A stretch of 64,000 bases of DNA from an uncultured Clostridia bacterium. Its GTDB lineage: Bacteria; Bacillota; Clostridia; Oscillospirales; Oscillospiraceae. Shown here in pieces: positions 1 through 64,000 of the stretch. The stretch lies in assembly GCA_947572235.1 (NCBI GenBank), contig CANPBB010000001.1, positions 1,620-65,619 of the forward strand. The letters are read 5' to 3'. The translations under genes and the position numbers were made by a program. The notes under the pieces were generated by a model. That model did not search any database and was not told where the DNA came from. It was given only the letters and a program-made list of their open reading frames with translations. Numbering within the stretch: position 1 is the stretch's first letter; every line of letters starts with the position of its first letter.

Positions 1-17
1 TAGTATTTTTCTTATTA

Positions 18-905
18 ATGGAGGCGGGGGCTTTGACACTGCGGCATCTGCGGATTTTCCTTGCGGTCTGTCAGGAGGGGGCCGCCACGGCGGCGGCGGA
101 GAAGCTGTATATTGCCCAGCCCACTGTCAGCGTGGCCATTCGGGAACTGGAGCGGCACTACAAGGTCACGCTCTTTGACCGGATCGGGCGGCGGCTGTTT
201 CTTACGGAGGCCGGGGAGCAGATGCGCTCCTATGCCCAGCACATTGTCTCGCTGCTGGAGGAGATGGAGACAAGGGCGCAGGACTGGGAGGAGACCGGGA
301 CGCTCCGCGTGGGCAGCAGCATCACTATAGGCACGGTGGAGCTGCCGGGGATTGTGAAGCGGCTGCAGGAGCAGTATCCCAAGCTGCGCATAGAGGTGCG
401 CATCTGCAACTCCGACACCATTGAGGGGGCCATTTTGGGCAACGAGATTGACCTTGGACTGATCGAGGGACCCCACCGCTCCGGAAAGCTGGCGGCGGCG
501 GAGCTGTGGGGCGACGAGCTGGTTTTCCTCTGTCCTCCGGACCACCCCTTCGCCGGGCGGACCGTAAGCCCCGGGAAGGCGGGGCGGGAGCCCTTCCTCC
601 TCCGGGAGCGGGGCAGCGCCGGCCGGGACTTGGTGGAGTCCAGCCTGAAGTCCCACAACGTGGAGCTGCGCCCGCTGTGGCAGAGCATCAGCAACCACGC
701 CATCCTCAGCGGCGTGGCGGCGGGGCTGGGGCTGGCGGCGCTGCCGCTGTCCCTGGTCCAGCCGGCCATCGACGCCGGGCAGGTCTCCCAATTCTGGATG
801 GAGGGCGTTCGCTGCACCCGGCAGTTCCGGCTGCTCTACCACCAGAACAAGTACCTGACCCGCCCCATGCGGGAGATGATCCGCCTGTGTCAGGAGACCT
901 GGTGA
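18..905 (+). CDS. LysR-family transcriptional regulator
   Basis: 295-aa ORF. N-terminal LysR wHTH signature (LRHLRIFLAV...AAEKLYIAQPTVSVAIRELE) plus a substrate-binding-type C-terminal half. True start may be TTG at 33, just after GGAGG. Confidence 0.9.
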   Translation: MEAGALTLRHLRIFLAVCQEGAATAAAEKLYIAQPTVSVAIRELERHYKVTLFDRIGRRLFLTEAGEQMRSYAQHIVSLLEEMETRAQDWEETGTLRVGSSITIGTVELPGIVKRLQEQYPKLRIEVRICNSDTIEGAILGNEIDLGLIEGPHRSGKLAAAELWGDELVFLCPPDHPFAGRTVSPGKAGREPFLLRERGSAGRDLVESSLKSHNVELRPLWQSISNHAILSGVAAGLGLAALPLSLVQPAIDAGQVSQFWMEGVRCTRQFRLLYHQNKYLTRPMREMIRLCQETW

Positions 906-913
906 GGGAAAAT

Positions 914-952
914 AGCAGGGCCCGCGCTCTTGGAGCGCGGGCCCTGCTTTTG
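914..952 (+). terminator. Rho-independent terminator hairpin after the LysR gene (copy 1 of a duplicated hairpin)
   Basis: AGCAGGGCCCGCGCTC-TTGG-AGCGCGGGCCCTGCT followed by a T-run. Confidence 0.7.
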
Positions 953-958
953 TGCTGA

Positions 959-1141
959 TTAGGTGCGGGTATCCGGCAGGATTTCTGCGGAGGAGGGCTT
1001 GAGAAGAGTGATTTCTGGCTCGGAGGAGCTGATGTACATCTCCTCGCACCGGCGCTGGACTTGAATTAAGATGTTGATAGCGCGCTCGGTTTCGCGGACC
1101 ATCTCCAAATACATCTCTTTGTAATCGACCAATTTCATCAC
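959..1141 (-). CDS. Small hypothetical protein (60 aa) in an AT-rich cassette
   Basis: ORF divergent from the adjacent XRE gene. The SD sits very close to the start (GAGGTG-ATG). No domain recognised. Confidence 0.3.
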   Translation of the reverse strand: MMKLVDYKEMYLEMVRETERAINILIQVQRRCEEMYISSSEPEITLLKPSSAEILPDTRT

Positions 1142-1218
1142 CTCACACGCCTATTATAGTCAATATATTAGGCATAGTCAATAGTTTGATTATGGTAATG
1201 TTATTACAGGTGAATGTG

Positions 1219-1422
1219 ATGATTAGTTACCGGCCTTTTTATGAGACGTTACTTAAACGTGGTATAAGTGAATACCATTTGATATACAAAGAGGGATTTT
1301 CTGCCAATATCCTCCATCGGATGAAACATGGTAAGAATATTACCCTGAAAACATTGGATACTCTGTGCTTTATCCTCGATTGTGATATATCGGATATTAT
1401 TGAGTATGTTAAGGACAAGTGA
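1219..1422 (+). CDS. XRE/Cro-type helix-turn-helix protein (about 67 aa)
   Basis: MISYRPFYETLLKRGISEYHL...LKTLDTLCFILDCDISDIIEY is a typical short HTH protein. AGGTGA SD lies 5 nt before the ATG at 1219; the longer 1186 start lacks an SD. Confidence 0.8.
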   Translation: MISYRPFYETLLKRGISEYHLIYKEGFSANILHRMKHGKNITLKTLDTLCFILDCDISDIIEYVKDK

Positions 1423-1424
1423 GA

Positions 1425-1459
1425 AGCAGGGCCTGCGCTCTTTGAGCGCGGGCCCTGCC
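1425..1459. terminator. Terminator-like hairpin, near-identical copy 2 of the 914-948 hairpin
   Basis: AGCAGGGCCTGCGCTC-TTTG-AGCGCGGGCCCTGCC. About 32 of 35 positions match 914-948. Confidence 0.6.
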
Positions 1460-1462
1460 TTG

Positions 1463-1615
1463 TTACTTTTGATCTGCCGTGGTCACATACACACGGATAA
1501 TCTTTTTGATTTCCTCTACGGTGTAGGTTGTCTGTTCCGGTTTCTCGTCCAGGATGTCAAACAGATCGAATGCCATCGCCTTTCTGGTGTCCTGCCGTTC
1601 CGCTTCGGTTCTCAT
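1463..1615 (-). CDS. Small hypothetical protein (50 aa)
   Basis: MRTEAERQDTRKAMAFDLFDILDEKPEQTTYTVEEIKKIIRVYVTTADQK. GGGGGAGG SD lies 8 nt upstream. The longer 138-aa ORF reads through repeat DNA. Confidence 0.4.
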   Translation of the reverse strand: MRTEAERQDTRKAMAFDLFDILDEKPEQTTYTVEEIKKIIRVYVTTADQK

Positions 1616-1654
1616 AGGATAGACCTCCCCCACACAGATAAAAGCCCTCGGCAG

Positions 1655-1806
1655 AGTTTCGCGTCCGCAGACGCGAAATAAATTAAAATCATTTTTTCCG
1701 GAAACCGCGTTTTCGGAAAAAATTCCTCTCGCGGAGCGGAGTGTGCGAGCGTAGCGAGTGCATGGAGCGCAGCGCAACCCCTTCGATTGAAAGCCCAGCG
1801 AAGCGG
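1655..1806 (+). repeat. Interspersed repeat family B (about 150 bp), copy 1
   Basis: Aligns by eye over its whole length (roughly four fifths of positions) to the reverse complement of 49639-49792. Starts with palindrome TTCGCGTCCGCAGACGCGAA. Confidence 0.8.
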
Positions 1807-1818
1807 GTTTCAATCGAA

Positions 1819-2928
<1,110 letters not shown>

Positions 2929-2931
2929 GGT

Positions 2932-4650
2932 TCAAACCCCCTTTCTGTCCTTGGTGATCTCGGTGACGATGGTGTTGCAGACGATGATGATCACAATGGC
3001 GATGCTTCCCAAGGCGGCGGCCTGGGGGATCATGCCCGCGTCGCGGAGGGCGTAGATCTGCACGCCTAAGGTGCGGGTCTTGGGCCCGTAGAGGAGTACC
3101 GAGGTGGTGACCTCACGCATGGCCGGCAGGAAGATGAGGAAGAAGCCGGAGACCATGGCCGGGCGGATCAGGGGCAGGGTCACGTCCTTTAAGCTCTCCA
3201 TGTGGCTGGCGCCGCAGGTGCGGGCCGCCTCCTCCAAGGAGGGGTGGACCTGCAAGAGGGCGGCGGAGGAGCTCTTCATGGAGAAGGACAGATACCGGGC
3301 GATGTAGGCGATGAGGATGATCCACAGCGTGTTATAGAGGCTGATGCCGAACAGCGCGCCGGACCAGGCCAGAATCACGCCGATGGCCAGCACCGTGCCG
3401 GGGAGGGAGTAGGGCAGCACGGAGAGGATCTCCAGCGCCTCCTTGCCCTTGGGCTTGATCTTCTGCACCACGTAGGCGATGAGGGTGCCGAGGAACATAC
3501 AGATGATGCCCGCGCCTACGGACAGCATCAGGGAGTTGATGATGGAGCCCTTGGTGCCGTCGGCCTTGAAGACCTTGAGGTAATTGTTGATAGTGAAGTT
3601 CTCCGGGATCAGAGGCAGACCGTAGGCCCGGACCAGGCTTACCAAGAAGATCATCACCAGAGGCACCACCACAATGAGGACCAGGGTGGCGATGCACAGC
3701 ACCAGCAGGGGGGCCTTGGCGCCCCGGAGCTTGATGAGGGTGGGGCGCATGCTCTTGCCCTTGATGATGTCGTAGCTGCCGGAGGAGAGGAGCTTCTTCT
3801 GGAGGATCAGGGCCAAACCCACCACCACCACCAGCATGATGGACAGTGCCGCGCCCTGCCGGATGCCCTCAAAGCTGCCGCCGGTACGGGAGATGACGGC
3901 GTAGATCTTGGTGGGCAGGGTGAAGATGTTCTGGGAGAAGCCCAAGATGGAGGGTACGCCGAAGTGGGCCAAAGAAGTGGTCATAATGAGCAGGGCGCCG
4001 GCGGAGATGGCGGGGACCACCAAGGGGAGGGTGATCTTGCGGATGACGGTCATCTGCTTGGCGCCGGCGATGCGGGCGCACTCCTCCAAGGTGGGGTCCA
4101 TCCGCTCCAGAGCGGAGACCACCTGCATAAAGACGAAGGGGAAGTAGTAGGAGATCTCCACGAAGATGATGCCGCCCAAGGAGTTGATGTTTACCGGGGC
4201 GCTCTCCAGGTGGAAGACGCTGACTAAGAGCTTGTTGAGATAGCCGGAGCGGCCGTTGAGCAGCAGGTCCCAGGCCATGGCCCCAAGGAAGGGGGGGAAC
4301 ATGTAGGGGATGTTGAACAGCGCCCGCATGAGGCCCTTGGCCGGGATGTCGCTGCGGCCCAAGAGCCAGGCGTAGAAGGTGCCCAAGATGGTGCCTAAGA
4401 GTGTCACCCAGAAGGCAATCTTGATGGTGTTCCACATGGCCGAGAGGTTCCCGGGGTCGGTGAGCTGTCCGATGAACAGCTGGGGATCAAAGTGGCCCTG
4501 GAAGAAGAAGGAGTTGTAGATGATGGAGGCCACGGGGATGACCACCACGATTAGAAGAAGCACCACGCTGAGAACAGTCAGGGCGCCGTCCATGCTGAAG
4601 CGTTTGCCGTCAATGGCGGCCAAGTCACGGTTTTTGCGGCTGCGGCTCAT
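2932..4650 (-). CDS. ABC transporter permease, fused double MetI-type domain (iron(III)/thiamine-type FbpB-like)
   Basis: 572 aa, many TM segments, two permease repeats. ATGA overlap with the upstream ATPase gene. Confidence 0.9.
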   Translation of the reverse strand: MSRSRKNRDLAAIDGKRFSMDGALTVLSVVLLLIVVVIPVASIIYNSFFFQGHFDPQLFIGQLTDPGNLSAMWNTIKIAFWVTLLGTILGTFYAWLLGRSDIPAKGLMRALFNIPYMFPPFLGAMAWDLLLNGRSGYLNKLLVSVFHLESAPVNINSLGGIIFVEISYYFPFVFMQVVSALERMDPTLEECARIAGAKQMTVIRKITLPLVVPAISAGALLIMTTSLAHFGVPSILGFSQNIFTLPTKIYAVISRTGGSFEGIRQGAALSIMLVVVVGLALILQKKLLSSGSYDIIKGKSMRPTLIKLRGAKAPLLVLCIATLVLIVVVPLVMIFLVSLVRAYGLPLIPENFTINNYLKVFKADGTKGSIINSLMLSVGAGIICMFLGTLIAYVVQKIKPKGKEALEILSVLPYSLPGTVLAIGVILAWSGALFGISLYNTLWIILIAYIARYLSFSMKSSSAALLQVHPSLEEAARTCGASHMESLKDVTLPLIRPAMVSGFFLIFLPAMREVTTSVLLYGPKTRTLGVQIYALRDAGMIPQAAALGSIAIVIIIVCNTIVTEITKDRKGV

Positions 4651-5738
4651 ACCCCGGTCACCTCCTTTTTGGGATAGAAGCGGTAGTTGAGCAGGCGGAT
4701 GCCGGTCTCCGCGCCCTCGCGGACCACGCCGTACTTGGCGGCGTCCAAGGCGTTCTGCTGGACGCGGAGCTCCTTGCCGCCTAAGGTGACGAAGTAGTCG
4801 TACTCGCTGCCTAAGAACACCGAGCGGGTGACGGTGACTTTCAGCGGGGAGTCTGGGTCAAAGACAATATCGTTGGGGCGAACGCCCACCTCTAAGGGTT
4901 CCTTGGTGCTGAGGCCCTGGGGCAGGGAGGCATCGGGCCAAGGGAAGCGCCCCCCCTCGGGCTTCAGGCACAGCGTGCCGCCCTCTGCCTCCACGGGGAT
5001 GAAGTTGGAGATGCCGATAAACTCGAAGGTGAAGCGGTTGGAGGGGCGGAGGATGATGTCCTCGTCGGTGCCGATCTGGCAGAGGGTTCCGTCGGGCTCC
5101 ATAATGGCCATGCGGTCGCAGAGCTGAAGGGCGGACTGCTGGTCGTGGGTGATGTAGAGGATGGTGGTGCCGCTCTTGCGCTGGATCTCCCGGATTTCCT
5201 CCAGCATCTGCTCCCGGAGCTTGGCATCCAGGTTGGTGATGGGTTCGTCTAAGACGATGATGCTGCTGTTGCTCACTAAGGCACGGGCGATGGCCACACG
5301 CTGCTGCTGGCCGCCGGAGAGCTGGCTGGGCAGGTGGTTGGCGTACTCGCTCATGTTGACGAGGGCCAAGGTGTCCTTCACCCGCTGGGCAATCTCCGCC
5401 TTGGCCACCCGCTTTTTCTTCAGGGGGTAGCCCACGTTTTCGCTGACGGTCAGGTGGGGCCACACGGCGTAGTCCTGAAAGACGATGCCGATGTTGCGCC
5501 GCTCCACCGCCATGTTGACGCGGCGGCTGGCGCTGAAGAGGCAGGTGTCACCCACGTAGATCTCGCCGGTCTCGGGCTTGTTCAGGCCCAGAAGGCAGCG
5601 GACCAGCGTGGTCTTGCCGCAGCCCGAGGGGCCCACCAGACAGAGGATCTCGCCGTCGGCGATCTCCAAGCTGAAATCCTTCAGGATCTGGTTGCTGCCG
5701 TAGCGAAAGGAGATGTTTTTGAATGTGACGTTTGCCAA
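4647..5738 (-). CDS. ABC transporter ATP-binding protein (second NBD gene of the operon)
   Basis: GPSGCGKTT, LSGGQQQR, VLDEP motifs. TTG start behind GGAGGG. Confidence 0.92.
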   Translation of the reverse strand: MANVTFKNISFRYGSNQILKDFSLEIADGEILCLVGPSGCGKTTLVRCLLGLNKPETGEIYVGDTCLFSASRRVNMAVERRNIGIVFQDYAVWPHLTVSENVGYPLKKKRVAKAEIAQRVKDTLALVNMSEYANHLPSQLSGGQQQRVAIARALVSNSSIIVLDEPITNLDAKLREQMLEEIREIQRKSGTTILYITHDQQSALQLCDRMAIMEPDGTLCQIGTDEDIILRPSNRFTFEFIGISNFIPVEAEGGTLCLKPEGGRFPWPDASLPQGLSTKEPLEVGVRPNDIVFDPDSPLKVTVTRSVFLGSEYDYFVTLGGKELRVQQNALDAAKYGVVREGAETGIRLLNYRFYPKKEVTGV

Positions 5739-5789
5739 AAGATTCCCTCCTTACTTTGGTGTTTCTCTGGTTGGGGATGGGAGCTTATA

Positions 5790-5935
5790 TACGTCTTGCA
5801 GGGGCGGGTACCACCCGCCCGCTCTGACGCAGCACACGGTACTGTCGTGCGGGCGGATGATATCCGCCCCTACAAGGTGTCGGGTCCCGTATGACAAGGG
5901 TGGGGAAACCAAAGGTTCCCCCACCCTCTGTGGGT
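5790..5935. repeat. REP-like GTAG/GCAG hairpin cluster between the SBP and ATPase genes
   Basis: TGCAGGGGCGGGTACCACCCGCCCGC (5797-5822); GGGCGGATGATATCCGCCCCTACA (5859-5882, opposite orientation); GGGTGGGGAAACCAAAGGTTCCCCCACCC hairpin. Confidence 0.7.
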
Positions 5936-5961
5936 ATCGCGGTTTGGCCTTGGGGATGGGA

Positions 5962-7035
5962 TCAGGACAGGCCGAAGATCTTGTTGAAGTTCTCCAGATT
6001 GCTGCCGCTGTCGCTGGCCAGCTTGGCAAAGTCGCACTCCAGAATGGAGGGGATGGCGCTGAGGTCCACAGACTGCTCCACATCGCTGCGGACGGAGACC
6101 AGATTGTTGGCCACCAGGATCTCCTGACCCTCCTTGGAGAGGATGAAGTCATAGAGCAGCTTGCCGTTCTCCTCGTTGTTGCAGTCCTTCACCAGACCGA
6201 TGGGGCTGGCGATGGAGACGGTGTCCTCCGGGTAGAGGAAGGCGATGGGGGAGCCCTCCGCCACCAAGTTGGCGGTGACGTAGTCAAGGCACACGCCTAC
6301 CTGATAGGCCTGGGCGGCCAGCTGGTTGTGGGTGGCGGTGGTGCCGCTCTCCAAGAGGCAGCCGTTGTCCTTGAGCTTCTGCATGTAGTCGGCGCCGTAC
6401 TTGTCGGAGCACATCATGGCGTTCATCCAGTACTTGGTGGTGCCGGCGGTGCCCGGGTCGGACATGACGATCTGGTCCTTCCACTTGGGATCAAGCAGGT
6501 CGTTCCAAGTCTTGGGGGCGTCCTCAGGCTTTACGGTGACGGTGTTGTAGGCAATGCCCACGCCCACCAGACGGGCGGCGGTGTAGTAGCCCTCCGCGTC
6601 GATGTAGTTGGGGTCAAGGCCGGCGGCCTCGGGAGAGGAGTACTGCTGGAGGATGCCCTCCTCCTTGAAGGAGACGTAGTCGGCGGCGTCGCCCACCCAG
6701 ATCACGTCGGCGTCCACATGGCCGGCCTGGGCCTCGGTGGAGATCTTGGTGACCACCTTGCTGGTGCCGGCGAAGTAGTACTCCATGGTCACGCCGGGGT
6801 ACTTCTTCTCAAAGCCCTCCTTGATGGCCATCAGCTGGTCCTCCTGCATGGAGGAGTACAGCATGACCTTGCCGGAGTAGGTCTGCTCGGTGTTGTTGTT
6901 GCCGGTAGTGCTGTCGCCGGGGGTGCTGGCGTCGTTCTGGTCGTTGTTGCTGCTGTTGTTGTTGCCGCCGGAGCAGCCAACCAAGAGGGACAGCACCATG
7001 ATCATCGCCAGAAAGAGACAAGATAGCTTCTTCAT
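5962..7035 (-). CDS. ABC transporter substrate-binding lipoprotein (Fe3+/polyamine-type SBP)
   Basis: Signal peptide plus lipobox (LLVGCSGG), N/S-rich linker, periplasmic-binding-protein-like body. Confidence 0.88.
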   Translation of the reverse strand: MKKLSCLFLAMIMVLSLLVGCSGGNNNSSNNDQNDASTPGDSTTGNNNTEQTYSGKVMLYSSMQEDQLMAIKEGFEKKYPGVTMEYYFAGTSKVVTKISTEAQAGHVDADVIWVGDAADYVSFKEEGILQQYSSPEAAGLDPNYIDAEGYYTAARLVGVGIAYNTVTVKPEDAPKTWNDLLDPKWKDQIVMSDPGTAGTTKYWMNAMMCSDKYGADYMQKLKDNGCLLESGTTATHNQLAAQAYQVGVCLDYVTANLVAEGSPIAFLYPEDTVSIASPIGLVKDCNNEENGKLLYDFILSKEGQEILVANNLVSVRSDVEQSVDLSAIPSILECDFAKLASDSGSNLENFNKIFGLS

Positions 7036-7222
7036 TTTTTCCCTTACCTTCCTTTACTTAGTGTTGCGGGAGACGGAGAAAAGGCCCGAGGGCCTCCGGG
7101 GCGTCTCCCGTGTCTATCCTAATATATATGCGGAAAAAGTGGTAGTTTGAAATCTGAAAAATGGGAAAAAACAAAATTTCAAACCTGTCTGAGGCCTGTC
7201 CCAAAGGGGGGTGGGAAAAGTG

Positions 7223-7252
7223 TTGACAGATATTTGCCTCCCCAAGTATAAT
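7223..7252 (+). promoter_or_regulatory. Sigma-A-type promoter for the AraC-family gene
   Basis: TTGACA, 18-nt spacer, TATAAT, about 48 nt before the ATG at 7300. Confidence 0.5.
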
Positions 7253-7299
7253 GGTCTCAAAATACCGGGGGAGGCCCGCCGGGGGGAGGAGGATGCGTC

Positions 7300-9390
7300 A
7301 TGAAGCCAGATAGCCGGCCCACAGAGGCCAGTGTCATTCGGCTCCACAGCCGTCTGTTCCACGCGGGGATCTCCATCCTGCTGCTGCTGTCTTTTCTGGC
7401 CGTGTTCCTCTTCCTCTTTTTCCAGTTCCGCACCGCCACCTTCCAGAGCATCACTGCCGCCAACGACAGCTTCGGCAACTATGTGGACTCGGTGCTGGAG
7501 CTGACCAACGCCAACATCCGCACCTCCGCCATGCAGATGTTCTACACCTCCTCCATCCGCAACCTGCGCACCAGCGGGAGCCTCACTTGGAAGGAGCGGA
7601 CCATCGGTCAGCGGGATTTGGGCAGCTTTGTCAGCTCCAGCGCCTTTGTGGACAGTGTGATGGTCTACAACCAGAGGCTGGATATGGTCTTTACCTCCGA
7701 GGACAACTATGCCTCCGCCCCGGCGGGGCAGTTCCACGACCAAGAGGCGGTGGCGCTGCTGTCCCATCCGGAGGGACACTCCTATCTGATGCCCTTCAGA
7801 CGGCAGGAGGGGCAGAGCGTCCACTACGCCTTCCTTTTCTATGCCGAGGAGCCCTCCGGCCCCAGCGCCATGCTGATAGATGTCAACGCCAGGTGGTACG
7901 AGGCGCAGCTTCTGGGCAGCCTCTCCCGGGAGCGGCACATGATCGTGGATGGGGAGGGGCGGGTGGTGCTCCCCTCGGTGGAGGCGGCGGATCTGCCCCC
8001 TTGGGAGCTGTTTGAGGCGGCCATGGCCGATGGCGGCGGCAGCGGCTATGTCCTCCCTGAGGATTCCCTCTTCGTCTCCTCCTGCTGGGTCTATCACCTG
8101 CTGGATCAGACCGGGTGGTACTATTTGGAGCACTTCCGGCTGGAGGAGGCGGCTCCCGGCCTCTTTCAGGTGCAGCGGGTGGTGCTGGTGGTCTTTGCCG
8201 CCGTCAGTGCTGCGGTGCTGGCGCTGCTGCTGTATCTGTTCCTCTACATCCTGCCCCCCTTCTTCCACATCTCCCGCGCCTTGGATACCGCCAATTTGGG
8301 GGGACGGGACTCGGCGGAGAAGTTCAATGAGCTCCTCTCCAGCCATCGGGCCTATGAGGCCACCCGCAAGCTCCAGGAGCTGCAGACAGGGGTGTTTCCG
8401 CCGGACCTCTCCCTGCCGGTGGTGCTGATGACGGCGGAGGGGGAGGCGGGGGAGGTGCTCTCCGCCCATCTGCGGTACGGCTGCGGGACGCGGCAGCCGC
8501 TGGTGTCCCAAGGGGAGCTTCAGACCACACTGATCCTTCCCGCCTGCACCAGTATAGGGCGCAGCCAGATCCTCAGCACCCTGCGGGAGGCAAAGCTCCC
8601 CGCCCCCCTCTTTATCAGCACTCCCTGCTACTCCGGAAAGCAGCTGACGGAGGCCTTTCGGGCCATTGAGGAGCTGCAGCGCTTGGCTTTCCTGTATCCC
8701 GGACAGAGGGTGTTCTGTCAGGAGCTGCTGAAGGAGTGCAATACGCCCAGCGGTTTCTGCCCGGAGACAGTCTCGGCCATGGAGGCCGCGCTGAAGAAGG
8801 GACAGCTGGAGGTGGCGCAGGCCAAGTGGCTGCTGCTGTTGGGGGATATCCGGGGGGACCGGTACAGCGCCTTCACCTTCGCGATTCACTACGTGGACAA
8901 GATGCTCTCCGCCTTGGAGGCGGAGTGCGGGGCGGAGGGGGGCGGATCAATCGACGCCGCCCTCACCAGCCTCGGCGCCTTGCAGGAGCACATAGACGGG
9001 CGCCTGAGGCGGATTGCGGAGGCCCAGGCCGCCTCCCAGCAGCATCTCTCGGACATGCTCTGTGACGCGGTGTGGCGGGAGATTCACAGGCTCTACAACA
9101 ACGAGAACTGCTGCAGCCAGATGATCGCCGACCAGCTGGGGATGAGCCAGAGCTACCTCAGCCGGCAGTTCCGCTCGGGGACGGGGATGTCCATCAACGA
9201 CGCAGTGCAGCATGTGCGCATTGACAAGGTGTGCAAGCTCCTTGGGCAGTCCAGTCAGCCGGTGGAGCAGATCGCCCGGCAGGCGGGGTACAGCAATACC
9301 AAATACTTCTTTGTGCTGTTCAAAAAGTACACCGGAAAGACACCGGCCCAGTTTCGCAGCGAGCTTCCCGCCGCCGAGGGACAGGGATAA
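7300..9390 (+). CDS. AraC-family transcriptional regulator with N-terminal membrane/sensor region
   Basis: 696 aa. TM segments near the N-terminus and mid-protein. C-terminal AraC HTH (QIARQAGYSNTKYFFVLFKKYTGKTPAQFR). GGAGGAGG SD. Confidence 0.85.
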   Translation: MKPDSRPTEASVIRLHSRLFHAGISILLLLSFLAVFLFLFFQFRTATFQSITAANDSFGNYVDSVLELTNANIRTSAMQMFYTSSIRNLRTSGSLTWKERTIGQRDLGSFVSSSAFVDSVMVYNQRLDMVFTSEDNYASAPAGQFHDQEAVALLSHPEGHSYLMPFRRQEGQSVHYAFLFYAEEPSGPSAMLIDVNARWYEAQLLGSLSRERHMIVDGEGRVVLPSVEAADLPPWELFEAAMADGGGSGYVLPEDSLFVSSCWVYHLLDQTGWYYLEHFRLEEAAPGLFQVQRVVLVVFAAVSAAVLALLLYLFLYILPPFFHISRALDTANLGGRDSAEKFNELLSSHRAYEATRKLQELQTGVFPPDLSLPVVLMTAEGEAGEVLSAHLRYGCGTRQPLVSQGELQTTLILPACTSIGRSQILSTLREAKLPAPLFISTPCYSGKQLTEAFRAIEELQRLAFLYPGQRVFCQELLKECNTPSGFCPETVSAMEAALKKGQLEVAQAKWLLLLGDIRGDRYSAFTFAIHYVDKMLSALEAECGAEGGGSIDAALTSLGALQEHIDGRLRRIAEAQAASQQHLSDMLCDAVWREIHRLYNNENCCSQMIADQLGMSQSYLSRQFRSGTGMSINDAVQHVRIDKVCKLLGQSSQPVEQIARQAGYSNTKYFFVLFKKYTGKTPAQFRSELPAAEGQG

Positions 9391-9403
9391 AATAGAGGAT
9401 CGG

Positions 9404-9444
9404 GGGACAGGGCCGCGGCGTATCGGGCTCTGTCCCGTTTTTTT
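9404..9444 (+). terminator. Rho-independent terminator after the AraC-family gene
   Basis: GGGACAGGGCC...GGGCTCTGTCCC hairpin followed by TTTTTTT. Confidence 0.8.
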
Positions 9445-9718
9445 GAGCATCAGGGGGCGCTTGTCGGTTGCTTTTGTCCCGCGTTTGCGGTATAATTGAA
9501 ACCTGTCAATGTTTACGGCTGTGTGTATGGCAGAAGGCCCGCCCGGCGGACGGGGGGAAGGAGAGGTAAATTTAATGGGACGATGGGGTTCTTTGCTGCT
9601 GCTGTTGGCGCTCTGCGCCGCCCTGTGCCCCGGCGCGCCGGCGTCCGGGGGATGGGGGGAGCGGGAGCTGTCCGAATCCGGGCGGTTTGTCTTTGCCCGC
9701 TTCCGGGGGAGGTAGGCC

Positions 9719-10678
9719 GTGGAGGATGTGCAGTACTACTTTGCCCCTATGGAGGGGATCACCGTCTGGCAGTTTCGCCGGCTGCACCGGCAGTTCTTTG
9801 GCGGCGTGGACCGCTACTTCTCCCCCTTCCTCTCCCCCAATCAGCACCATGTATTCTCCCAAAAGGAGCTGGGGGATGTGCTGCCGGAGCACAACGAGGG
9901 GGTGCCTCTGGTGCCCCAGATCCTTACCCGGCGCTGGGAGGACTTTGTCTGGTGCGCCAAGGAGCTGAAGGCTATGGGCTACCAAGAGGTGAATCTCAAC
10001 TGCGGCTGTCCCTCGGGAACGGTGACGGCCAAGGGGAAGGGGGCCGGGATGCTGGTAGATTTGCCGGCGCTGGACCGGTTCTTGGAGGAGGTTTTCTCCC
10101 ATGTCGATGTGGCGGTATCTGTCAAAACGCGGCTGGGGCTGGTGGAGCCGGAGGAGTTTGAGGCGATTTTGGCGGTCTACAACCGCTATCCCCTCAGCGA
10201 GCTGGTGATCCACCCCCGGGTGCAGGCGGAGCTGTACCGGGGGACACCCCACCGGGAGGCCTTTGACGCCTGCGTGCCCCTGTCGAGGGCTCCGCTGTGC
10301 TACAACGGGGATATAGTCTCGGCAGCGGACTGCCGGGAGTTCCGCCGGACCCATCCGGCGGTGGACCGGCTGATGCTGGGCCGGGGGCTGGTGGGAAACC
10401 CCGCGCTGGTCCGGGAGGCCAAGGGAGGGCCCGCCATAGGCCGGGAGGAGCTGAGGGACTTCCATGATGGGCTGTACCAGTCCTGCTGCGAGGCGTTCCA
10501 CAGCGAGAAGAATGCCCTGCGGCCTATGAAGGAGATCTGGTTTTATCTGCTGAACCTCTTTGAGGAGGACCCGGCTCTGGCAAGGGCCCTGCGCCGGTGT
10601 ACGGATCCGGCGGAGTACCGTTTGACGGTGGGGCGGCTGTTTCGGGAGGGGGAGTGGAGGAGTGGAATTAGGAGTTAG
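9719..10678 (+). CDS. dus: tRNA-dihydrouridine synthase family protein
   Basis: YYFAPMEGIT...NLNCGCP...KTRLG motifs of the Dus FMN-binding TIM barrel. GTG start. The last codons (GIRS-stop) lie in repeat family C. Confidence 0.87.
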   Translation: MEDVQYYFAPMEGITVWQFRRLHRQFFGGVDRYFSPFLSPNQHHVFSQKELGDVLPEHNEGVPLVPQILTRRWEDFVWCAKELKAMGYQEVNLNCGCPSGTVTAKGKGAGMLVDLPALDRFLEEVFSHVDVAVSVKTRLGLVEPEEFEAILAVYNRYPLSELVIHPRVQAELYRGTPHREAFDACVPLSRAPLCYNGDIVSAADCREFRRTHPAVDRLMLGRGLVGNPALVREAKGGPAIGREELRDFHDGLYQSCCEAFHSEKNALRPMKEIWFYLLNLFEEDPALARALRRCTDPAEYRLTVGRLFREGEWRSGIRS

Positions 10679-10720
10679 GAGCTGAGGGGGTCCGGCGGAG
10701 CTGGACGGTTTGGATCTGGC
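10664..10720 (+). repeat. Repeat family C (TTAGGAN TIR element), partial copy
   Basis: GGAATTAGGAGTTAGGAGCTGAGGGGGTCCGGCGGAGCTGGACGGTTTGGATC matches the left halves of 13776-13874, 25346-25457 and 53913-54048. Confidence 0.65.
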
Positions 10721-10818
10721 CGCTTGGGCGGCCTCCGGCATCCTTGCTCTCCGCTCTTCACCATAGTCTGTTGGGGTTGTAAAATAATCAGTGGTGGCCT
10801 GAGGGCCGAGGAGGTATT

Positions 10819-12126
10819 ATGTGGTATCATGAAGCTGTGATTTATCAGATCTATCCGTTGGGGCTGTGCGGGGCTCCGGAGGAGAATGATGGGGTGGAGA
10901 GCCACCGCATTCTGCGGGTGCTGGACTGGGTGGAGCACATTAAGGGTATGGGGGCGGATACCGTTCTCTTTAATCCTCTTTTTGAGAGCGACCGCCATGG
11001 GTATGACACGCGGGACTATTTTACCGTGGACAGGCGCCTGGGGACGGAGGAGGATCTGAGGAAGGTCTGTGACGCCCTTCACGCCGCTGGGCTGCGTGTG
11101 CTCTTTGACGGGGTGTTTAACCACGTGGGGCGGGGGTTTTGGGCCTTTCGGGATGTGCAGGAGAAGAGGTGGGACAGCCCCTATAAGGACTGGTTCCATC
11201 TGAGCTTTGACGGCAACAGCAACTATAACGACGGTTTCTGGTACGAGGGGTGGGAGGGGCACTTTGAGCTGGTGAAGCTGAACCTCTGGAATGACGCGGT
11301 GGTGGAGCACCAGTTTGCCGCCATTCGCTCCTGGGTGGAGCGGTTCGGCATCGACGGGCTGCGCTTGGATGTGGCCTACTGCCTGTCCCCGGAGTATCTT
11401 CAGCGGCTGCGCCGCTTCTCGGAGACGGTGAAGCCGGACTTCTGGCTCTTGGGGGAGACCCTTCATGGGGACTACAACCGGTGGATGAACGACAACGCCT
11501 GTCACAGTGTCACCAACTATGAGTGCTATAAGGGGCTGTGGTCGGCGTTTAACTCCATGAACCTCTTTGAGATTGGGCACAGCCTCCAGCGCCAGTTTGG
11601 GCCGGAGCAGTGGTGCCTCTACCGGGGGCGGCATCTGTTGAGCTTCCTCGACAACCACGATGTGGAGCGGATCGCCAGCAAGCTGCAGAACGGCGCCCAT
11701 CTGCTGCCCGCCTATGGGATGCTCTTCGGGATGCCCGGTGTGCCGGCGGTCTACTACGGCAGCGAGTGGGGGATGCAGGGGCGGAAGAGCGACGGAGACG
11801 CCGCCCTGCGTCCGGCGGTGGAGGTCCCTGTCTCCAATGAGATAACGGCGTTTATCGCCTCCTGCGCCGCCGCCCGGCGGCAGAGCCGGGCCTTGCAGTA
11901 CGGCAGCTATCGGAATGTGCTTTTGACCAACCGGCAGATCATTTTTGAGCGGTGCGCAGAGGGGGAGCGGGTTCTGGTGGCTGTCAATGCCGACGGGGAG
12001 CCCTTTACTGCCCACTTTGATGCCCAAGCGGGGCGGGCGCGGGAACTGCTCTCCGGCGGGATGCACGACTTTGGCGGCGGGAGCCTGCTGCCGCCCTACA
12101 GTGTGGCCTACTGGCGCGTGGAGTGA
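10819..12126 (+). CDS. GH13 alpha-amylase-family glycoside hydrolase
   Basis: VIYQIYP, DGVFNHVG, GIDGLRLDVAY, LLGE and FLDNHD conserved regions I-IV. GAGGAGG SD. Confidence 0.9.
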   Translation: MWYHEAVIYQIYPLGLCGAPEENDGVESHRILRVLDWVEHIKGMGADTVLFNPLFESDRHGYDTRDYFTVDRRLGTEEDLRKVCDALHAAGLRVLFDGVFNHVGRGFWAFRDVQEKRWDSPYKDWFHLSFDGNSNYNDGFWYEGWEGHFELVKLNLWNDAVVEHQFAAIRSWVERFGIDGLRLDVAYCLSPEYLQRLRRFSETVKPDFWLLGETLHGDYNRWMNDNACHSVTNYECYKGLWSAFNSMNLFEIGHSLQRQFGPEQWCLYRGRHLLSFLDNHDVERIASKLQNGAHLLPAYGMLFGMPGVPAVYYGSEWGMQGRKSDGDAALRPAVEVPVSNEITAFIASCAAARRQSRALQYGSYRNVLLTNRQIIFERCAEGERVLVAVNADGEPFTAHFDAQAGRARELLSGGMHDFGGGSLLPPYSVAYWRVE

Positions 12127-12198
12127 GAGCATAGGCCTTGCCAGAGGGCTGCAGATGTGGTACGATAGGCAAAAATGATCAAAAGGATGGGTATCGCC

Positions 12199-13017
12199 AT
12201 GAAAAAGCTGCTCTATCTCACCGACCTCTACTACCACGCTGTTGGGCGCAAGTATCGGGAGGAGGATTTGATTGTCACCGAGCATTTGAGAAACTACTTT
12301 GACATCGCCCTCTGCCACCCCCGGCAGAGCCAAGGATTTGAGGCCTCGGCGGATCTGATCGTCTTTCGCAACACCGGCTCGGTGATCTTCTATCAGGAGG
12401 ATTTCAACGCCTTCAAGCGGCGGGTACGGGAGAGGCGGCTCCCCATCTTCAATGAGTTTACCGGCAAGGGCGATATGGCGGGGAAGCAGTATCTGGTGGA
12501 TCTTACCGCCGTCGGCTATCCGGTGATCCCCACCGTGGACACCATGGCGGAGCTGCATAAGCTCCCGGCCTGCGATAGCTACGCCATCAAGCCCAAAAAT
12601 GGGGCGGACTCCATCGGTCTGAAATTTTTGGACCCGGCCCAGCTGGCCCAAGTGCGGCTCCCCGGCCGGGATACCCTGATCCAGCCGACGGTGGACTTCG
12701 TCTATGAGGTCTCCTTCTACTTCATCAACAACAAATTTGAGTACGCCATGTACGCTCCGGACAAGACCCGCCGGTGGGTTCTGGAGCCCTACAGCCCCAC
12801 GGAGGCGGACTTGGCCTTCGCCCGCACCTTCATCGGCTGGAACGACATCCGCTACGGCATCCAGCGCGTTGATGCCTGCCGGACAAGGGAGGGGACGCTG
12901 CTTTTGATGGAGCTGGAGGATCTGAATCCCTACCTCTCCTTCGAGTGCATAGACGAGTCCACCCAGAAGCGGTTCTTGGCGGACTTCACCGCCGCGCTGC
13001 AGGAGGTCGTGGGATAG
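12199..13017 (+). CDS. ATP-grasp-like hypothetical protein
   Basis: 273 aa. YAIKPKNGADSIG and ELEDLNP segments resemble an ATP-grasp fold. Function uncertain. Confidence 0.55.
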   Translation: MKKLLYLTDLYYHAVGRKYREEDLIVTEHLRNYFDIALCHPRQSQGFEASADLIVFRNTGSVIFYQEDFNAFKRRVRERRLPIFNEFTGKGDMAGKQYLVDLTAVGYPVIPTVDTMAELHKLPACDSYAIKPKNGADSIGLKFLDPAQLAQVRLPGRDTLIQPTVDFVYEVSFYFINNKFEYAMYAPDKTRRWVLEPYSPTEADLAFARTFIGWNDIRYGIQRVDACRTREGTLLLMELEDLNPYLSFECIDESTQKRFLADFTAALQEVVG

Positions 13018-13091
13018 GCGAGCTGTAGGGGGCGCCTCTATGGGGCGTTTTCCGGCTGAAAAAGGCCCTCTGCCGCACTTATAGATAGTAC

Positions 13092-13126
13092 AGAGGAGGC
13101 CGGCAGCTCTGCTGCCGGCCTCCTCT
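13092..13126. terminator. Bidirectional terminator between convergent genes
   Basis: AGAGGAGGCCGGCAGC-TCT-GCTGCCGGCCTCCTCT, a perfect 16-bp stem. Confidence 0.75.
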
Positions 13127-13131
13127 TATTG

Positions 13132-13761
13132 CTACCAGAAGAACCCCTTGCCGTTAAAGTACCACTTGGCCCCCTTTTTTACCATCCCCACCATCACCGT
13201 CTCCGCCTCCGTGTTGGGGCCGATCCCCCTGCGCAGAGTGATGGACACATCGGCGAAATCCGAGCCGTAGAATCGCACATAGTTGAGGGTGTAGGACAGG
13301 GGCGGCGAGGGGGATTCGCCGCCGTGCTGGGCGTAATAGAAGGCCATATCCGCTAAACCCGAAAAGGAATCCCTCAGGTCATAGCCGACAGCCTCGCCGA
13401 TAAGGTCCAGCGCCCCTTGGAGCAGCTTGGTGTAGGTCGGGTCAAAGCAGGCCAGCACACCGTTGATATCGCTGCGGTTCGCCGCGTTGACAAACTCCGT
13501 GAGAGTGTGCTCAATCCGCACCTCCGGTTTCAGATACCGCTGATAGACAAAATAACCGCCCACAACCAAAATAACCGCCAGCAGCCAGAGAATGGTCTTC
13601 CTCTCCCACCGCCGGGGGGAGGACGAAGTATCGCTCACCGGCATCTGGATAGCCGGCTGTACCGCCGCGCCCTGCGGCATCCCTTCTTCCGATGCCGCGC
13701 CGCACTTGAAACAAAACCGCGCATCCTCCGCCAGCGGACCCCCGCATTTCACACAGAACAT
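13132..13761 (-). CDS. Zinc-ribbon membrane protein
   Basis: N-terminal CxxC...CxxC ribbon (MFCVKCGGPLAEDARFCFKCG), one TM segment, extracytoplasmic domain. Confidence 0.7.
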   Translation of the reverse strand: MFCVKCGGPLAEDARFCFKCGAASEEGMPQGAAVQPAIQMPVSDTSSSPRRWERKTILWLLAVILVVGGYFVYQRYLKPEVRIEHTLTEFVNAANRSDINGVLACFDPTYTKLLQGALDLIGEAVGYDLRDSFSGLADMAFYYAQHGGESPSPPLSYTLNYVRFYGSDFADVSITLRRGIGPNTEAETVMVGMVKKGAKWYFNGKGFFW

Positions 13762-13775
13762 CTTTCTTCCTCCCT

Positions 13776-13874
13776 TTTTGAATTAGGAATGGTGGTGTCC
13801 AGCGGAGCCGGACAGATTTGAACAGAATGGACGCCTTTCGATGGGGGAAATTCCTAACTCCTAATTCCTAATTG
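13776..13874. repeat. Repeat family C, full copy between mutY and the zinc-ribbon gene
   Basis: Terminal inverted repeats GAATTAGGAAT / ATTCCTAATTC; core GGTGTCCAGCGGAGCCGGACAGATTTGAACAGA. Confidence 0.8.
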
Positions 13875-14912
13875 AGCTTCTATTTCTTCTAAAAACTTCC
13901 CGAACGCGGAGGGGATGGCGTACTGTGCCAGATCCCCTTTCTCCGCAAAGGTCAGTCCCTCTCCCGTCCCCTGTACCTCTGCGAAGTATCCGGTCATGCG
14001 CCACTCCACATGGGTGAAGATGTGCTTGGCCGTCATACGCCGCTGCCAGTCGATGGGGCGCAGTCCCCAAGCTGCCAGCGGGGCGCCGGCCTCCGCCTCG
14101 TCGAGGGTGCCGGGGACATGGGGGAACTCCCACAGGCCCCCTAAAAGGCCCCCTGTTTCCCGCCGCCGCAGGGCCACCCGGTTTTGGGAGAAGAGCAGGT
14201 ATACTGTCAGCTCCTCCACGCGGCGGGGGGGCTTTTTTTTTCGCACCGGCAGCTCCCCCGCTGTGCCGTCTGCCCGGGCGGCGCAGAGGTTCGACAGGGG
14301 GCACTGGGCGCAGAGGGGGGAGCCGTGGGGGAGGCAGACGGTGGCTCCCAGGTCCATCAGGGCCTGATTGAAGGCGCCGGGACGGTCCGGGGGCAGGACG
14401 GCGCAGACCATGGCGCGGATCTGCTTGCGCACCGCCGGGTCCATCACGTCATCCCGCAGCGCCGACAGGCGGGCGGCGATCCGCAGCACGTTGCCGTCCA
14501 CCGCGGGGACCGGCTGGTGAAAGGCGATGGAAGCCACCGCCCCGGCGGTGTAGTCCCCCACGCCGGGGAGGGTCAGAAGTGCCTCATAGGTCCGGGGGAA
14601 GAGGCCGCCGAAGTCGTCCATGATGACCTTGGCGGCCTTTTGCAGGTTCCGGGCCCGGCTGTAGTAGCCAAGGCCCTCCCACAGCTTCATCAGCCGGTCC
14701 TCCTCCACCGCCGACAGGGCGGCCACATCGGGGAGGGCCTCCATCCAGCGGTGGTAGTAGGGGATCACTGCCGCCACGCGGGTCTGTTGGAGCATGATCT
14801 CGGAGACCCAGATCTTGTAGGGGTCTTGAGCGCCGCGCCAAGGCAGCGTGCGCTTGTGGGTGTCGTACCAAGCGAGAAGAGGCGGCGCGATGGGGGGGAG
14901 AGGGAGGGGCAT
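13854..14912 (-). CDS. mutY: A/G-specific adenine DNA glycosylase
   Basis: LLAWYD..RTLPWR, YKIWVSEIMLQQT, HhH-GPD, C-x6-C-x2-C-x5-C cluster, NUDIX-like C-terminus. Start at 14912 behind AAGGAGG; the longer ORF overlaps the rSAM gene. Confidence 0.9.
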   Translation of the reverse strand: MPLPLPPIAPPLLAWYDTHKRTLPWRGAQDPYKIWVSEIMLQQTRVAAVIPYYHRWMEALPDVAALSAVEEDRLMKLWEGLGYYSRARNLQKAAKVIMDDFGGLFPRTYEALLTLPGVGDYTAGAVASIAFHQPVPAVDGNVLRIAARLSALRDDVMDPAVRKQIRAMVCAVLPPDRPGAFNQALMDLGATVCLPHGSPLCAQCPLSNLCAARADGTAGELPVRKKKPPRRVEELTVYLLFSQNRVALRRRETGGLLGGLWEFPHVPGTLDEAEAGAPLAAWGLRPIDWQRRMTAKHIFTHVEWRMTGYFAEVQGTGEGLTFAEKGDLAQYAIPSAFGKFLEEIEAQLGIRS

Positions 14913-14953
14913 GGGGGGCCTCCTTTGTTTGAGAGTGGGGATACCACAAAAAA

Positions 14954-15802
14954 TTATTGGCCGAAGCGGGTGGCGTAGCCGCAGCGGCGGCAGAGCTCCT
15001 CGGTGGGGCAACGGCGGGTGAAGCCGTTGTAGAGAGATTGGGCGCGGGGGGTACGCAGGATTTCCGGGAGGGAGCTGCTGAAGAGACTGCCTAAGGGGAT
15101 GTCGCCCTCGTGATCCAGGCAGCAGGGGACCACGGTGCCGTCTGCCAAGACTGCCGCTTGGTCCCGGAGGGCACGGCAGAAGGAGGCGCCGGAGGCGGGG
15201 GCGGTGAGGTCCGGCCAGTCGAAACGCTCCGCCTGCTCCAAGTAGAGGCCCTGTGAGAGACGCCAGCTCCCTTGGCGGGGCTGGGGGCAGGCGAGGGGGT
15301 GGATGCCGGATTTTTGGGCCAGATAGTCTAATATTTCCCCGTTGCGGGCGTCGGCGCCCCCGATGTTCCACAGGCGCAGGGCGCAGATGATCCCTTGGCG
15401 GGCCGCTTGGGACACAAAGCCCCAGACCCCGGAGAGGTAGGCGGTCAGATCCCCCGCGCCGTTGCCCTCCATACTGTGCAGAGACACACTGAGCTTGTAG
15501 AGGGCGGAGGCGGACAGCAGGGTGTCCCCCTGCCGGGGCAGCAGGACGCCGTTGGTGACGATGATGACCTTGACCCCTAAGTCGGCGCAGATGCTCAAAA
15601 TTTCCCTTAGCTGGGGGTGGAGCAGGGGCTCCCCCATGACGTGGAGGCAGAAGTAGTCCGCGTAGGGGCGCAGACGACCGGCCAGCAGGGCGAACTCCGC
15701 CGCGGTCATGTCCCGGAGGGGACGCCGGGTGCCGGGGCAGAAGGAGCAGCGGAGGTTACAGCGGTTGGTGATCTCCACATAGACGCGCTTCAATCTGTTC
15801 AT
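14954..15802 (-). CDS. Radical SAM / SPASM-domain protein
   Basis: CNLRCSFC (CxxxCxxC) near the N-terminus. C-terminal Cys-rich SPASM-like region (VPCCLDHEGD...CRRCGY). Confidence 0.87.
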   Translation of the reverse strand: MNRLKRVYVEITNRCNLRCSFCPGTRRPLRDMTAAEFALLAGRLRPYADYFCLHVMGEPLLHPQLREILSICADLGVKVIIVTNGVLLPRQGDTLLSASALYKLSVSLHSMEGNGAGDLTAYLSGVWGFVSQAARQGIICALRLWNIGGADARNGEILDYLAQKSGIHPLACPQPRQGSWRLSQGLYLEQAERFDWPDLTAPASGASFCRALRDQAAVLADGTVVPCCLDHEGDIPLGSLFSSSLPEILRTPRAQSLYNGFTRRCPTEELCRRCGYATRFGQ

Positions 15803-16851
15803 AGGACGATGGAGGGATGGACCGTCCGCCTGTGCCAGCGGAAGAGCTCCGCCTCCACGGCCTGGGTGTCCAAGGGGCAGGGGTGCTGGAGGACGCAGGC
15901 TTTGAGGGGCAGGCCGTGGGGGCCGGTCTTCTCCTCGGGCTTGGCCATAAACAGCAGCGCACCGCTGCCGCCGCTTTGCACCGGACCATCCAGCGCCTCT
16001 TGGCTCCAGAGGTCCAAGGAGATGTCCTCCCCGCCGGCAATCTCGTACTCCACCGTGGGCAGGCCCATCCCCTCCGGGCAGACCTCCGGCAGCAGCGCCA
16101 AGAGGTTTTGCTCGCTGCGGTCGATGGCGGCCATATCCGCCGCCGTCAGCCCCTCCCGGCTCCGGTGGGCGCGGAAGAGGGCGCGGTACTCCTCCCAGAC
16201 ATCGGAGATAACCATCCGCCGGAGGTAGGCGGTGTGGGTCCCCCCGTCGCCGCCGAAGGGCAGCGTCAGGTCCATCGTCCCCGCCGTCAGCGTCACGGGG
16301 ACCTCCGATAGGTAGGTCTCGGTGGTCTCACCGGGCTCCAGCGTCACCGCCGCGCCCTCGGGCAGGTCGGGGAGGGCGTCACAGCGCAGCTCCATCCGGC
16401 TGAGGGCGCACCGCTCCAGCGCCGCCTCCTCCAGCGGGGCTTGGGGCCGCCATCCCTCCCGCAGGAAGGCGGACAGGAGGAGAAGGGAGGGCACATCGTT
16501 CTCCGCCATCACCCCGTACTCCGACCCGGCGATCTCCAGCCGTACCTCCCCCCACCGGAGTGCCTTGGCGTGTTCCACCGCCAGCACCGGCGCCACCTCC
16601 CGCCGCTCCTGGCGCATACTCTCCCGCCGGGTGGCCGGCGGCAGCGCCGGCTCCTCCCAGACCGTCTCGTCCGCCTCGGCGAGGCGCTCGCTGTAGGTGC
16701 TGTCATACTGGAGCAGGTGGAGGCACACCGCCTCCCCCCGCCGGGTGAGGGCGATCAGCTCCCCGTCACAGGAGCCGGCGGAGAAGGGCCGGCCAAGGAC
16801 GCGGCACTCGTCATAGGGGCGCAGGTACTCCAGCAAGAGAGCAAGGTTCAT
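15799..16851 (-). CDS. Hypothetical protein (350 aa), translationally coupled to the rSAM/SPASM gene
   Basis: AAGGAGG SD, own promoter upstream, ATGA overlap with the downstream rSAM gene. No motif recognised. Confidence 0.75.
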   Translation of the reverse strand: MNLALLLEYLRPYDECRVLGRPFSAGSCDGELIALTRRGEAVCLHLLQYDSTYSERLAEADETVWEEPALPPATRRESMRQERREVAPVLAVEHAKALRWGEVRLEIAGSEYGVMAENDVPSLLLLSAFLREGWRPQAPLEEAALERCALSRMELRCDALPDLPEGAAVTLEPGETTETYLSEVPVTLTAGTMDLTLPFGGDGGTHTAYLRRMVISDVWEEYRALFRAHRSREGLTAADMAAIDRSEQNLLALLPEVCPEGMGLPTVEYEIAGGEDISLDLWSQEALDGPVQSGGSGALLFMAKPEEKTGPHGLPLKACVLQHPCPLDTQAVEAELFRWHRRTVHPSIVL

Positions 16852-16881
16852 AAGGCGGCCTCCTTAGTACAGCTTTTTCTT

Positions 16882-16910
16882 CATCTTACCACATCCCGCC
16901 CTCGCTGACA
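16882..16910 (-). promoter_or_regulatory. Sigma-A-type promoter for the hypothetical-rSAM-mutY operon
   Basis: Minus strand reads TTGTCA, 17 nt, TAAGAT, about 30 nt before the start codon. Confidence 0.5.
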
Positions 16911-16981
16911 ATGCGCATTTCGATCCCATTTTACTTTTTGTGTTGTGGTATTCTTACGTTGGCGATTTCATTGATTGGAGA

Positions 16982-17010
16982 TTGAACCACAGGATTTTCT
17001 ATGATATAAT
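16982..17010 (+). promoter_or_regulatory. Sigma-A-type promoter for the 168-aa gene
   Basis: TTGAAC, 17 nt, TATAAT. Confidence 0.5.
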
Positions 17011-17045
17011 CAAAGCGGCGGATCGGAAGCTGAGGTGAAAAGCAA

Positions 17046-17552
17046 ATGGCAAAATTTCTGATTGACGCAACAGAATTATATTGGATTGATGGGAGTGCGG
17101 ATAACCCCGAGGATTTATGCTTACACGGTCATGCCGTCGTCTATATTGGCAAAGAAAAGCTGGAATATGATTGTACAGTCAGCGCGACGGCGCTGTATCT
17201 GCTCAAAACATTGACAGAGGATCATATTATCTATGAGGACAATCAGATGCTTCCTTGCTGCGGACACTTTTATGTTCCCGATGCAAAACTTGAAAATGTG
17301 ACAATCAGCGGCTGTGGTAATGGAATAGATTGGACAATCAAGCACAGCGGAAAAGATGTTGTTCTGATTTTGGAAAGCGGAAGAGCGGAGACCGTCCCGC
17401 TGGAGGCGTACAGACAAGAGGTATGTCGGTTTGCAGACAAGATTGAGGGATACTATCAATTGTGTTCGCCCAAAAAGATACCAGAGGATCCCTTCAGCCG
17501 TGATGGCTATATCGCGTTTTGGAATGAGTGGCATCGGCGGAGAAATATATGA
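17046..17552 (+). CDS. Hypothetical protein (168 aa) on an AT-rich islet
   Basis: Clean ORF with promoter, SD (GAGGTGA) and terminator. Composition clearly lower in GC than its neighbours. No domain recognised. Confidence 0.7.
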   Translation: MAKFLIDATELYWIDGSADNPEDLCLHGHAVVYIGKEKLEYDCTVSATALYLLKTLTEDHIIYEDNQMLPCCGHFYVPDAKLENVTISGCGNGIDWTIKHSGKDVVLILESGRAETVPLEAYRQEVCRFADKIEGYYQLCSPKKIPEDPFSRDGYIAFWNEWHRRRNI

Positions 17553-17563
17553 ATTTAGTTCTA

Positions 17564-17606
17564 TCGGGCAGTTATCCACCGTGGATAACTGCCCGAGTAT
17601 TATTTT
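17564..17606 (+). terminator. Rho-independent terminator
   Basis: TCGGGCAGTTATCCAC-C-GTGGATAACTGCCCGA followed by a T-rich tract. Confidence 0.75.
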
Positions 17607-17840
17607 GATGAAGGATCAAGGAATCGTACGCACAGCAGCATAAACGATAAATTGCAAAGTGGGCAAAAGTATGCTATGATAACAAAACGATCCCTGTGGG
17701 AGCGGACCGCTCCGGAAGCCGGAGGACGGTGGGCCGGACACCACCATTCCTGAGGCCTCTCCCCTGATTTTATCGCCGCGTTTTATCTCCACTCTCAGCG
17801 CTTAAAAATATCTCCTATCTCAAAAAAGCGGAGGTGTCCT

Positions 17841-18713
17841 ATGCTCTGCACCCTCTGTCCACGACTCTGTGCCGCGCCGCGCACCGAGACACATGGTGAC
17901 GGCCGCTGTGGTATGCCGTCCCTGCCGGTGGTGGCCCGGGCGGCGCTCCACCACTGGGAGGAGCCCTGCATCAGCGGTACCCAAGGCAGCGGCGCGGTGT
18001 TCTTCTCCGGCTGCCCCTTGGGCTGCGTGTTCTGCCAGAATGGCCGGATCAGCCGCGGCCATTTGGGCAAAATCGTCTCCGTGGAGCGCCTTCGGGAGAT
18101 CTTCCGCTCCCTCATCGCCCAAGGGGCCCACAATATCAATCTGGTTTCCCCCACCCACTTCGCCCACGCCATTGGGGAGGCGCTGCGGGAGCCCCTTGGC
18201 GTGCCGGTGGTCTGGAACACCGGCGGCTACGAACGGGCGGAGACCCTGCGCGCCCTAAAGGGGCGGGTCCAGATCTACCTGCCGGACCTGAAGTATGCCG
18301 ACGGCGCCTTGGCCCGGCGGTACAGCGGCGCGCCGGACTATTTTGCGGTTGCTGCCGCCGCCATTGAGGAGATGGTCCGGCAGACCGGGCCCTATGAGCT
18401 GGGGGAGGACGGCCTCCTCCGGCGGGGGGTGCTGATCCGGCACCTGCTCCTCCCCGGCGCGTTGGAGAACACCAAGGCGGTGCTGGACTACGTGGCCCGC
18501 ACCTTCCCGCCGGGGACGGTGCTCTTCTCCCTGATGGCCCAGTATACCCCCCAGCCGGGGGCGGAGGGCCTTCTCGCCCGGCGGATCACCGGGGCGGAGC
18601 TGAGGGCGGCGCGGGCCTACATGGAGAGCGTAGGCATCACCGCCGGCTACACCCAGGACATCGAGGCCGCCCGCCGGGAGTACACGCCGGACTTCGATTT
18701 GACCGGGGTATAG
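17841..18713 (+). CDS. Radical SAM protein, PflX/YjjW-like activating-enzyme family
   Basis: N-terminal CxxC plus CPLGCVFCQN radical SAM cluster. About 290 aa, as is typical for this family. Confidence 0.87.
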   Translation: MLCTLCPRLCAAPRTETHGDGRCGMPSLPVVARAALHHWEEPCISGTQGSGAVFFSGCPLGCVFCQNGRISRGHLGKIVSVERLREIFRSLIAQGAHNINLVSPTHFAHAIGEALREPLGVPVVWNTGGYERAETLRALKGRVQIYLPDLKYADGALARRYSGAPDYFAVAAAAIEEMVRQTGPYELGEDGLLRRGVLIRHLLLPGALENTKAVLDYVARTFPPGTVLFSLMAQYTPQPGAEGLLARRITGAELRAARAYMESVGITAGYTQDIEAARREYTPDFDLTGV

Positions 18714-18723
18714 ATGAATAGGC

Positions 18724-18765
18724 AAGGCGCCCGGAGAGCGGGATTCTCTCTGGGCGCCTTTTGGC
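18724..18765. terminator. Bidirectional terminator between convergent genes
   Basis: AAGGCGCCCGGAGAG...CTCTCTGGGCGCCTT hairpin followed by TTTGG. Confidence 0.7.
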
Positions 18766-18793
18766 TTTCGTTTTGGTGCGGCGGGCTCCGCTG

Positions 18794-19840
18794 TTATTTG
18801 TCGAGGGCGGCTATCATGGCCTCCGCCTCCGCTGAGGTCACAGCGTCCTTGGGGCCTAAGCGGTCTCCGGCGGGGAGCAGGCCCCGCTGGTGGGCCCAGG
18901 ATAGGGCGGGCTGGGCGAAGCGGGCGATCTCTCCCGCGTCGCTGTAGCCGGTCAGGCCGGGGTAGTCCATCAGCATGGGACTGCCGGAGCGCCGCCATAG
19001 GACGACAGACAGCTGCTCCCGGGTGAGGGGTTTGTCGGGACAGAAGCGGTCGTCGGCATAGCCGCTGAGGAGCTTCTCGCCGGCTGCCCAGCGGATTGCC
19101 TCGGCATAGGGGGCGTCCTGCGGCACGTCGCTGAAACTCATGGCGTAGTCCGCCGCGGGACTGCCCTTGGCGGCGTGGAGGAGGGAGGCGAAGGCGGCGC
19201 GGGTCAGCGGCGCGGCGTCACCGGTCCCCGCCAGCACCATGACGTGGACAGGGCGGGCCTGACCGGGGTAGGACAGGGCTACCACGTCATACCAAGCCAT
19301 GATATGATCCCCGGCCCGGATGTCCGATAGTGCCGCCGGGGCGTCTGTCCCGTAGGCGGAGAGGGGGGTCTGGCTGTCAATAAAGAGGTGCATCCCCCCG
19401 TTGCCTGTGGTGACGCGGAGGGTTCCCTCCTGCTCCGCTAAGGCCTCCACTTTGATATACCGGGCGCAGGAGGTGTCCTCGGGTACGTTGCGCACCACGG
19501 CAAAGGCGGGGGACTGGGGTGGGAGGGAGCGGGTGGAGATGGGGCTATGGTACACATAGACCCGCTCCCCCACCTGCAGGGTGGCCGGGTCGCTGGCGGT
19601 CTGGCGGCCGCTGTCGATCCAGACGGTTTGATCGGATAGGTTCATCACATATTCCCCGCCCTTGGGGGACTTCAGGAGGAGGGCGGTGAGAGAGCCGTCC
19701 TCGTCGGCGCGGCACTCCATCACCTCGCCGTAGCAGAGCTCACTGTCGGGGAGGAGGGTGTTGTCCGCCGCCATCGCGGGGATGCCGAGAGCGCAGAGCA
19801 TCAGGCTGCTCAGAGTCAAAGCTGCCAGTTTCTTTTTCAT
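18794..19840 (-). CDS. Secreted SLH-domain protein
   Basis: Signal peptide MKKKLAALTLSSLMLCALGIPAMA. C-terminal SLH repeats (FSDVPQDAPYAEAIRWA..., YSDAGEIARFAQPALSWA...). Confidence 0.85.
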   Translation of the reverse strand: MKKKLAALTLSSLMLCALGIPAMAADNTLLPDSELCYGEVMECRADEDGSLTALLLKSPKGGEYVMNLSDQTVWIDSGRQTASDPATLQVGERVYVYHSPISTRSLPPQSPAFAVVRNVPEDTSCARYIKVEALAEQEGTLRVTTGNGGMHLFIDSQTPLSAYGTDAPAALSDIRAGDHIMAWYDVVALSYPGQARPVHVMVLAGTGDAAPLTRAAFASLLHAAKGSPAADYAMSFSDVPQDAPYAEAIRWAAGEKLLSGYADDRFCPDKPLTREQLSVVLWRRSGSPMLMDYPGLTGYSDAGEIARFAQPALSWAHQRGLLPAGDRLGPKDAVTSAEAEAMIAALDK

Positions 19841-19953
19841 GCGCGGTTCTCCTTTTCTGTCAGTATTGAGGTCGAGAGGGATGACGGGGCTTCTATGAGA
19901 ATAGACGCATGGGGCCTCTGAAAAGTTTCCTTCCCTATGGGGGATTTTCCGCA

Positions 19954-19998
19954 CAAAAAACGTACACCTCCAGAGAGAATCCGTCTGGAGGTGTACGT
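19954..19998 (-). terminator. Rho-independent terminator of queT
   Basis: Minus strand reads ACGTACACCTCCAGA...TCTGGAGGTGTACGT followed by TTTTTTG. Confidence 0.8.
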
Positions 19999-20033
19999 CG
20001 ATACTGCATTGGCGCCCTGAGGGTCAAAACATC

Positions 20034-20522
20034 TTACGCCAGCTGGGCCGCATGGCGGCGGAGGGACAGGTAGAGCAGAAAGCCCAGCACGCCCACCGAC
20101 AGCACCTCTCCGGCGCCTACGGTGCCCATCATGTACCAGATGGCGTCGGGCATTCCATAGCCGTAGCGGAGCACCCAAGGGACGATGATGGTGTTGGCGG
20201 CGATGGGGGGCAGCAGGGCCAGCAGGGGGCGACGGCGGAGCAGGTAGGTGCCCACGGCCCCGATCAGCGTGGCAATGGCGCCCACGACCACGTCCAGCAC
20301 CACCGCGCCGGTGAGGGCGTTGGCCAAAAGGCACCCCAAGGCCAAGCCGGGAATGGCGGCGGCGGTAAAGATGGGCATGACGCACAGCGCCTCGCTGAGA
20401 CGCAGCTGGATCACGCCGGAGGACAGGCCGAACTGGGCGGCTAAGTACGTCAGCGCCACATACATGGCGGCGATCAGCGCCCCCTGACACAGGGCGCGGG
20501 CGGGGGATTTGGTTTCTCTCAT
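20034..20522 (-). CDS. queT: Queuosine-precursor transporter QueT (ECF S-component-like)
   Basis: 162-aa polytopic protein. LIAAMYVALTY...QLRLSEAL...PWVL pattern typical of QueT. Confidence 0.85.
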   Translation of the reverse strand: MRETKSPARALCQGALIAAMYVALTYLAAQFGLSSGVIQLRLSEALCVMPIFTAAAIPGLALGCLLANALTGAVVLDVVVGAIATLIGAVGTYLLRRRPLLALLPPIAANTIIVPWVLRYGYGMPDAIWYMMGTVGAGEVLSVGVLGFLLYLSLRRHAAQLA

Positions 20523-20531
20523 GTGTGTATT

Positions 20532-20594
20532 CTCCTTAGTTTTGTTTTTTCTCCGCGCGGGGCGGGTGGGTGAGGATGGTTACGAACTCACCGG
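20532..20594 (-). promoter_or_regulatory. Candidate preQ1-I-type riboswitch in the queT leader
   Basis: Minus strand reads GGUGAG-UUCGUAACCAUC-CUCACC hairpin, then AAAAAACAAAACUAAGGAG tail overlapping the SD. An extra 18-nt GC hairpin is inserted between them. Confidence 0.5.
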
Positions 20595-20599
20595 GGGCT

Positions 20600-20628
20600 A
20601 TCATAGCAGAATCGGGGGGAAGATGCAA
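20600..20628 (-). promoter_or_regulatory. Sigma-A-type promoter of the queT leader
   Basis: Minus strand reads TTGCAT, 17 nt, TATGAT. Confidence 0.5.
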
Positions 20629-20760
20629 GACAAAAAGCCGTGACCGATGAAAAATGATTTGAACCCCGTGAAAATCGGTGCTAAAATAGGCGTACCAAGG
20701 CTGACAGAGGAGATCGCGGTTTTGCGGCGGGAATATTACGGTCTTAGGAGGACAGCGGCT

Positions 20761-21396
20761 ATGCTGATGATACGGCGTGAGGAGGAGCGGGACCGCCAAG
20801 CTGTGGAGGGCATGACCCGGCGGGCGTTTTATAACCAATATATGCCGGGATGCTTTGAGCATTATCTAATCCGCGCCATGCGCGGGCACCCGGATTTCCT
20901 CCCGGAACTGAACTTTGTGGCCGAGCTGAACGGCGAGGTCATTGGAAGCATCATGTACACGAGATCCACCCTGACAGATGAGGCCGGGGCGGTACGGGAG
21001 GCTGTCACCTTCGGCCCGGTCTCCATTGCGCCGGAGCACCAGCGGCGGGGCTATGGGCGGCAGCTGATGGAGCACTCCTTCCGCCGGGCGGCGGAGCTGG
21101 GGCACGATGTGATTGTCATATTGGGCAGCCCCGCGAACTATGTGGGCGTGGGGTTTCGGTGCTGTAAGCGGTTCAACGTGTGCGCGGAGGACGGAAGATT
21201 TCCGGCGGCGATGCTGGTCAAGGAGCTTCGCCCCGGCACGCTGGATGGGAGACGGCGGGTCTATCGCCACAGCTTGGCGATGGCCATTGATGAGGAGGCG
21301 GCCCAGCGGTACGATGACACCTTGGAGCCGCTGGAGAAGGCTTGGCGGCCAAGTCAGGAGGAGTTTTTTATTTTGAGCCAGTCATTTGTGGAGTAG
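20761..21396 (+). CDS. GNAT-family N-acetyltransferase
   Basis: Start MLMIRREEERD behind AGGAGG. QRRGYGRQLM acetyl-CoA motif. Confidence 0.85.
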   Translation: MLMIRREEERDRQAVEGMTRRAFYNQYMPGCFEHYLIRAMRGHPDFLPELNFVAELNGEVIGSIMYTRSTLTDEAGAVREAVTFGPVSIAPEHQRRGYGRQLMEHSFRRAAELGHDVIVILGSPANYVGVGFRCCKRFNVCAEDGRFPAAMLVKELRPGTLDGRRRVYRHSLAMAIDEEAAQRYDDTLEPLEKAWRPSQEEFFILSQSFVE

Positions 21397-21511
21397 AGAC
21401 GGTGCGCCCTCTGCGGAGGGGAACCTGCCGGATGAGGGATCTCCGCAGCCTGCCGGCTGTCAAAGGAAAGCCGCACATCCCACTAAAATTGACGGGGAGG
21501 AACGCCCAACT

Positions 21512-24500
21512 ATGGAAAACCATCTGCCGTATACCTCTGAGAGAAGAGAAAAAACGAGTTTCGAGCGCGGGGAGGCCCCCTTGGCGGCGGTCCCTCCGGC
21601 AAAAAAACCTGTCCGGACGGTCCCTCTGACGGAGGGGCCCAATATCTGCGCCGGCCATCCGGCGGTGACTGCCTTTCAAGCCCTCTACAGCGGGAAACAG
21701 AGAAGGGACGCCAAGGCTTGGCTGAACTACTTCACCTCACCGGACTTTCTGTCGGTCTATCGGGAGCGGCGGTTTGCCCAGCTGCTGCTCTCCTGCGCCG
21801 AGAGCTGTGAGCAGCCGCCGCCTCGGGAGATGCTGAACTGGCTCTACGCCGTCTATGGGATTTTCGGCGAGAAGCAGATCTATGCGGGCCCCGACTCCAG
21901 CCGGGAGCGGGAGGAGATCAGCTTTCGGGTCAGCTGGGGGGCGGACTTTGACGGGCTGGGGTACATCCTCTCCTTGGCGGAAAAGGGGGTGGTGCCCAAA
22001 CGGAGCCAAGGGAACGAGCTGGCCATCCGAACCAGCTTTATCGAGTACCGCCGGCTGGTGTATCTGAGCGGGCTGGGGAGCTGGGAGAACGGGGCCGTTG
22101 GGGAGGCCAGCCGCATTTTAGGGCGGTACGTTCTGGCCTATCTGAGGGAGAAGTGCACCGCAAGGGAGCCCACGGACTGTGAGCGGCACCCGGCGGGGCT
22201 GAGACTGATTACCCACTTTTACCAGACACAGGAGCTGCCGGAGGAGCTCTACCGGATCGCTTGGGAGAAACTGGATTTGAAAAGCGCCCTTATGGGCCGG
22301 CCCAAGGTGCTCTATGGGGAGCTGCGGGAGATCGTGCTGGCGCGTCTGCCGGGGATCGCCGGGGAGAGCGCGGAAAACTTCCGCCAGCTCAAGTCCGACT
22401 TTACCCTCTACGCCATCGGCTGCTATAAGCGCTCGGGCAGCGACCCGGAGCGGGATCGGGCGGAGACGGAGGCCTTCTTTGCCCGGGAGGACTTTCAGCG
22501 GGCCCTCTTAAACCGGAAGTTTGTGGAGGAGAACCTGCTGAGCACTTGGGTGGATGAGGACCGGTGCGGCGGCTTCCTCCAAAAGATTATCGGCTTCTAC
22601 ACCGCCCATCCGGAGGCCCCCTGTGCCCAAGAGGTGGTGGAGCGGGCGGAGGCCATGAAGGAGAAGCGGGCCCGGCTGGACCGGGACAACGAGGATCGGA
22701 ACGCCCCGGCTCCGGAGGAGATCCCCGCCCTCTCCTGCCGCCCCTTCTTCCGCCACTGGATCAACACCGCCTTCTACACCGCCCGGGACCGGGAGAGCGG
22801 CATATCCCTACTGGGGCTGCTGAGGCAGGACTTTTCCTACCATATGGAGTGGAGCCGGCGGTTTTTGGGCTCGGAGACGGAGGTCCCCCAGCCCAAGTGC
22901 CTCACCTGCACTGTGGACGGGGAGGAGATCACCCTCCGCTTCCACCTGCGGCATGTGGACTTCCTTCTGAACGGGGAGCTGCTCTGCCGTCCGGTGCTCT
23001 CTTGGGAGCTGCTGCTGGAGGCGGCCGACGGGGACCTATTTCTCCTGCTGCTGCCCATCACTGCGGCCTATGAGGACCAGATTGAGGAGGTTCGAAGGGA
23101 ACTCTCCCGCCGGCTGCGGGACACCGCCGCCCCGGAGGAGCTGCGGGAGCGGATCGCCGCCTGTCTCGCCGGCTCCGTCTGTCGGCTGTGGGTCTGCTAT
23201 GACCAGAACGGGACGCCCATGGACACGGAGACAATGCCCTGCGAGTGGTTCCGGGAGGACGCGGAGCGGCTTTTAGGGTGCAGCTACGGGCCGGAGAACC
23301 GGCTGCTCTGGTTCTTCGAGCAGACCTTCGCCGGGCGCAGGGGCCAAGGGGAGGAGACCTATGAAAACGTCCAGAGTGTGGAGGAGGCGGCGGCGTTGGC
23401 GGAGCAGCTTCTTTCCGATGCCGTCTCCCCTGTTGGCATCCACTTGGACCGCTTGGAGAACCTGCCCGCGGCGGTGTATGCCGATCCGGACTTTATGGCC
23501 ATCGCCAAGGAGCCGGGCCGTCCGGGGACGGATATGCCCCGGGCGCTACTGGAGGCGGAGGTGACAAGGGAGGCCCTGCAGGGGCTCTTCCTCCACTTCG
23601 CCGCCGGGCGGGTGCGGCGTCTGGAGCTGAGCTGGCCCACCAGCTTTGCCTTCAGCGGCCTCTATGGATATGAGGCCCGCCGGTCCTTGGTGTTCCTTCG
23701 GGAGAGCAATGGGTACGCCTGCCTGTACTTCGACGACAAGGACGCCCAGACCTACGCCCTCATCGCTAGGCCGGAGCTGTACTGGGACCTGGATGCCGAC
23801 AGCGCGTCCTTTGTCCCCTTCCGGCAGGGACGGCTCTCCGGCCACGATGTCCATCAAAGCTTTGCCACCATCCGCCGGCACTTGGATACCGTATTCTCCC
23901 AGGCCGGCTGGCCCAACGGCATCCAGCTCCACGCGGGGCGGATCTGGAGTTATGCCGCGGCCATGTGCCACGGGCGGCACAAGTACAACTTGGATAAGCT
24001 CCTATTGGGGGGCTTCCCGCTGGAGCGGTGCCGCAACCGCTTGGGGGACAAATTCTACCTCGCCTGCTACCCGGAGGAGATCGCCTGTTTGGACGCCGCG
24101 GGGGAGGCGGAGCGCCTGCCCATCGGCAATATCAACCGGGATCGGGTGCAGGCGGCCTTGGTGAACGCCGTACAGGGGCGGCTGACCGCCCTGTGCCTCC
24201 GCTGGAGTGAGGGCCGGTATGTGGTTCTCCGGCAGGAGGAGGGGCGCTTCCTCCTATTGTATTTGGACGACCAGCGCCGGCGGGCGGTTTTCCATGTGGC
24301 GGACAAGCGGACCTATATGGATGTGGAGGGGAAGAAGTACCCCAAGGGCGTCTTCCAGGGCCGTGTGACGCCGGCCTATCTGATCCACCATGACGCCATC
24401 GCTCTGCGGACCGCGCTGGAGCAGCTTCTCTCGGCCATGGATGCGCCGGAGCGGTTTGTGGACCAGTTTGCCGAGTTTGCCGGAGAGAGCCCGGTGAAGG

Positions 24501-24544
24501 AGCGGCCGTATGAGGTGGTTCGCGGGGAGATGGTTTTGGAATGA
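21512..24544 (+). CDS. Large hypothetical protein (about 1010 aa), no recognisable domain
   Basis: Uninterrupted ORF with coding-like composition, start MENHLPYTSERRE. Internal repeated modules in the C-terminal third. Confidence 0.8.
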   Translation: MENHLPYTSERREKTSFERGEAPLAAVPPAKKPVRTVPLTEGPNICAGHPAVTAFQALYSGKQRRDAKAWLNYFTSPDFLSVYRERRFAQLLLSCAESCEQPPPREMLNWLYAVYGIFGEKQIYAGPDSSREREEISFRVSWGADFDGLGYILSLAEKGVVPKRSQGNELAIRTSFIEYRRLVYLSGLGSWENGAVGEASRILGRYVLAYLREKCTAREPTDCERHPAGLRLITHFYQTQELPEELYRIAWEKLDLKSALMGRPKVLYGELREIVLARLPGIAGESAENFRQLKSDFTLYAIGCYKRSGSDPERDRAETEAFFAREDFQRALLNRKFVEENLLSTWVDEDRCGGFLQKIIGFYTAHPEAPCAQEVVERAEAMKEKRARLDRDNEDRNAPAPEEIPALSCRPFFRHWINTAFYTARDRESGISLLGLLRQDFSYHMEWSRRFLGSETEVPQPKCLTCTVDGEEITLRFHLRHVDFLLNGELLCRPVLSWELLLEAADGDLFLLLLPITAAYEDQIEEVRRELSRRLRDTAAPEELRERIAACLAGSVCRLWVCYDQNGTPMDTETMPCEWFREDAERLLGCSYGPENRLLWFFEQTFAGRRGQGEETYENVQSVEEAAALAEQLLSDAVSPVGIHLDRLENLPAAVYADPDFMAIAKEPGRPGTDMPRALLEAEVTREALQGLFLHFAAGRVRRLELSWPTSFAFSGLYGYEARRSLVFLRESNGYACLYFDDKDAQTYALIARPELYWDLDADSASFVPFRQGRLSGHDVHQSFATIRRHLDTVFSQAGWPNGIQLHAGRIWSYAAAMCHGRHKYNLDKLLLGGFPLERCRNRLGDKFYLACYPEEIACLDAAGEAERLPIGNINRDRVQAALVNAVQGRLTALCLRWSEGRYVVLRQEEGRFLLLYLDDQRRRAVFHVADKRTYMDVEGKKYPKGVFQGRVTPAYLIHHDAIALRTALEQLLSAMDAPERFVDQFAEFAGESPVKERPYEVVRGEMVLE

Positions 24545-24565
24545 GTGATTAGGAGTGGTTTTTGG

Positions 24566-24608
24566 CAGCAAGGCGGGGCCTTCCTTTGGGGAGGCCCCGC
24601 CTTGCTGC
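24566..24608. terminator. Bidirectional terminator
   Basis: GCAGCAAGGCGGGGCC...GGCCCCGCCTTGCTGC hairpin. Confidence 0.75.
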
Positions 24609-24611
24609 GTC

Positions 24612-25328
24612 CTATTTGGTTTCCATTTTTACCGCGGTTTCCAAGGCGATTTTCATCATGGTGGTGAAAGTGAGCTGGCGGTCCTCGGGGGGGAGCTCCT
24701 CGCCGGTGATCAGGTGGTCACTGATGGAGCACAGGGCCAGGGCCCGCTTGCCGTGGGCGGCGGCCACGCAGTAGAGGCCCGCGGCCTCCATCTCCACCGC
24801 GAGGACCCCCATCCGGCCCCACTCCTTGGTGCGGCCGTCGGCAGCATAGAAGTTGTCGGTGGAGGCCAAGTTGCCCACCGGCATCTCCACGCCGATCTCC
24901 CGGGCGGCGGCTACGGCGGTCTCAAGGAGCGTGAAGTCCGCGATGGGGGCGAAGGTCCCCGGCAGGCGGTACTGTGCGGCAAAGTCGGAGTTGGTGCAGG
25001 CGCCTTGGGCGGCTACCACGTCCCGGAGCTTCAGCCGCTCACTGATGGCCCCGGCGGAGCCGATGCGGATGATGTTCTCCACAGCGTACTGGCTGTACAG
25101 CTCGGTGGAGTAGATGGCCATGGAGGGAATCCCCATCCCCGAGGCCATCACGCTGACGCGCACATCCCGGTAGGTCCCGGTGTAGCCCTGGATCCCCCGG
25201 ACATTGTTCACCAGCACCGGGTCCGTGAGGAACGTCTCCGCGATAAACTTAGCGCGCAGCGGGTCCCCGGGCATGAGGACGGTCTTGGCAAAGTCCCCCA
25301 TCCTGGCGGAGTTGTGAGGAGTTGACAT
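24612..25328 (-). CDS. deoD: Purine nucleoside phosphorylase
   Basis: MSTPHNSA...VLMPGDPLRAKFIAETFL...SVMASGMGIPSMAIY...ISDHL is a typical hexameric DeoD. Confidence 0.93.
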   Translation of the reverse strand: MSTPHNSARMGDFAKTVLMPGDPLRAKFIAETFLTDPVLVNNVRGIQGYTGTYRDVRVSVMASGMGIPSMAIYSTELYSQYAVENIIRIGSAGAISERLKLRDVVAAQGACTNSDFAAQYRLPGTFAPIADFTLLETAVAAAREIGVEMPVGNLASTDNFYAADGRTKEWGRMGVLAVEMEAAGLYCVAAAHGKRALALCSISDHLITGEELPPEDRQLTFTTMMKIALETAVKMETK

Positions 25329-25345
25329 AGTGGCACCTTCCCTTC

Positions 25346-25457
25346 TTTTTGAATTAGGAATTAGATGTTAGGAATTGAGGTGTCGCCTGCGGCGAGAGAT
25401 TTGAATGGAATGGAAAACTATCTATAGGGGAAATTCCCAATTCCTCGTTCCTAATTA
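25346..25457. repeat. Repeat family C, full copy between deoC and deoD
   Basis: Left end GAATTAGGAATTAGATGTTAGGAATTGAGG; right end GGGAAATTCCCAATTCCTCGTTCCTAATT. The core matches other copies. Confidence 0.8.
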
Positions 25458-26125
25458 TGCTGCATAGTGCTGCTTTCTCGGTTTTTGATTTCCCGCACAA
25501 TTCTCGAGGTTCCCAACCGCGCAGCCCCTAAGCGCAGAAAGTCCTCGGCGTCGGTGAGGGAGGCGATGCCGCCGGCGGCCTTGATCTTTACGCGGGGGGC
25601 GATGTGTTTGGCGAACAGAGACACGTCCTCACGGGTGGCCCCGCCGCCGGCGAAGCCGGTGGAGGTCTTGATAAACTCCGCCCCGGAGTCGGACACCACC
25701 TGACATAGGGCGATCTTCTCCTCCTTTGTGAGGAGGCAGGTCTCCACGATAACCTTTAGGATATTGGACCCGCAGACGGCCTTTACGGCGCGGATCTCCT
25801 CCAGCACCCGGTTGTACTGGCCCTCCTTGGCCCAGCCCACCCGGATGACCATGTCAATCTCTTGGGCGCCGTTTTTTAGGGCGTCCTCGGTCTCAAAGCA
25901 CTTGGCGGCGGTGGTGGCGTAGCCGTTGGGGAAGCCGATCACGGTACAGATGGGAAGCTGTCCGTGGAGATAGTCCGCGGCTTGGGCCACAAACCCCGGA
26001 GCGATGCACACGCTGGCGCACCCATAGCGCACCGCGTCGGCGCAGACGGCCTCCACCTGCGGCCAAGCGGCGTCCACTGACAGAAGGGTGTGGTCCACAG
26101 TGGAGAGAATTTTTGAAATTTCCAT
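25451..26125 (-). CDS. deoC: Deoxyribose-phosphate aldolase
   Basis: IDHTLL...ASVCI...KVIVETCLL...FIKTSTGF...KAAGGI motifs. The stop codon lies inside the family C repeat. Confidence 0.93.
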   Translation of the reverse strand: MEISKILSTVDHTLLSVDAAWPQVEAVCADAVRYGCASVCIAPGFVAQAADYLHGQLPICTVIGFPNGYATTAAKCFETEDALKNGAQEIDMVIRVGWAKEGQYNRVLEEIRAVKAVCGSNILKVIVETCLLTKEEKIALCQVVSDSGAEFIKTSTGFAGGGATREDVSLFAKHIAPRVKIKAAGGIASLTDAEDFLRLGAARLGTSRIVREIKNRESSTMQHN

Positions 26126-26198
26126 CGTAGTTTACCTTCCTTTTTGGGGACGGGGGGTCGCCCCGGACCCAGCAGATTTCGAGTGAGAGCGCAAACGC

Positions 26199-27815
26199 CT
26201 ATCCCCACAGAGCCGACAGCAGGGGGACTACCTGCTTTTTGCGGGACATGACGCCGGGGAGGAAGGCCTCGCTGTTTTTGAGCTCGGTGTGGAAGGCGTG
26301 GTTGAACAGGTCCTCGTCTCCGCAGTAGAGGAGCTTGGAGCCCTCTAAGAGTACGTCGGTGAGAATCAGCAGCATCATGATATAGCCCCGCTCCTGACGG
26401 GTTTTCTCCATCAGCTCCAAAAACTCCTTCTTCCGCTGGAGGTGGCGCTGGGAGTCCACGCAGGTGATCTGGCTGATGCCGAAGTCGTGGCCGGCGATGT
26501 GGAACTCCTTGAAGTCCGTGAACAGCAGCTCCTCCACCGGCTTGTCCTCGCTGACGGAGGCCCGGAAGATGTCTTGGCCCAGCTCGTCTAAGGACAGATC
26601 CGCAAGGCTCGCCAGCCGCTGGGCGATGGTCCGGTCCCGGTTGGTGCAGGTGGGGGATTTGAACATCACCGTGTCCGACACAATGGCCGCCGCCATCAGG
26701 CCCGCCAGCTTCTTGGAGGGCATCAGGCCCCGCTCCTGAAACATCCCCGCCACGATGGTGGTGGTACTGCCTACAGGCTCGTTGCGGAAGTAGATGGGGC
26801 CCGCGGTCTGGATGTCCGCCAAGCGGTGGTGGTCGATGATCTCCAAAATGTCCGCCTGATCCAGACCGGGGACGGACTGGGCGGCCTCGTTGTGGTCCAC
26901 CAGCACCACCTTTTTCCGCCGGGGGCGGATCAGGTGAAAGCGGGAGAGGAGCCCCACCACCTTGTTCTCCCGGTTCAAAACCGGGTAGCTCCGGTAGCGG
27001 CTCTGAAGCACCACCTCCTGCACGTCATCCAAGTAGTCGTCCAAGAAGAAGTATTGCAGATCCTCCCGCCGGCAGATCCGGGAGATGGGCAGGGCCTGAA
27101 AGATGCGCCGCACCGTCTGGTAGGCGTCGTAGGGGGTGGAGATGATGCAGGTATCCGTGTCCTCGCGGCGCAGATCCTCGGGGAGCTCTGCCTGACAGAG
27201 GACAACGCAGTGGACGCCGGAGGCCACCGCCGAGCGGATGATGTCCGGCTGTTGGCCGCAGATCAGCACTGTGTTCTCCCCCTTGAAGGGGATCTGGTCG
27301 ATGGCCAAGGGCTGGGCGATGACCACCCGGCCGGAGATGGCGTTGATCACGTGGGCCGTTTCGTTGAGCAGCTCCCCCTCCAGGACGCCAAGGATGTTGA
27401 AGATGGGCACATCCTCTAAAACGGGGTTGGTGATGGTGCGCATGTCGTACTCCGCCACATCCCCCGCCGTCAGCATCCCCACCAAGTGCCCGTCGTCGTC
27501 GGCGATGGGGATGGAGGACAGGTGCCGGTCTGTCTCCATCACCGACCAAGCCCGGTTGATGGTGAGGGCCTCGTGGAGGATGGGGGGTGTGTCGAAGTCC
27601 AAGTCCTGCACCTGGGTGCGGATGTTGGTGAGAAAGAGGGGCGGCTCAAAGCCAAAGCGCTTTAAGATGAGCTTCGTCTCGTCGCTGATGTGGCCCAGCC
27701 GGGCGGCGGTGTACTCCCGGTCGCCTACGGCGTTGCGCAGAGCGGCGTAGGCCATGGCGGAGACAATGGAGTCGGTATCCGGGTTCCGGTGGCCGGTGAC
27801 GTAGATTTTTTCCAA
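26199..27815 (-). CDS. CBS-domain family II (DHH/DHHA2) inorganic pyrophosphatase-like protein
   Basis: YVTGHRNPDTDSI, CBS pair, DRTGG-like insert, LVDHNE, IIDHHRL, DHHA2 C-terminus. TTG start at 27815 behind AAAGGAGGT. Confidence 0.87.
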   Translation of the reverse strand: MEKIYVTGHRNPDTDSIVSAMAYAALRNAVGDREYTAARLGHISDETKLILKRFGFEPPLFLTNIRTQVQDLDFDTPPILHEALTINRAWSVMETDRHLSSIPIADDDGHLVGMLTAGDVAEYDMRTITNPVLEDVPIFNILGVLEGELLNETAHVINAISGRVVIAQPLAIDQIPFKGENTVLICGQQPDIIRSAVASGVHCVVLCQAELPEDLRREDTDTCIISTPYDAYQTVRRIFQALPISRICRREDLQYFFLDDYLDDVQEVVLQSRYRSYPVLNRENKVVGLLSRFHLIRPRRKKVVLVDHNEAAQSVPGLDQADILEIIDHHRLADIQTAGPIYFRNEPVGSTTTIVAGMFQERGLMPSKKLAGLMAAAIVSDTVMFKSPTCTNRDRTIAQRLASLADLSLDELGQDIFRASVSEDKPVEELLFTDFKEFHIAGHDFGISQITCVDSQRHLQRKKEFLELMEKTRQERGYIMMLLILTDVLLEGSKLLYCGDEDLFNHAFHTELKNSEAFLPGVMSRKKQVVPLLSALWG

Positions 27816-28243
27816 AGAGGGGACCTCCTTTTTTATCGCGGCAGAGCGGCGCTCTGACAAGGACAGGCTTCTGCTGATGATAATAAGAGTATAGCATTCC
27901 CTTTTCCCTGCCGCAAGGCGCAAATGCGTTTTATTTTTGTGCCGGCAGCCATGGATGGGGGCACTTTTGGCCCCTTTGACAGGGGGAGGCCCCCGGCGGC
28001 GGCGGGGTGTCGAATCCGGCTGGCGGGACCATCAGGGGCATTTGGAGGCGAAAAATGGACCAATGGGTGCAAAAAAACCCGGCAAGCCAAAAAGAAAGAC
28101 TTGCTTTTCTCGCCTTTTTGTGGTAAGCTACCTGTAGTTCGGAGCATTGGAAGCGAGAGTGGGCCATGGGTCCGCTCTTTTTCTTGACTTGAAACGACGG
28201 CACAAATTTTCCTAATTTTGGAAAGACAGATCGGAGGACATCT

Positions 28244-28699
28244 ATGGCGAAGGTCACAGAGCTGGTTGCGGACCTTGCGGCAAAGGCCGTGGAGGAGGCT
28301 GGCTGTACGCTGTGGGACGTGGAGTATGTCCGGGAGGCGGGGCAGTGGTATCTGCGGCTCTATTTGGATAAGGAGGGCGGCGTGGACATCCGGGACTGTG
28401 AGGCGGTGAGCCGGGTGGTCAGCGATCTCTTGGACGCGGCGGACCCCATCGAGGGGAGCTACACCTTCGAGGTCTCCTCCGCTGGGGCGGAGCGGGCGCT
28501 GAAGCGGCCCGGGGACTTTGAGAAGTTTATGGGCAGCCCCGTGCTGGTAAAGCTCTACAAGGCGCAGGATGGCCGGAAGGAGTTTGCCGGCGTGCTGCGG
28601 GGCTATCAGGGGGGGGACATCACCATCGCCATAGGGGACACGGAGCGCACCTTCCCCAAGGCTCAGGTGGCCCTCTGCCGGCTGCGGATTGAGTTTTGA
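28244..28699 (+). CDS. rimP: Ribosome maturation factor RimP
   Basis: 151 aa. LWDVEYVREAGQWYLRLYLDKEGGV is a typical RimP N-domain. First gene of the nusA-infB block. Confidence 0.9.
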   Translation: MAKVTELVADLAAKAVEEAGCTLWDVEYVREAGQWYLRLYLDKEGGVDIRDCEAVSRVVSDLLDAADPIEGSYTFEVSSAGAERALKRPGDFEKFMGSPVLVKLYKAQDGRKEFAGVLRGYQGGDITIAIGDTERTFPKAQVALCRLRIEF

Positions 28700-28891
28700 C
28701 AGATGACCGGGCACTGTCAGTCCGGCCCGCAGGCGTCTTGCCGGAGGCGGAGCCGTGGAAATGGCCGGATTTCCCGATTTGTATCGGCGATTTGGGCGGA
28801 TATGAAGGAGATAAAAGAGCTTCCGCCGGGTGGGGACCATTCGGCGGACCGGTAGTATAGATGGAGATTCAGATGGAGGCAAAGGGCAGAC

Positions 28892-29953
28892 ATGAAATGT
28901 GACGAGATTTTTGCGGCGCTGGCAATGCTGGAGAAGGAGCGGGGGATTCCCCAGTCCTTCATGATGGAGAAGATCGTGCAGGCGCTGACCACCGCCTACA
29001 AGCGGGACCACGAGGGTGTGGAGAACGTAGTGGTGGACGTGAATGAGGAGCGCAAGGACCTTCGGATGTATGTGCAGAAGGAGGTCGTGGAGGAGGTGGA
29101 GAACCCCGGTTCCCAGATGTCCATAGAGGAGGCCAAGGCCAAGTACGGCCGGGCCGAGGTGGGGGACTTTGTGAAGATCCCTGTGGACAACGTGGAGTTT
29201 GGCCGCATCGCCGCCGGAAACGGCAAGCAGGTGATCATTCAGGGCCTCCGGGAGGCGGAGCGGGGTATGGTCTACGACGAATTCAACTCCAAACAGCATG
29301 AGATCCTCACCGGTGTTGTTACCCGCACCGATCCCCGCAACGGCAACGTATCCCTGCGCATCGGCAACGGCGCGGAGAGCACCGAGGCGGTGCTCCTCCC
29401 CGGCGAGCAGGTGCCCAGCGAGACGCTGGTGGAGAATATGCATGTGAAGGTCTATGTGGTGGAGGTCCGCCGGGCCACCAAGGGTCCCCAAGTGCTGATT
29501 TCCCGGACTCACCCGGGCCTTGTGAAGCGGCTCTTTGAGCTGGAGGTGCCGGAGATCTTTGACGGGACGGTGGAGGTGAAGTCCATCGCCCGGGAGGCGG
29601 GCAGCCGCACCAAGATGGCCGTCTGGTCCAACGACGAGGCGGTGGATCCCATCGGCGCCTGCGTAGGTCCCAAGGGCCAGCGGGTCGGCGCCATTGTGGA
29701 GGAGCTTCGCGGGGAGAAGATCGACATTGTAAAGTACAGCGAGGACCCAGCGGAGTTCATCGCCGCGGCGCTGGCCCCGGCGGAGGTACTGGATGTCTAT
29801 ATGGCGGAGGAGGGCAAGGCCTGCCGCTGCATCGTCCCTGACGACCAATTGTCCCTCGCCATCGGCAAGGAGGGGCAGAATGCCCGCTTGGCCGCCCGGC
29901 TGACAGGGTATAAGATTGATATTAAGCCGAAGTCCAGCGAGAGTGCTGTCTGA
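28892..29953 (+). CDS. nusA: Transcription termination/antitermination factor NusA
   Basis: N-terminal domain, S1 and two KH domains ([11 protein letters not shown]; [12 protein letters not shown]). Confidence 0.94.
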
Positions 29954-30084
29954 GGGCCGTGCCGCCCGATGCGCCCTGCGCAAAAATTTGTGGGGCATGG
30001 CAGCGGCGTCCTGCCGCGCATACACATAAAGTAAAAGCTGAAATCCAAAGAAAGGGTTCCTGTGAAGGCTGCGGGCTTTGCGGG

Positions 30085-30372
30085 ATGCAATCTATGCAGA
30101 AGGTTCGAAAGGTTCCCCAGCGGCAGTGTGTAGGCTGTCGGGAGATGAAGAATAAGAAGGACCTGATCCGTGTGGTCCGGTCCCCGGAGGGGGAGATCTC
30201 TCTGGATTTTAAGGGGAAGAAGCCCGGTCGGGGGGCCTATGTGTGCCCCGACGCCGCCTGCCTGAAGCGGGCCCGGAAGAGCCGGGCGCTGGAGCGGGCC
30301 TTTGAGACCGCCATCCCCGCCGAGGTTTATGATCAGCTGGAGCAGCAGATGGAGGTGGGCGGCGATGGATGA
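30085..30372 (+). CDS. ylxR: YlxR/RnpM-family (DUF448) RNA-binding protein
   Basis: [21 protein letters not shown]...GRGAYVC signature. Start may be 30085 or 30094. Confidence 0.85.
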
Positions 30373-30835
30373 TGTACTGCACCTCATTGGCCTTGCCAAC
30401 CGGGCCGGGGCGCTGGCTGTCGGGGAGGAGCCGGCGGGGGCGGCCTGCCGGGCCAGGGCCTGCCGTCTGCTCCTGATCGCTCAGGACGCCGCGGAGAACA
30501 CCCTCCGCCGGGCCAGACACTTTGCCGAGACCGGACAGTGCCTGTGGCTGGTCCTCCCCTACTCCCGGGAGGAGCTGGGGGCAGTCTCCGGGCGAAGGGC
30601 CTGCGCCTTGGCCGCGCTGACGGACATCGGCTTTGCCTGCGCCGCAGTCCGGCGCCTCAGCCAGCGGGACGAGGAGCGGTACGGGGAAACGGCCCGGCGC
30701 CTCTCGGAGAAGGCGGAGCGGGCCAAGCGCCGGCGGGAGGAGAGCCGTTCCCACGAGCGGAACCTTCGCCGGGGGGGCAAGAAGCCCCGGCCTTACGTCC
30801 CCACCCGCGTCAAGCGGGCCCAGAAGGAAAGCTGA
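30365..30835 (+). CDS. ylxQ: L7Ae-family protein YlxQ with Lys/Arg-rich C-terminal extension
   Basis: [16 protein letters not shown]...[12 protein letters not shown] core. 8-nt overlap with ylxR. About 55 extra basic residues at the C-terminus. Confidence 0.8.
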
Positions 30836-30921
30836 TTCCCTCCGTCCCCCCGCTGGGGTGCGCTCGGAGCTTGATATAGATACCGCGGAACGACATTGTG
30901 TAAAAACCTACCCTTTCTACT

Positions 30922-33384
30922 ATGGAGGTGGCTCTATTGGGTAATATCATCAACAAATACAGAGTGCACGAGGTGGCCAAGGATTTCGGCCTGCCCACCA
31001 AGACCATCACGGAGATCCTCACCAAGTATGCCACGGCGCCGAAAAACCACATGCAGGTACTGGAGGCCGGTGAGCTGGCGGTGATTTTCGACTGCCTCAC
31101 CCAGAAGTACCCGGCGTCCAGCATTGAGGCAATCTTCGCCGAGGTCTATCAGGAGGAGAAAAAGCAGCCCGTCCAGCAGCAGGGTCAGCCCCACCAGACC
31201 CAAGGCGGTCAGGGCGGACGCCAAGGCGGCGGCCAGCAGCGCCAGCAGGGCGGTCAGCCCCAGCAGCGTCAGGGCGGTCAGCAGGGCGGACGGCCCCAGC
31301 AGCCCGCTCAGAGCGGCCAGCAGCGCCAGCAGGGCCAGCCCCAGCAGGGTGCGCAGCAGCCTCAGCAGCCGGCCAAGCCCATGAGCCGCGTCCCGGAGAA
31401 AAAGGTGGTGGACACCCGGAAGGCCACCAACGTGAATCTGGAGAAGTACGACGAGCGTCTGCAGGACATCGCTGACCGGTCCACCCAGGGACGCAGCGCC
31501 ATGCAGCAGCAGGGCAAGGAGAAGTTCCGCAACGCCGGCAGCAAAAAGCGGGGCCAGCAAACCTTCTCCAACAAGCGCCGTCAGGAGGAGCAGGAGAAGA
31601 TGCGCCGGCTCCAGCTGGAGATCGCCAAAAAGGCCCCCGTCAAGGTTCTGATCCCCGACGAGATCAGCGTGGGGGAGCTGGCCAGCCGCATGAAAAAGAC
31701 CGCCGCCGAGGTGGTCAAGTGCCTGATGAAGAACGGCGTCATGGCCGGTGTCAGCCAGTTTATCGACTTTGACACCGCCGCCATCATCGCCGAGGAGATG
31801 GGCTGCAAGGTGGAGCGCGAGGTGGTAATTACCATCGAGGAGAAGCTCATCGACACCGCCGAGGACAAGGCCGAGGATCTGAAGTACCGGGCCCCTGTGG
31901 TGGTGGTCATGGGCCACGTGGATCACGGCAAGACCTCCCTCCTTGACTATATCCGCAACGCCCACGTGGCCAAGGGCGAGGCCGGCGGCATTACCCAGCA
32001 CATCGGCGCCTACCAAGTGGAGATCAATGGGAAGCCCATCACCTTCCTTGATACCCCCGGCCACGAGGCCTTTACCTCTATGCGCGCCCGTGGCGCCATG
32101 GTCACCGATATCGCCATCTTGGTGGTGGCCGCCGAGGACGGCATCAAGCCCCAGACCGTGGAGTCAATCAACCACGCCAAGGCCGCCGGCATCCCCATCA
32201 TTGTGGCCATCAACAAGATGGATAAGCCAGAGGCCAACCCGGAGCGGATCAAGCAGCAGCTCACCGAGTACGAGCTGGTGGCCGAGGACTGGGGCGGCGA
32301 GACCATCATCTGTCCCATCTCCGCCAAGACCGGCATGGGGATCGACAACCTTTTGGAGATGGTCACGCTCACCGCCGAGATGGCGGATCTGAAGGCCAAC
32401 CCCAATCGGGCCGCCCAAGGTACCGTGATCGAGGCCCGTCTTGACAAGGGCCGCGGCCCGGTGGCCACCCTCTTGGTGCAGAACGGGACCCTGAAGCAAG
32501 GCGATATCATCATCGCCGGCACCGCCGTGGGCCGTGTCCGGGCCATGGTGGACGACAAGGGCAGCCGCCTCACCGAGGCCGGACCCTCCGTGCCTGTGGA
32601 GATCACCGGCCTTGGGGAGGTCCCCGGCGCGGGCAACACCTTCAACGCCGTGGCCGACGAGCGTCTGGCCCGTGAGCTGGTGGAGCAGCGGAAGGCCGAG
32701 GAGAAGGCCAAGGCCAACGCCCCCATCCAGAAGGTCAGCCTAGAGGACCTGTTCAGCCAGATCCAGGCCGGCGAGGTGAAGGATCTCAACATCATCGTCA
32801 AGGCCGACGTGCAGGGCAGCGCCGAGGCGGTGAAGGCCAGTCTGGAGAAGCTCTCTAACGAGGAGGTCCGGGTCCGGGTGATCCACTCCGGCGTGGGTGC
32901 CATCAGCGAGAGCGATGTGATGCTGGCCAGCACCTCCAAGGCCATCGTCGTGGGCTTCAACGTCCGCCCCGATGCCGCCGCCCGGGACAGCGCCGCCCGC
33001 AGCAACGTGGATATGCGGATGTACCGCGTGATCTACGACGCCATCGGCGAGGTGGAGGCCGCCATGAAGGGCATGCTCTCCCCCAAATTCCGGGAGGTTC
33101 TTATCGGCCACGCGGAGGTGCGCCAAACCTACAAAGTCACAGGCGTGGGCACCATCGGCGGCAGCTACGTGCAGGACGGCAAGATCCAGAGGGGCTGTCA
33201 GGTGCGTATCGTCCGGGACGGCATTGTCATCCACGAGGGTGAGCTCAGCTCCCTCCAGCGGTTTAAGGACGCTGTCCGGGAGGTGGCCAGCGGCTACGAG
33301 TGCGGAATCGGCATCGAGAAGTTCAACGACATCAAAGAGGGCGATATCATCGAGTGCTTCGTCATGGAGCAGATCGAGGTATAA
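30922..33384 (+). CDS. infB: Translation initiation factor IF-2
   Basis: G-domain [28 protein letters not shown]. Conserved C-terminal domains. True start may be TTG at 30937, 6 nt after GGAGGTG. Confidence 0.95.
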
Positions 33385-33431
33385 TAGATCTCGGCAAAGG
33401 CTTTTACTTGCGCGGAAAGGAGATAACAGCT

Positions 33432-33578
33432 ATGGAAATGACAGACAGTCAATTCAAGGGGTTTATCCGGTTTGTTCTGGATGCCTTGGCAGAGATGAAG
33501 GCAGAGCATGACACGGCAAAACGGGAAGAAAAGCTTGAGAAGGCCATGGCAAATCTCCAAAAAACCTTAGAGGATTAA
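33432..33578 (+). CDS. Small hypothetical protein (48 aa)
   Basis: MEMTDSQFKGFIRFVLDALAEMKAEHDTAKREEKLEKAMANLQKTLED. AAAGGAG SD 8 nt upstream, terminator directly downstream, lower GC. Confidence 0.45.
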   Translation: MEMTDSQFKGFIRFVLDALAEMKAEHDTAKREEKLEKAMANLQKTLED

Positions 33579-33805
33579 GCCAAAGGGGCAGGCGTTTTCG
33601 CCCGCCCCTCCTTTATTTGCGCCCCAGATGGCACAGCATATTCCGCCTCAAAGCAGGTGAAGGCAATCTGTATCCCCAGAGCCCCCCGCTGAAAGGCGTA
33701 CTGGGTGCGGGCCCTCATCGGATCATCGCGCAGATACTCCGGCACCATGTACGGGCTGCGGCGGGTGCGGGAGGCGTTGTATAATTCCTCAAAAACAGCA
33801 CGCAT
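33575..33805 (-). CDS. Questionable hypothetical ORF (76 aa)
   Basis: Open frame only. Weak SD, and the 3' end is encoded by the terminator hairpin. May be a gene remnant. Confidence 0.25.
   Translation of the reverse strand: MRAVFEELYNASRTRRSPYMVPEYLRDDPMRARTQYAFQRGALGIQIAFTCFEAEYAVPSGAQIKEGRAKTPAPLA
33584..33618 (+). terminator. Rho-independent terminator
   Basis: AGGGGCAGGCG-TTTT-CGCCCGCCCCT followed by CCTTTATTT. Confidence 0.65.
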
Positions 33806-33825
33806 CGTGTTACCGCCCTAAGATA

Positions 33826-33900
33826 GGATATCCAGTGCTGCTGGCTAAATTCTTTCATGTCTCCACAGACTATCTGGTGGGCCTAAAGGACGAGCCATAA
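33826..33900 (+). pseudogene. 3' fragment of an XRE-family HTH gene
   Basis: Frame reads ...GYPVLLAKFFHVSTDYLVGLKDEP-stop, the characteristic last helix and tail of Cro/C1 HTH proteins. There is no N-terminal part or start. Confidence 0.55.
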
Positions 33901-34075
33901 TGCAGGGGCGGTCATTCCGCCTGCCGTCCCCTGGCCGAGCGCTTGTAGGGCGGCCCCGGCCCGCCGTCTCCCATGGTTCTGCCGCGTTTCGATCGGCCAA
34001 GCGGACGATATCCGCCCCTACGGACGGTCTGCTGGGCCGTCGCGCCCTTCAATGGGGCGGGGACGGATACCTTAG
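33901..34075. repeat. REP-like GTAG/GCAG hairpin cluster upstream of rbfA
   Basis: TGCAGGGGCGGTCATTCCGCC; TGTAGGGCGGCCCCGGCCCGCC (33944-33965); GCGGACGATATCCGCCCCTACGG (34001-34023). Confidence 0.7.
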
Positions 34076-34088
34076 AAAGGAGCAACTC

Positions 34089-34481
34089 ATGCCAAGCAAC
34101 CGAATTTCCCGCATCAATGAGGAGATCCAGCGGGAGCTCTCCGCCCTTATACGGACCCTCAAGGACCCCCGCCTTCAAGGCGGGCTTCTCACCATCACCC
34201 ATGTGGAGGCCACCAGCGACCTCCGCTACGCTAAGATCCATGTCTCCGCCTTGGACAAGTCCCAGGAGAAGGAGATGCTGAAGGGCCTCAAGTCCGCGGC
34301 GGGCTACCTCCGCCGGGAGATGGGGGCCTCCTTGGGCCTCCGGTACACCCCGGAGCTCCAGTTTGTCGCCGACGACTCCATCGAGAAAGGGGCCAAGATC
34401 TTGGAGATGCTCCGGGACCCGGAGGTGGTAAAGCCGGCCAACCCGGCCAACGCCCACATCATCTTAGATGAGGAGGAGTAA
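34089..34481 (+). CDS. rbfA: Ribosome-binding factor A
   Basis: RISRINEEIQRELSALI...ITHVEATSDLRYAKIHVS is typical RbfA. The longer ORF start reads through repeat DNA. Confidence 0.9.
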   Translation: MPSNRISRINEEIQRELSALIRTLKDPRLQGGLLTITHVEATSDLRYAKIHVSALDKSQEKEMLKGLKSAAGYLRREMGASLGLRYTPELQFVADDSIEKGAKILEMLRDPEVVKPANPANAHIILDEEE

Positions 34482-34485
34482 CCTT

Positions 34486-35442
34486 ATGACCCCACAAGAA
34501 ACCGCCGCCCTCCTGCAAGCGAGGGATCACATCCTAATCCTCACCCACCGCCGACCCGACGGGGATACCATCGGTTCTGCGGCGGGCCTCTGCGCCGCCC
34601 TGCGCCAGCGGGGCAAAGAGGCGTATGTCCTCTATAACGAGGAGATTACAGAGTCTACCCGCCCCTACGCCGCGCCCTACTGGGCCCCGGAGGGCTATGA
34701 GCCGGCCTTCGTGGTCTCTGTGGACATCGCCGCCCGCCAGCTCTTCCATGGAGCCTCAGAGGCGTATATAGACCGGGTGGACTTGGCCGTTGATCACCAC
34801 CCGTCCCAAGAGTTTTTCGCCCAAGAGACCTGCTTGGATGCCCGTCGGGCGGCCTGCGGGGAGATCGTCTATGAGATCTGCGCCGCCTTGGGGGAGATCA
34901 CCCCGGCGGTGGCCCTGCCCCTCTACGCGGCGGTGTCCACAGACACCGGCTGCTTTGTCTACGCCAATACCGACGCCAATACCCACCGGACGGCGGCGGC
35001 GCTGCTGGACACGGGCATCGACTTTTTCGCCGTCAATAAGCGGCATTTCCGCACAAAAACCAGAAAACGCCTCCAATTGGAGGCGGATCTGATCGCCAAC
35101 ATGGAGTTCTTCCATGGCGGCCGGGGCGTTTTTATGACGGTTCCCCAGTCCCTGATGGCGCGCATAGGAGCCACAGAGGACGACGCGGAGGACCTGTCCG
35201 CGCTGGCCACCATCATAGAGGGTGTGGACTGCGGCGCGGTGCTCCGAGAGCTGCGTCCCGATGAGTGGAAGCTGAGCCTCCGCACCGGAGCCAACGGCCG
35301 CGTCAATGCCAGCAGGGCCTGCAAGCTGTTAAACGGCGGCGGCCATGCCATGGCCGCCGGCGCCACCTTGGAGGGCGATTTGGAGAGCGTCAAGGAGAGA
35401 GTTTTGGCGGCCATCAACAGTGTGTGCGGAGAGCCGTTGTAA
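34486..35442 (+). CDS. nrnA: DHH-family phosphoesterase (NrnA-like oligoribonuclease/pAp phosphatase)
   Basis: THRRPDGDTIGS, VDHH, GGGHAMAAG motifs. GAGGAGGAG SD. Confidence 0.85.
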   Translation: MTPQETAALLQARDHILILTHRRPDGDTIGSAAGLCAALRQRGKEAYVLYNEEITESTRPYAAPYWAPEGYEPAFVVSVDIAARQLFHGASEAYIDRVDLAVDHHPSQEFFAQETCLDARRAACGEIVYEICAALGEITPAVALPLYAAVSTDTGCFVYANTDANTHRTAAALLDTGIDFFAVNKRHFRTKTRKRLQLEADLIANMEFFHGGRGVFMTVPQSLMARIGATEDDAEDLSALATIIEGVDCGAVLRELRPDEWKLSLRTGANGRVNASRACKLLNGGGHAMAAGATLEGDLESVKERVLAAINSVCGEPL

Positions 35443-35594
35443 AGGCAGCTGATGGTTCCCGCCTTCTAAGCGGCCTTTTGCTGGCTTTTGGGCTGCGCCA
35501 AAGGTCAGCCGTCCCCAAAAGCGATCCCCCGTTCCGCGCCGCCGCGGCGCAAAAAAGCACCGTGCCTCACCGGGGCACCACAAGGAGAACCACC

Positions 35595-36467
35595 ATGCCC
35601 ACCGGAATCCTTATCATTGACAAAGAAAAAACTTGGACCAGTATGGACGTCTGCGCTAAACTCCGGGGCCTTTTGAAGGAGCGCCGTATCGGCCACGCCG
35701 GTACCTTGGATCCCATGGCCACCGGCGTCCTGCCGGTCTTTGTGGGCCGGGCCACCCGAGCGGTGGAGTTTGCGGAGAAGGGAGACAAGGAGTACATCGC
35801 CACCCTTCTTCTGGGCCGGGAGACCAACACGCAGGACACCACCGGCGAGACCATCGAGGAGCGGCCTGTCCACGTCACCGAGGCCCAGCTCCGCGCCGTC
35901 CTTCCCCAGTTCACCGGGGAGATCCAGCAAATCCCGCCTATGTACTCCGCCATCAAGGTGAACGGGAAACGGCTCTACGCCTTGGCCCGTGCCGGACGGG
36001 AGGTGGAGCGTCCCGCCCGGCGGATCACCGTGCGCCAGATTGATCTTTTGGAGCGTGTGGGGGAGGGGGAGTATACCCTGCGCATCCTCTGCTCCAAGGG
36101 CACCTATGTGCGGACGCTGTGCCACGACATCGGACAGGCCTTGGGCTGCGGCGGCTGCATGAGCGGCCTGCGGCGGACCATGGCGGCGGGCTTTACCATA
36201 GGGCAGGCGGTGACGCTCCAGCAGGTCCAGCAGGGGGACTATACGCTGCTGCCCATGGACACGCTGTTTGCCCAGTACCCGGCCTGCTCGCTGAACCCGG
36301 CGCAGGAACGGCGGTGCCGCGCAGGGGCGGCGGTGGAGGCCCCGGAGCTCTCAGAGGGGCTCTACCGGCTCTACGGCGCTGACGGGTCCTTTCTGAGCCT
36401 GAGCCAGTGGGAGGCGGGGGTGCTGCGCGCCCGGAAAAATTTCTTCGGCGGTGAGGAGCCGTCGTGA
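35595..36467 (+). CDS. truB: tRNA pseudouridine(55) synthase
   Basis: GILIIDKEKTWTSMDV...GHAGTLDPMATGVL...PPMYSAIKVNGKRLY motifs. Confidence 0.92.
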   Translation: MPTGILIIDKEKTWTSMDVCAKLRGLLKERRIGHAGTLDPMATGVLPVFVGRATRAVEFAEKGDKEYIATLLLGRETNTQDTTGETIEERPVHVTEAQLRAVLPQFTGEIQQIPPMYSAIKVNGKRLYALARAGREVERPARRITVRQIDLLERVGEGEYTLRILCSKGTYVRTLCHDIGQALGCGGCMSGLRRTMAAGFTIGQAVTLQQVQQGDYTLLPMDTLFAQYPACSLNPAQERRCRAGAAVEAPELSEGLYRLYGADGSFLSLSQWEAGVLRARKNFFGGEEPS

Positions 36468-36481
36468 CAGGAGGGGCAGAG

Positions 36482-37018
36482 ATGCGGGAGGAGACGGTAA
36501 TCGCCTTGGGATTTTTTGACGGCGTCCACTTGGGCCACCAAGCCCTGCTGCGCCGGACGGCGGAGCGGGGGGCGGAGCGGGGGCTCACCCCGGCGGTGTT
36601 CACCTTTGACCGCTCCCCGAGGGCAGTTGTTACCGGTGTCCCGGTGCCTTTGCTCACCACGCCGGAGGAGCGGGCGGCGGTAATCCGGGGGCTGTTTCCC
36701 ATTGACCGGGTAATTGTGGCGCCCTTCGACCAGAGGATGATGACCATGCCCTGGCGGGGGTTTTTGGATATGCTGCGGGAGGACTACCATGCCCGCTGGC
36801 TGGTGGCGGGGCACGATTTCCGCTTCGGACATCAAAACGAGGGCACGCCGGCGCTGCTGATGGACTACGCCAAGGAGATGGGGATCGGGTGCGATGTGAT
36901 CCCTGCGGTGACAGTGGACGGCCGGACTGTGAGCTCCACCTATATCCGGCGGCTGGTGGAAGAGGGACGGCAGGCGGAGGCCCGCCGGCTCTTGGGCCAT
37001 GACCGGCTGAGGCTTTGA
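36482..37018 (+). CDS. ribF: FMN adenylyltransferase (FAD synthetase) domain only; riboflavin kinase half absent
   Basis: ALGFFDGVHLGHQAL...GHDFRFG...SSTYIRRL motifs. The ORF stops at about 178 aa, where the kinase domain normally begins. Confidence 0.85.
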   Translation: MREETVIALGFFDGVHLGHQALLRRTAERGAERGLTPAVFTFDRSPRAVVTGVPVPLLTTPEERAAVIRGLFPIDRVIVAPFDQRMMTMPWRGFLDMLREDYHARWLVAGHDFRFGHQNEGTPALLMDYAKEMGIGCDVIPAVTVDGRTVSSTYIRRLVEEGRQAEARRLLGHDRLRL

Positions 37019-37112
37019 GCCCTTGGCGGCGCCTGTCCGCCCTTTGCTTGGCGCACAGCGAACTTATCGTTAGACCGTGGGGACAGCACCCCGCCTGAGA
37101 GGAGGGCCATTT

Positions 37113-37676
37113 ATGGGCACCATTCGCTTTGCCGCCATCGCCGACGCGCCGGCGCTTTTGGCGATCTATACCCCCTATGTGGAGGAAACCAGCATCTCTT
37201 TTGAGTACACCGCCCCTTCCCTAGCCGAGTTTGAGGGACGTATTCGGGAGATCATCGGCGAATACCCCTACATAGTCTATCAGGAGGGGGACGCCATTTT
37301 GGGCTATGCCTACGGACACCGGGCCATGGAGCGGGCGGCCTACGGGTGGAATGCGGAGCTGTCGGTGTACGTGGACCGCAGCTGCACAGGCCGGGGGATC
37401 GGGAGCCGATTGTACCGGTGCTTGGTGGATCTGCTCCAGCTTCAGGGGGTGCGCAATGTCTACGGTGTGGTCACCCACCCCAACCCGCCCAGCGAGGCCC
37501 TCCACAGGCGCTTGGGCTTTCAGATCACTGCCCGCTTTCCCGCCGCAGGCTACAAGCAGGGCCGCTGGCGGGATGTGCTGTGGTTCGGGAAGGTTCTCAG
37601 CGCTGGCCCTCCCCAGCCCCTGCGCCCCATCGGCGCGGTGGACGGGGAGACGGTTTTAAGGCGGTACAGTCAATAG
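37113..37676 (+). CDS. GNAT-family N-acetyltransferase (phosphinothricin-acetyltransferase-like)
   Basis: IRFAAIADAPALLAIYTPYVEETSISFEY...GRGIGSRLY motif. Confidence 0.85.
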   Translation: MGTIRFAAIADAPALLAIYTPYVEETSISFEYTAPSLAEFEGRIREIIGEYPYIVYQEGDAILGYAYGHRAMERAAYGWNAELSVYVDRSCTGRGIGSRLYRCLVDLLQLQGVRNVYGVVTHPNPPSEALHRRLGFQITARFPAAGYKQGRWRDVLWFGKVLSAGPPQPLRPIGAVDGETVLRRYSQ

Positions 37677-37677
37677 G

Positions 37678-37709
37678 GAACAGGCTCCGTCCTCAGACGG
37701 AGCCTGTTC
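37678..37709. terminator. Bidirectional terminator
   Basis: GAACAGGCTCCGTC-CTCA-GACGGAGCCTGTTC, a perfect stem. Confidence 0.75.
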
Positions 37710-37745
37710 TGTTTCGCATCATTTTCGATAACAGTACCAGAAAAC

Positions 37746-38918
37746 TCAGCCGCCGGAGAGGGCGGTGAAATAGGAGGTGTTGTCCCGCAGGACGATCACC
37801 ACCTCCGGCTGGTGGAGGGCGATATAGTCAGCGATGCTGCCCTGATAGCTCCGAGGGTCAATGCTGCGCATCTCGTCGAAGGAGGCATAGAGCAGCGTCT
37901 CCATGGCGTTGGTGTAGGACTCACCGATAATCAGCACGCTGGGCAGATCCGGCCGGTCGGTGTCCACCACCGTCTCTCCCTTGTCGCCGCCCATAAACAC
38001 CGTGTAGCTCACTGTCTCCTCCGCCGTCTCCGGCAGGAGGAACAGCTCCGCCGCCACCTCTGTCCCGTTGTCCCACCGGCGGAAGGGAACCGTCTGCCGG
38101 TACTGGGCGATGGTCAGCGCATCCCCCATGGGGCGGAGGCAGAAGAGCTTCCGGTTCCGGGAGCCCAGAAAAGGGTTGGGCAGCGTGGTAAAGGCGAGGT
38201 CCTCCTCCGCGGGCACATGGAGGCTGAGCCCCTGCCGGTCGTTGACGGTACGGAGGAGCTTCTGACAGACCGCCAGCGCGCCATAGACGGTGTAGTGGTG
38301 GTCACTGGCGAAGTACAGCGCCTCCGGGCACCCCTCGGCCCGAAACCTCTCGTAGAAGGACAGGTAGGGGATGTCCGCTTGGGCGAAGGCCTTCTCCATG
38401 GCTGCCTCAGTGGGGTCGTAGAGCCACTGCCGGTCCCTCCAGTAGTCCGGGTAGCGGTCCACAAAGTAGGCGGTCTGCTCCGGCAGGCCCACGTAGTAGA
38501 GCTGTCCGCCGCCCGCCGCCGCCGCGTCAGCCCACTGGCCGATCCCCGCGGCGCACTCTTGGGCGGAAGCGGACAGATAGGCGGTGTCCCAGTCGTTGTA
38601 GCTGTGGCTGCCCAAGAGTACATCGCTGTCCGTCAGCACGTCGCTGACCACCGGCTGGCGGAGGACCTCCAGCTGCAGGAGCGTCTGAAGCTTCAAAAGG
38701 TAGCTGCGAAAGGGAACGTGGTCGGTGAGATAGGACTCCAAGCTGTCAAAGTAGTCCCCGGAGAGAAAACTCTCCGCCGTAAGCGTCGGCATTTGGGTCA
38801 GAGAGCGGTTCTCGTAGTAGGAGCTCCACGCCTTGGGCATCAGCAGCGTCAGCGCCGCCACGCCGAAGAGGAAGGTGAGAAAGCAGGTGACAAAAAAGAG
38901 TTGCGCGGTACGTTTCAT
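37746..38918 (-). CDS. DHHW-family / AlgX-AlgJ-like SGNH protein, partner of the MBOAT acyltransferase
   Basis: N-terminal TM anchor. ASDHHYT (DHHW-type) motif. Lies directly downstream of the MBOAT gene. Confidence 0.8.
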   Translation of the reverse strand: MKRTAQLFFVTCFLTFLFGVAALTLLMPKAWSSYYENRSLTQMPTLTAESFLSGDYFDSLESYLTDHVPFRSYLLKLQTLLQLEVLRQPVVSDVLTDSDVLLGSHSYNDWDTAYLSASAQECAAGIGQWADAAAAGGGQLYYVGLPEQTAYFVDRYPDYWRDRQWLYDPTEAAMEKAFAQADIPYLSFYERFRAEGCPEALYFASDHHYTVYGALAVCQKLLRTVNDRQGLSLHVPAEEDLAFTTLPNPFLGSRNRKLFCLRPMGDALTIAQYRQTVPFRRWDNGTEVAAELFLLPETAEETVSYTVFMGGDKGETVVDTDRPDLPSVLIIGESYTNAMETLLYASFDEMRSIDPRSYQGSIADYIALHQPEVVIVLRDNTSYFTALSGG

Positions 38919-38985
38919 CCGTATACCCTCACAGAAATATTCCTATTGGAAAGATGCGCCTTCGATACAAAGCCGCCCTTTTTCC

Positions 38986-40371
38986 TTAAAAGCGGTAGTA
39001 GATAAAGGGGTTAAAGGAGGAGCTGATCAGCTGCAGAAAGGACAGCCCCAGCAGCACCAGCCCCAGAACCACCGGACCCCAGCAGAGCAGGGCCTCTTGG
39101 TTTTGGCGGCGGAGGGCGGCCTCCGCCCAGCCCTTCACCGGCAGGGAGGCGAGGAGCCCCGCCAGGAGAAAGAAGCCGTACTGCTTCAGAAGGTAGATGC
39201 TCTGTCCGGGGATTCCCTGTCCCAGCGTAAACATGGCGGCGAGATAGGTTCCCAGTGCCGTCAGACTCTCGCAGCGGAAGAGCACCCAGCCCAGGATCAC
39301 CAGCAGCATGGCATACAGATGCCGCGCCCACCCCGGCGCCCGGTCCAGCGCCCGCCGCCAGACAAACCGCTCCCCCAGAAGCAGGACTCCGAAGTAGGCC
39401 CCCCAGAGGACGAAGTTCCAAGCCGCCCCGTGCCAGAGTCCTGTGAGCAGCCACACCACCGCCACGTTACGGATCTGCTTGGCCGTCCCGCAGCGGCTGC
39501 CCCCCAAGGGGATGTACACATAGTCCCGGAACCACCCGGAGAGGGACATGTGCCAGCGCCGCCAGAACTCGGTGATGGACCGGGAGAGGTAGGGGTAGTT
39601 AAAGTTCTCCTCAAAGTGGAAGCCGAACATCCGCCCCAGGCCGATGGCCATATCGGAGTAGCCGGAGAAGTCGAAGTAGATCTGCCCGGTGTAAGCCAAG
39701 GCCCCCAGCCAAGCGGCGGAGGCGGAGAGGGACAGTGTCCCAAAGACATCGTCGGCCATCAGCCCTAAATTGTTGGCAAGAAGCATCTTCTTGCCAAGAC
39801 CGAAGGTGAAGCGCAGAGCCCCGGCGGCAAAGTCGTCCAAGCTCTCCCGCCGCTGGGAGAGCTCGCCGGCCACGGCGGTGTAGCGGACGATGGGCCCCGC
39901 CACCAGCTGGGGAAAGAGGGAGATGTAGAGGGCCACCCGCAGGAGGCTCCGCTCTGCCGCCGCCTCTCCCCGGTAGACGTCGATGACGTAGCTGAGTCCC
40001 TGAAAGGTGAAAAATGAGATCCCCACCGGCAGAACAATCTCCGGCACCGGTACGGGGAGGCGCAGGCTGTTTAGGAGCTGGGCAAAGAAGGCGGCGTACT
40101 TGAACCAGCCCAGCAGCAGCAGGTTGGCCGCCGCCGCGGCCCAGAGGGTCCAAGGACGCCGGCCGGCGCAGAGGAGGCCGAAGGCGTAGTTGACGGCGAT
40201 GGAGAGGAGCATGAGCAGGAGGTACTTCGGCCCGCCGCAGAGGTAGAAAAACAGGCTGAAGGCCAGCAAGAGGGCATTCCTCCCCCCCCGGCAGCGGGGG
40301 GGAAGGAGGAAGTACAGGGCCAGCAGGAGGGTGAGAAAGAAGAAGAGAAACAGGTAGCTGGAAAATACCAT
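38986..40371 (-). CDS. MBOAT-family membrane O-acyltransferase (AlgI/DltB-like)
   Basis: Polytopic. RRWHMSLSGWFRDYVYIPLGG and LWHGA motifs. Start MVFSSYLF. Confidence 0.9.
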   Translation of the reverse strand: MVFSSYLFLFFFLTLLLALYFLLPPRCRGGRNALLLAFSLFFYLCGGPKYLLLMLLSIAVNYAFGLLCAGRRPWTLWAAAAANLLLLGWFKYAAFFAQLLNSLRLPVPVPEIVLPVGISFFTFQGLSYVIDVYRGEAAAERSLLRVALYISLFPQLVAGPIVRYTAVAGELSQRRESLDDFAAGALRFTFGLGKKMLLANNLGLMADDVFGTLSLSASAAWLGALAYTGQIYFDFSGYSDMAIGLGRMFGFHFEENFNYPYLSRSITEFWRRWHMSLSGWFRDYVYIPLGGSRCGTAKQIRNVAVVWLLTGLWHGAAWNFVLWGAYFGVLLLGERFVWRRALDRAPGWARHLYAMLLVILGWVLFRCESLTALGTYLAAMFTLGQGIPGQSIYLLKQYGFFLLAGLLASLPVKGWAEAALRRQNQEALLCWGPVVLGLVLLGLSFLQLISSSFNPFIYYRF

Positions 40372-40579
40372 AAGCGTTTTTCGTTTCCTTTTTTGGGATT
40401 TTTGTTTCCCATAGTATAGCGCAAAGGAATGCACTTTGCAAGAGCGCCCCCGCGGTGAAGGTGTTCAGCCGCGCATTTTCAAGGGAAAAGGATAACGGCG
40501 CCGCGGCAGGGAGGATGAGGGCGAACAGTCCCGGCAGCTTATGCTGCCGGGACTGTTTCTGAGAGCGGACAAGCCGCCG

Positions 40580-40903
40580 CTATGCCGATATGCTGTTCAG
40601 CGCTTGGAGCAGCTGCGCCTTGTCCTGCCCGCCCACCAGCCGCAGGGCCTCCCGACCCTCGCTGACGATGAGCACGGTGGGGACGCTCATAATGCGAAAC
40701 TGCTGTACCAGACCCGGCGCCGCATTTACGTCCACCTTACAGACCTTGTATCGCCCCTCGCTCTCCGCCGCCAGCTCCTCCACCGTGGGGGCGAAGCGCT
40801 GACAGGGGACACACCAAGTGCCGAAGAAGTCCAATAGAACGGGGACTTCGCTGCACTGTACCTCAGGAATAAAATTCCTGTCATTCACCTCGATTACAGA
40901 CAT
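40580..40903 (-). CDS. trxA: Thioredoxin
   Basis: WCVPC active site, about 107 aa. GGGAGGA SD. Confidence 0.92.
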   Translation of the reverse strand: MSVIEVNDRNFIPEVQCSEVPVLLDFFGTWCVPCQRFAPTVEELAAESEGRYKVCKVDVNAAPGLVQQFRIMSVPTVLIVSEGREALRLVGGQDKAQLLQALNSISA

Positions 40904-40989
40904 GGATGATCCTCCCTTCAATTGTCCCGCAGATAGTGTCTCCTATTTTACCAGAACCTATGTAAAAATCAAGACAGAATTTGCGCTCC

Positions 40990-41018
40990 TTGCACAAAAC
41001 GGAAAAATAGGGTATACT
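40990..41018 (+). promoter_or_regulatory. Sigma-A-type promoter for trxB
   Basis: TTGCAC, 17 nt, TATACT. Confidence 0.5.
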
Positions 41019-41063
41019 GTGGCATGAGGGCCAATAGGCCTAAGACTGGGAGGAGGTAGCAGC

Positions 41064-41990
41064 ATGACATATGATGTCATCATCATTGGCGCGGGTCCCG
41101 CGGGGCTCACCGCCGCCATCTACGCCGTCCGGGCGGGACTCAGCACACTGATTCTGGAGGCACAGCAGGTGGGGGGGCAGGTGGCCATTTCCGCGGAGAT
41201 CGAGAACTACCCCGGCGCGCCCCGGACCACCGGCTGGCAGCTGGCCAGCGCCATGGACCGGCAGGTCCGGGACATGGACGTGCCCATCCGGCACGAGGCC
41301 GTCACCGCCATCGCCGATTTGGGGCGGACAAAGCAGGTGATCACCACCGCCGGCACCTACACCGCCGGGGCGCTGATCTTGGCCAATGGGGCCAAGCGGC
41401 GCAAGATAGGCATCCCCGGGGAGGAGGCGCTTTTTGGCCGGGGCGTCTCCTATTGTGCCACCTGTGACGGGAACTTTTTCCGCGGCCGGGACGTGGCGGT
41501 GGTGGGCGGCGGAAACACCGCTGTAGAGGACGCGGTGTACCTCTCCGGCCTCTGCGCCCATGTCCACCTGATCTACCGACGGGAGGTGCTTACCGCCCAG
41601 AAGCCCCTGATTGCGGCGGCCCGGAGCCGGGAGAACCTGCACCTGCACCCCGGCGCCCGGGTGACAGCCATCCAAGGCGGCGGGACAGTGGAGGCGGTGG
41701 AGGTGGCCGGCGTCCGAGGCGGGGAGCCGTTGCTCCTGCCGGTGTCCGGTGTGTTTATCGCTATCGGCTTGGAGCCGGACAACGGCATCTTCGCACCCAC
41801 CGTGGCTCTGGACCAAGGGGGATACCTACAGGCGGGAGAGGACTGCAAGACCAGCTGTCCCGGTATCTTCTGCGCCGGGGATGCCCGCACCAAACCCCTG
41901 CGCCAGATCGTCACCGCCGCCTCCGACGGCGCGGTGGCCGCCATGCAGGCGGAGCGGTACCTGTCCGCCTTAGGCGGCGCGGAGGGGTAG
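41064..41990 (+). CDS. trxB: Thioredoxin-disulfide reductase
   Basis: IIIGAGPAGLTAA, CATCDG redox centre, GGGNTA, GDA motifs. Confidence 0.93.
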   Translation: MTYDVIIIGAGPAGLTAAIYAVRAGLSTLILEAQQVGGQVAISAEIENYPGAPRTTGWQLASAMDRQVRDMDVPIRHEAVTAIADLGRTKQVITTAGTYTAGALILANGAKRRKIGIPGEEALFGRGVSYCATCDGNFFRGRDVAVVGGGNTAVEDAVYLSGLCAHVHLIYRREVLTAQKPLIAAARSRENLHLHPGARVTAIQGGGTVEAVEVAGVRGGEPLLLPVSGVFIAIGLEPDNGIFAPTVALDQGGYLQAGEDCKTSCPGIFCAGDARTKPLRQIVTAASDGAVAAMQAERYLSALGGAEG

Positions 41991-42024
41991 AAAAAAGGGG
42001 GGCCGCTCCCATAGGGTACAGAGA

Positions 42025-42061
42025 AGCAGAGGAGAAGGCAGATGCTGCCTCCTCCTCTGCT
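42025..42061. terminator. Terminator hairpin between convergent genes
   Basis: AGCAGAGGAGAAGGCAG-ATG-CTGCCTCCTCCTCTGCT. Confidence 0.6.
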
Positions 42062-42070
42062 CGTTCTCGT

Positions 42071-42313
42071 TTACGCCTCCAAACTCCGCTTTTTTCTCCG
42101 ATAGAACACCCAGCTGAGCAGTACACAGAGGGCAATGGCGGCGCCGTAGGGGATGGCCAAGAGGAAGGCCACGCTGGCCGGGGCGCTCCCGCCGGCCACC
42201 TGACCGCTCCACCAGAGGTTGGCGTAGCTGTAGGCCACCTCTGCGCACATCACATCACTGAGCAGTACAGCCAGGGCCCCAAAGCCCATATACAAAAATC
42301 GGTATTGACGCAT
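42071..42313 (-). CDS. Small membrane protein (80 aa)
   Basis: Two hydrophobic segments. 11 nt downstream of the XRE-TM gene, so probably co-transcribed. Confidence 0.55.
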   Translation of the reverse strand: MRQYRFLYMGFGALAVLLSDVMCAEVAYSYANLWWSGQVAGGSAPASVAFLLAIPYGAAIALCVLLSWVFYRRKKRSLEA

Positions 42314-42324
42314 AAAATATCCTC

Positions 42325-42771
42325 CTATTTCCGGCGGTCCCGCAGGACCAGAATCGCCCCCGCCCCCATGATCAGGAGGAGGAGCAGCAGCAAAAGCCCG
42401 GAGCCGTTCAGCGTGACCATGGAGGAGGCGTCTGCCGCCGCCATGAAGTCAGGGCGCAGGAGCATCGCCGTCCCGAGCCCCAGAACGCCCAGAGCGCCTC
42501 CAGCGCAGAGCGCCGCCCCCAAACAGCTGCGGCGGGTCAGCGTCTCCCTTGGCGGCAGGAGGGGTGGGGGCGGTACCTCCTCCGCCCCGGTGAGCTGATC
42601 CATCGTCACCTGAAAGCAGCGGCACATAGCTTGGAGCTTCTCCAAACCCGGCGTGGCGCTGCCGTTCTCCCACCGGGAGACAGCCTGCCGGGAGACGCCC
42701 AAGAGCTCCGCCAGCTGGTCCTGGCTGAGTCCGGCCCGCCGCCGGAGGGTATAGATTCGATTGGAGAGCAT
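42325..42771 (-). CDS. XRE-family HTH protein with C-terminal transmembrane segments
   Basis: MLSNRIYTLRRRAGLSQDQLAELLGVSRQAVSRWENG HTH, then two hydrophobic stretches. Confidence 0.8.
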   Translation of the reverse strand: MLSNRIYTLRRRAGLSQDQLAELLGVSRQAVSRWENGSATPGLEKLQAMCRCFQVTMDQLTGAEEVPPPPLLPPRETLTRRSCLGAALCAGGALGVLGLGTAMLLRPDFMAAADASSMVTLNGSGLLLLLLLLIMGAGAILVLRDRRK

Positions 42772-43112
42772 GGCTGGCCACTCCTTTCCATGTGTTTGTA
42801 CCGGCCCGCGCAATAGGCCGATCCTGTCCGGCGGCGCCTCCCGTGGGTCCGCCAGATCCTGAGGAGACTATACCACAGATCTCCCTCGTTGGCTATCCAC
42901 TTCAGGCGGAAATTCCGCAACCGGCTGTTGCGAAAGCGCAATTAGAGGGTTTTTGCCCCCCTTTTTGGTGCCGTCCCCCTGCACCGTCGCCGGCGGAGCA
43001 GGGGCGGGGGACACAGTTCCCCTTGCGGCGGGCGGAGGTCTGTGATAGAATAGCTGCTGTGTGACCGCCGCTGGGGGCAGTCTCCGACAGGGCGGCCGAG
43101 CCGGGAAAGGAT

Positions 43113-43673
43113 GTGGGGGCTATCGTGACACATGAACAAAAAACAGGGTGGCTTCGCGGTGCGCTGCGGAGTATCTTGACCGATCTGCCCCATGTCCTGT
43201 TTTTCTTTTTGGTCCTGCCCATGGTTCTGCTGCTTCTGCTGATCCCCGCCTCTTGGTATGAGGCGGAGGGCTACGCGGATTTGGGCGTGGTGGATTTTGT
43301 GGCCAGCGAGGTGGCCATGCGGGTCCGGCAGCACAAGGTCAATGACCATGACATCATTTACCGCGCCACTGACGGCAGCGGCCTGTCCTTTTTGGAGGCG
43401 GCTACCCGACAGTCTGCCCGCGCCGCCGTGAGAGAGCAGCGGCATATTCAGCGGCATGTGTATATCTCCCATCAAAAGCCCACTGGAATTCTCCGTCTGT
43501 TTCGTCTGACCACAGGGCAGGTGTTTCTGCCTGTGGGAGAGGATTTGCAGGACTACTTGGACACCGGGCGGCGGATTACGGCGGCTGCCTACGCGGCGGG
43601 GTTCTGCTACACCGTGGTCTACCTTTCCGGCGTTGTCCGCTGCCGGCGCAAAAGGCGGGAGAATGGGACATAG
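43113..43673 (+). CDS. Hypothetical membrane protein
   Basis: GTG start. TM segments near the N- and C-termini. No motif recognised. Confidence 0.5.
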   Translation: MGAIVTHEQKTGWLRGALRSILTDLPHVLFFFLVLPMVLLLLLIPASWYEAEGYADLGVVDFVASEVAMRVRQHKVNDHDIIYRATDGSGLSFLEAATRQSARAAVREQRHIQRHVYISHQKPTGILRLFRLTTGQVFLPVGEDLQDYLDTGRRITAAAYAAGFCYTVVYLSGVVRCRRKRRENGT

Positions 43674-43724
43674 GAGACGCCCGCCGCGCCTGCGGGGGCG
43701 TACTACAGCAAAAAGGAGCCAGCC

Positions 43725-43943
43725 ATGGAGAACATCTACACCATCACCCACCTAAAATGCCAGTCCTGCACCTGCAAGACCCACTGTGCCCAGTGCAGCG
43801 CCGAGGCGGAGGAGGCCCTCCTTCAATTCCCCGGCGTGGACTTCGCCGCTGTGGATCTGAGCCAGAAGCGCCTCTGCGTCAGCGGCCCCGATGAGGACAC
43901 GATCTTAGACGCCATCGACGACGCCGGCCTCCTGCTTGGCTGA
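43725..43943 (+). CDS. Small Cys-rich (HMA-like?) protein
   Basis: 72 aa with LKCQSCTCKTHCAQC. AAAGGAG SD. The 3' end overlaps the convergent ParB-like gene. Confidence 0.5.
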   Translation: MENIYTITHLKCQSCTCKTHCAQCSAEAEEALLQFPGVDFAAVDLSQKRLCVSGPDEDTILDAIDDAGLLLG

Positions 43944-44765
43944 TGTGGCCGCGGCTGCCGCCGCCTTCTTCCCCCGCTTGGGGATCTGCACCGTCACCGT
44001 GATGGTCTCCTCGTCCTCCTCCCGGGAGACGCAGGCGTCCACGCCGGCCTGCTGCATGATCTCCACACTGCGGCGGATGCTGTTGAGGAACAATCGAACG
44101 TCCTTGATAATGTAACTGGGCCGCCGGGGCGGCGGCATCATCTGCACCTCCGACAGCAGCGCCTCGATGTACTCCTCTGTCTGGGCCACGTTCAAGTGCT
44201 GCTCTCCGATGTGCCGCAGGGCCGTCAGGCGCTGCTCCTCGTCGGTGAGGCGCAGCAGCGCGCGGGCGTGTCGCTCTGTAAGCTGATACTGCCGCAAAAG
44301 TGCCGCGCAGGGCTCCGAGAGCCGCAGGAGGCGCAGCTTGTTGGCCACGGCGGACTGGGATTTGCCCAGCTTGGCCGCCGCCTCCTCCTGCGAGAGGCCG
44401 AAGGTGGCGATCAGCCGGGCGATGGCCTCCGCCTCCTCCAGATAGTGCAGTCCGCTGCGCTGGAGGTTTTCGATCAAGGCCAGCACCGCCCGGCTCTCCT
44501 CGTCGATGTTCAAGATCACGCAGGGCACCGTGTCCAGCCCCGCCATCCCCGCTGCCCGGAGCCGGCGCTCGCCAGCTACCAGTGTGTAGGTGTAGTGCCC
44601 CTTCTGCACCGTCAGGGGCTGAAGAATGCCGTGGAGGCGGATGGAGTCCGCCAGCTCCCTCAGGGACTGGGGGTCGAAATGCCGCCGGGGCTGGGCCGGA
44701 TTGGGCGCGATGTGGTTGATGGGTATGTAGTGAATCCTGCGGGATGCCAGCTTCACCGTCTCCAT
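43905..44765 (-). CDS. ParB/Spo0J/Noc-family protein (Noc-like)
   Basis: IAPNPAQPRRHFD, GILQPLTV, AGERRLRAA ParB box, HTH LSQEEAAAKLGKSQSAVANKLRLLRL. Start METVK behind AAGGAGG. Confidence 0.85.
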   Translation of the reverse strand: METVKLASRRIHYIPINHIAPNPAQPRRHFDPQSLRELADSIRLHGILQPLTVQKGHYTYTLVAGERRLRAAGMAGLDTVPCVILNIDEESRAVLALIENLQRSGLHYLEEAEAIARLIATFGLSQEEAAAKLGKSQSAVANKLRLLRLSEPCAALLRQYQLTERHARALLRLTDEEQRLTALRHIGEQHLNVAQTEEYIEALLSEVQMMPPPRRPSYIIKDVRLFLNSIRRSVEIMQQAGVDACVSREEDEETITVTVQIPKRGKKAAAAAATSAKQEAGVVDGV

Positions 44766-44959
44766 AGCTTGTCCTCCTTGCCGTTTCCACAAGATGTTGG
44801 GGGAGTATACCCCCTTAGCATAGCAGATATAGAGGGCGAAAAAGGTCAAAGGAGCGGGAAGCCTGCCCTCCTTTGACCACAGAAAGTTTTTTCCGTTGAC
44901 CATCCAAGAAAAATACACTATATTAAAAGACAGAAAAGGGCGCCTGCCAGTACAGACGG

Positions 44960-45103
44960 TCAGCTCCCGAGATAGTTACAGAAGATGTACCCGCAGCTTG
45001 AGGAAAGCTGCGGGTACATCTTCTTATTGGCGTTCATAAAGAGGCCAATGATGCCAACAATCAAAATCCCGACCTGAATCAGTTCGGGATATGTAGTCAT
45101 CAT
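44960..45103 (-). CDS. Candidate holin-like type I toxin peptide (47 aa)
   Basis: MMTTYPELIQVGILIVGIIGLFMNANKK...; GGAGGG SD 6 nt upstream. Single TM followed by KK. Below the ORF-track size cut-off. Confidence 0.55.
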   Translation of the reverse strand: MMTTYPELIQVGILIVGIIGLFMNANKKMYPQLSSSCGYIFCNYLGS

Positions 45104-45250
45104 AATCAGCCCTCCTTTTTATGGATCGGGGGGCGAAGAAGTGTGCCCCTGCCGGGGCCAACCGCCCTTATCGTTGTACTGGCAGACGCCTTGTCCCCAC
45201 GATACCACGCTATACGGCAGAATATAACAAAATATTTCAAATTTTGACAA

Positions 45251-45290
45251 AAAGGGAAGGGATACTCCTACAGAGTGTCCCTTCCCTTTT
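45251..45290 (-). terminator. Rho-independent terminator of the lspA-rluD-orf93 transcript
   Basis: Minus strand reads AAGGGAAGGGA...TCCCTTCCCTT followed by TTTTG. Confidence 0.7.
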
Positions 45291-45327
45291 CATACAGGGA
45301 GATTCCGCCTGCGCACCTCTGGTGGTT

Positions 45328-45609
45328 CTATCTTCCCCAAGGGGAGTCTTTCGCCGCCTCCTCATCAAAGTCCCAGCGGCCGCCCTTGTTGCGGTCACAG
45401 AGGATCGGGCGGGACAAAATCTCCATCACCTTATCGTCCTCCAAAACCCATTGCTCCGCTGCCTCGTACTCCTCCCGGGTGATCTGATGGTACTCCGGAG
45501 TGTCGCAGGCGCCGGTGAGCTGCTCGAAGGCGTAGATGTGTGCCCCGAACATCCCCACGCTGCAGGTGGAATAAAAGCTCCTCATACGGCGGTACTCATT
45601 GGCGTTCAT
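45328..45609 (-). CDS. Hypothetical protein (93 aa)
   Basis: GGAGGGG SD 7 nt upstream. Overlaps the rluD stop by 14 nt. No motif recognised. Confidence 0.55.
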   Translation of the reverse strand: MNANEYRRMRSFYSTCSVGMFGAHIYAFEQLTGACDTPEYHQITREEYEAAEQWVLEDDKVMEILSRPILCDRNKGGRWDFDEEAAKDSPWGR

Positions 45610-46522
45610 GGGACTGCCCCTCCATCCGCTCCAGCTTCTCCAGCAGCCGCCGGAACTCCTCCGGCAGGGGGCACGTCAGCGTCATCCGCTCCATTGTGCG
45701 GGGGTGGACGAAGGTCAGCGCCGCCGCGTGGAGGCACTGGCCGGTGAGATCCCCCCGCGCCCGCCCGTAGACCGGGTCGCCATAGACCGGGTGGCCTAAG
45801 TAGGCCATGTGCACCCGGATCTGGTGGGTGCGGCCGGTCTCCAAACGGCAGCGGACATGGGTGCAGCCCCGGTAGGGCCGGATCACCTCGTAGTGCGTCA
45901 CCGCCCGGCGGCCGTCAGGGACCACCGCCATCTTCTTCCGGTCGCCGCGGCTGCGGCCGATGGGGGCATCCACGGTGCCGCTGTCCTCCCGCAGGTGCCC
46001 CTCCACCACCGCCTCATAGGTCCGGGACAGGGAGTGGTCCTCCAACTGGGCGGAGAGGGCCAAGTGGGCGGCGTCATTTTTCGCCGCGATGATCAGGCCG
46101 CTGGTGTCCCGGTCGATGCGGTGGACGATCCCCGGCCGCACCGCGCCGCCCACGCCGCTGAGGCTGTCCCCGCAGTGGTGGAGCAGGGCATTGACCAATG
46201 TGCCGCCGCTGTGCCCCGGAGCGGGATGGACCACCATGCCCGCGCGCTTGTTCACCACGATAATATCCCCGTCCTCATAGACAATATCAAGGGGGATATC
46301 CTCCGGCTGGGCATCCAGGGGGACAGGATCCGGCAGGGTGACGGCGATGGCCTCCCCGCCTGTCACGCGATAGCTCTTGGGGGGGCGTCTGCCGTTACAG
46401 AGGACCTGACCGGCCTCGACCAGCCGGGCGGCGGCGGAGCGGGTCAGCTCCGGCAGAGCTTGGGTGAGGTACACGTCCAAGCGCAGGCCGGCCTCCTCAC
46501 TGGCGGGATGCAGAATCTCCAT
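45596..46522 (-). CDS. rluD: RluA-family 23S rRNA pseudouridine synthase (RluD-like)
   Basis: S4 domain (RLDVYL), HRIDRDTSGL catalytic motif, THQIRVH. Confidence 0.9.
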   Translation of the reverse strand: MEILHPASEEAGLRLDVYLTQALPELTRSAAARLVEAGQVLCNGRRPPKSYRVTGGEAIAVTLPDPVPLDAQPEDIPLDIVYEDGDIIVVNKRAGMVVHPAPGHSGGTLVNALLHHCGDSLSGVGGAVRPGIVHRIDRDTSGLIIAAKNDAAHLALSAQLEDHSLSRTYEAVVEGHLREDSGTVDAPIGRSRGDRKKMAVVPDGRRAVTHYEVIRPYRGCTHVRCRLETGRTHQIRVHMAYLGHPVYGDPVYGRARGDLTGQCLHAAALTFVHPRTMERMTLTCPLPEEFRRLLEKLERMEGQSHERQ

Positions 46523-46991
46523 GGCGGTCCCCCCTCTCCGGTCCGTCGTGCTTCTCATAGAGGAACAGATAGTACACCGCCGCCAGAATCATCCCGATCA
46601 CCACGGCAATGTCGGCCACATTGAACACCGGGTAGCTGATAAACTGGAAGTTGAACATGTCCACCACGTATCCCAGACGCAGCCGGTCGATCAGATTCCC
46701 GCAGCCGCCGGCGAGGAGCAGCACGCAGGCGGTGCGCCCCAGCGGGTGCCGGACAATCCGCCGCAGCAGCAGGTACAGCAGCACCAGCATGATGAGGGCC
46801 GTCAGGATGGAGAGCAGCCAAGTGTAATCGGAGAGTACGGACCACCCGCCGCCGGTATTGCGGATATACCGAAGCTCCAAAAACCCGGGCAGCAGCGGTG
46901 CGCTCTCATAGAGGTCGAGGTGCTGCACCACCCACAGCTTTACCGCCTGATCGGCGGCCAGAAAGACAAGAAAGAGGGCTATATACCACAT
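46497..46991 (-). CDS. lspA: Lipoprotein signal peptidase II
   Basis: NTGGGWS, GNLIDR, FNVAD motifs, four TM segments. AAGGAG SD before MWYIALF. Confidence 0.9.
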   Translation of the reverse strand: MWYIALFLVFLAADQAVKLWVVQHLDLYESAPLLPGFLELRYIRNTGGGWSVLSDYTWLLSILTALIMLVLLYLLLRRIVRHPLGRTACVLLLAGGCGNLIDRLRLGYVVDMFNFQFISYPVFNVADIAVVIGMILAAVYYLFLYEKHDGPERGDRHGDSASRQ

Positions 46992-47142
46992 AGAGGACTC
47001 CTTTTTGACCGTGCGCAAACCGCGCAGCGGGGTTGGGGACTACTATATCACAGATCATAAAAAAAGGCAAATCCTACCGCGGCGCCGGGGCATTTTCCGC
47101 GCCGGCGGCCCAACCGCTTTCTGTCGGGGGACGGTACCGCGC

Positions 47143-49605
47143 CTACCGCTTCAGCCCCAGCCTCTCCACGGCTTCCTCCCGCATCTTGTACTTCAAGATC
47201 TTCCCCGCCGCGTTCATGGGGAAGCTCTCCACAAACTCCACATAGCGGGGCACCTTGTGCTTGGCCATGTGGGAGAGGACAAACGCCTTCATCTCCTGCT
47301 CCGTCAGGGTCTCCCCCTCCTTCAAAATGACGCAGGCCATGATCTCCTCGCCGTACTGCTCATCGGGCACGCCGATGACCTGCACGTCCCGGACCTTGGG
47401 GTGGGTGTAGATGAACTCCTCGATCTCACGGGGGTAGATGTTCTCCCCCCCGCGGATGATCATGTCCTTCAGCCGTCCTGTGACCTTGAAATTCCCGTTC
47501 TCATCCTCGCAGCACAGGTCCCCGCTGTGGAGCCAGCCGTCGGCGTCGATGGTCTCGGCGGTGGCCTTGGGCATCTTGTAGTAGCCCTTCATGATGTTGT
47601 ACCCTCTGGCCACAAACTCACCGCTGACGCCCACGGGGCACTCCTCCCCGGTGTTGGGGTCGATGATCCTGCACTCCACATTGGCAAACCGGCTGCCCAC
47701 GGTCTCCGTGCGTACGTCCAATGGGTCGTCAAAGCTGCTCATGGTGCACCCCGGGCTGGCCTCGGTCTGCCCGAACACGCTGATGATCTGCTTCATATTC
47801 ATCACATCCGCCGCCTTGCGCATCAGCTCCGGAGGACAGTTGGCCCCGGCCATGATCCCGGTGCGGATATGGGAGAAGTCGGTGTTGGGGAAGTCGGGGT
47901 GGTTCATCATGGCGATAAACATGGTGGGCACGCCGTTAAACGTGGTGATCCGCTCCTGATGGATGCAGGCGAGGGCCGGCTTGGGGGAGAAGTAGGGCAG
48001 CGGGCACATGGTGGCGCCGTGGGTCATGGAGGCGGTCATGGACAGCACCATGCCGAAGCAGTGGAACATGGGCACCTGGATCATCATCCGGTCGGCGGTG
48101 GAGAGGTCCATGTGGTCGCCGATATATTTGCCGTTGTTGACCACGTTGTAGTGGGTGAGCATGACGCCCTTGGGGAAGCCGGTGGTGCCGGAGGTGTACT
48201 GCATATTGGCCACGTCGTGGACCCGCACCGCCGCGGCCCGGCGGCGGACCTCCTGGGGGGACACCCGCCCGGACAGGGCCACGGCCTCGTCCCAGGTCAG
48301 GCACCCCGCCTGCCGGTAGCCCACGGTGACCACGTTGCGCAGGAAGGGCAGGCGCTTGCAGTGCAGGGGCTTGCCGGGCTGGGCGGTGGAGAGCTCGGGG
48401 CACAGCTCGGCGATGATCTCCGCGTAGTGGCTGTCCCGGTAGCTCTCGATCATCACCAGGGTGTGGGTGTCGGACTGGCGCAGCAGGTACTCCGCCTCGT
48501 GGATCTTATAGGCGGTATTCACCGTCACCAGCACCGCGCCGATCTTGGTGGCGGCCCAGAAGGTGATGAACCAAGCGGGCACGTTGGTGGCCCAGATGGC
48601 CACCTTGTCCCCCGGCTTCACCCCCAAGGCGATAAGGCTCCGGGCAAACTGGTCCACGTCGTCCCTAAACTGGGCGTAGGTCCGGGTGTAGTCCAAGGTG
48701 GTGTACTTGAAGGCGTACTGGTCCGGGAACTCCTCCACCATCCGGTCCAGCACCTGCGGGAAGGTGTACTCAATCACCGTGTCCTTCTTCCACACATACT
48801 GCCCTTGGCCCCGTGTGTCATAGTAGAGGTGTTTCTTCCGCCGCTCCCGCTCGAAGCGGGACATGGTCACGGCAAAATGGGTGAGGATCATCTCCAAGTC
48901 CTCCAGCCCGGAAATCCAAGCCGGCTCCCAGAGGAGGGAGAGGTACCCGTCATAGTTGACGCTGCGCAGGGCGTCCATCAGCTCCCGCAGGGGCAGCGCC
49001 CCCTCGCTCAGGAGCTTGTGGTCCCCGCTGTTGTCGGCGTCGGTGAGGCGCACATGGCGGACATAGGCCCCCAAGTTGGTGATGGTCTCCTCCGCCGTCT
49101 CCTTCTGCAGGAGGCAGGTCTCCTGCATATCCCAGCAGGCGGCCAGCTCGTCGCTGGCGAAGTGGTTGAGCACATCCCGGAGCCGCCCGGTGTCCCGCAG
49201 CCCCCCGGCGGTGGAGAGCAGCAGGGTGACGCCGGTGCCCGCGGCCTGTGCCATGGCGCTCCCCACGCCGTCAATCACCTGCCGGATATCCTCGCAGGCG
49301 GTGGAGAGCACCACATAGGGCACCAGCAGGTCCCGCGCGGCCCGTATGGTCTCCGCCACGTCTCCGGCCCCGCCGTTGAGGAAGTCCCCGGCCACAGCGA
49401 TGCAGGGGATCTCCAACCCCTGCCGGCTGAGGCTCCGCCGGGCGGAGAGGGCCATCTCGGGGTTGATGGGGCTGGTCTTAGCCTGGAGCGCTGGGTTGTG
49501 GACAGAGTCGATCTCCACGCCTTGGACACGTGTCTCCGCCGCCGCGGCACAGAAGCCGGCCCAGTCCCCGCTGGACCAGCCGTGGATGGAATAGGAAAGT
49601 TTCAT
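47143..49605 (-). CDS. Fusion protein: xylose-isomerase-like TIM barrel (N-terminus, about 270 aa) plus acyl/aryl-CoA synthetase (AMP-forming) domain
   Basis: The N-terminal part ends in NYDGYLSLLWEP. The C-terminal part has YTSGTTGFPKGV, GWLHSGDL and GRLKDMIIRGGENIYP adenylation motifs. Start MKLSYS behind GGAGG. Confidence 0.88.
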   Translation of the reverse strand: MKLSYSIHGWSSGDWAGFCAAAAETRVQGVEIDSVHNPALQAKTSPINPEMALSARRSLSRQGLEIPCIAVAGDFLNGGAGDVAETIRAARDLLVPYVVLSTACEDIRQVIDGVGSAMAQAAGTGVTLLLSTAGGLRDTGRLRDVLNHFASDELAACWDMQETCLLQKETAEETITNLGAYVRHVRLTDADNSGDHKLLSEGALPLRELMDALRSVNYDGYLSLLWEPAWISGLEDLEMILTHFAVTMSRFERERRKKHLYYDTRGQGQYVWKKDTVIEYTFPQVLDRMVEEFPDQYAFKYTTLDYTRTYAQFRDDVDQFARSLIALGVKPGDKVAIWATNVPAWFITFWAATKIGAVLVTVNTAYKIHEAEYLLRQSDTHTLVMIESYRDSHYAEIIAELCPELSTAQPGKPLHCKRLPFLRNVVTVGYRQAGCLTWDEAVALSGRVSPQEVRRRAAAVRVHDVANMQYTSGTTGFPKGVMLTHYNVVNNGKYIGDHMDLSTADRMMIQVPMFHCFGMVLSMTASMTHGATMCPLPYFSPKPALACIHQERITTFNGVPTMFIAMMNHPDFPNTDFSHIRTGIMAGANCPPELMRKAADVMNMKQIISVFGQTEASPGCTMSSFDDPLDVRTETVGSRFANVECRIIDPNTGEECPVGVSGEFVARGYNIMKGYYKMPKATAETIDADGWLHSGDLCCEDENGNFKVTGRLKDMIIRGGENIYPREIEEFIYTHPKVRDVQVIGVPDEQYGEEIMACVILKEGETLTEQEMKAFVLSHMAKHKVPRYVEFVESFPMNAAGKILKYKMREEAVERLGLKR

Positions 49606-49638
49606 ATTGATAAACCTCCAAGGAGTTTCGCCTGAGGG

Positions 49639-49792
49639 CCGCTTCGCCGGGTCCTCAAGCGAGAAGGATTTGCGCCCTGCTCCGCGCACTCGCTTCGCTC
49701 GCACACTGCGCAGGGCGAGAGGATTTTTTGCCGAAAACGCGGTTTCCGGTAAAAATGATTTCCGTTTATTCCGCGTCCGCGGACGCGAACCC
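49639..49792 (-). repeat. Interspersed repeat family B, copy 2
   Basis: The reverse complement aligns to 1655-1806. Palindrome TTCGCGTCCGCGGACGCGGAA at the 49771-49792 end. Confidence 0.8.
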
Positions 49793-49827
49793 CTGCCGGG
49801 GCTTTTCTTTTTCCTCTGGAAAAAGTG

Positions 49828-51243
49828 TTAAAGGCTCTCATAGACAATTTTGTTCAGGGCGCTGATGTAGGCGCGGATGGAGGCGCCGATGATGTCGGTG
49901 GAGATGCCGTTGCCGGAGTAGAGCCGGCCGCCGGAGCGGAGCTTCACCAGCGCGGAGCCCATAGCCTCCCGGCCCTCGGTGACAGTCTGGATCTGGAAGT
50001 CATCCAGCTCGTAGTGGTGGCCGATGATCTGCTCGATGGCCAAAAACGCCGCGTCCACCGGGCCGTCCCCCATGCTGACGCCCTGGAGCTTCTTCCCGTC
50101 CCGCTCCAAGGTGATATTGGCCATGGCGGCCACCCGGTTGCCGTTAGTCACCACATACTGGTCGATCCGATAGGTGGACGGCACTTGGAAAGCGGAGGTG
50201 GCGACGATGGCCTCCAGCTCCTTCACCCCCACAAAGTGCTTCTTGTCGGCGATACGGCGGAAGGCCTCGTAGACCTTGGCGGTGTCCTCCTCACCGAGGT
50301 CATAGCCCATCTGCTTGACCACCTTGGCCACCTCGCCGATGTCGTCCCCGGCGCTGAGGCAGACCCCTGCCATCTCCTCCTGGACGCCGCTGTCGAAGGG
50401 GGAGGTGCTTGACCGCTCGTTCTGCATCCGCCACTGGAGCTGTTTGGCCACCCGCACCAGCTCCGTGGTGCGAAGGCGCGTCCGGATACCGCAGCTCTCC
50501 CCCCGCGCGGTGACGAAGGCGGCAAAGTCCTCCAGCAGCACCGTGTGCAGGGGACTGACGGTGGTCTTGACCACCTCGGCCCCGGCGGCCACCGCGGCGG
50601 CGGCGCAGGCCACGGACATCTTCAGCTCGTCGCTGAGCTCCACGCCGAGGCGCACCCGCTCCAGCGCCGGCGTGCTCTCCCGGAGGGTGCTGAGGAAGGC
50701 CTCCCACTCGAAGGGGGTCATCACCCCGGCGGTGTCACAGAGGGTGATCTCCTCGGCCCCGGCCTCCACCGCAGCGGTGAGGACCTCGCTGAGGAAGGCG
50801 CCCTCCGCCCGGGTGGCGTCCAAGGCGGAGAGGGCCACATGCTCGGTGTAGTACCGGGCCTTCCGCACCAGAGCGGCGGTGAGCTCCACAACGGCGGGCC
50901 CCTTCCTGTGGCAGAGGTACTCCATCTGGATGGCGGAGACGGGCATCAGCACCTGAAGGGCGGGGGACTTGGCGGCCTTCACGCTCTCCCAGGCCTCGGT
51001 GACGCTGTCCTCGCTCATCCCCACGCTGGCCATCACGGCGGCGGAGGCAACCACAGAGGCAATGGTCTTGTTGGTGAGCACATCGGCCTCCTGGCCGTCG
51101 GAGATGGGGGGCAGCTCGATCCGGTCCACGCGGAGCCGGTCCAAGGACCGGGCCAGCTCAATGCGCTCCTTAAAGCTCAGCGCCGCGGCGGACTGATTGG
51201 CCACCTCTCGGAGCGTGATGTCTGCAATTTGAATGGTTTTCAT
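49828..51243 (-). CDS. LeuA/CimA-family (HMGL-like TIM barrel plus LeuA allosteric domain) protein lacking canonical catalytic motifs
   Basis: Start MKTIQIADITLREV behind GAAGGAGA. DTAGVMTP. C-terminal LeuA-dimer-like GDGPVDAAF...GISTDIIGASIRAYISALNK. RDGEQ and HxHNDxG are not present. Confidence 0.85.
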   Translation of the reverse strand: MKTIQIADITLREVANQSAAALSFKERIELARSLDRLRVDRIELPPISDGQEADVLTNKTIASVVASAAVMASVGMSEDSVTEAWESVKAAKSPALQVLMPVSAIQMEYLCHRKGPAVVELTAALVRKARYYTEHVALSALDATRAEGAFLSEVLTAAVEAGAEEITLCDTAGVMTPFEWEAFLSTLRESTPALERVRLGVELSDELKMSVACAAAAVAAGAEVVKTTVSPLHTVLLEDFAAFVTARGESCGIRTRLRTTELVRVAKQLQWRMQNERSSTSPFDSGVQEEMAGVCLSAGDDIGEVAKVVKQMGYDLGEEDTAKVYEAFRRIADKKHFVGVKELEAIVATSAFQVPSTYRIDQYVVTNGNRVAAMANITLERDGKKLQGVSMGDGPVDAAFLAIEQIIGHHYELDDFQIQTVTEGREAMGSALVKLRSGGRLYSGNGISTDIIGASIRAYISALNKIVYESL

Positions 51244-51264
51244 AGGGTGTTCTCCTTCTCTGAT

Positions 51265-51581
51265 GAAAAATAAAAGCGTCCCAAAGACAGAACATACTGT
51301 CTCTGGGACGATAATGGACATTACCGCGGTACCACCCGGATTTGCGCCAAAGGGCGCACACTTATGGGACTCCAGCAAGTCCCTGCCTCTGATAACGGGG
51401 GCCTCCGTGGCCGCCTACTCGCTGGGCGCGCCGCGCCCGCTTTGGGGGACCCTGCTCCAGTGCCAGCCGCCAGACTGCCGCTCCCGGCTCGCACCACCCG
51501 CCGGTTCTCTGAAAGCTGACAAACGTCTGACATAACACCTTCTAAGCATGATATCTTTATTATTTCGGGTTTTGAGGGAAT
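51265..51581 (-). promoter_or_regulatory. T-box riboswitch leader
   Basis: Minus strand has AGAGA, GGGUGGUGCGAGCC, CCCGUUAUC (F-box-like), AAAUCCGGGUGGUACCGCGG (T-box core, 51343-51324), and terminator hairpin CGUCCCAGAGACAG...CUGUCUUUGGGACG plus a U-run. Confidence 0.8.
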
Positions 51582-51587
51582 GTAGGG

Positions 51588-51616
51588 ATTTTACCACACG
51601 GGGTGGAGGCTGTCAA
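51588..51616 (-). promoter_or_regulatory. Sigma-A-type promoter of the T-box leader
   Basis: Minus strand reads TTGACA, 17 nt, TAAAAT. Confidence 0.6.
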
Positions 51617-52345
51617 GAGGGTTTTTTGTGGGGGGGGAGGTGCCCGGCAGGGCACGGTGCTTTTTTCGCGCCGCCGCGGCGCGATTTGGGGACGGGGGTT
51701 TCGCCCCCCGGGGCGACCTGCTTTTCTCGCACGAGAAAAGTAGGCAAAAGCGCGCTTAGGTGTCCGCTCAGGCGGGCTTTAGCCCCCCGCAGGGGGGCAC
51801 AGCCCTGATTCGCGTCCCCCTAAGAACCCCAAGACGCGGCGCAGCTTCGGTAGACTGGTGCGTAGGTTTACTGCGAGCTTCGGACGCGGCGGCGGTAGCT
51901 CTCGCAAAGCAGATGGTACTGGCGAGCGTCCCCCCGTCTTTAGTCCTGCTATAAACCGCCGCTGCCGCTCTGCCTGCCTCGCTTCGACTTGCCTCCGAAA
52001 CTTGAAGGTGGTTTCGCTGTTCGTTGTGCGGCAAATGCCGCCGTACTTGCCGATAATTGTTGTTGTTACGCAAATCTCCGTAGGGCGCGGCAACCCGGCG
52101 CGCCGTTCTTCGTCCACCGGGATGCTCCAACAAACCACCCGTAGGGGCCGGTGTCCTCACCGGTTCACCCCCTAACACCCACCGCACCTCCAATACACCG
52201 TCCCCCGTTAATCGGAATGCTTCGGTAAAACGTGTGTAGGGGCGCACATTGTGCGCCCGCTCTATCGACGCCCGCCGCACTGGGAAGGACAGGCGCACTG
52301 TCCCCGCCGGCTGGGGTGCTCCGATAAGCCGTCCCATATGGCCGT
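51617..52345. repeat. Gene-free array of GC-rich hairpins / REP-like units, including a roughly 300-bp mosaic element
   Basis: CGTAGGGCGCGGCAACCCGGCGCGCC (52079-52104), CGTAGGGGCCGGTGTCCTCACCGG (52140-52163), TGTAGGGGCGCACATTGTGCGCCCGC (52235-52260). 51745-52050 matches 59591-59893 in inverse orientation. Confidence 0.75.
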
Positions 52346-52357
52346 CCCCCGTCCGCT

Positions 52358-53875
52358 CTATCGCTCCAGCAAATCCGTATTTCGATACTGCACCGCCTCG
52401 GCGATGTGGCCCGCCGTAATCCGCTCCTCGCCGTCTAAATCAGCGATGGTCCGGGCTACGCGGAGGACCCGGTCGTGACTTCGGGCCGTGAGCCCCAGCC
52501 GGTCGAAGGCAGCGTGGAGCACCCGCTCGCCGGCGCTGTCCAGGGCGCAGAACTCCCCCACCATGGCCGGGGGCATGTGGGCGTTGCAGGGCACGCCCGT
52601 CCCCTGAAACCGCACCCCCTGTACCCGACGGGCGGCGTCCACACGGGCTTTCACGCCGCTGGAGCGCTCCGGCGCCTCCCGGCGGCGCATGGCCTCAAAC
52701 TCCACCGAGGGTACCTGCACGTGGAGGTCCATCCGGTCCAGCATGGGGCCGCTGATTTTGTCGATATATTTGCGCACCTGCTCCGGCGTACAGCGGCACC
52801 GTCCCGAGGGGTGGCCGTACCAGCCGCAGCGGCAGGGGTTCATGGCGCACACCAGCATAAACCGGCTGGGCAGGCGGATGGAGCCCGCCGCCCGCGTCAC
52901 CGTCACCTCCCCGTCCTCGATAGGCTGGCGCAGGGCCTCCAGCACGTCCCGCTGGAACTCCGGCAGCTCGTCCATAAACAGCACCCCATTGTGGGCCAAG
53001 GAGATCTCCCCCGGCTTGGGGATGCTGCCCCCGCCGATCATAGCCACCGCTGACAGCGTGTGGTGGGGGGCGCGGAAGGGCCGCTGGAGCAGCAGGGGGC
53101 GCTTGGGATCGGTGAGACCCGCCACGGACCAGACCTCTGTGGCCTCTAAGGACTCCTGCCGCGTCATATCCGGCAGTATGGAGGGCAGCCGCCGGGCCAG
53201 CATGGACTTTCCCGCCCCGGGACTGCCGATGAGCAGCACATTATGCCCTCCGGCGGCGGCAATCTCCAGCGCCCGCTTCACATTCTCCTGCCCCATCACC
53301 TCGGAGAAGTCCGGCAGGCTGGGAGGTGCCGCCGTGTCCTGCGCCGGTACCGCCTCCATCAGCGCCGACTCCCCCCGGAGGTGACGCACCAAAGACGCTG
53401 CGTCCGACACCGGATAGACCGCCACTCCCTCCGCCAAGGACGCCTCGGCGGCGTTTTCCTCCGGCACAAAGAGCCTGCGCACCCCCAGCCGGCCGGCGGC
53501 CATGGCCATGGGCAGCATCCCCCTTACCGGCCGCAGGGCCCCGGTGAGGGACAGCTCCCCCAAGAAGGCGCAGTCCTCCCCCGGCGGCTCGATCTCTCCG
53601 CCGGCGGCCAGCAGTCCCAGAAGGATGGGCAGATCATAGATGGTCCCCTCCTTTTTCAGCGCCGCCGGCGCCAGATTCACGGTGATCCGGCTGACGGGAA
53701 ACTTCAAGCCGCAGGCCTTCACCGCGGCGCGCACCCGCTCCCGGGACTCCCGCACCGCCGCGTCGGGCAGCCCCACCACATCAAAGGCCGGCAGCCCCCC
53801 GGAGAGGGCACACTCCACAACCACGCCATACCCAGCAATCCCGCTGAGGCCAAGAGAACGGATGCTGACAACCAT
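52358..53875 (-). CDS. comM: Mg-chelatase-like AAA+ protein YifB/ComM
   Basis: Lon-like N-domain, Walker A GSPGAGKS, VLFMDELPEF, C-terminal ChlI-type domain. Start MVVSIRS behind GAGGTGG. Confidence 0.9.
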   Translation of the reverse strand: MVVSIRSLGLSGIAGYGVVVECALSGGLPAFDVVGLPDAAVRESRERVRAAVKACGLKFPVSRITVNLAPAALKKEGTIYDLPILLGLLAAGGEIEPPGEDCAFLGELSLTGALRPVRGMLPMAMAAGRLGVRRLFVPEENAAEASLAEGVAVYPVSDAASLVRHLRGESALMEAVPAQDTAAPPSLPDFSEVMGQENVKRALEIAAAGGHNVLLIGSPGAGKSMLARRLPSILPDMTRQESLEATEVWSVAGLTDPKRPLLLQRPFRAPHHTLSAVAMIGGGSIPKPGEISLAHNGVLFMDELPEFQRDVLEALRQPIEDGEVTVTRAAGSIRLPSRFMLVCAMNPCRCGWYGHPSGRCRCTPEQVRKYIDKISGPMLDRMDLHVQVPSVEFEAMRRREAPERSSGVKARVDAARRVQGVRFQGTGVPCNAHMPPAMVGEFCALDSAGERVLHAAFDRLGLTARSHDRVLRVARTIADLDGEERITAGHIAEAVQYRNTDLLER

Positions 53876-53912
53876 GTTGGCCACCTCACTCGTATCATAT
53901 ATCATAATAAGG

Positions 53913-54048
53913 GGTTAGGAATTGAGGTGTTCAGCGGAGCTGGACAGGATTTGAACAGAGCCGGCGGAAATTCACTGTGGCCGCTATCAGCGGCTAAATC
54001 CAAATCGTTCAGCTTTGCTGGATACATTCATTCCTAAATTCCTCATTC
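53913..54048. repeat. Repeat family C, longer copy between the 247-aa gene and comM
   Basis: GGTTAGGAATTGAGGTGTTCAGCGGAGCTGGACAGGATTTGAACAGAGCCGGCGGAAATTC ... CATTCCTAAATTCCTCATT. Confidence 0.75.
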
Positions 54049-54051
54049 GTC

Positions 54052-54795
54052 TCAGTACAGTGACAAATCACACATCGCCTTCCAATAGCTTTTTCGCTTT
54101 TTAGCCGCCTCCGGGTCCAAGGCCTGGAGGGTGTCCCAGAAGGGGGCGTAGAGAGATTTTTCGTGCTTGAAGATGAAGTCCAGGTCGATCTTGCCCGGGT
54201 GCCGGGCACAGAAGTCCTGCACCTTCCGGGCGAAGCCGGGATAGAAGGCGCGCCAGCAGGCCATGCTGAGCAGGTACTGGGACAGACTGGTGTTTACATA
54301 GGTGAGAATATCCCCGAAGGAGTCATGGAGCCATTTCCACACCGCGCCGGTTTTCAGCTCCACGGCGATATAGGCCACATCCTCGCGTTTCAGCCACTCC
54401 CAGCGCTCATCGGGCGTGCCGGCGCCGCTGATCACGCAGCCGCGGTCCAAGCTCCGGCTCTCGCCGATCACAAGGAGCTTTTTCTTCTTGGCCTGCTCCA
54501 CCCTGAGACAGCTCAGCCAAAAGACCACGCCGGGATACAGGCCGCGCTCCCGCTCCTCATCCGGGCAGCGATAGTCCGCGAAGCAGTCCGGAAGCCCCAC
54601 CTGCGTCAAAAACGCGCAGACTCCCTCCGGCAGCTCCAGCTTCCTGAGCTGAAACCCGACATACCGCCCCAGCGCCGGGTCCGCGAGAAAGTCCGCATCG
54701 GGCTCCAGCCCCGTCCCCGCCGCCTGCGCTTGCTCATAAAACCGAAGCATCTCGGGAAAATCCATCCAATTAGCCCGCCCTGCCTGCTGCCCCAC
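54052..54795 (-). CDS. Hypothetical protein (247 aa), possibly SUKH/SMI1-type immunity-like
   Basis: GTG start behind AGAGGG. My impression of a SUKH-like pattern is weak and unverified. Confidence 0.65.
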   Translation of the reverse strand: MGQQAGRANWMDFPEMLRFYEQAQAAGTGLEPDADFLADPALGRYVGFQLRKLELPEGVCAFLTQVGLPDCFADYRCPDEERERGLYPGVVFWLSCLRVEQAKKKKLLVIGESRSLDRGCVISGAGTPDERWEWLKREDVAYIAVELKTGAVWKWLHDSFGDILTYVNTSLSQYLLSMACWRAFYPGFARKVQDFCARHPGKIDLDFIFKHEKSLYAPFWDTLQALDPEAAKKRKSYWKAMCDLSLY

Positions 54796-55025
54796 AAAAA
54801 CACCCTCTTTTTTAATGAGAAATCAGACATGAATATGTCCGCCCGCACCGGACAATTCATAATCCGTTCGCCAAAGGCGAATACCATCACTCCAAACGCT
54901 TAACTCCTAATTTCTCATTGTACCACAAACCCGGCGCCGCGCAAGGCAAAAATCGACTGGATGGGGACAAGCTGCTGATAAATCGACAAAATTTTTGCCA
55001 AGTGCGAAAAATTTGAAAAGGGACA

Positions 55026-55054
55026 TTTACACCGCCGGGAAATCATGATATAGT
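55026..55054 (+). promoter_or_regulatory. Sigma-A-type promoter for nifJ
   Basis: TTTACA, 17 nt, TATAGT. Confidence 0.55.
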
Positions 55055-55130
55055 ATAGGACGTATGAGCACATGCTTTGAGATCGAGGGAACCCAGAGCA
55101 GTATCAATAAAACAGGAGGATGACAAATCT

Positions 55131-58100
55131 ATGGCAAGAAAGTTCAAGTCCATGGACGGCAACAATGCCGCGGCGCACGTATCCTATGCGTTCAGCGAGG
55201 TTGCGGCGATCTATCCGATCACCCCGTCCAGCCCCATGGCCGACCTGGTGGACCAGTGGTCCGCCAACGGCCTGAAGAACATCTTCGGCACCCAGGTGAA
55301 GGTGGTTGAGATGCAGTCCGAGGCCGGCGCCGCCGGTGCGGTCCACGGCTCCCTGGGCGCCGGCGCCCTCACCAGCACCTACACCGCTTCCCAGGGCCTG
55401 CTGCTCATGATCCCCAATATGTACAAGATCGCGGCCGAGCAGCTGCCCACCGTGTTCCATGTCTCCGCCCGTACCGTGTCCACCCACGCGCTGAACATCT
55501 TCGGCGACCACTCCGACGTGATGGCCTGCCGCCAGACCGGCTTCGCCATGCTGGCCGAGGGCAACGTGCAGGAGGTCATGGACCTCTCCCCGGTGGCCCA
55601 CCTCTCCGCCATCAGCGGCAAGGTGCCCTTCATCAACTTCTTCGACGGCTTCCGCACCAGCCACGAGATCCAGAAGGTGGCCGTGTGGGACTTCGAGGAT
55701 CTGAAGGAGATGTGCGACATGGAGGCCGTGGAGGCCTTCCGCAGGCACGCCCTCAACCCCGAGCACCCCAACACCCGGGGCTCCCATGAGAACGGCGACA
55801 TCTTCTTCCAGCACCGCGAGGCCTGCAACAAGTACTACGACGAGCTGCCCGCAGTGGTCGAGAAGTACATGGGCAAGATCAATGAGAAGCTGGGCACCAA
55901 CTACAAGCTCTTCAACTACTACGGCGCTCCCGACGCGGACCGCGTCATCATCGCCATGGGCTCCATCTGCGACGTGGCCGAGGAGGTCATCGACTACATG
56001 AACGCCCGCGGCGAGAAGGTGGGTCTGGTCAAGGTCCGCCTGTACCGCCCCTTCGCCGCCGACAAGCTCATCGCCGCCATCCCCGCCTCCACCAAGAAGA
56101 TCGCGGTCCTCGACCGCACCAAGGAGCCCGGCGCGCTGGGCGAGCCCCTGTATCTGGACGTGGTTTCCGCCCTGGCCAACGCCGGGAAGAACGACGTGAA
56201 GGTCATCGGCGGCCGCTACGGCCTGGGCTCCAAGGACACTCCCCCGGCCAGCGTGTTCGCTGTCTATGAGGAGCTGAAGCTGGACAACCCCCGCCGTCAG
56301 TTCACCATCGGCATCGTGGACGATGTCACCAATCTGTCCCTGCCCGAGAAGGAGGCCCCCAACACCGCCGCGGAGGGCACCATCGAGTGCAAGTTCTGGG
56401 GTCTGGGCGGCGACGGCACCGTGGGCGCCAACAAGAACTCCATCAAGATTATCGGCGACCACACCGACAAGTATATCCAAGCCTATTTCCAGTACGACTC
56501 CAAGAAGACCGGCGGCGTCACCATCAGCCACCTGCGCTTCGGCGACAAGCCCATCCGGTCCCCCTACTATATCAATAAGGCCGACTTCGTGGCCTGCCAC
56601 AACCCCAGCTATGTCACCAAGGGCTTCAAGATGGTCAACGATGTCAAGCCCGGCGGCGTGTTCATGATCAACTGCCAGTGGGATTTTGACGAGCTGTGCC
56701 ACCACCTCAACGCCGAGGCCAAGCAGTATATCGCCAAGAACAACATCCAGCTCTACACCATCAACGCCATTGACCTGGCCGCTCAGATCGGCATGGGCAA
56801 GCGCACCAACACCATCCTCCAGAGCGCCTTCTTCACTCTGGCCAAGGTGATGCCCCAGGCCGAGGCCATCCAGTACATGAAGGACGCCGCCACCAAGTCC
56901 TATTCCAAGAAGGGCATGGACGTTGTGGAGATGAACCACAAGGCCATCGACGCCGGCGCCACCGCCTTTGTGAAGATCGACGTGCCCGCCGACTGGGCCA
57001 ACGCCGTGGACGAGAAGAAGGGCCACGACTTGGAGGGCAAGCCGGAGCTCGTGAAGATGGTCAAGGACATCTTGGAGCCCATCGGCCGCATGGACGGCGA
57101 CAGCCTGCCTGTCAGCGTCTTTATGCCCCACGTGGACGGCCAGTTCGAGCAGGGCGCCAGCGCCTATGAGAAGCGCGGCGTAGCCGTGGCGGTGCCTGTG
57201 TGGGATGCCTCCAAGTGCATCCAGTGCAACACCTGCGCCTATGTCTGCCCCCATGCCACCATCCGCGCCTTCGCCCTCACTGAGGAGGAGGTCAAAAACG
57301 CCCCCGCGGGTCTCAGCGCCGTGGACATCAAGGCCGGCAAGGGCAAGGGCGTCTACCAGTACGCCATCGGCGTCAGCCCCTTGGACTGCATGGGCTGCGG
57401 CGTCTGCGTCGAGGCGTGCCTCGCCAAGGATAAGGCCATCGTCATGGCCCCGCAGGAGAGCCAGGCCGGCCAGCAGGCGGTCTGGAACTATCTGGTCAAG
57501 ACCAGCAAGAAGGCCGACATGCAGGATACCACTGTCAAGGGCAGCCAGTTCATGCAGCCCATGCTGGAGTTCTCCGGCTCCTGCGCCGGCTGCGCCGAGA
57601 CCAGCTATGCCCGTCTTGTGACCCAGCTGTTTGGCGAGCGGATGTACGTCTCCAACGCCACCGGCTGTTCCTCCATCTGGGGCGGTCCCGCCGCCACCAG
57701 CCCCTACTGCACCGATGCGGACGGCCGCGGCCCCGCTTGGTGCAACAGCCTCTTCGAGGACAACGCCGAGCACGGCTTGGGCATGTACACCGGCCAGAAG
57801 ACCATCCGCAACAATCTGGCCGCCAAGACCAAGGCTCTGATCGCTATCGACTGGGCCCTCCCCGCTTTGAAGGAGGCCGCCCAGAAGTGGCTGGACACCA
57901 TGGATGACGGCGCCGCCAACCAAGAGGCCGCCAAGGCCTACATCGCCGCCTTGGAGCAGAGCATCTGCACCATCGACGAGGTGACCGCCTTTGTCAGCAG
58001 CCCCGCCGCCAAGGACACTTTTGGCGACAAGCTGGGCGAGATGCAGGCCCACGCCAAGGCTCTGAAGGAGTCCGGCGCCAAGTTCTGTGACTGCGACGCC

Positions 58101-58799
58101 TGCAAGCTGGTGGCAGAGATTCTGGCCCAGAAGGAGTACCTGAACAAGAAGTCTGTGTGGATCTTCGGCGGCGACGGCTGGGCCTACGACATCGGCTACG
58201 GCGGTCTGGACCACGTGCTCGCCAGCGGCGAGGATGTGAACGTCTTCGTCTTTGACACCGAGGTCTACTCCAACACCGGCGGCCAGGCCTCCAAGGCCTC
58301 CAACATCGGCCAGGTGGCCCAGTTCGCCGCGGCCGGCAAGGAGATGAAGAAGAAGAGCCTCAGCGAGATCGCCATGCAGTACGGCTACGTGTACGTGGCC
58401 CAGGTGGCCATGGGTGCCAACCCCGCCCAGACCATTAAGGCCATCACCGAGGCCGAGGCCTACCACGGCCCGTCCCTGATCATCGGCTACGCCCCCTGTG
58501 AGATGCACTCCATCAAGGGTGGCATGATGAACTGCCAGAAGGAGATGAAGCGTGCGGTTGAGTGCGGCTACTGGAACATGTTCCGCTTCAACCCCGCCGC
58601 CGAGGGCGACAAGAAGTTCATCCTTGACAGCAAGGCCCCCGCCGGCGGCTACCGCGAGTTCCTGCTCAACGAGGCCCGCTATGCCCGCCTGACCCGGGAG
58701 TTCCCGGAGCGTGCCGAGGTTCTGTTCGCCAGAAACGAGGAGGCGGCCAAGGAGCGCTACGAGCATCTGATGAAGCTCACCGAGCTGTATAAGGGCTAA
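55131..58799 (+). CDS. nifJ: Pyruvate:ferredoxin (flavodoxin) oxidoreductase
   Basis: About 1222 aa. MDGNNAAAHVSYAFSEVAAIYPITPSS; two 4Fe-4S ferredoxin motifs (CIQCNTCAYVCP, CMGCGVCVEAC); TPP-binding GGDGWAYDIG. AGGAGGA SD. Confidence 0.96.
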   Translation: MARKFKSMDGNNAAAHVSYAFSEVAAIYPITPSSPMADLVDQWSANGLKNIFGTQVKVVEMQSEAGAAGAVHGSLGAGALTSTYTASQGLLLMIPNMYKIAAEQLPTVFHVSARTVSTHALNIFGDHSDVMACRQTGFAMLAEGNVQEVMDLSPVAHLSAISGKVPFINFFDGFRTSHEIQKVAVWDFEDLKEMCDMEAVEAFRRHALNPEHPNTRGSHENGDIFFQHREACNKYYDELPAVVEKYMGKINEKLGTNYKLFNYYGAPDADRVIIAMGSICDVAEEVIDYMNARGEKVGLVKVRLYRPFAADKLIAAIPASTKKIAVLDRTKEPGALGEPLYLDVVSALANAGKNDVKVIGGRYGLGSKDTPPASVFAVYEELKLDNPRRQFTIGIVDDVTNLSLPEKEAPNTAAEGTIECKFWGLGGDGTVGANKNSIKIIGDHTDKYIQAYFQYDSKKTGGVTISHLRFGDKPIRSPYYINKADFVACHNPSYVTKGFKMVNDVKPGGVFMINCQWDFDELCHHLNAEAKQYIAKNNIQLYTINAIDLAAQIGMGKRTNTILQSAFFTLAKVMPQAEAIQYMKDAATKSYSKKGMDVVEMNHKAIDAGATAFVKIDVPADWANAVDEKKGHDLEGKPELVKMVKDILEPIGRMDGDSLPVSVFMPHVDGQFEQGASAYEKRGVAVAVPVWDASKCIQCNTCAYVCPHATIRAFALTEEEVKNAPAGLSAVDIKAGKGKGVYQYAIGVSPLDCMGCGVCVEACLAKDKAIVMAPQESQAGQQAVWNYLVKTSKKADMQDTTVKGSQFMQPMLEFSGSCAGCAETSYARLVTQLFGERMYVSNATGCSSIWGGPAATSPYCTDADGRGPAWCNSLFEDNAEHGLGMYTGQKTIRNNLAAKTKALIAIDWALPALKEAAQKWLDTMDDGAANQEAAKAYIAALEQSICTIDEVTAFVSSPAAKDTFGDKLGEMQAHAKALKESGAKFCDCDACKLVAEILAQKEYLNKKSVWIFGGDGWAYDIGYGGLDHVLASGEDVNVFVFDTEVYSNTGGQASKASNIGQVAQFAAAGKEMKKKSLSEIAMQYGYVYVAQVAMGANPAQTIKAITEAEAYHGPSLIIGYAPCEMHSIKGGMMNCQKEMKRAVECGYWNMFRFNPAAEGDKKFILDSKAPAGGYREFLLNEARYARLTREFPERAEVLFARNEEAAKERYEHLMKLTELYKG

Positions 58800-58830
58800 G
58801 CGCAGCGCGAAATTAAAAACCGGTCCCATG

Positions 58831-58870
58831 GGATCCCCGTGTGCTGTGCACACGGGGGTCCGTTTCCTTC
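58831..58870 (+). terminator. Terminator-like hairpin after nifJ
   Basis: GGATCCCCGTGTGC-TGT-GCACACGGGGGTCC. The T-tract is weak. Confidence 0.5.
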
Positions 58871-60190
58871 AAAAAAGAGCGTTGTTTTCGCGTGTTTTTT
58901 GATAAAAAACGGGGGAATTCCCCTGTTTTTGAGGAATATGTTTGCATCGAAACAGGCAACTTGTTGCACGCTCCCCCGCCGGAGAAGCGGGGGGAGGAGC
59001 GTGAGATCCGCCCCTACGATGGTTGATCGGGCCATCCCGGTGGACGGGGGACGGCGCGCCGGGGGATATGCCCTGCCGGTTGACGGGGAGCGGCACGCCG
59101 GGGGTGGGGAACGGGCCGGTGAGGATACCAGCCCCTGCGGGTGGGCTATCGGGAGTGCCTGCGAGGAATCCCGCCACCGCCGTTCGGCGGCCCCCTCATC
59201 TCGGCCTAAGAGCCTGTTTAAAATCTTCCTGCGCATGTCTTGGCGGCGTATTTTCCGCCCTGACTGCGTTAAAAATCCTTGCCATCCGTCAGGATGCCTG
59301 CGGATTTTTGCCTTGCAGGGCAAAAAATCCACTCGCCAATCCATACACGTCGAGATATTAAACAGGCTCTTAGAGCCGCCCTTTGGGGCGGTTGGCCTCG
59401 AAACGTGCCTGTGGGCGCCGCCTTCAGCAAGGGAGCCAGGGGGCGAAACGCCATAATCGCCCAGCCCCGGTGCGGTGGGTGTCCAGAGAGCGGACGCACA
59501 ATACCCGCAGGGATACGCCGCATCTGTAAGGGGCAGAGCCGCCAACGGCTGCGCTGTGTGCGCCCCTACAGACGGTATACTGACAGTACCGGAAGGCACG
59601 GCGGCATTTGCTGCACTGGGCCGGAGGTTTGACCTCTAAGTTTCTAAAACAAGTCGGGCAACGGAGGCAGAGCGGCAGCGGACGCCTACAGCATGGCCAT
59701 AGACGGAGGGACGCTCGCCAGTACCGTCCCGCTGAGCGGGAGCAACCGCCGCCGCGCGGGGTGCGCTGAGGTTGGATGAGCGCCGGGCTGTCGAGGGGGC
59801 TATGGTTCTTAGGGAGGGAGCGAATAAGGGCTGCGTCCCACCGCGGGTGGGGCTAAAGCCCGCCTGAGCGGACTCCCAAGCGCGCTTTTGCAGGCTTGGT
59901 CAGAGAGCCAAAAAGGAAAGGATGTGTGAAGGAAAACCATTCGGTTTTCCTTCATGTTCAATCAACCCGCCCCAGCGACAGATTTTGGCATCCCGCCAAA
60001 ATCTGTTGGGTCTGGGGGCCCTGTCCCCAGACCCAGTCGCTTGGGGCGAAACCTCCGTTCCCAAACCGCGCGGAAAAGTCTTGGTACTGCGCCGCAGTAC
60101 CCCCCGCCGCGGGACGCGACGGCAGAAGGGGGCCAGCCCCGCCCTGCCCCGGCCCCGCCCTACCCCAACCCAACTCTTCTGCCAAAAAGA
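58871..60190. repeat. 1.3-kb gene-free array of consecutive GC-rich hairpins / REP-like units plus a mosaic element
   Basis: Dozens of short palindromes, e.g. GAAGGAAAACCATTCGGTTTTCCTTC, CAGATTTTGGCATCCCGCCAAAATCTG, GGTACTGCGCCGCAGTACC. GTAG/GCAG-GGGC units near 59010, 59140 and 59565. Confidence 0.75.
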
Positions 60191-60203
60191 AAGGAGCACC
60201 ACT

Positions 60204-60821
60204 ATGCCATCCTGTCAAGACCATCTGAAAACCGAGCGCCGTGCCGCCGGCGGAGGGATCGGCCTGCTGATTGCAGGCGTCCTCCTCCTTCTCTTGGGCG
60301 CCGCAGGCATCACCTACGCCGCCACCCACTACACCCCTGAGGCCACCGCCGCCGCGATATGGGGCTTTCCCGGCGCTGTTTTAGGCGTCATATTTGTCGT
60401 GATCGGCGCCCTGCGCCGGCGCCGGCGGGCCGCTATGGACCGGGATGCGGAGCAGAGCCCGCTGGTGGCCAGTATACGGCGGAGCCTGCCGCCGGAGCAG
60501 GCGGGACTGCCGGTGGGACAGCTCTTTGCGCTGGTGGATCGGGATATCGCCTCGGGAGAGGCCTTTGGCGGCGTCACCGTGGGCCGGGAGTGGGTGATCA
60601 TGGTCAACTGCGCACTCCGGACGGAACGCATCCGGGGGATAGCCCTGAAAAAGAAGCAAAACCGCACCAGCCATGTGCGGATGAACACCTATGTGGTGGC
60701 CGTCACCGACGGCTCCGTGCAGGCGGAGGCGGAGTTTGCCACCAGAGAGCACGCCTCGGAGTGCTTGGCCGCGCTGCAAAAAATCTGTCCCGCCGCCCAA
60801 GCGGCGGCGGCCGACGAGTAG
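60204..60821 (+). CDS. Hypothetical two-TM membrane protein (205 aa)
   Basis: AAAGGAG SD. TM hairpin, then a soluble domain. The longer ORF-track start reads through repeat DNA. Confidence 0.65.
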   Translation: MPSCQDHLKTERRAAGGGIGLLIAGVLLLLLGAAGITYAATHYTPEATAAAIWGFPGAVLGVIFVVIGALRRRRRAAMDRDAEQSPLVASIRRSLPPEQAGLPVGQLFALVDRDIASGEAFGGVTVGREWVIMVNCALRTERIRGIALKKKQNRTSHVRMNTYVVAVTDGSVQAEAEFATREHASECLAALQKICPAAQAAAADE

Positions 60822-60833
60822 GGAGGAAAGGAT

Positions 60834-61478
60834 ATGTACCCCAATATTCAAAAAGCGATGACACGAAATCTGAAGAAGAGCCAGAAACTGGTTGTGTTTG
60901 TAGGACCGGTACTGTTTCTCTACCTCTTTTGGTGGATCTGGTACTCCAACGGCAGGGTGATTGACGAGAACAACCGGGGGATGCTGCTGCTGTTTGCCGG
61001 CATGGCGCTGTTCCTGATCCTCTCCATCCCCCTGGGGCAGTGGAGCCAGAAGAAGGTGATGCGGCGGCAGTCTGCCCGGTTTTCCGAGGCGGAGCTGGCG
61101 CGGATTGACCGCTTCCTCGAGACGGCGGAGCCCATCCGGGGGATCACCGTCACCCCCGACGCCCTGATCGGGGCGGGGGTTATGGTGCCTGTACAGCATT
61201 TGGTGTGGATCTTCATCCGCTCCCGCACCCAGCAGATGGCGGCCACCATTCAGGAGATGATCGCCGTCACAGACGACAAGGCGGAGCACAGCGTGTACCT
61301 CGGGATCCGGCCCGGGCCCTTCCGGCAGGCGGATCAGGAGGCTGTTCGGGAGATCACCCGGCAGCTGCTCCAGCACCGGCCGGGCCTGTTTGTGGGCCAC
61401 AGTGAGGAGAATCAGCGGCTGTATCGGGAGAACTTTGCCGGGATGGCCGCCGCGGCGGGGAGGAGCGCGGCGCAGTAG
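60834..61478 (+). CDS. Hypothetical two-TM membrane protein (214 aa), architecture paralogous to the preceding gene
   Basis: GGGAGGAAAGG SD. TM hairpin, then a soluble domain with similar motif order (GITV...IAVTDD versus GVTV...VAVTDG). Confidence 0.65.
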   Translation: MYPNIQKAMTRNLKKSQKLVVFVGPVLFLYLFWWIWYSNGRVIDENNRGMLLLFAGMALFLILSIPLGQWSQKKVMRRQSARFSEAELARIDRFLETAEPIRGITVTPDALIGAGVMVPVQHLVWIFIRSRTQQMAATIQEMIAVTDDKAEHSVYLGIRPGPFRQADQEAVREITRQLLQHRPGLFVGHSEENQRLYRENFAGMAAAAGRSAAQ

Positions 61479-61489
61479 GAAGCGGAGGG

Positions 61490-61700
61490 CGTCCCTTGGG
61501 GCGGGCGGACGGCCTGCCGGAGCGTTTTGTCCGGCGGGGACGGCGCGCCCTACGGGCGGGCTATCGGGAGTGCGGTGGATATCGGGGAACAGGCCGGTGA
61601 GGACACCGGCCCCTACGGGTGGGTTTGACGGACCATCCCGGCGCCGGGAGAACGGTGCCCTGCCGGGCGCTTTTCGCGCTGCCCCAGCGGCGGAATCCCC
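61490..61700. repeat. REP-like hairpin cluster upstream of the mfd promoter
   Basis: GGACGGCGCGCCCTACGGGCGGGCTATCGGGAGTGC and GGCCGGTGAGGACACCGGCCCCTACGGGTGGG match modules at 59050-59170 and 52080-52165. Confidence 0.7.
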
Positions 61701-61711
61701 CCTTCTTCCCC

Positions 61712-61740
61712 TTGACAAATCGGGAAAAAACCGGTACCAT
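61712..61740 (+). promoter_or_regulatory. Sigma-A-type promoter for mfd
   Basis: TTGACA, 17 nt, TACCAT. Confidence 0.45.
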
Positions 61741-61829
61741 GTCTCCCGGAATAGAGAGAACAGGCACACTCCCCCGTAAGGCGGAGTGCGCCTATTACCC
61801 TTTGGTGAGAGAGAAAGAGGAGGTGCGTG

Positions 61830-64000
61830 ATGCGGGAGTTGCTCAGACGGATCGCGGCGCTGCCCGAGGCGGCGGAGACCATCGAGGCCATCGGAGAGGG
61901 ACGCTCCCCGGTGGCCCTCACCGGGCTGGCCCCGGTGCACAGAGCCACGCTGGCCGCCGCCCTGCGTCAGGCGCTGGGACGGCCTCTGACAGTGATTTGC
62001 AGCGACGAGAGCGAGGCGGAGCGGATGGCGGCGGACCTCTCCGTCCTCACCGGGGAGACGCCGCTGAAGCTCTACAGCCGGGAGCTCTATGTCCCACAAG
62101 GGGCGGTGACATCCCGGGAGTGGGAGTACCGGCGGATCGAGGCTCTTTACCGGCTGGACCGAGGGGAGGGCTCGGTGCTGGTGGCCACGGCGGAGGGGCT
62201 TCTCCAGCGCACCGGGGAGGCCTCGGCACTGCGGGAGAGCGCCATCCCCCTCTCCGTCGGGGCGCAGGTGGACCTGACCGCCCTGCCGGAGAGGCTGGTG
62301 GCCGCCGGGTACACCCGGACGGAGCAGGTGGAGGGCGTGGGTCAGTTCGCCCTGCGGGGGGGCATCCTCGACGTGTTCTCCCCCCGGATGGAGCAGGCGG
62401 TGCGCTGTGACTTCTTTGACGACGAGATCGACGCCATGGGGGAGTTCGATCTGACCACCCAGCGGCGTATCCGCAACATCGACACCGCCCTGCTCCTGCC
62501 GGCCCGGGAGCTGATCGGGGCACGGACCGCCTGCGCCTTCGATTTTCTGCCGGAGAACACCCTGCTGGTCCTCTGTGAGAGCGGGCGGGTGGCCGAGCGG
62601 GTGAAGGGGGCGCTCTTCCAGACCAAGGAGGACACGGAGGCCCTGCTGGAGCGGGGGGAGAGCGTGGATCTCACCGCCCTGCTCCTGAGCCAGCGGGAGT
62701 GGGAGGCGGCGCTGTCGGACTTCCCGCTGTGCGTGATGGAGTCTCTGCCCACCTCCCGGTATATCCTGCCGCCCAAGGTGCTGCTGTCGGTAAGCGCCAA
62801 GCAGCTGAGCAGCTACGGCGGGAGCTTGGACACCGCGGCGGGGGACATGGAGCACTATCTCTCCACCGGCAGCGGCGTGCTCCTCCTCTGCGGCAACGAG
62901 ACCCGGGCCAAGAATTTGCAGCGGATCCTCCAGGAGCGGGAGATCCCCGCGGCGCTGGACTTTCAGGGGGCGTCCATGCCTGCGGTCGGGGAGGTCCGGA
63001 TCGCCTTGGGCAGCCTCTCCGCCGGGGCGGAGTGGCCCCAGCTGAAGCTGGCGGTCCTCACCGAGGGGCAGCTCACCGCCCCGGTCAGCGGGAAGAAGGG
63101 GCGGAACAAGACACATAGGGGCGACAGCAATCGGAAGAAGATCCAGTCCTACACCGATCTGACTCCCGGCGATCTGGTGGTCCACACCCACCACGGCATC
63201 GGCCGGTTTGTGGGGATGCAGCGGATGCCGGTGGACGGGGTGGAGAAGGACTATATCAAGATCGCTTACGCCGGCAGCGACTGCCTCTATGTACCCGCCA
63301 CCCAGCTGGATTTAGTGTCCAAGTACATCGGCGGCGGCGCGGATGAGGAGGGGCGCCGGACCAAGCTCAGCAAACTGGGGGGCACCGACTGGGCCAAGCA
63401 GAAGAGCCGGGCCAAGGCCGCCGCCAAGGACCTGGCCCAAGGCCTGATCGCCCTCTATGCCCAGCGCCAGCGCCAGCCGGGGTTCGCCTTCTCCCCGGAC
63501 AGCCCCTGGCAGCAGGAGTTTGAAGCGGCCTTCGACTATGAGGAGACCGAGGATCAGCTCCGGTGTATCGCGGACATCAAGCGGGATATGGAGCGAAAGA
63601 CACCCATGGACCGGCTCCTCTGCGGCGATGTGGGCTACGGCAAAACCGAGGTGGCGCTGCGGGCGGTGATGAAGTGCATTTTGGATGGGAAGCAGGCGGC
63701 GATTCTGGTGCCCACCACCGTTCTGGCCCAGCAGCACTATGCCACCGCGGTGAGCCGCTTCCGCAGCTTCCCGGTGACGGTGCGGGTACTGAGCCGCTTT
63801 CAGACACCGGGGCAGAGCCGGCAGATCCTGCGGGAGCTGAGCGCGGGGAAGATTGATCTGCTCATCGGCACCCACAGGCTGCTCCAGAAGGACATCTGCT
63901 TTAAGGATTTGGGGCTCCTTATTATTGACGAGGAGCAGCGCTTCGGCGTCAGCCACAAGGAGAAGCTGAAGGAGCTCAGCCGGCAGGTGGACGTGCTGAC
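61830..64000 (+). CDS. mfd: Transcription-repair coupling factor Mfd (5' part; continues beyond the window)
   Basis: Frame open from ATG 61830 (AGAGGAGGTG SD) to the window end. LTPGDLVVHTHHGIGRF, YAGSDCLYVPATQLDLVSKY, DVGYGKTEVALRA and LIIDEEQRFGV motifs. Absent from the ORF track because it has no stop in the window. Confidence 0.93.
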   Translation, partial: MRELLRRIAALPEAAETIEAIGEGRSPVALTGLAPVHRATLAAALRQALGRPLTVICSDESEAERMAADLSVLTGETPLKLYSRELYVPQGAVTSREWEYRRIEALYRLDRGEGSVLVATAEGLLQRTGEASALRESAIPLSVGAQVDLTALPERLVAAGYTRTEQVEGVGQFALRGGILDVFSPRMEQAVRCDFFDDEIDAMGEFDLTTQRRIRNIDTALLLPARELIGARTACAFDFLPENTLLVLCESGRVAERVKGALFQTKEDTEALLERGESVDLTALLLSQREWEAALSDFPLCVMESLPTSRYILPPKVLLSVSAKQLSSYGGSLDTAAGDMEHYLSTGSGVLLLCGNETRAKNLQRILQEREIPAALDFQGASMPAVGEVRIALGSLSAGAEWPQLKLAVLTEGQLTAPVSGKKGRNKTHRGDSNRKKIQSYTDLTPGDLVVHTHHGIGRFVGMQRMPVDGVEKDYIKIAYAGSDCLYVPATQLDLVSKYIGGGADEEGRRTKLSKLGGTDWAKQKSRAKAAAKDLAQGLIALYAQRQRQPGFAFSPDSPWQQEFEAAFDYEETEDQLRCIADIKRDMERKTPMDRLLCGDVGYGKTEVALRAVMKCILDGKQAAILVPTTVLAQQHYATAVSRFRSFPVTVRVLSRFQTPGQSRQILRELSAGKIDLLIGTHRLLQKDICFKDLGLLIIDEEQRFGVSHKEKLKELSRQVDVL

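Follow-up and report, generated by a model that had tools for sequence, protein, structure and literature searches.

Repeat copies in the window

The window, the whole 64-kb stretch of DNA that was analysed, belongs to a MAG (G000) of 2.63 Mb in 156 contigs, with 60% GC and 87% completeness. Three of its gene junctions are central here: the 3' end of dus (ORF 9719–10678, forward strand), upstream of an amylase gene; the spacer between mutY (reverse strand) and a zinc-ribbon gene; and the spacer between deoC (ORF 26125–25451, reverse strand) and deoD. Pfam confirms Dus, MutY (HhH-GPD and NUDIX_4), DeoC, PNP (deoD) and the alpha-amylase. The following copies, and parts of copies, of a repeat with heptameric arms are present in the window.

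10661–10687, forward strand: outer arm of the dus copy, a degraded element; units AGTGGAA, TTAGGAG, TTAGGAG, CTGAGGG
10690–10760, forward strand: core of the dus copy; hairpin GTCCGGCGGAGCTGGAC (10690–10706), GGTTTGGA and a second GC hairpin; right arm gone
13776–13874, reverse strand: mutY/zinc-ribbon spacer, a complete short element; arm, about 40 nt, TTCAAATC with hairpin GTCCGGCTCCGCTGGAC, short reversed arm ATTCCTAATT
13851–13871, reverse strand: perfect three-unit arm at mutY, TTAGGAATTAGGAGTTAGGAA, coding for LGIRS and the MutY stop (13856–13854)
25346–25457, reverse strand: complete short element filling the deoC-deoD spacer
25351–25375, forward strand: deoD-side arm AATTAGGAATTAGATGTTAGGAATT, ending about 20 nt before the deoD start
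25434–25456, reverse strand: deoC-side arm AATTAGGAACGAGGAATTGGGAA, one intact and two decayed units; DeoC stop TAG at 25453–25451
53913–54048, forward strand: two-module copy; arm, hairpin with GATTTGAA, centre, TCCAAATC with hairpin, reversed arm
54790–54920, reverse strand: degenerate relative; ATGAGAAATTAGGAGTTAAG, hairpin and ATTTCTCAT, with an A-run, SD and GTG start codon next

A search of the 64-kb window with the 19-mer at up to three mismatches gave four matches, compared with 0.00 expected. The copy at 53913–54048 folds as RNA into a single long hairpin (-61.7 kcal/mol, z = -7), and the reversed arm ATTCCTAATT of the mutY element stops just short of the SD of the next gene.

Dus ends in ...EWRSGIRS, encoded with its stop by GGA ATT AGG AGT TAG at 10664–10678, and MutY ends in ...AQLGIRS, encoded by TTA GGA ATT AGG AGT TAG, where a perfect TTAGGAATTAGGAGTTAGG lies at 13871–13853. 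DeoC ends in ...QHN, with AAT TAG at 25456–25451 inside AATTAGGAACGAGG. These readings agree with the initial annotation, as does that of the deoD-side end of the same copy (TTAGGAATTAGATGTTAGG at 25354–25372), which on the deoD mRNA strand reads TCCTAA and places TAA in three frames. Two of its claims have to be narrowed. At dus it had described a heptamer triplet with TAG in every frame; all three frames are closed at 7-nt spacing, by TAG at 10669, TAG at 10676 (the Dus stop) and TGA at 10683, but the third stop is TGA (10683–10685, in CTGAGGG) and only two units are intact TTAGGAG, the unit upstream of them being AGTGGAA. It had also held that the repeat supplies both the C-terminus and the stop of three genes. 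This is correct for Dus and MutY, whereas DeoC takes from it the stop and at most the final Asn, not a tail.

A dispersed family in the genome

Across G000, 91 arrays of 2–5 TTAGGAN units each were found at a threshold of at least two units. Exact two-unit runs number 41, against 0–1 for six permuted heptamers, and a reversed-pattern control gave no matches in 41 genomes, so that chance does not account for the pattern. The genome also carries approximately 96 modules consisting of a GC hairpin and GATTTGAA, with the consensus TAGGAGTTAGGAG-TGAAGGT-GTCCGGCTTCGCCGGAC-GATTTGAA. The hairpin stems are highly variable (58 different stems among 62 folded), and the variation is accompanied by compensatory changes. 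There are 15 inverted module pairs of 80–212 nt and 12 inverted arm pairs, and complete copies, which have the order arm-module-(centre)-(module)-arm, measure 78–324 nt. A module adjoins 36 of the 91 arrays and 24 have an inverted partner, while 40 are solo. The solo arrays, together with sites that have a short array and no core, suggest that arrays and cores may be separate, or that arrays arise or grow in place by slippage.

Inverted ends, small size, lack of genes, multiple copies and folding into hairpins are traits of miniature elements of the MITE type, and all are found in this family. No transposase or autonomous partner was found in G000, including between the long inverted module pairs. 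Three such pairs, 2.9–4.2 kb apart, were considered as candidates for an autonomous transposon and rejected, as they enclose ABC-transporter and other ordinary genes. No target-site duplication was found at the flanks of the 12 complete copies, where AA...TT merely lengthens the palindrome. The core consensus does not begin with GTAG, unlike REP/BIME palindromes. A gathering search of the whole window against Rfam, and E-value searches with two copies, returned nothing meaningful; on these searches, the repeat is no known RNA family.

Stop codons and gene junctions

Because the period of 7 equals 1 modulo 3, and every unit carries a TAG on one strand and a TAA on the other, a run of three units places a stop in every frame of both strands. 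When the arrays were oriented with the outside 5' of TTAGGA, 49 outer flanks were at gene 3' ends and 41 at gene 5' ends, mostly at distances below 30 nt. The gene-end flanks include 18 stops inside the array (at -4, -11, -18 or -25) and 15 more within 1–14 nt; at gene starts the array mostly ends 7–27 nt before the start codon, at the SD. The flanking genes are arranged in tandem in 74 cases, convergently in seven and divergently in four, compared with 74% tandem genome-wide. Modules show no strand bias with respect to transcription (41 sense, 33 antisense).

The genome-wide tabulation that the initial annotation had proposed gives 18–21 ORFs ending at array TAGs, and these occupy all three phases. 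The higher figure comes from a looser criterion for long ORFs, under which phases 1, 8 and 15 or above are represented by 10, six and five ORFs, a distribution that fits uniform frames; the ends fall at unit offsets 1, 8, 15 and 22. This count is inflated by two or three antisense shadow ORFs (C11 minus 13436, C90 minus 8551 and perhaps C38) and the gene calls give 18, hence the range quoted. The intact arrays terminated the ORF within six codons in every case. The resulting tails are stereotyped, being N/S, I/V-R-N/S or L-G-I/V-R-N/S, and lie past the last Pfam domain of each protein. Judged from the reading frames, at least 11 G000 proteins would carry array-encoded residues in addition to the stop. 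The idea that the element lodges at the 3' ends of genes with the frame still closed is supported in this way, and either insertion into the last codons or later capture of a gene that had lost its stop would fit the sequences.

Orthologous junctions in congeners

The junctions were compared with those of congeners, the check that the initial annotation had proposed. The case it had named as refuting, a repeat-free orthologue with a GIRS tail or the same end point, was not seen for Dus, MutY or DeoC. In the repeat-free G002, dus (65% identity) is likewise followed by the amylase gene, whose ATG lies 20 nt from the dus TGA, and the tail is ...FRELELLLDARTAS; the tails in six other congeners are ...PDW, ...ADWGD and ...DWAS. 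The insertion is absent from G002 and present in G011 and G001. In G011 (Dus 95% identical) the element is common to G000 and Dus ends in ...WRSGVRS on a TGA. In G001 (80% identical) there are three intact units, the first TAG of which stops the ORF to give ...REGKMRAKN. The frames of G000 and G001 differ relative to the shared GGAATTAGGAGTTAGG because G001 has eight more bases (one unit and one base) before it, and yet both ORFs close; the array thus ends the ORF in whatever frame it is entered.

For MutY, LGIRS ends the protein in G000 and G011 only, while ten congeners have unrelated tails of 7–20 residues after the conserved PSAFGKFL. In G009 the zinc-ribbon neighbour is kept and the spacer is 51 nt and repeat-free. 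DeoC of repeat-free congeners ends 11–13 residues past GTSR, compared with 16 residues in G000, where the stop comes from the array, and the deoC-deoD spacer of G002 is 46 nt without a repeat. In G011 the core and left arm of the deoC copy have been lost and a reversed two-unit array is left, at whose TAA DeoC ends in ...KNS; the complement strand therefore supplies stops too. The same junctions in repeat-free congeners thus show other, length-variable tails and spacers of 20–51 nt, which indicates that the G000 tails are repeat-derived. The possibility that the element donates the SD of deoD was rejected: the repeat-free G002 and G028 have this A-rich stretch and SD ahead of deoD as well, which marks both as native.

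Further comparison of G000 with G011 (95% amino acid identity) covered 12 sites at which a G000 gene ends in an array, of 19 such sites chosen. Seven sites gave one match across the entire region; the lengths differ by +7, +9, -8, -21 and -27 nt, and by +9 nt at a sixth of these sites, which is 82% identical. Of these, +7, -21 and -27 nt are differences in the number of array units. At an eighth site the match is in two pieces, each of which includes the element. At another, a 205-nt core and right arm are absent from G011, which keeps a short decayed array, and the protein ends in ...VGRIGN compared with ...VGRIRN in G000. One G011 gene, at a site where synteny is broken, has no array and ends in ...CVELG (G000 ...CGKLGVRN), and at one site a decayed G011 array is read through to ...LGVRSVGAP. 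At two further sites the match in G011 covers the flank on the gene side and the beginning of the array, and nothing beyond. The core is absent from G011 at two sites, deoC and the 205-nt one, and a short array stays at both.

Distribution of the arms among phyla

Perfect triplets are confined to three of 41 relatives (109 in G001, 12 in G000 and four in G011; none in the other 38). Outside this three-species clade, the exact 21-mer TTAGGAATTAGGAGTTAGGAA was found at at least 120 loci in 596 Gb searched, compared with about 0.3 expected for a random 21-mer. Among the matches listed, the hosts include Oscillospiraceae, Ruminococcus, Selenomonadales, many Bacteroidales, Rivularia/Calothrix/Nostoc and Synergistales, so that Bacillota, Bacteroidota, Cyanobacteria, Synergistota, Chloroflexota and other phyla are represented. 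The exact 14-nt dimer TTAGGAATTAGGAG is likewise present in arms in many phyla. Arrays in these phyla reach 31 units. Among 200 arrays of at least three units in the listed loci, a TAG closes an incoming ORF of 120 codons or more in 47 cases, and a TAA read from the opposite strand does so in 16 (...PNS). The core of hairpin and GATTTGAA is present at three of 120 listed loci, all Oscillospiraceae-type, which indicates that the arms are the cross-phylum part of the element and the core is lineage-specific.

Association with PF05635 genes

In Alistipes (L106) and a Neisseriaceae MAG (L069), a gene of 115–117 aa with a PF05635 match (E ~1e-27) lies exactly between inverted TTAGGAR arrays. TTAGGAR-type arms also flank a PF05635 copy in Lawsonibacter, Dysosmobacter, Synergistales, Bacteroidaceae and Ruminococcus MAGs. 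G001 has one PF05635 gene between TTAGGAR arms, at the purH-purD junction, and its own ORF ends in ...EKRIPNS at the TAA of the reversed arm. TTAGGAR-armed PF05635 genes are thus present in G001 and seven other genomes, from four phyla. Pfam names the family '23S rRNA intervening-sequence protein', and it is not a known transposase; we take it to be an S23p/Avd-like four-helix bundle, a relative of the DGR protein Avd.

PF05635 scored above the cut-off in 13 of 16 diverse TTAGGAR-bearing genomes, compared with eight of the 41 relatives of G000. A profile search gave no match in G000, an absence that is only suggestive in a MAG of this completeness. Among G001, G000 and G011, the gene is present only in G001, which has 109 perfect triplets compared with 12 and four, a correlation from three genomes. 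The G000 copies, having a core of GC hairpin and GATTTGAA and no PF05635 gene, would be gene-less derivatives at best.

In a tree of 40 PF05635 proteins, the TTAGGAR-armed proteins require three label changes compared with 7.4 after shuffling (none of 500 shuffles gave so few). A clade with 93/90 support unites four of them, one of which is from Bacteroidaceae, and the branches starred in the tree are compatible with one origin. Other PF05635 genes have arms with the units TGGGGAG, CTAGGAA, TGAACAG or AATTAAT, and in Calothrix parasitica TAACTGA. Two near-identical PF05635 proteins, from Rivularia and Calothrix, have different arm units, which argues against simple recognition of one unit by one protein.

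Origin and maintenance of the arrays

It is highly probable that the TTAGGAN triplet is an arm of a dispersed, gene-less hairpin repeat whose arms, closing all frames, now form the C-terminus or the stop of about 20 genes. Each arm is a tandem run of TTAGGA(A/G), two arms being inverted, in this lineage, around one or two GC hairpins with GATTTGAA. These elements lie between genes, spanning the interval from the stop of one almost to the SD of the following one. If an arm overlaps or extends beyond the native stop, translation would continue for up to six codons into the arm and end at the first in-frame TAG. The elements presumably are or were mobile, and the surviving copies may be those that selection has spared, in junctions or in dispensable last codons. 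The all-frame stops would make the copies tolerable without being of service to the host. The full-length parent form would have these arms enclosing a PF05635 gene, the layout found in the sister species G001. The best reading of the G000 family is as decaying, gene-less, heptamer-armed hairpin elements.

Three other explanations were considered. Tails of the GIRS type could be ancestral coding sequence, with the likeness to the repeat secondary. In MutY, the last helix has a conserved Leu (...KEAL, ...RHTL) with which the Leu of LGIRS does align, and in one gene the native G011 end ...ELG aligns with KLG of ...KLGVRN. Nevertheless, one 15-nt string ends unrelated proteins, with tails beyond the Pfam domains, the repeat-free orthologues end otherwise, and the junctions in G002 and G009 are short and lack the repeat, so that this explanation is scarcely credible. 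The arrays could also be plain simple-sequence repeats (SSRs), grown in place by slippage from a sequence resembling a stop and an SD (TAG/TAA with GGAG) with no mobile element involved, genes ending in them through adjacency alone. This would fit the unit numbers, which differ in steps of 7 nt when G000 and G011 are compared, the solo state of 40 of 91 arrays, and the failure to find a target-site duplication or a transposase; heptamers are, moreover, the commonest long SSR class in bacteria according to Mrazek (2007), as relayed in PMC4679880. It would explain change in length, but not dispersal to approximately 90 junctions. The identical dimer TTAGGAATTAGGAG is present in many phyla, including Bacteroidota and Cyanobacteria, which make weak use of SD sequences; within the set of 41 relatives, only a single clade of three species has it; in addition, inverted array pairs surround a shared core or a PF05635 gene. 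Slippage as the whole explanation is therefore considered unlikely.

A third possibility is that the arrays are selected cis-regulatory RNA sites (CsrA-, HutP- or S1-like binding of GGA/UAG, or mimics of the SD) that tune coupling or mRNA processing, the stops being incidental. The exact fit of arrays into the space that separates a stop codon from the following SD, the enrichment of co-directional junctions and the pairing of arms into hairpins in RNA folds are all consistent with this, and such a role has been proposed for TAACTGA (MacGregor, 2015; PMC4679880). It is difficult to reconcile with the absence of strand bias, with arrays facing genes both ways, with the lack of an Rfam match or of a shared function among downstream genes, and with copies that decay and disappear between sister species without replacement. 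We regard such a role as improbable. Binding arrays of the HutP type (UAG-N4-UAG-N4-UAG), CsrA type (GGA) and TRAP type were set aside on account of the occurrence of both orientations and of phyla without these regulators.

A wider scheme can be proposed, which is tentative and, on balance, doubtful. PF05635 proteins may be trans-acting partners that spread or maintain cognate heptamer arrays, and TTAGGAR, TAACTGA and the units of cyanobacterial STRRs may all be arms of hairpin elements that lack a transposase and form a single class across phyla. After loss of the gene, arrays would then decay, as in G000 (12 perfect triplets) and G011 (four) relative to the gene-bearing G001 (109), and the all-frame stops would let arms lodge on stop codons.

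Relation to known repeats

Several small mobile or palindromic elements are known to reshape gene ends, among them Correia/NEMIS of Neisseria, ERIC/IRU, RUP and the Rickettsia palindromic elements. The present family resembles these in being small (80–210 nt), gene-less and multi-copy, with inverted ends, a location between cistrons, hairpins in transcripts and some overlap with ORF ends. It differs in that its ends are heptamers in variable number and not a fixed terminal inverted repeat, and no target-site duplication or cognate transposase was found. Rickettsia palindromic elements form part of proteins, being translated in frame, whereas TTAGGAR arms terminate translation. The 23S rRNA intervening sequences of Leptospira, Coxiella and others encode a PF05635 protein. 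As in the armed genes described here, this protein is the sole cargo in a long inverted-repeat stem, but here the location is between protein genes, the arms are heptameric, and most G000 copies have no gene.

Heterocystous cyanobacteria have intergenic tandem heptamers (STRRs) of unexplained function, with units such as CCCCAGT, TTGGTCA and CAACAGT. The TTAGGAR arrays resemble these STRR/LSSR repeats (Mrazek et al., 2007) in being intergenic heptamers with many units per genome, and in Rivularia, Calothrix and Nostoc they stand beside other heptamer arrays. In G000, the features of the tandem-heptamer class are present, namely exact 7-nt units, many arrays, placement at junctions and a stop-bearing unit; stop-codon coupling and inverted arm pairs fall outside the definition of an STRR.

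The closest precedent is the TAACTGA heptamer of marine Beggiatoaceae, Cyanobacteria and Bacteroidetes, whose forward repeats stop all three frames and of which 13 sets extend over the stop of the preceding gene; its patchy spread across phyla led to suspicion of horizontal transfer, with no mechanism found (MacGregor, 2015; PMC4679880). The principle that heptamers can end genes was thus already known from that study. Both repeats consist of tandem 7-nt units at gene boundaries with a patchy cross-phylum distribution. Unlike TAACTGA, of which the reverse is open, TTAGGA(A/G) has stops on both strands, and here the arrays form inverted arms around a hairpin core in a gut host of the Oscillospiraceae-type Clostridia. 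MacGregor (2015; PMC4679880) draws no link to a protein gene, whereas in the present analysis the TAACTGA arms of Calothrix parasitica surround a PF05635 gene.

A literature search with 13–14-mers and heptamers did not find the TTAGGAR unit in the context of bacterial repeats, nor a paper linking heptamer arrays to PF05635. TTAGGAR as the inverted arms of a MITE-like Clostridia element was likewise not found in the literature, nor was direct orthologue evidence for frame-independent closure. New here are the exact TTAGGAATTAGGAG arms across phyla, the bracketing of a PF05635 gene in four phyla, and the contrast of 109 perfect triplets with 12 and four.

Biological significance

Approximately 20 G000 proteins, and dozens elsewhere, probably have C-termini or stops derived from the repeat, and these should not be taken as conserved in annotation. 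A change of frame or of unit number in an array silently alters the protein tail. Since 1990, the presence of tandem heptamers in bacterial genomes has lacked an explanation. Here, one unit, identical to the letter across distant phyla, is tied to inverted-arm hairpins and to the small PF05635 protein family, and the contrast among three related species, with 109 perfect triplets where the gene is present and 12 and four where it is absent, makes the link to PF05635 testable.

The repeat in intergenic spacers, and a degenerate relative

Window 10790–10818: dus–amylase spacer, its length compared in the window's genome (G000), a close relative (G011) and a congener without the repeat at the dus junction (G002)
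Window 54790–54920, minus strand: degenerate relative with ATGAGAAAT...ATTTCTCAT at its ends and two hairpins in its interior

The dus–amylase spacer is 140 nt long in G000 and G011, compared with 20 nt in G002, and the additional DNA is entirely repeat-derived, except for the SD region. The degenerate relative is followed by AAAAAAGAGGG and then by a GTG start.

In the deoC–deoD spacer of a sister species, G001 (L045), a hairpin core, GTCCCGCCTGCGGTGGGAT, is preceded by TTTAGAAC, and the junction is the same as in the window. This copy has no recognisable heptamer arms, so the core may survive once the arms have decayed, or else be an element in its own right.

Arms flanking PF05635 genes, and abutting heptamer arrays

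The arm provides the stop for the element's own PF05635 gene in G001 (L179:1460–1900) and in a member of the Neisseriaceae (L069). In each, the ORF terminates within its own reversed arm, with the tails ...EKRIPNS* and ...LKTTPNS*, respectively. In a Rivularia MAG (L112:6580–6720), an array of approximately 15 TTAGGAG/TTAGGAA units, the first TAG of which ends the upstream gene, passes directly into an AACTGAT/AATTGAT array, such that two heptamer families abut at a single junction.

In Calothrix parasitica NIES-267 (AP018227.1, L246, 1400–1990), inverted TCAGTTA/TAACTGA arrays lie on both sides of a PF05635 gene, with five units on one side and approximately 14 on the other. TAACTGA is the heptamer described by MacGregor (2015; PMC4679880), who left its origin open. 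In G012 (L183), from the same family as the window's genome, a PF05635 gene with 50% identity to its G001 counterpart has ATGAATR rather than TTAGGAR arm units. The PF05635 proteins of Rivularia (L245) and Calothrix (L246) are only approximately 0.24 substitutions per site apart, despite different arm units (TGAACAG and TAACTGA, respectively). The arm unit can thus turn over quickly relative to the PF05635 protein.

Follow-up and report, generated by a model that had tools for sequence, protein, structure and literature searches.

The window analysed here is a 64-kb stretch of DNA from an uncultured Clostridia bacterium, and the locus under study lies on its minus strand in the order promoter, T-box leader, LeuA-like gene (gene 1), spacer and TIM-barrel::AMP-ligase fusion gene (gene 2), see Table 1. 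A preliminary description of this DNA had given the same co-directional layout, and every element was present at or near the position assigned there, including the promoter, which proved to be near-consensus. In a mechanical list of open reading frames both genes appear longer, as a frame of 516 aa (TTG start) that reaches into the leader and one of 853 aa (GTG start) that reaches into the spacer. The true starts are the ATG codons at 51243 (gene 1) and 49605 (gene 2), and a GGAG-type ribosome-binding site lies ahead of each.

Table 1. Features of the locus, with positions in the 64-kb window.
Feature	Position	Strand	Details
Promoter, sigma-70-type	51588..51616	-	TTGACA-17 nt-TAAAAT, extended -10 TG; 11/12 consensus matches
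T-box leader	51301..51553	-	Stem I, Stem II/IIA-B region, Stem III, antiterminator; Rfam RF00230
Specifier codon CUG (Leu)	51464..51466	-	In Stem I specifier loop; register from Rfam alignment
Conserved T-box sequence	51325..51337	-	GGGUGGUACCGCG; UGGU bulge pairs with tRNA 3' NCCA end
Leader terminator	51267..51310	-	14-bp hairpin (51310-51277) and U-run; terminator scan and Rfam alignment
LeuA-like gene (gene 1)	49828..51243	-	471 aa, predicted LeuA-derived pseudoenzyme; HMGL-like and LeuA_dimer domains
Intergenic spacer	49606..49827	-	222 nt, strongly structured; GGAGG ribosome-binding site 8 nt before gene 2 ATG
Small repeat copy	49686..49806		About 120 nt; 87% identical inverted copy at window 1640-1761
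Fusion gene (gene 2)	47143..49605	-	820 aa; Pfam domains AP_endonuc_2 (TIM barrel), AMP-binding and AMP-binding_C
Xylose-isomerase-like TIM-barrel domain	48820..49605	-	aa 1-262 of fusion, N-terminal
AMP-forming acyl-CoA ligase domain	47143..48783	-	aa ~275-820, stop codon included; intact adenylation motifs
Candidate 3' terminator (weak)	47059..47144	-	Branched GC-rich hairpin closed by AGGC/GCCU, then U7 (47065-47059)

The T-box leader of the preliminary description was confirmed, as the sequence aligned with the Rfam family RF00230 over the full length of the model (positions 1-219; 84.7 bits, E = 5.8e-18) and reached 171 bits by nhmmer with a family profile. A default Rfam scan is silent on this leader because its RF00230 score falls short of the gathering score of 93 bits. 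Orthologous leaders scored 86-119 bits against the same model, and those of L001 (103), L033 (119) and L025 (97.5) passed the gathering threshold. The leader in the window contains a specifier codon, the T-box sequence and an antiterminator that overlaps a U-run terminator, with CGUCCC common to the 5' arm of the terminator and the 3' arm of the antiterminator. The specifier CUG is followed on its 3' side by G51463 and then by the helix CACU. In the Rfam alignments, the leaders of L001, L004, L025, L033 and L052 have CUG or CUC in the same register as the window, where a trpB leader used as positive control gave UGG. The Leu frame was the only coherent one, and a CUC or CUG specifier was found in 40 of the 43 homologous leaders that were parsed. 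The CUG in the window, taken together with these 40 leaders, indicates that the switch reads tRNA-Leu. About a quarter of the related loci have no T-box. As regards function, we infer from the T-box family that uncharged tRNA-Leu would bind both the specifier codon CUG and the bulge of the T-box, and stabilise the antiterminator, whereupon transcription would enter both genes.

Like the known leucine T-box leaders of Firmicutes (ilv-leu operon, leuS; RF00230), this leader has a Stem I with K-turn, specifier loop, AG bulge and distal loop, a T-box sequence, a mutually exclusive antiterminator and terminator, and a Leu codon at the specifier. It differs from them in the genes that it controls, which encode an apparently non-catalytic LeuA paralogue and the fusion of a TIM barrel to an acyl-CoA ligase; no synthetase, canonical biosynthetic enzyme or transporter is among them.

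Gene 1 encodes, in this order, a degenerate DRE-TIM barrel, an accessory region and a LeuA_dimer regulatory domain, the last of these highly conserved. The earlier claim of a LeuA-family protein with replaced catalytic motifs held true, and the losses extend to the whole family (83 sequences). Compared with the structure of 2-isopropylmalate synthase (IPMS, 3rmj), RDGEQ has become REVAN, HCHND has become ELSDE and the GERAGN loop is deleted; the metal ligands of IPMS (Asp of RDGEQ, His-x-His and Asn of GERAGN) and its catalytic Glu are missing. Among the residues tabulated, the family never has Asp at the Asp-ligand position and never has His at the HxH positions; the three lost metal-ligand positions are instead occupied by E/Q/L/R/K, E/Q/S/G/A and S/A/I/N/E, respectively. 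The ancestral catalytic loop is likewise variable, whereas the LeuA_dimer domain is the best conserved part and nearly invariant. About 30% of the alignment columns of the family are invariant, and in the barrel D8, DATR 142-145 and D170 are still so. The barrel fold itself is intact, as judged by a confidently folded prediction (TM 0.83, rmsd 1.8 Å vs IPMS 3rmj). The protein failed the NCBIfam equivalog test for LeuA, its best match being 279.8 bits against a cut-off of 532, and it is annotated as '2-isopropylmalate synthase' in one pipeline and as 'hypothetical protein' in another. The LeuA-like protein thus shares domain order and barrel fold with LeuA (PDB 3rmj, 1sr9, 3fig), but its family has no metal-binding Asp, His-x-His or GERAGN loop, and its gene always adjoins that of the ligase fusion. 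To judge from these losses of metal-binding and catalytic residues, the LeuA-like protein is a pseudoenzyme; it also bears the other marks of a regulatory pseudoenzyme subunit, in that a strongly constrained ligand-binding domain is retained and its gene is obligately paired with that of a catalytic partner. The LeuA-like protein is probably a leucine-sensing partner, although in citramalate synthase the LeuA_dimer domain binds Ile.

The fusion encoded by gene 2 had also been noted before, and its Pfam domains bear this out. Its TIM domain passed the gathering threshold of PF01261 (45 bits vs 31.1), and the predicted structure (pLDDT 80-93) resembled 3tva, 3wqo and 3cqi with TM 0.71-0.76. In the window this domain is without the Glu-Asp-His-Glu metal tetrad and has S131-D159-R186-L225 instead. 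The corresponding positions in 77 relatives read EDHE in 22, KDHE in 22 and ENHE in nine, the others being degenerate. Given the two classes of 22, the domain may act as an enzyme in many lineages, a function that the simple isovalerate model set out below can do without. The ligase domain scored 314 bits for AMP-binding and 70 bits for AMP-binding_C, and across the fusion family it is 70-77% identical and invariant in YTSGTTGxPKG, GRxKD and the C-terminal catalytic Lys. Its best curated match was PRK12583 ('fatty acid CoA ligase family'; 685 bits vs a cut-off of 832), and it passed no equivalog cut-off of the curated ligase subfamilies with known substrate.

The three-part arrangement of T-box, LeuA-like gene and fusion, when checked in related genomes, was kept in hundreds of them, and the gene pair is widespread in gut and rumen Clostridia. 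The fusion followed the LeuA-like gene in all 85 loci with room for it. In the reciprocal test with independently seeded fusions, the LeuA-like gene lay upstream in 62 of 65 loci, with one more in frameshifted form, and the ligase was fused in 68 of 68. The pair is therefore obligate in both directions. No architecture in which the two proteins are fused was found. The two genes are separated by a median gap of 3 nt and overlap at 27 of 80 junctions; since they are normally translationally coupled, co-transcription of the pair is the default.

The spacer of 222 nt in the window is an outlier in this respect. The preliminary description had it filled by a repeat family and free of any obvious terminator. 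The repeat is indeed there and the terminator scan called no U-tract terminator in the spacer, but the repeat forms only the spacer core, and no copies beyond two were found in the 64-kb window. The repeat is absent from all related loci, and the spacer is a lineage-specific repeat insertion. A hairpin and T-tract had also been placed near 47060-47110, 3' of the fusion gene. A GC-rich hairpin followed by U7 is present at this position, but the consensus terminator scan did not call it and it was not stabler than shuffled sequence (z = +0.56).

The preliminary description could name no pathway for the operon, whereas its context in relatives points to one. In locus L052, a single operon comprises a Leu T-box, a P-loop gene, the alpha, beta and gamma subunits of a VorB-type branched-chain 2-oxoacid:ferredoxin oxidoreductase (VOR), IlvE, the LeuA-like gene, the fusion and an Amidohydro_2 gene, the VorB-type alpha subunit scoring 541 bits (cut-off 399) and IlvE 484 (cut-off 307). 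VOR and IlvE share the Leu-T-box operon of the pair in several genomes. Within ±8 kb of the pair at 82 loci, we found VOR alpha 30 times, IlvE 16 times and an MbcS-like ligase 28 times. Such pathway partners lie within 8 kb at only about half of the related loci, and neither VOR, IlvE nor an MbcS-like gene was found within the 64-kb window. The MbcS-like neighbours are HTH-cupin-ligases with MbcS as best family match, they stand under Ile (AUC) or Val (GUA/GUC) T-boxes, and the window ligase is only about 26% identical to them.

MbcS of S. aureus activates 2-methylbutyrate and isobutyrate, and isovalerate only poorly, and enzymes of this type supply lipid synthesis (PMC10026030). This would leave isovalerate for the PRK12583-type ligase under the Leu T-box. 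Like MbcS, the fusion is proposed to scavenge branched short-chain acids from outside the cell as an AMP-forming ligase; it differs in its PRK12583-type ligase subfamily, its N-terminal TIM barrel, its proposed substrate isovalerate and its proposed end use in amino acids instead of lipids. Carboxylation of isovalerate to leucine is documented physiology of rumen bacteria (Allison 1962 and 1966, cited in PMC7356843). The chemistry predicted here (isovalerate to activated acyl to 2-oxoisocaproate to leucine) and the rumen/gut habitat are the same. The earlier work, as cited there, consists of tracer evidence without genes, whereas the present locus offers a gene set, T-box control and an accessory pseudoenzyme. 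In the literature searched we found no genes assigned to the isovalerate-to-leucine route and no description of the present genes, their T-box control or the pseudoenzyme, in keeping with the earlier view of an uncharacterised tRNA-sensing operon.

With the Leu T-box preceding the ligase operon, an acid-activating enzyme would be under leucine-responsive control. The VorB-type oxidoreductase, IlvE and the Ile/Val MbcS-like ligases of relatives place the pair in the classical isovalerate-carboxylation route, and we regard the locus as probably a leucine-starvation-induced operon that forms the leucine arm of a salvage of branched-chain fatty acids to branched-chain amino acids. In the most likely route, the ligase domain, as the catalytic part, would turn isovalerate (3-methylbutyrate) into isovaleryl-CoA, a VorB-type oxidoreductase would carboxylate this reductively to 2-oxoisocaproate, and IlvE would transaminate the latter to leucine, the last two enzymes being encoded elsewhere in relatives. 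Isovalerate is the most likely substrate by elimination and genomic context, not from the binding pocket. The LeuA-like protein would most likely bind leucine and be a subunit of the ligase with a regulatory or scaffolding role, docked on the TIM domain of the fusion; with such a sensor, rapid feedback by the end product would complement the slower control through the T-box.

The same genes could serve another gut acid with the leucine skeleton (2-hydroxyisocaproate, isocaproate or a dicarboxylic precursor), with further conversions carried out by the TIM domain and, at loci that have it, Amidohydro_2, although we consider this unlikely. The barrel is epimerase/isomerase-like with metal ligands that are canonical or near-canonical in most distant relatives, yet these are eroded (S-D-R-L) in the clade of the window, where the ligase is equally conserved. 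The Amidohydro_2 family includes decarboxylases and hydrolases, and such a gene directly follows the fusion in 23 loci, but most loci, and the window too, lack it, and the isovalerate model assigns it no function. That the ligase reached the cut-off of no curated ligase family would also suit a different acid. On the other hand, only isovaleryl-CoA gives leucine directly when VOR and IlvE are in the Leu-T-box operon, and the sibling Ile/Val ligases map to simple branched-chain acids. It is also improbable that the isovaleryl-CoA serves mainly to prime iso-branched membrane fatty acids during a shortage of leucine, from which the primer usually derives, with leucine synthesis secondary or absent. 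MbcS has this function for 2-methylbutyrate and isobutyrate in S. aureus (PMC10026030), and the window pair stands alone with no VOR or IlvE nearby. However, a T-box answers tRNA charging and hence the demand of protein synthesis, and the Leu, Ile and Val specifiers matched to three ligases fit amino-acid supply. Moreover, IlvE and VOR are co-operonic under the Leu T-box in several genomes, where catabolic induction would waste leucine.

Other alternatives concern the LeuA-like protein. That it is an enzyme with a re-invented site, performing a new acyl-CoA/2-oxoacid reaction alone or with the fusion TIM domain, seems rather doubtful to us. The invariant D8, DATR and D170 and the confidently folded barrel agree with it, and an enzyme of two subunits would likewise explain the tight translational coupling; but none of the three metal ligands is left, nor is the catalytic loop, and the regulatory domain, not the barrel, is most conserved. 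The replacement residues vary within the family, which argues for relaxed constraint instead of a new site. The loss of catalytic motifs, together with the repeat-bearing spacer that parts the genes in the window, might further suggest an incidental pairing of a decaying leuA remnant with an unrelated fatty-acid ligase, the T-box being a relic of a former leu operon. This is extremely improbable and effectively refuted by the conservation data: all 83 sampled loci, and about 110-120 clusters at 50% identity, have undisrupted ORFs, a large share of columns is invariant, overlapping stop/start codons are common, and the synteny is obligate both ways across many neighbourhoods.

The arrangement preferred here, a leucine-sensing pseudoenzyme beside an isovalerate ligase, has a parallel in the HisZ-HisG(S) ATP-phosphoribosyltransferase, in which the dead histidyl-tRNA synthetase paralogue HisZ is the histidine-sensing regulatory subunit acting on HisG. 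In both cases a paralogue of an enzyme linked to the same amino acid has lost catalysis, kept its ligand-binding module and is encoded next to its catalytic partner. For HisZ/HisG both the complex and its allostery have been demonstrated, for the LeuA-like/fusion pair they are inferred, and the catalytic partner in the present case is an acyl-CoA ligase and no former pathway neighbour of the paralogue.

It has been known for sixty years that rumen and gut Clostridia need or use branched-chain volatile fatty acids for valine, leucine and isoleucine; in the literature searched we met no account of the activation genes or their regulation. As a tentative and more far-reaching proposal, the LeuA paralogue may be a dedicated leucine sensor that docks on the degenerate TIM barrel and allosterically gates the isovalerate-CoA ligase, so that the leucine pool would control salvage twice, through tRNA-Leu charging and through free leucine. 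Together with the Ile/Val HTH-cupin-MbcS-like ligases and VOR-IlvE, this could be the long-missing genetic basis of the formation of branched-chain amino acids from branched-chain fatty acids in these bacteria. The locus and its relatives provide a testable gene set for it, consisting of three T-box-controlled ligases, the VorB-type oxidoreductase and IlvE. If the LeuA-like protein were counted as LeuA, leucine prototrophy would be predicted wrongly for the species-level genomes, at least 588 in number, in which it occurs. The protein may be a new example of a biosynthetic enzyme that has been reused as a regulatory pseudoenzyme.

The pairing of the LeuA-like gene with the gene of the TIM-barrel::AMP-ligase fusion was obligate in the related genomes. 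At least 588 matches in species-representative genomes, nearly all of them metagenome-assembled genomes of gut or rumen Clostridia, were obtained with the LeuA-like protein as seed, and the fusion gene was located directly downstream of the LeuA-like gene wherever the contig had room, in neighbourhoods that are otherwise unrelated between loci. When the search was turned round and a second, independent metagenome collection was seeded with the TIM domain, 62 of 65 loci had a LeuA-like gene immediately upstream and one more had a frameshifted copy there; the ligase was fused to the TIM domain in 68 of 68. The two genes are tightly spaced (median gap 3 nt; at most 30 nt in 70 of 80 junctions), and they overlap in 27 of the 80. 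In one collection about 62 of 85 loci, and in the other 46 of 57, have a T-box directly before the pair; the three-part arrangement seen in the window recurs in its relatives. The only two TIM-seeded loci without an upstream LeuA-like gene, L114 and L120, gave TIM matches that lack the N-terminus (first residue 57 or 40), and may be rearranged or chimeric contigs. The whole Leu/Ile cluster was also present on contigs binned outside Clostridia, namely the homologous loci L024 and L028 (Eggerthellaceae/Coriobacteriaceae labels) and L035 (Synergistaceae label), reflecting either horizontal transfer or mis-binning.

The LeuA-like protein (471 aa) scored 280 bits, against the 532 required for LeuA equivalogs. 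Compared with the isopropylmalate synthase (IPMS) structure 3rmj, it carries REVAN in place of RDGEQ and ELSDE in place of HCHND, and has lost the GERAGN loop; replacement of the catalytic motifs had been recognised in the preliminary description. The same loss was seen in a residue table of 83 family members with identities down to 46%: E, Q, L, R, K and V are the commonest residues at the position of the Asp ligand, and the two His positions are occupied by E/Q/S/G/A/D and S/A/I/N/E/V, with no Asp or His tabulated at the respective positions. The replacements at the former metal positions are varied, which would be expected under relaxed constraint and not for a new active site. In contrast, the C-terminal LeuA_dimer domain is almost invariant. 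The predicted barrel was modelled with confidence and superposes on IPMS with a TM score of 0.83 and an rmsd of 1.8 Å. An exhaustive profile search returned about 110–120 full-length clusters at 50% identity, all of 455–497 aa and none fused to another domain, and LeuA-length proteins started only at about 305 bits. As judged from its sequence, the protein represents a maintained family and not a decaying gene, and is a LeuA-derived pseudoenzyme. Database names differ (NCBI, 'hypothetical protein [Oscillospiraceae bacterium]'; IMG, '2-isopropylmalate synthase'), and a phmmer search of the PDB with the regulatory domain alone gave nothing useful. The longer open reading frames of the mechanical gene list were rejected, as they reach beyond the genes into leader and spacer sequence.

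The second gene encodes, in one reading frame as originally proposed, a xylose-isomerase-like TIM barrel (residues 1–262) and an AMP-forming ligase (about 275–820) in which all adenylation motifs are present. The ligase is exceptionally well conserved, at 70–77% identity across the family, whereas identity falls to 46% for the LeuA-like protein and to about 30% for the TIM domain. Among curated families the ligase matched best to PRK12583 ('fatty acid CoA ligase'), an unspecific group, with a score below the cut-off. In the AlphaFold model of the full fusion, pLDDT was 80–93 for the TIM domain and below 50 for the ligase part. Profile and fold searches with the TIM domain gave generic epimerase/isomerase-like barrels only; the structural resemblance was to ketose-3-epimerase-like barrels at 12–16% identity, and the top sequence-profile match was Art22 (52 bits). 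The metal tetrad reads S-D-R-L in the window. Of 77 relatives, 22 carry EDHE, another 22 KDHE and nine ENHE, and the remainder are degenerate. Close relatives alone gave the impression that the ligands are unconserved throughout, a reading that was rejected when deeper sampling found them kept in many distant clades. The TIM domain is eroded in the clade of the window, and elsewhere it may be catalytic. Lys replaces the first metal-ligand Glu (window residue 131) in 22 relatives, which also have Lys at residue 227 (pattern KTDHHHHDEK). The two changes occur together and suggest that the active site is arranged in a different, possibly metal-independent, way.

The near-consensus promoter and the T-box leader that had been read before the pair were both recovered (see the table). 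The leader match is full length, although its 84.7 bits fall below the Rfam gathering score of 93; it was detected with E-value thresholds, and at gathering thresholds Rfam gave no match in the whole 64-kb window, in which no second T-box was found. A K-turn, an AGAGA bulge and a distal GGUGGUG loop are present, and CGUCCC serves both as the 5' arm of the terminator and as the 3' arm of the antiterminator. CUG falls at the codon position in the Rfam alignment, where GCGGCUGG forms the 3' side of the specifier loop and the CACU helix comes next. The same register gave CUG in the orthologous leaders of L004, L025 and L033 and CUC in those of L001 and L052. Specifiers were parsed from an anchor on the AG bulge and compared with Rfam alignments; among 43 parsed homologous leaders, a count that excludes 19 unparsed leaders before the LeuA-like gene, 27 carried CUC, 13 CUG and three non-Leu triplets regarded as misparses. 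The −1 and +1 frames gave mixed amino acids across the orthologues, and a trpB leader used as positive control read UGG in the same register. The retention of CUC/CUG in this one register indicates that tRNA-Leu is the predicted tRNA monitored by the switch. An Ala (GCU) specifier in the window was ruled out, the −1 frame being Ser, Pro or Ala across orthologues.

Features of the operon region in the window
Feature	Position	Strand	Description
Promoter	51616-51588	-	TTGACA-17 nt-TAAAAT with extended -10 TG; 11/12 consensus matches
T-box leader	51553-51301	-	Rfam covariance match, E = 5.8e-18, full model 1-219
Specifier codon CUG	51466-51464	-	Register from Rfam alignment
T-box sequence GGGUGGUACCGCG	51337-51325	-	Read in leader
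Leader terminator	51310-51277	-	14-bp hairpin + U-run; terminator scan
LeuA-like gene	51243-49828	-	ATG 51243, GGAGAA upstream; HMGL-like barrel + LeuA_dimer domain
Spacer repeat core	49686-49806		Inverted copy of 1640-1761, 87% identity
Fusion gene	49605-47143	-	ATG 49605, GGAGG upstream; TIM domain + AMP-forming ligase domain
Branched GC-rich hairpin, then U7	47065-47059 (U7)	-	Downstream of fusion gene; statistically not distinctive

Loci lacking a T-box gave no match to Rfam. Four of them (L015, L017, L019 and L020) share, some 330 nt before the LeuA-like gene, a promoter and behind it a conserved leader that holds two TTTCCGGAAA palindromes and an AAGCAAAAGAATATTTTGCACAATTTAATTTCC stretch; in this subclade the arrangement looks like protein-operator control in place of the riboswitch.

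With 222 nt, the spacer between the two genes of the window is an outlier against the short junctions of its relatives. Its repeat core was absent from all related loci, and the spacer folds strongly (z = −3.8) without any U-tract terminator being found, in agreement with the earlier account of a repeat-filled spacer lacking an obvious terminator. The spacer stems from a small repeat that was inserted, in this lineage only, at a junction that is normally translationally coupled. Of the hairpin and T-tract assigned to the 3' end, the elements themselves are present, but they do not stand out statistically. The U-run behind the ligase gene is overlapped by a promoter-like site (47042-47070, minus strand; TTGCCT-17-TATAGT with TG), from which the downstream gene lspA would be transcribed. 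The operon is flanked by housekeeping genes that have no relation to it, for a ComM-like ATPase, LspA, RluD and a ParB-like protein. Between the gene for the ComM-like protein and the operon promoter, a 740-nt gap (51617-52357) contains no convincing gene. Short segments of it recur elsewhere in the window (59849-59891, 61594-61622, 35535-35566, 59701-59725 and 59033-59063), and its plus strand has two terminator-like hairpins (51640-51655 and 51701-51716). Upstream of the ComM-like gene lies a gene of the SUKH-4 immunity-protein family (PF14435, 48 bits; 54052-54795, minus strand). The 64-kb window contains no tRNA gene and none for a VorB-type branched-chain 2-oxoacid:ferredoxin oxidoreductase (VOR), the branched-chain aminotransferase IlvE or a ligase resembling MbcS, the branched-chain acyl-CoA synthetase of S. 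aureus.

Such genes were found in the relatives. In L052 a Leu (CUC) T-box is followed by genes for a P-loop NTPase, VOR alpha, beta and gamma, IlvE, the LeuA-like protein, the fusion and an Amidohydro_2 protein (VorB-type alpha 541 bits vs cut-off 399; IlvE 484 vs 307), and contiguous arrangements similar to this one occur in L064, L072, L074, L077 and L081. Among 82 non-redundant loci, 30 carry VOR alpha within 8 kb of the pair on either side, 31 the P-loop gene, 16 IlvE, 23 Amidohydro_2 and 28 an HTH-cupin-AMP-ligase fusion. The last of these, whose best curated family is MbcS, carry T-boxes of their own, with AUC (Ile) in about 18 cases and GUA/GUC (Val) in about five. In these proteins of about 760–800 aa an XRE-type HTH and a cupin are joined to an MbcS-like AMP-ligase, and a P-loop gene and VOR often follow (L024:12011-14597; L033:2369-7562, minus strand; L025:12058-17369); an acyl-CoA ligase fused to a DNA-binding domain is unusual in itself. 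The P-loop NTPase (CbiA/ParA-like, NUBPL-type, about 220 aa; L052:3624-4289 and L024:14797-15453) consistently precedes the VOR genes, in 31 of the 82 loci, and may serve the oxidoreductase as a factor for Fe-S maturation or assembly. The Amidohydro_2 gene (PF04909, 263–271 aa), which directly follows the fusion gene in L052 (11927-12730) and 22 other loci, is absent from the window, and its product matched no NCBIfam model. In L004 it lies 2.6 kb away beside a DcuC-type carrier, and a DarT/NADAR (DarT1-type) toxin-antitoxin-like pair is located near the operon (L004:19792-21120).

The pair, a LeuA-like protein without catalytic residues and an intact ligase, is thus associated with VOR, IlvE and MbcS-like genes. 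This context, including the Ile and Val T-boxes of the MbcS-like ligases, allows a probable pathway to be named where the preliminary description could name none: carboxylation of isovalerate to leucine. That rumen bacteria form leucine by carboxylating isovalerate is documented at the physiological level (Allison 1962 and 1966, cited in PMC7356843). Purified MbcS is active on 2-methylbutyrate and isobutyrate, and isovalerate is a poor substrate (PMC10026030). With three acids, three T-box specificities and two ligase types, isovalerate is left for the Leu-controlled, non-MbcS ligase, and we infer that it is the substrate of this enzyme. T-boxes induce expression in response to uncharged tRNA; this logic, together with the AMP-forming chemistry, argues for an anabolic direction of the pathway. 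The ligase of the fusion would accordingly be placed under Leu T-box control to act on isovalerate, and the LeuA-like protein would be a leucine-binding regulatory or scaffolding partner contacting the TIM domain. This partner role is suggested by the much stronger conservation of the regulatory domain compared with the loops of the barrel, by the translational coupling and by the precedent of HisZ-HisG.

In the full-text literature, with subscription journals largely outside, we found neither the gene cluster nor any LeuA pseudoenzyme or bacterial isovalerate-CoA ligase described, in line with the operon having been put forward as uncharacterised. We rate it as a T-box-controlled amino-acid supply operon with unprecedented gene content, from which the old isovalerate-carboxylation pathway gains candidate genes.

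Follow-up and report, generated by a model that had tools for sequence, protein, structure and literature searches.

The window analyzed here, a 64,000-nt stretch of DNA, carries on its minus strand a gene for a 471-residue LeuA-like protein, with a promoter and T-box leader upstream and an acyl-CoA synthetase gene downstream. The features are listed below in the order in which the strand is transcribed, followed by one gene of the opposite strand.

51588..51616, minus strand: sigma-70-type promoter of the leader and operon (TTGACA, 17-nt spacer, TG-TAAAAT; 11/12 hexamer matches, extended -10 TG)
51301..51553, minus strand: T-box riboswitch leader (RF00230), full-length over model positions 1-219, 84.7 bits
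51464..51466, minus strand: specifier codon CUG (Leu) within the specifier loop of Stem I; a G and the 4-bp helix CACU come next (Rfam alignment)
51325..51337, minus strand: T-box sequence GGGUGGUACCGCG, with a UGGU bulge predicted to pair with the 3' end of the tRNA, discriminator base A
51277..51310, minus strand: intrinsic terminator of the leader, a 14-bp stem followed by CTTTTATTTT
49828..51243, minus strand: LeuA-derived pseudoenzyme, 471 aa (Pfam, NCBIfam, residue alignments, AlphaFold, Foldseek)
50446-51234, minus strand: HMGL-like barrel of this protein, residues 4-266 (Pfam PF00682, 2.4e-34)
49846-50223, minus strand: LeuA_dimer regulatory domain of this protein, residues 341-466 (PF08502, 6.3e-31)
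49663..49806, no strand assigned: 144-nt dispersed repeat in the spacer between the two genes, with an inverted copy at 1641-1784 (83% complementary)
47143..49605, minus strand: partner gene, a xylose-isomerase-like TIM barrel fused to an acyl-CoA synthetase (Pfam, NCBIfam, PDB matches)
about 48925-49548, minus strand: AP_endonuc_2 barrel of the partner (Pfam, 1.6e-11)
about 47578-48747, minus strand: AMP-binding domain of the partner (PF00501, 1.6e-93)
about 47200-47427, minus strand: AMP-binding_C domain of the partner (PF13193, 3.3e-19)
55077..58799, plus strand: single-chain PFOR-type 2-oxoacid:ferredoxin oxidoreductase (Pfam domains), 3.8 kb upstream on the opposite strand

The longest possible reading frame of the LeuA-like gene is 49828..51378 on the minus strand; homologues and a ribosome-binding site support a start at ATG 51243 (MKTIQIADITLREVANQ...). 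The partner probably starts at ATG 49605 (820 aa), and its longest reading frame begins at GTG 49704.

A LeuA paralog without catalytic residues

The LeuA-like protein retains the domain order of 2-isopropylmalate synthase, and the PF08502 match spans 5-130 of the 131 model positions. All 24 NCBIfam matches nevertheless fall below their cutoffs, the best LeuA/CimA/NifV equivalog reaching 279.8 bits vs a cutoff of 532. Ancestry from CimA or homocitrate synthase is rejected, as the LeuA models score 223-280 bits vs 63 for CimA and 95 for NifV. In databases the family is named "2-isopropylmalate synthase" (JGI) or "hypothetical protein" (NCBI).

The AlphaFold model, built from a 72-sequence alignment, has a mean pLDDT of 83. 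A model from 21 sequences mis-folded the second β-β-β-α unit (pLDDT <50), a fault that the 72-sequence alignment cured. Foldseek superimposes the model onto the LeuA barrels 3EWB and 3EEG with TM 0.90-0.91 and an rmsd of about 2 Å, and aligns it full-length to Mycobacterium tuberculosis LeuA (3HPS/3FIG). A phmmer search of the C-terminal 146 residues against the PDB found no LeuA regulatory domain, whereas the regulatory domain of the improved model did align by Foldseek. DSSP resolves it into two β-β-β-α units, E359-366, E373-381, E384-392 and H395-407, then E412-421, E428-437, E440-448 and H451-470.

Residues were mapped by HMMER alignments to 3RMJ and 6E1J, with residue roles in 6E1J taken from PMC11532901. 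The metal ligands Asp90, His288 and His290 of 6E1J correspond to E13, E202 and S204. Arg89 is kept as R12, and this active-site arginine is Arg89 in BjMAMS and Arg80 in MtIPMS; Gln93 is replaced by N16 and Glu227 by L141, and Thr257 aligns with T171. In place of GLGERAGN the protein reads SPLH with a 4-residue deletion. The segment containing His388 and Tyr399 (HxSGIHQDG...Y) is deleted, leaving about 10 residues vs about 40 in canonical enzymes. The lost segment with the catalytic His and Tyr, about 30 residues, belongs to accessory subdomain I. The segment of this subdomain with the general-base His and stacking Tyr is deleted in 14 of 14 aligned family representatives, while canonical P0254 retains HSSGVHQAG in the same alignment.

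The catalytic positions are variable across 106 representatives with a mutual identity of at most 50%. Position 13, the Asp ligand, is occupied by Glu (18), Gln (13), Asn (11), Lys (10) and others; position 202 by Glu, Gln, Ser or Cys; and position 204 mostly by Ser. No His is found at 202 or 204 in the 14 aligned representatives, nor is it among the four commonest residues there in all 106. R12, present in the window protein and its close relatives, varies in the wider family (Arg 35, Lys 26, Cys 17 and Ala 6 of 106). The catalytic positions are thus missing and also unconstrained. The protein is a LeuA paralog that lacks the catalytic residues; that it has no synthase activity is inferred, without an assay.

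The sequence-only reading had proposed a LeuA/CimA-family protein with the allosteric domain and without the DRE-TIM signatures, and this held, for the whole family. All of the motifs it quoted (DTAGVMTP, GDGPVDAAF, GNGISTDIIGASIRAYISALNK, ITLREVANQ and VELSDELK) are confirmed in the minus-strand reading frame, as are the absence of a GIGERAGN-type segment and of the metal-binding Asp and His residues. The His388/Tyr399 segment is deleted as well, and the loss of the catalytic site is therefore wider than that reading saw. Both of the Pfam domains that it named for checking match, with degenerate catalytic columns in the barrel, and the superposition on LeuA structures that it also suggested gave the TM scores above. 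It would have been refuted by Asp/His/His conserved at shifted positions; none were found in the alignments, so this condition is unmet. Its wording, a pseudoenzyme or a repurposed ligand-binding protein, is supported by every computational test run, although neither synthase activity nor ligand binding has been assayed. No second LeuA was found within the 64,000-nt window.

Compared with short-form LeuA (TIGR00973 / PRK00915; 3RMJ, 3EWB; M. tuberculosis 1SR9/3FIG), the window protein shares the barrel (27-30% identity, TM 0.84-0.91), subdomain II, the order of the two β-β-β-α units and the regulatory loops GDGPxDA and GxGxSTD, and LeuA models are its top NCBIfam matches, well above CimA and NifV. 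It differs in lacking the metal ligands, the Glu227 equivalent, GERAGN and the accessory subdomain I His/Tyr segment, in being about 40 residues shorter and under every equivalog cutoff, and in that the next gene is always an acyl-CoA ligase rather than leuBCD.

Conservation of the full-length gene extends to at least 588 genome loci, and the family has about 120 full-length clusters at 50% identity. Gene decay is rejected because the reading frame is intact and conserved in hundreds of genomes, and the family is under purifying selection. The regulatory domain is the best-conserved part, with a mean top-residue frequency of 0.70 vs 0.46 for the barrel (106 representatives). Its two Gly-rich loops, G392-x-G394-P395 and G444-x-G446-x-S448-T449-D450, are at least 93-100% conserved, lie in the AlphaFold model at the N-termini of both helices of the β-β-β-α units, and are common to canonical LeuAs. 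MtIPMS holds the leucine carboxylate at the N-termini of those helices (PMC11057210; the regulatory site is described there and in PMC10464499). Leucine binding by the LeuA-like protein is inferred only from these shared loops, with no binding data, and it is possible that they are kept instead for dimerization or partner contact. The barrel also retains moderate conservation (D8, T10, S103, E108, Y109, K114, D142, R145 and D170, each at ≥92%, and F24), and must therefore do something.

The Leu T-box leader and the gene neighborhood

The Leu T-box, the obligate ligase partner and the neighboring oxidoreductase and aminotransferase genes lay beyond the view of the sequence-only reading. The T-box match (E about 1e-18 to 4e-19) was obtained in E-value mode only, because its 84.7 bits lie under the Rfam gathering score of 93; at that threshold, Rfam returned no match anywhere in the window. 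Orthologous leaders pass the gathering score in 11 of 11 scanned loci (93.1-133.9 bits). In the Rfam alignment, the terminator and the 3' strand of the antiterminator region overlap, and three promoter-like sites occur in the promoter region vs 0.6 expected from shuffles.

Leaders were found upstream of the LeuA-like gene in 57 cases, and every readable specifier is Leu (CUC or CUG). Across 45 aligned leaders, C and T are invariant at the first two bases and the third is C or G. Calls by regular expression alone gave spurious codons, and two sets of leaders (12 and 13) were read by eye. The window leader shares with Leu-specific T-box leaders of Firmicutes (leuS, ilv-leu operon; RF00230) a Stem I with K-turn, a CUN Leu specifier loop, the AG bulge, the distal loop, a T-box sequence with UGGU and the terminator; it differs in its sub-threshold score. 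It is a Leu-specific T-box directly upstream of the LeuA-like gene, and its response to uncharged tRNA-Leu is inferred. The literature searched contains no earlier listing of the LeuA-like/ligase pair as a T-box target.

By domain content, the partner is an acyl-CoA synthetase of the ANL superfamily. Its best NCBIfam match is PRK12583 (685 bits vs a cutoff of 832), it falls under every NCBIfam cutoff, and in the PDB it matches fatty-acyl-, feruloyl- and malonyl-CoA synthetases best. The N-terminal TIM barrel is weakly conserved and apparently also degenerate. A ligase gene follows the LeuA-like gene in 79 of the 79 related loci with room for it, with a median spacer of 3 nt and overlaps of 1-4 nt in 26 of these pairs; the two form an obligate gene pair. 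The 222-nt gap in the window is atypical because the 144-nt dispersed repeat has been inserted there. A physical complex of the two proteins is inferred, with no supporting data, and only the context, namely the Leu T-box and the parallel Ile and Val arms, points to isovalerate as the ligase substrate.

Among 83 related loci, co-directional neighbors include a 2-oxoacid:ferredoxin oxidoreductase in 26 and a class IV (branched-chain) aminotransferase in 16, and an Amidohydro_2 gene is present in 23. At one locus (L053), the entire operon Ploop-orA-orB-orG-BCAT-LeuAlike-ligase-Amidohydro_2 stands behind a single Leu T-box. Most loci, the window operon among them, lack the oxidoreductase and aminotransferase, and no BCAT, three-subunit oxidoreductase or Amidohydro_2 gene was found in the window. 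The window PFOR shares 56% identity with the PFOR-type gene found immediately after the ligase at other loci; we treat it as context only, since membership in the system is not shown. It remains possible that the AP_endonuc_2 barrel and Amidohydro_2 protein point to a different chemistry.

In many loci, T-boxes specific for Ile (AUC, about 25 loci) and Val (GUC/GUA, about 9 loci) precede MbcS-like ligase paralogs. The best NCBIfam match of these paralogs is MbcS (413-428 bits vs a cutoff of 850), they carry N-terminal HTH and cupin domains, and these Ile and Val arms have no LeuA-like protein. The Ile and Val leaders read GAGTGG rather than GGGTGG and were detected through Rfam, then with a relaxed regular expression. 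In the leader of the second ligase at L060, the specifier is ambiguous.

Proposed role and rival explanations

Our joint reading is that the dead LeuA most likely senses leucine for an isovalerate-CoA ligase, its partner, and that the two belong to the leucine arm of a route from branched-chain fatty acids to branched-chain amino acids that T-boxes control. We give this a probability of roughly 0.5; sensing is inferred, and there are no biochemical data for any member. The T-box would read tRNA-Leu through its CUG specifier, and the operon would therefore be on when leucine is scarce. The dead LeuA would no longer perform the Claisen condensation and would keep a barrel scaffold with an almost invariant leucine-type regulatory domain, its gene in related loci being, on this model, translationally coupled to that of a dedicated acyl-CoA synthetase. 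The LeuA-like/ligase pair would make up the Leu arm, and the MbcS-like paralogs behind Ile and Val T-boxes the other two. The predicted substrates that the ligases activate are branched-chain volatile fatty acids, isovalerate in the case of Leu; the ferredoxin-dependent oxidoreductase would then convert acyl-CoA to 2-oxoacid by reductive carboxylation, and the branched-chain aminotransferase would convert 2-oxoacid to amino acid. By analogy to HisZ, the dead LeuA would most probably act as a leucine-binding feedback subunit of the isovalerate-CoA ligase. Catalytic-residue loss, purifying selection, the Leu T-box, obligate pairing and the neighborhood are shown, while ligase substrate, pathway direction, leucine binding and ligase regulation are inferred.

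Leucine formation from isovalerate by carboxylation is known physiology in the rumen (PMC7356843). MbcS of Staphylococcus aureus supplies primers for branched-chain fatty acids (PMC10026030, PMC11167679), and the purified enzyme activates 2-methylbutyrate and isobutyrate and uses isovalerate poorly (PMC10026030), which fits a different ligase subfamily for the Leu arm. The Ile/Val T-box paralogs match MbcS best, whereas the ligase encoded beside the dead LeuA falls in a separate, PRK12583-like subfamily of AMP-binding proteins; MbcS also differs in supplying the synthesis of fatty acids, and no T-box control of it is known.

Two other systems offer comparisons. Methylthioalkylmalate synthase (MAMS, 6E1J), the best Foldseek match (E 3e-25), is likewise a LeuA-derived paralog in a new role and is a mirror image, having kept catalysis and lost the regulatory domain where the LeuA-like family did the reverse. 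HisZ is a catalytically inactive HisRS paralog that serves as the regulatory subunit of short-form HisG. The likeness is one of function only, a dead paralog of an enzyme that recognizes the pathway amino acid, encoded beside the enzyme it serves; fold and partner are unrelated, and regulation is demonstrated for HisZ but inferred for the LeuA-like protein. At one locus (L003), a tRNA-synt_His gene lies ahead of hisG.

Among the rival explanations, a scaffold or chaperone remains possible. The non-catalytic protein would stabilize the ligase or couple it to the oxidoreductase, with a remnant barrel pocket holding, for example, isovaleryl-CoA or 2-oxoisocaproate, and the regulatory domain would be an interaction surface only. 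The tight gene coupling suggests a stoichiometric complex, substrate-contacting and structural LeuA residues are kept in the barrel (R12 in close relatives, T171, D142/R145), and Pfam also describes PF08502 as a dimerization domain. Against this, Arg12 and other residues of the pocket are variable across the wider family, conservation is tightest in the two loops that build the ligand site of canonical LeuA, and the Ile and Val ligases do without such a protein. A new enzyme appears unlikely. Working with the AP_endonuc_2 barrel and Amidohydro_2 protein, it would act on a leucine-pathway intermediate by new chemistry that needs no metal, for instance to form or process a branched 2-oxoacid or acyl-CoA by an alternative route. 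In its favor are the nine barrel residues conserved at ≥92% and the co-occurrence of the unexplained TIM barrel and Amidohydro_2 genes with the LeuA-like gene; moreover, T-box operons usually encode enzymes or transporters. However, the conserved barrel residues other than F24 are common to canonical LeuA (P0254 or 3RMJ), there is no novel conserved polar cluster in the barrel, the accessory-domain lid with the general base is deleted, and Amidohydro_2 occurs in only the 23 loci noted above.

It is similarly improbable that the cassette provides isovaleryl-CoA for iso-branched membrane fatty acids under leucine scarcity, leucine being the normal primer source, rather than leucine itself; the dead LeuA would have the function given to it in our main reading. 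The paralogous ligases do resemble MbcS, a demonstrated primer supplier, and most loci hold the pair alone, without oxidoreductase or aminotransferase. Yet the extended clusters share an operon with both of these genes, under the same Leu T-box at L053, and catabolic use of those enzymes during leucine starvation would waste leucine. The typical function of T-boxes, besides, is to regulate how much of the cognate aminoacyl-tRNA is available.

Implications for branched-chain amino acid synthesis

The joint reading of a dead LeuA as leucine sensor can be put more boldly. A LeuA-derived allosteric sensor would gate the isovalerate-CoA ligase and, with the MbcS-like HTH-cupin ligases behind Ile and Val T-boxes, the oxidoreductase and the aminotransferase, would account for the unassigned genes with which gut and rumen Clostridia convert branched-chain volatile fatty acids to Leu, Ile and Val through reductive carboxylation. 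We consider this wider version less likely than not. The literature searched (reductive carboxylation, IPMS pseudoenzymes, T-boxes with branched-chain volatile fatty acid ligases) holds no earlier description, and no paper in the searchable literature assigns genes or regulation to the carboxylation route in Clostridia.

Where the family is counted as LeuA in metabolic reconstructions, a leucine pathway step is wrongly inferred. The family is a clean example of an enzyme paralog that keeps only the allosteric domain. It is long established that Firmicutes of the rumen and gut require or use isovalerate, 2-methylbutyrate and isobutyrate, which they convert to branched-chain amino acids by carboxylation. 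This locus and its relatives provide a concrete gene set that can be tested: three ligases, each behind a T-box for its own amino acid, together with a 2-oxoacid:ferredoxin oxidoreductase and an aminotransferase.

A LeuA paralog without catalytic residues

The LeuA-like gene and its domains are placed as follows.

49828-51378 (-), longest frame of the LeuA-like gene; homologues support a start at ATG 51243
Residues 4-266, HMGL-like domain (Pfam, 2.4e-34)
Residues 341-466, LeuA_dimer domain (Pfam, 6.3e-31)

Initiation at ATG 51243 yields a 471-residue protein with the N-terminus MKTIQIADITLREVANQ, and the motifs that a sequence-only reading had quoted for this frame are all present. The top NCBIfam matches are LeuA equivalogs, at no more than 280 bits and far below every one of their cutoffs (532-748). 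CimA (63 bits) and NifV (95 bits) score well under LeuA, indicating descent from the short bacterial LeuA type. The alignment with Mycobacterium tuberculosis LeuA spans the full chain (~540 columns), and the barrel of an AlphaFold model (72-sequence input, mean pLDDT 83) matches LeuA barrels with TM-scores of 0.90-0.91 and ~2 Å rmsd.

Catalytic positions were mapped through HMMER alignments to the structures of LeuA (3RMJ) and methylthioalkylmalate synthase (MAMS; 6E1J), with 6E1J residue roles taken from PMC11532901.

Table. Functional residues of 6E1J and their counterparts in the LeuA-like protein (HMMER alignment; roles from PMC11532901)
Asp90, metal ligand: E13
His288, metal ligand: E202
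His290, metal ligand: S204
Arg89, 2-oxoacid binding: R12 (retained)
Gln93, substrate-CoA bridge: N16
Glu227, positions Tyr399/His388: L141
Thr257, 2-oxoacid binding: T171

Furthermore, the GLGERAGN segment is substituted and carries a four-residue deletion, and accessory subdomain I is short by ~30 residues, comprising the HxSGIHQDG...Y segment that would hold the general base His388 and the stacking Tyr399. Neither of the two metal-ligand His positions shows a His in the family alignment of 14 sequences or among the commonest residues in that of 106. Position 13 is occupied by E, Q, N, K, and others, and the R12 position varies (R35/K26/C17/A6 in 106 representatives). The active-site arginine is invariant in DRE-TIM metallolyases. 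Canonical LeuA P0254 retains DTTLRDGEQ, HCHND, GERAGN, and HSSGVHQAG in the same alignment. The structure-guided alignment thus upholds the earlier claim that the metal-ligand motifs and GERAGN segment are lost; a shifted Asp/His/His set, which would have refuted it, is absent from the family alignments, and the pseudoenzyme reading stands. Synthase activity has very likely been lost, though this is inferred from sequence with no biochemical data. The protein shares fold and ancestry with LeuA but fails its defining catalytic features, and so should not be annotated as an isopropylmalate synthase; database labels for family members are "hypothetical protein" (NCBI) and "2-isopropylmalate synthase" (JGI). 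Plant MAMS, which is still catalytic but has lost its regulatory domain, is the mirror image.

Searching 1.8 billion representatives with a profile recovered ~120 full-length family clusters (455-480 aa), each matching as one stretch at 598 down to ~300 bits. Ranked below these are canonical-like LeuAs of ~500-516 aa, whose matches are split into two stretches. At least 588 genome loci carry the family, and the source records are rumen and gut MAGs labeled mostly Oscillospiraceae, Acutalibacteraceae, Lachnospiraceae, Ruminococcus, and Christensenellaceae, although these labels are not fully reliable. The regulatory domain is the most conserved region, with a mean top-residue frequency of 0.70 versus 0.46 in the barrel. 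Near-invariant glycine-rich loops, G392-D-G394-P395 and G444-x-G446-x-S448-T449-D450, lie at the N-termini of two helices in the model, and both are common to canonical LeuAs in the alignment. Gene decay is rejected on the basis of the number of loci and the conserved regulatory domain. No description of the family was found in the open-access literature searched; most subscription journals fall outside this coverage.

Three LeuA-like proteins of ~500 aa (P0244, P0265, P0266) lack the HxSGIH general-base motif but for the most part retain HxH and GERAGN-type motifs; P0265 reads HSQ at HxH and DSTLCEGER where canonical proteins have DTTLRDGEQ. They possibly constitute a second, partly degenerate group.

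Leucine T-box leader and upstream region

The following elements lie between a comM-like gene and the LeuA-like frame.

51616-51588 (-), sigma-70-type promoter, 11/12 hexamer matches
51553-51301 (-), full-length T-box leader (Rfam, 84.7 bits, E ~1e-18 to 4e-19)
51466-51464 (-), specifier codon CUG (Rfam alignment), followed by G and a 4-bp helix
51310-51277 (-), terminator at the 3' end of the leader, 14-bp stem and U-tract

The T-box bulge reads UGGU. This leader falls under the Rfam gathering score of 93, but all 11 related loci scanned with Rfam exceed the curated threshold (93.1-133.9 bits), and of 83 non-redundant related loci, 57 have a T-box motif directly 5' of the LeuA-like gene. The specifier was read as the three bases preceding the last unpaired loop base, a rule checked on five Rfam alignments. 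Across 45 aligned leaders the specifier always begins CT and ends in C or G. Because a leucine specifier is conserved across loci, uncharged tRNA-Leu is predicted to induce the gene. The assignment of the operon and its Leu T-box is very likely correct.

The 0.74-kb gap between the comM-like gene and the promoter seems empty. It is made up of short repeated intergenic elements (51744-52203) that recur at 59658-59891 and 61554-61625, and a 189-aa frame in the gap (51768-52337) has no Pfam match. In one subgroup of five loci (L015, L017, L025, L029, L030), a class II aldolase-family gene sits just 5' of the Leu T-box, ~1.2 kb from the LeuA-like gene. Related locus L026 contains a THF riboswitch (3597-3697).

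Partner ligase and gene neighborhoods

47143-49605 (-), fusion ligase, the gene after the LeuA-like frame; longest frame to 49704
48925-49548, N-terminal AP_endonuc_2 (xylose-isomerase-like) TIM barrel of the ligase (Pfam, 1.6e-11)
49663-49806, 144-nt dispersed repeat; inverted copy at 1641-1784, arms 83% complementary
55077-58799 (+), single-chain PFOR-type oxidoreductase, 1240 aa, 3.8 kb upstream on the opposite strand

The acyl-CoA synthetase part of the ligase matches AMP-binding (1.6e-93) and AMP-binding_C (3.3e-19) in Pfam, and PRK12583 ("fatty acid CoA ligase family") is its highest-scoring NCBIfam model (685 bits versus a cutoff of 832). The ligase gene lies directly 3' of the LeuA-like gene in all related loci with room for it, regardless of surroundings. 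The median spacer is 3 nt, with 1-4 nt overlaps in 26 of 79 pairs, a pattern typical of subunits made together; the 222-nt spacer in the window is explained by the copy of the dispersed repeat that lies within it. The ligase barrel is much less conserved than the AMP-binding part (0.57 versus 0.82), and positions aligning with the usual His/Glu metal ligands are variable. It is possible that this barrel is also non-catalytic, giving an operon with two degenerate TIM barrels.

All flanking frames of the 83 loci were clustered, and recurrent clusters were scanned with Pfam.

Table. Recurrent co-directional neighbors (loci of 83)
2-oxoacid:ferredoxin oxidoreductase, three-subunit or single-chain PFOR type: 26
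Class IV (branched-chain) aminotransferase: 16
Amidohydro_2 protein: 23
Small ParA/CbiA-like P-loop protein: 21
Extra ligase paralogs: 29

In L053 (1549-10730), a Leu (CUC) T-box heads an operon of P-loop, oxidoreductase alpha/beta/gamma, aminotransferase, LeuA-like, ligase, and Amidohydro_2 genes; comparable long operons occur in L044, L056, L073, L075, L077, L078, and L082. The window's PFOR-type protein is 56% identical to one encoded directly 3' of the ligase in 13 other loci. No canonical leuABCD is present in the 64-kb window. The P-loop gene is nearly always just 5' of the oxidoreductase alpha gene, and the Amidohydro_2 (PF04909) gene, of unexplained role, immediately follows the ligase (e.g., L021, 9957-10772). 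A frame with a SUKH-4 immunity-protein domain (2.3e-12; 54052-54795, -) separates the comM-like and PFOR genes.

The extra paralogs are HTH(XRE)-Cupin_2-AMP-binding fusions (Pfam) whose top NCBIfam match is MbcS, at 413-428 bits under a cutoff of 850. They occur at L051 489-5646 (-), L026 10058-13401, L034 369-5401 (-), and in ~25 other loci, and carry T-boxes of their own (Rfam). In Rfam alignments of L051 and L026, the specifier of the first paralog reads AUC (Ile) and that of the second GUC (Val). A regular expression combined with manual reading gives Ile in ~25 loci and Val (GUC/GUA) in ~9, with one leader ambiguous. Neither this architecture nor its T-box regulation was described in the literature searched.

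Proposed pathway and role of the dead LeuA

The analysis establishes a Leu T-box in front of a LeuA paralog that lacks catalytic residues and is under strongest selection in its allosteric domain. It also establishes a ligase gene tightly coupled to this paralog, parallel Ile and Val arms, and an oxidoreductase and an aminotransferase supplied by the neighborhoods. The pathway is likely but inferred from context, with no biochemical data for any step: the fusion ligase would make isovaleryl-CoA, the oxidoreductase would carboxylate it to 2-oxoisocaproate, and the aminotransferase would convert this to leucine. In rumen physiology, isovalerate carboxylation followed by amination gives leucine (PMC7356843). 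Purified MbcS activates 2-methylbutyrate and isobutyrate, isovalerate being a poor substrate (PMC10026030), which agrees with MbcS-like ligases on the Ile/Val arms and another ligase subfamily on the Leu arm. The open-access literature searched describes neither T-box-controlled branched-chain fatty-acid ligases nor genes for an isovalerate carboxylation route in Clostridia, and prior work is not excluded.

A catabolic reading is disfavored because scarce leucine would be destroyed; the anabolic direction is favored since expression is coupled to a shortage of the product. Alternatively, the cassette may supply branched fatty-acid primers, and the dead LeuA may be a pure scaffold or a new metal-independent enzyme. 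Neither the Amidohydro_2 gene nor the AP_endonuc_2 barrel is explained by the proposed mechanism. HisZ/HisG offers a comparable pair for a regulatory-subunit role. Such a role is the most probable single one for the dead LeuA, yet it remains tentative (probability ~0.4), with leucine binding inferred and no biochemical data: the protein would be a leucine-binding regulatory subunit that provides fast feedback on the committed, ATP-consuming step.

Follow-up and report, generated by a model that had tools for sequence, protein, structure and literature searches.

The LeuA-family gene at 51243-49828 on the minus strand of the window (the whole 64,000-nt stretch of DNA that was analysed, from an uncultured Clostridia bacterium) is preceded by what is very probably a transcriptional T-box riboswitch of class I with specificity for tRNA-Leu. 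The assignment is carried by the anatomy of the leader, its codon register, conservation and covariation among orthologous leaders, a matching tRNA and agreement with the discriminator base of that tRNA. A sequence-only reading of the same DNA had called a T-box leader whose specifier, left unresolved but resembling that of glycine T-boxes, did not obviously match a Leu/Ile-type downstream gene. The leader call was borne out by a full-length match to the Rfam T-box model RF00230 (E = 4.2e-18). The specifier, in turn, is the leucine codon CUG, which fits the downstream LeuA-family gene, and the reported mismatch disappears.

Anatomy of the leader

The curated Rfam gathering score for RF00230 is 93 and the leader scores 84.7 bits; a default Rfam scan of the window therefore reports no T-box. 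Searching the whole genome with RF00230 returned the same leader (E = 6.3e-19) among 14 T-boxes, four of which reach 93 and ten of which score below it. The genome is GC-rich, and a score below 93 is typical of its T-boxes. The features of the leader and of the genes behind it are listed in the order of transcription, with the basis of each call.

51616-51588, minus strand: sigma-70-type promoter TTGACA-17-(TG)TAAAAT, 11 of 12 consensus matches
51553-51301, minus strand: T-box leader, RF00230 model positions 1-219, 84.7 bits, E = 4.2e-18
51548-51451, minus strand: Stem I with K-turn, Specifier Loop, hinge, AG bay and distal loop (model and orthologue alignments)
51535-51532, minus strand: Specifier Loop, 5' side, class consensus YUAW, never AGUA
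51531-51525/51475-51469, minus strand: helix GUCAGAC/GUCUGGC directly above the Specifier Loop, covarying in the genus
51510-51506, minus strand: AG bay AGAGA, invariant in 51 aligned leaders
51499-51489, minus strand: distal loop GGGUGGUGCGA, tRNA-elbow platform; flanking 5-bp helix 100% paired, with 4 covarying pairs
51479-51477, minus strand: GGC of the sequence-only reading, in the hinge/internal loop and not the specifier (model alignment)
51466-51464, minus strand: specifier codon CUG (Leu) (model alignment, calibration on the genome's T-boxes, orthologues)
51462-51459, minus strand: 3' strand CACU of the 4-bp basal helix, separated from the codon by G51463
51452-51409, minus strand: Stem II with an AGUA S-turn element, capped by the GC hairpin 51438-51424
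51438-51424, minus strand: GC hairpin GGGCGCGGCGCGCCC, apex of Stem II, an insert in the model's Stem II loop
51407-51393, minus strand: Stem IIA hairpin and F-box, invariant within the genus
51398-51393, minus strand: F-box CCGUUA, read from the sequence
51383-51366, minus strand: extra linker hairpin GGGACU-UGCUGG-AGUCCC between F-box and Stem III, an unmodelled insert in RF00230
51358-51343, minus strand: Stem III, UGCGCC-CUUU-GGCGCA (model alignment)
51343-51324, minus strand: T-box core AAAUCCGGGUGGUACCGCGG (sequence and model alignment)
51340-51302, minus strand: antiterminator helix containing the T-box bulge UGGUACC of 7 nt, -9.5 kcal/mol
51334-51331, minus strand: bulge UGGU, which would pair with tRNA ACCA-3'; UGGU in 64 of 64 orthologous leaders
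51310-51277, minus strand: intrinsic terminator, 14-bp stem, -25.2 kcal/mol
51275-51266, minus strand: terminator U-run, about 20 nt before the SD
51257-51252, minus strand: SD AAGGAG, with the ATG at 51243
51243-49828, minus strand: first gene, 471-aa LeuA-family protein with HMGL-like and LeuA_dimer domains
49827-49606, minus strand: intergenic spacer of 222 nt with GC-rich hairpins
49605-47143, minus strand: second gene, 820 aa, in which a xylose-isomerase-like TIM barrel is fused to an AMP-forming acyl-CoA ligase

In a scan of 51000-51900, TTGACA-17-TAAAAT was the sole promoter-like site. As aligned to the model, Stem I runs from the K-turn through the basal helix GGUG/CACU, the Specifier Loop and the helix CAGAC/GUCUG to the hinge loop, the helix GCU/AGC, the AG bay and the distal helix and loop. 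Much of this had been picked out correctly from the letters alone: the promoter, AGAGA, the distal loop, the F-box, the T-box core and the 14-bp terminator with its U-run all lie where they had been placed, and the hand-folded helix GUCAGAC/GUCUGGC is real. The sequence-only reading had also described, between Stem I and the F-box, the insertion of a REP-like hairpin. The hairpin sequence is present at 51438-51424. Nevertheless, it forms the apex of Stem II, and a REP element was ruled out, as the hairpin occurs once in the 2.6 Mb genome. Such a long apex is limited to this genome and its closest relative, and apex length varies within the genus; as judged by this comparison, the lengthening is lineage-specific.

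Linker hairpins akin to the one at 51383-51366 (…GGCUUGYUGGAGCC…) recur in the corresponding position of many T-boxes, both in this genome and in related ones. None of these hairpins between F-box and Stem III is covered by the Rfam T-box model.

The strand 51310-51302 is common to the antiterminator, as its 3' strand, and to the terminator, as its 5' strand. Compensatory changes preserve the terminator stem in four same-genus leaders. The SD is not sequestered, and control is therefore at the level of transcription. From the promoter at 51616-51588, transcription would start some 35 nt ahead of Stem I. The AG-bay/distal-loop platform of Stem I is predicted to dock the tRNA elbow while CUG is offered to the anticodon CAG. 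With uncharged tRNA-Leu bound, the free ACCA-3' end would pair with UGGU and stabilize the weak antiterminator, allowing read-through into the operon. With leucine-charged tRNA, the much stronger terminator (51310-51266) would form and transcription would stop some 20 nt short of the ribosome-binding site. Falling leucine charging would thus switch on the two-gene operon of the LeuA-like protein and the TIM-barrel–acyl-CoA ligase. For tRNA-dependent antitermination itself, we infer this course from the established T-box mechanism.

Specifier codon and tRNA partner

The RF00230 alignment sets GCGG-CUG-G immediately 5' of the basal 4-bp helix. To calibrate the register, the other 13 T-boxes of the host genome were read, nine by model alignment and four by hand. 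In the nine aligned leaders, one base stands between the triplet and the basal helix, and the triplet is consistent with the UGGN bulge under the discriminator rule. Listed as triplet and bulge, these are GUC and UGGU (Val), UAC and UGGU (Tyr, two leaders), AAC and UGGC (Asn), AUC and UGGU (Ile), UGG and UGGC (Trp), GGC and UGGG (Gly, upstream of glyQS), GUA and UGGU (Val), and ACC and UGGA (Thr, upstream of thrS). The hand-read leaders carry AUC (Ile), UUC (Phe), UGC with UGGA (Cys, upstream of cysE) and GCC (Ala). CUG at the calibrated register, together with UGGU, therefore indicates leucine and a tRNA with A73. That a CUG triplet lies here, a few nt downstream of the GGC, had already been noted in the sequence-only reading.

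Orthologues of the downstream gene were found in many Clostridia, among them Candidatus Pelethomonas, Oscillospiraceae, Acutalibacteraceae, Lachnospiraceae and Christensenellales. An RF00230 T-box was detected upstream of 14 of the 15 orthologues examined, the exception being L031, and CUC or CUG stands at the specifier register in ten orthologue alignments among those listed. Same-genus leaders scored 92-110 bits. The T-box core is present at 64 of the 75 loci with sufficient upstream DNA, each with UGGU, and all 64 leaders (about 75 species) have a leucine codon, CUC or CUG, at the register.

The codons were also read with a codon-agnostic parser, anchored behind the distal loop because the GAGC inside that loop otherwise yields false GGU or GGC "codons". 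It returned CUC in 43 leaders, CUG in 11 and no other triplet; the ten leaders that it left unparsed have CUC or CUG by other readings. Applied to a second, neighbouring T-box behind the operon, the same parser gave AUC at 17 loci, which shows that the method has no bias towards CUN. CUG occurs in 8 of 8 same-genus leaders, and lower-GC relatives mostly have CUC.

Base changes in the orthologues support the fold. Within the genus the helix above the Specifier Loop also takes the forms GCCAUAC/GUAUGGC, GUUCUGU/ACAGAGC and GUCCUGC/GCAGGGC. In a Stem I alignment of 51 leaders, admitted only if their 4-bp basal helix was fully paired, 95% of helix cells are paired and two-sided changes occur in 10 of 14 tested pairs. 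Shifting the partner columns lowered pairing to 22-38%. The distal helix, on which no selection was made, is 100% paired and has four covarying pairs.

There is no AGUA/GAA S-turn in the Specifier Loop; UUAU stands on its 5' side and only GG precedes the codon. In the orthologous class the consensus is YUAW on the 5' side and WGU ahead of the codon. The W positions covary, UUAU going with AGU and UUAA with UGU, which suggests one additional base pair. Codon presentation may accordingly differ from that in solved T-box structures. Streptococcal glyQS T-boxes are a precedent for a Specifier Loop without GAA and with an altered AGUA (PMC11404447), and several further T-boxes of the host genome also depart from AGUA/GAA; for these reasons the loss of the S-turn is regarded as a variant detail and not as a new kind of T-box. 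Both the streptococcal leaders and the present one lack the GAA signature (PMC11404447), whereas amino acid, replacement sequence and lineage are different. In addition, unlike in the streptococcal glyQS T-boxes, the variant loop is a conserved trait of one orthologous leader class spread over many Clostridia. The class shows, in nature, a Specifier Loop that looks operative although it has no canonical S-turn.

Leucine tRNAs of the host genome end in A-CCA, and both of its glycine tRNAs end in U-CCA (U73). The UGGU bulge would pair with A73 of tRNA-Leu, and the CUG codon is fully complementary to a CAG anticodon. ARAGORN found no tRNA-Leu(CAG) in the assembly, which is 87% complete. Absence of the gene was ruled out, as it is truncated at two contig ends: its first 52 nt, including the anticodon loop UUCAGGU, lie at the ends of contigs C125 (1-52) and C28 (25392-25444). 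Of the 11 other genomes of the genus, 10 encode one to three copies of tRNA-Leu(CAG), and a near-identical relative has the complete gene with A73-CCA. The assembly seems to be interrupted at tRNA genes that occur in several copies.

Other readings of the leader were weighed against leucine specificity. In a glycine T-box, GGC at 51479-51477 would be the specifier and tRNA-Gly would be sensed. The triplet is where the sequence-only reading had put it, its GAGC-GGC-A context superficially resembles GAA-GGC-A, and a tRNA-Gly(GCC) is encoded in the genome. Nevertheless, relative to the helix 51531-51525/51475-51469, GGC is on the wrong, apical side: it falls in the hinge loop and not in the Specifier Loop. 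The triplet is GGA in two same-genus leaders and is not conserved elsewhere, and UGGU would face U73 of both Gly tRNAs. Glycine T-boxes upstream of glyQS share the general Stem I architecture and the T-box core with the present leader. They are without Stem II, however, have GGC at the register and pair with U73 through UGGA, or UGGG in the host's own; the present leader, unlike them, has Stem II, CUG and UGGU. The true glyQS T-box of this genome shows UGGG with GGC at the normal register, and the genes downstream of the present leader have no relation to glycine. Both the RF00230 covariance alignment and the orthologous leaders place CUG or CUC in the Specifier Loop, an outcome that by the sequence-only reading's own account speaks against glycine, and a glycine specifier can be practically dismissed.

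It is also highly improbable that a shifted register in the true loop replaces or joins CUG, giving another or a dual specificity. In this genus the loop GG-CUG-G does hold the overlapping triplets GGC (51468-51466, Gly) and GCU (51467-51465, Ala). tRNA-Ala(GGC) likewise has A73, so that the discriminator alone leaves alanine compatible with UGGU, and a larger-loop T-box answering two tRNAs has been cited (PMC11404447). Outside the genus, however, the same positions read GUC and UCU and thus other amino acids; CUS alone codes for one amino acid across all 64 leaders. The one-base spacing between codon and basal helix holds in the genome's other T-boxes, and U73 of the Gly tRNAs argues against GGC. 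Decay of the T-box, leaving a constitutive terminator or an inert relic, is very unlikely. It could be read from the score, which at 84.7 bits falls short of the gathering score of 93, and from the loop without AGUA/GAA. Against it, all functional elements are intact, same-genus orthologues score 92-110 bits, and there are published cases of functional T-boxes lacking GAA (PMC11404447). The S-turn-less loop has its own consensus and covariation in several Clostridia families, which implies selection and therefore argues against decay. Leucine specificity of a functional switch is the reading retained.

The regulated operon

The 471-aa product of the first gene scores far below every LeuA cut-off. 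Compared with Neisseria LeuA (3RMJ), TLRDGEQ is replaced by TLREVAN and HCHND by ELSDE, and the GERAGN segment is deleted. The metal ligands are lost (RD to RE, HxH to ExS) and the allosteric LeuA_dimer domain is kept. From these residues, activity as a 2-isopropylmalate synthase is improbable. The gene is thus no ordinary leuA, and the biological reason proposed below for its control by leucine is tentative.

The ligase domain of the 820-aa fusion belongs to a PRK12583-like subfamily. A TIM-barrel–ligase gene follows the LeuA-like gene at 78 of 80 loci, in most of them after a gap of about 0-20 nt. No promoter or terminator was predicted in the 222-nt spacer 49827-49606, and the second gene is likely to be co-transcribed.

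Three runs labelled RNA-Seq contain the locus (X2, X3 and X5) and show a flat, DNA-like depth of 8-10x, over genes and spacers alike. These are mouse-gut "METAGENOMIC RNA-Seq" runs, and the organism is a mouse-gut bacterium that appears in many studies.

Eleven orthologous operons are without a T-box. At six T-box-less loci (L076, L083, L085, L088, L089 and L090) a consensus promoter is followed by a conserved AT-rich element, AATATTTTGCACAATTTAATTTCC. This element lies about 60-130 nt upstream of the start of the LeuA-like gene and is a palindrome resembling a CodY box; it would be an alternative control linked to branched-chain amino acids.

Canonical LeuA (TIGR00973 above cut-off) was found in 1 of 22 operon-bearing relatives versus 13 of 39 relatives without the operon (Fisher p = 0.011). 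Strict mutual exclusion of operon and canonical leuA was ruled out by the one relative that has both. Searching the genus for leuC gave no match above the TIGR00170 cut-off, which is little informative given that this model describes the long bacterial type. Shorter LeuC-like genes occur in some members of the genus, and none was found in the present assembly. Elsewhere in the same genome (C18:24974-25996, minus strand) lies a second, shorter HMGL-like/LeuA-family homologue that is conserved across the genus. It scores 112 bits to TIGR00973, through the N-terminal domain only, adjoins a LeuC-like gene in one relative and is a candidate citramalate, homocitrate or isopropylmalate synthase.

The Bacillus subtilis ilv-leu and leuS leaders, known from the Grundy and Henkin literature, use the Leu specifier CUC and are attenuation T-boxes with Stems I, II, IIA/B and III, an overlapping antiterminator and terminator, and UGGU facing A73. 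Transcription attenuation, a leucine codon, the UGGU/A73 match and a LeuA-family gene under control are common to them and to the present leader. The codon here is CUG, in a GC-rich genus, as against CUC in most orthologues. In the Specifier Loop, YUAW/WGU (here UUAU/GG) stands instead of AGUA/GAA, and the apex of Stem II is lengthened and an extra linker hairpin is present. The genes differ as well: a LeuA look-alike that lacks the catalytic metal ligands, together with a TIM-barrel–acyl-CoA ligase, takes the place of the ilv-leu enzymes.

Sister T-boxes and branched-chain acids

Two further T-boxes of the same genome lie on contig C7, minus strand, one with AUC (Ile) at 5541-5799 (L011) and one with GUA (Val) at 2109-2365 (L009). 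Each is upstream of a gene of about 750 aa that encodes an HTH-cupin–AMP-ligase fusion. Counting the Leu T-box, there is one ligase locus for every branched-chain amino acid. In 17 species an AUC T-box with an MbcS-like HTH-cupin–ligase gene lies directly behind the Leu operon (L070:9926-12583, L110:9917-12597 and 15 others). A SAM riboswitch (83.9 bits) was observed on contig C118 of the same genome (L004:1893-1986), about 170 nt from an Ile (AUC) T-box and on the opposite strand.

The best NCBIfam match of the C7 ligases is MbcS, a branched short-chain acyl-CoA synthetase, at 433-439 bits against a cut-off of 850. MbcS of Staphylococcus aureus is such a synthetase and feeds fatty-acid synthesis (PMC10026030, PMC11167679). 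The match points to an action of the sister T-box-controlled ligases on branched short-chain acids. Compared with MbcS, the ligase behind the Leu T-box is of another subfamily and is fused to a TIM barrel. A literature search of incomplete coverage found no link of MbcS to a T-box. Nor did it find a T-box tied to isovalerate or to branched-chain acid ligases, and with such coverage this is weak evidence of novelty.

The Leu T-box may belong to a set of three sister switches (Leu CUG/CUC, Ile AUC and Val GUA), each in control of an acyl-CoA ligase gene in gut Clostridia. We propose tentatively, as a possibility that we do not favour over its failure, that these ligase genes are the activation genes that have long been sought for a salvage route. 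By this route isovalerate, 2-methylbutyrate and isobutyrate would be converted to leucine, isoleucine and valine via their acyl-CoA forms and reductive carboxylation. The LeuA look-alike, taken as catalytically dead, would then be a leucine-binding partner of the ligase, and the Leu member would be recognizable by its S-turn-less loop. That the operon serves to supply leucine from isovalerate is a hypothesis that the facts fit but do not prove.

The switch itself is a textbook one, and settling its specifier removes an apparent anomaly. As a functional label conserved in dozens of gut and rumen Clostridia, the Leu T-box marks an uncharacterised operon as one called for when leucine charging declines. 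The Ile and Val sister T-boxes, with their MbcS-like ligases, lead to a similar view. Together they give a testable lead on branched-chain amino acid supply in anaerobes that are mostly without a canonical leuA.
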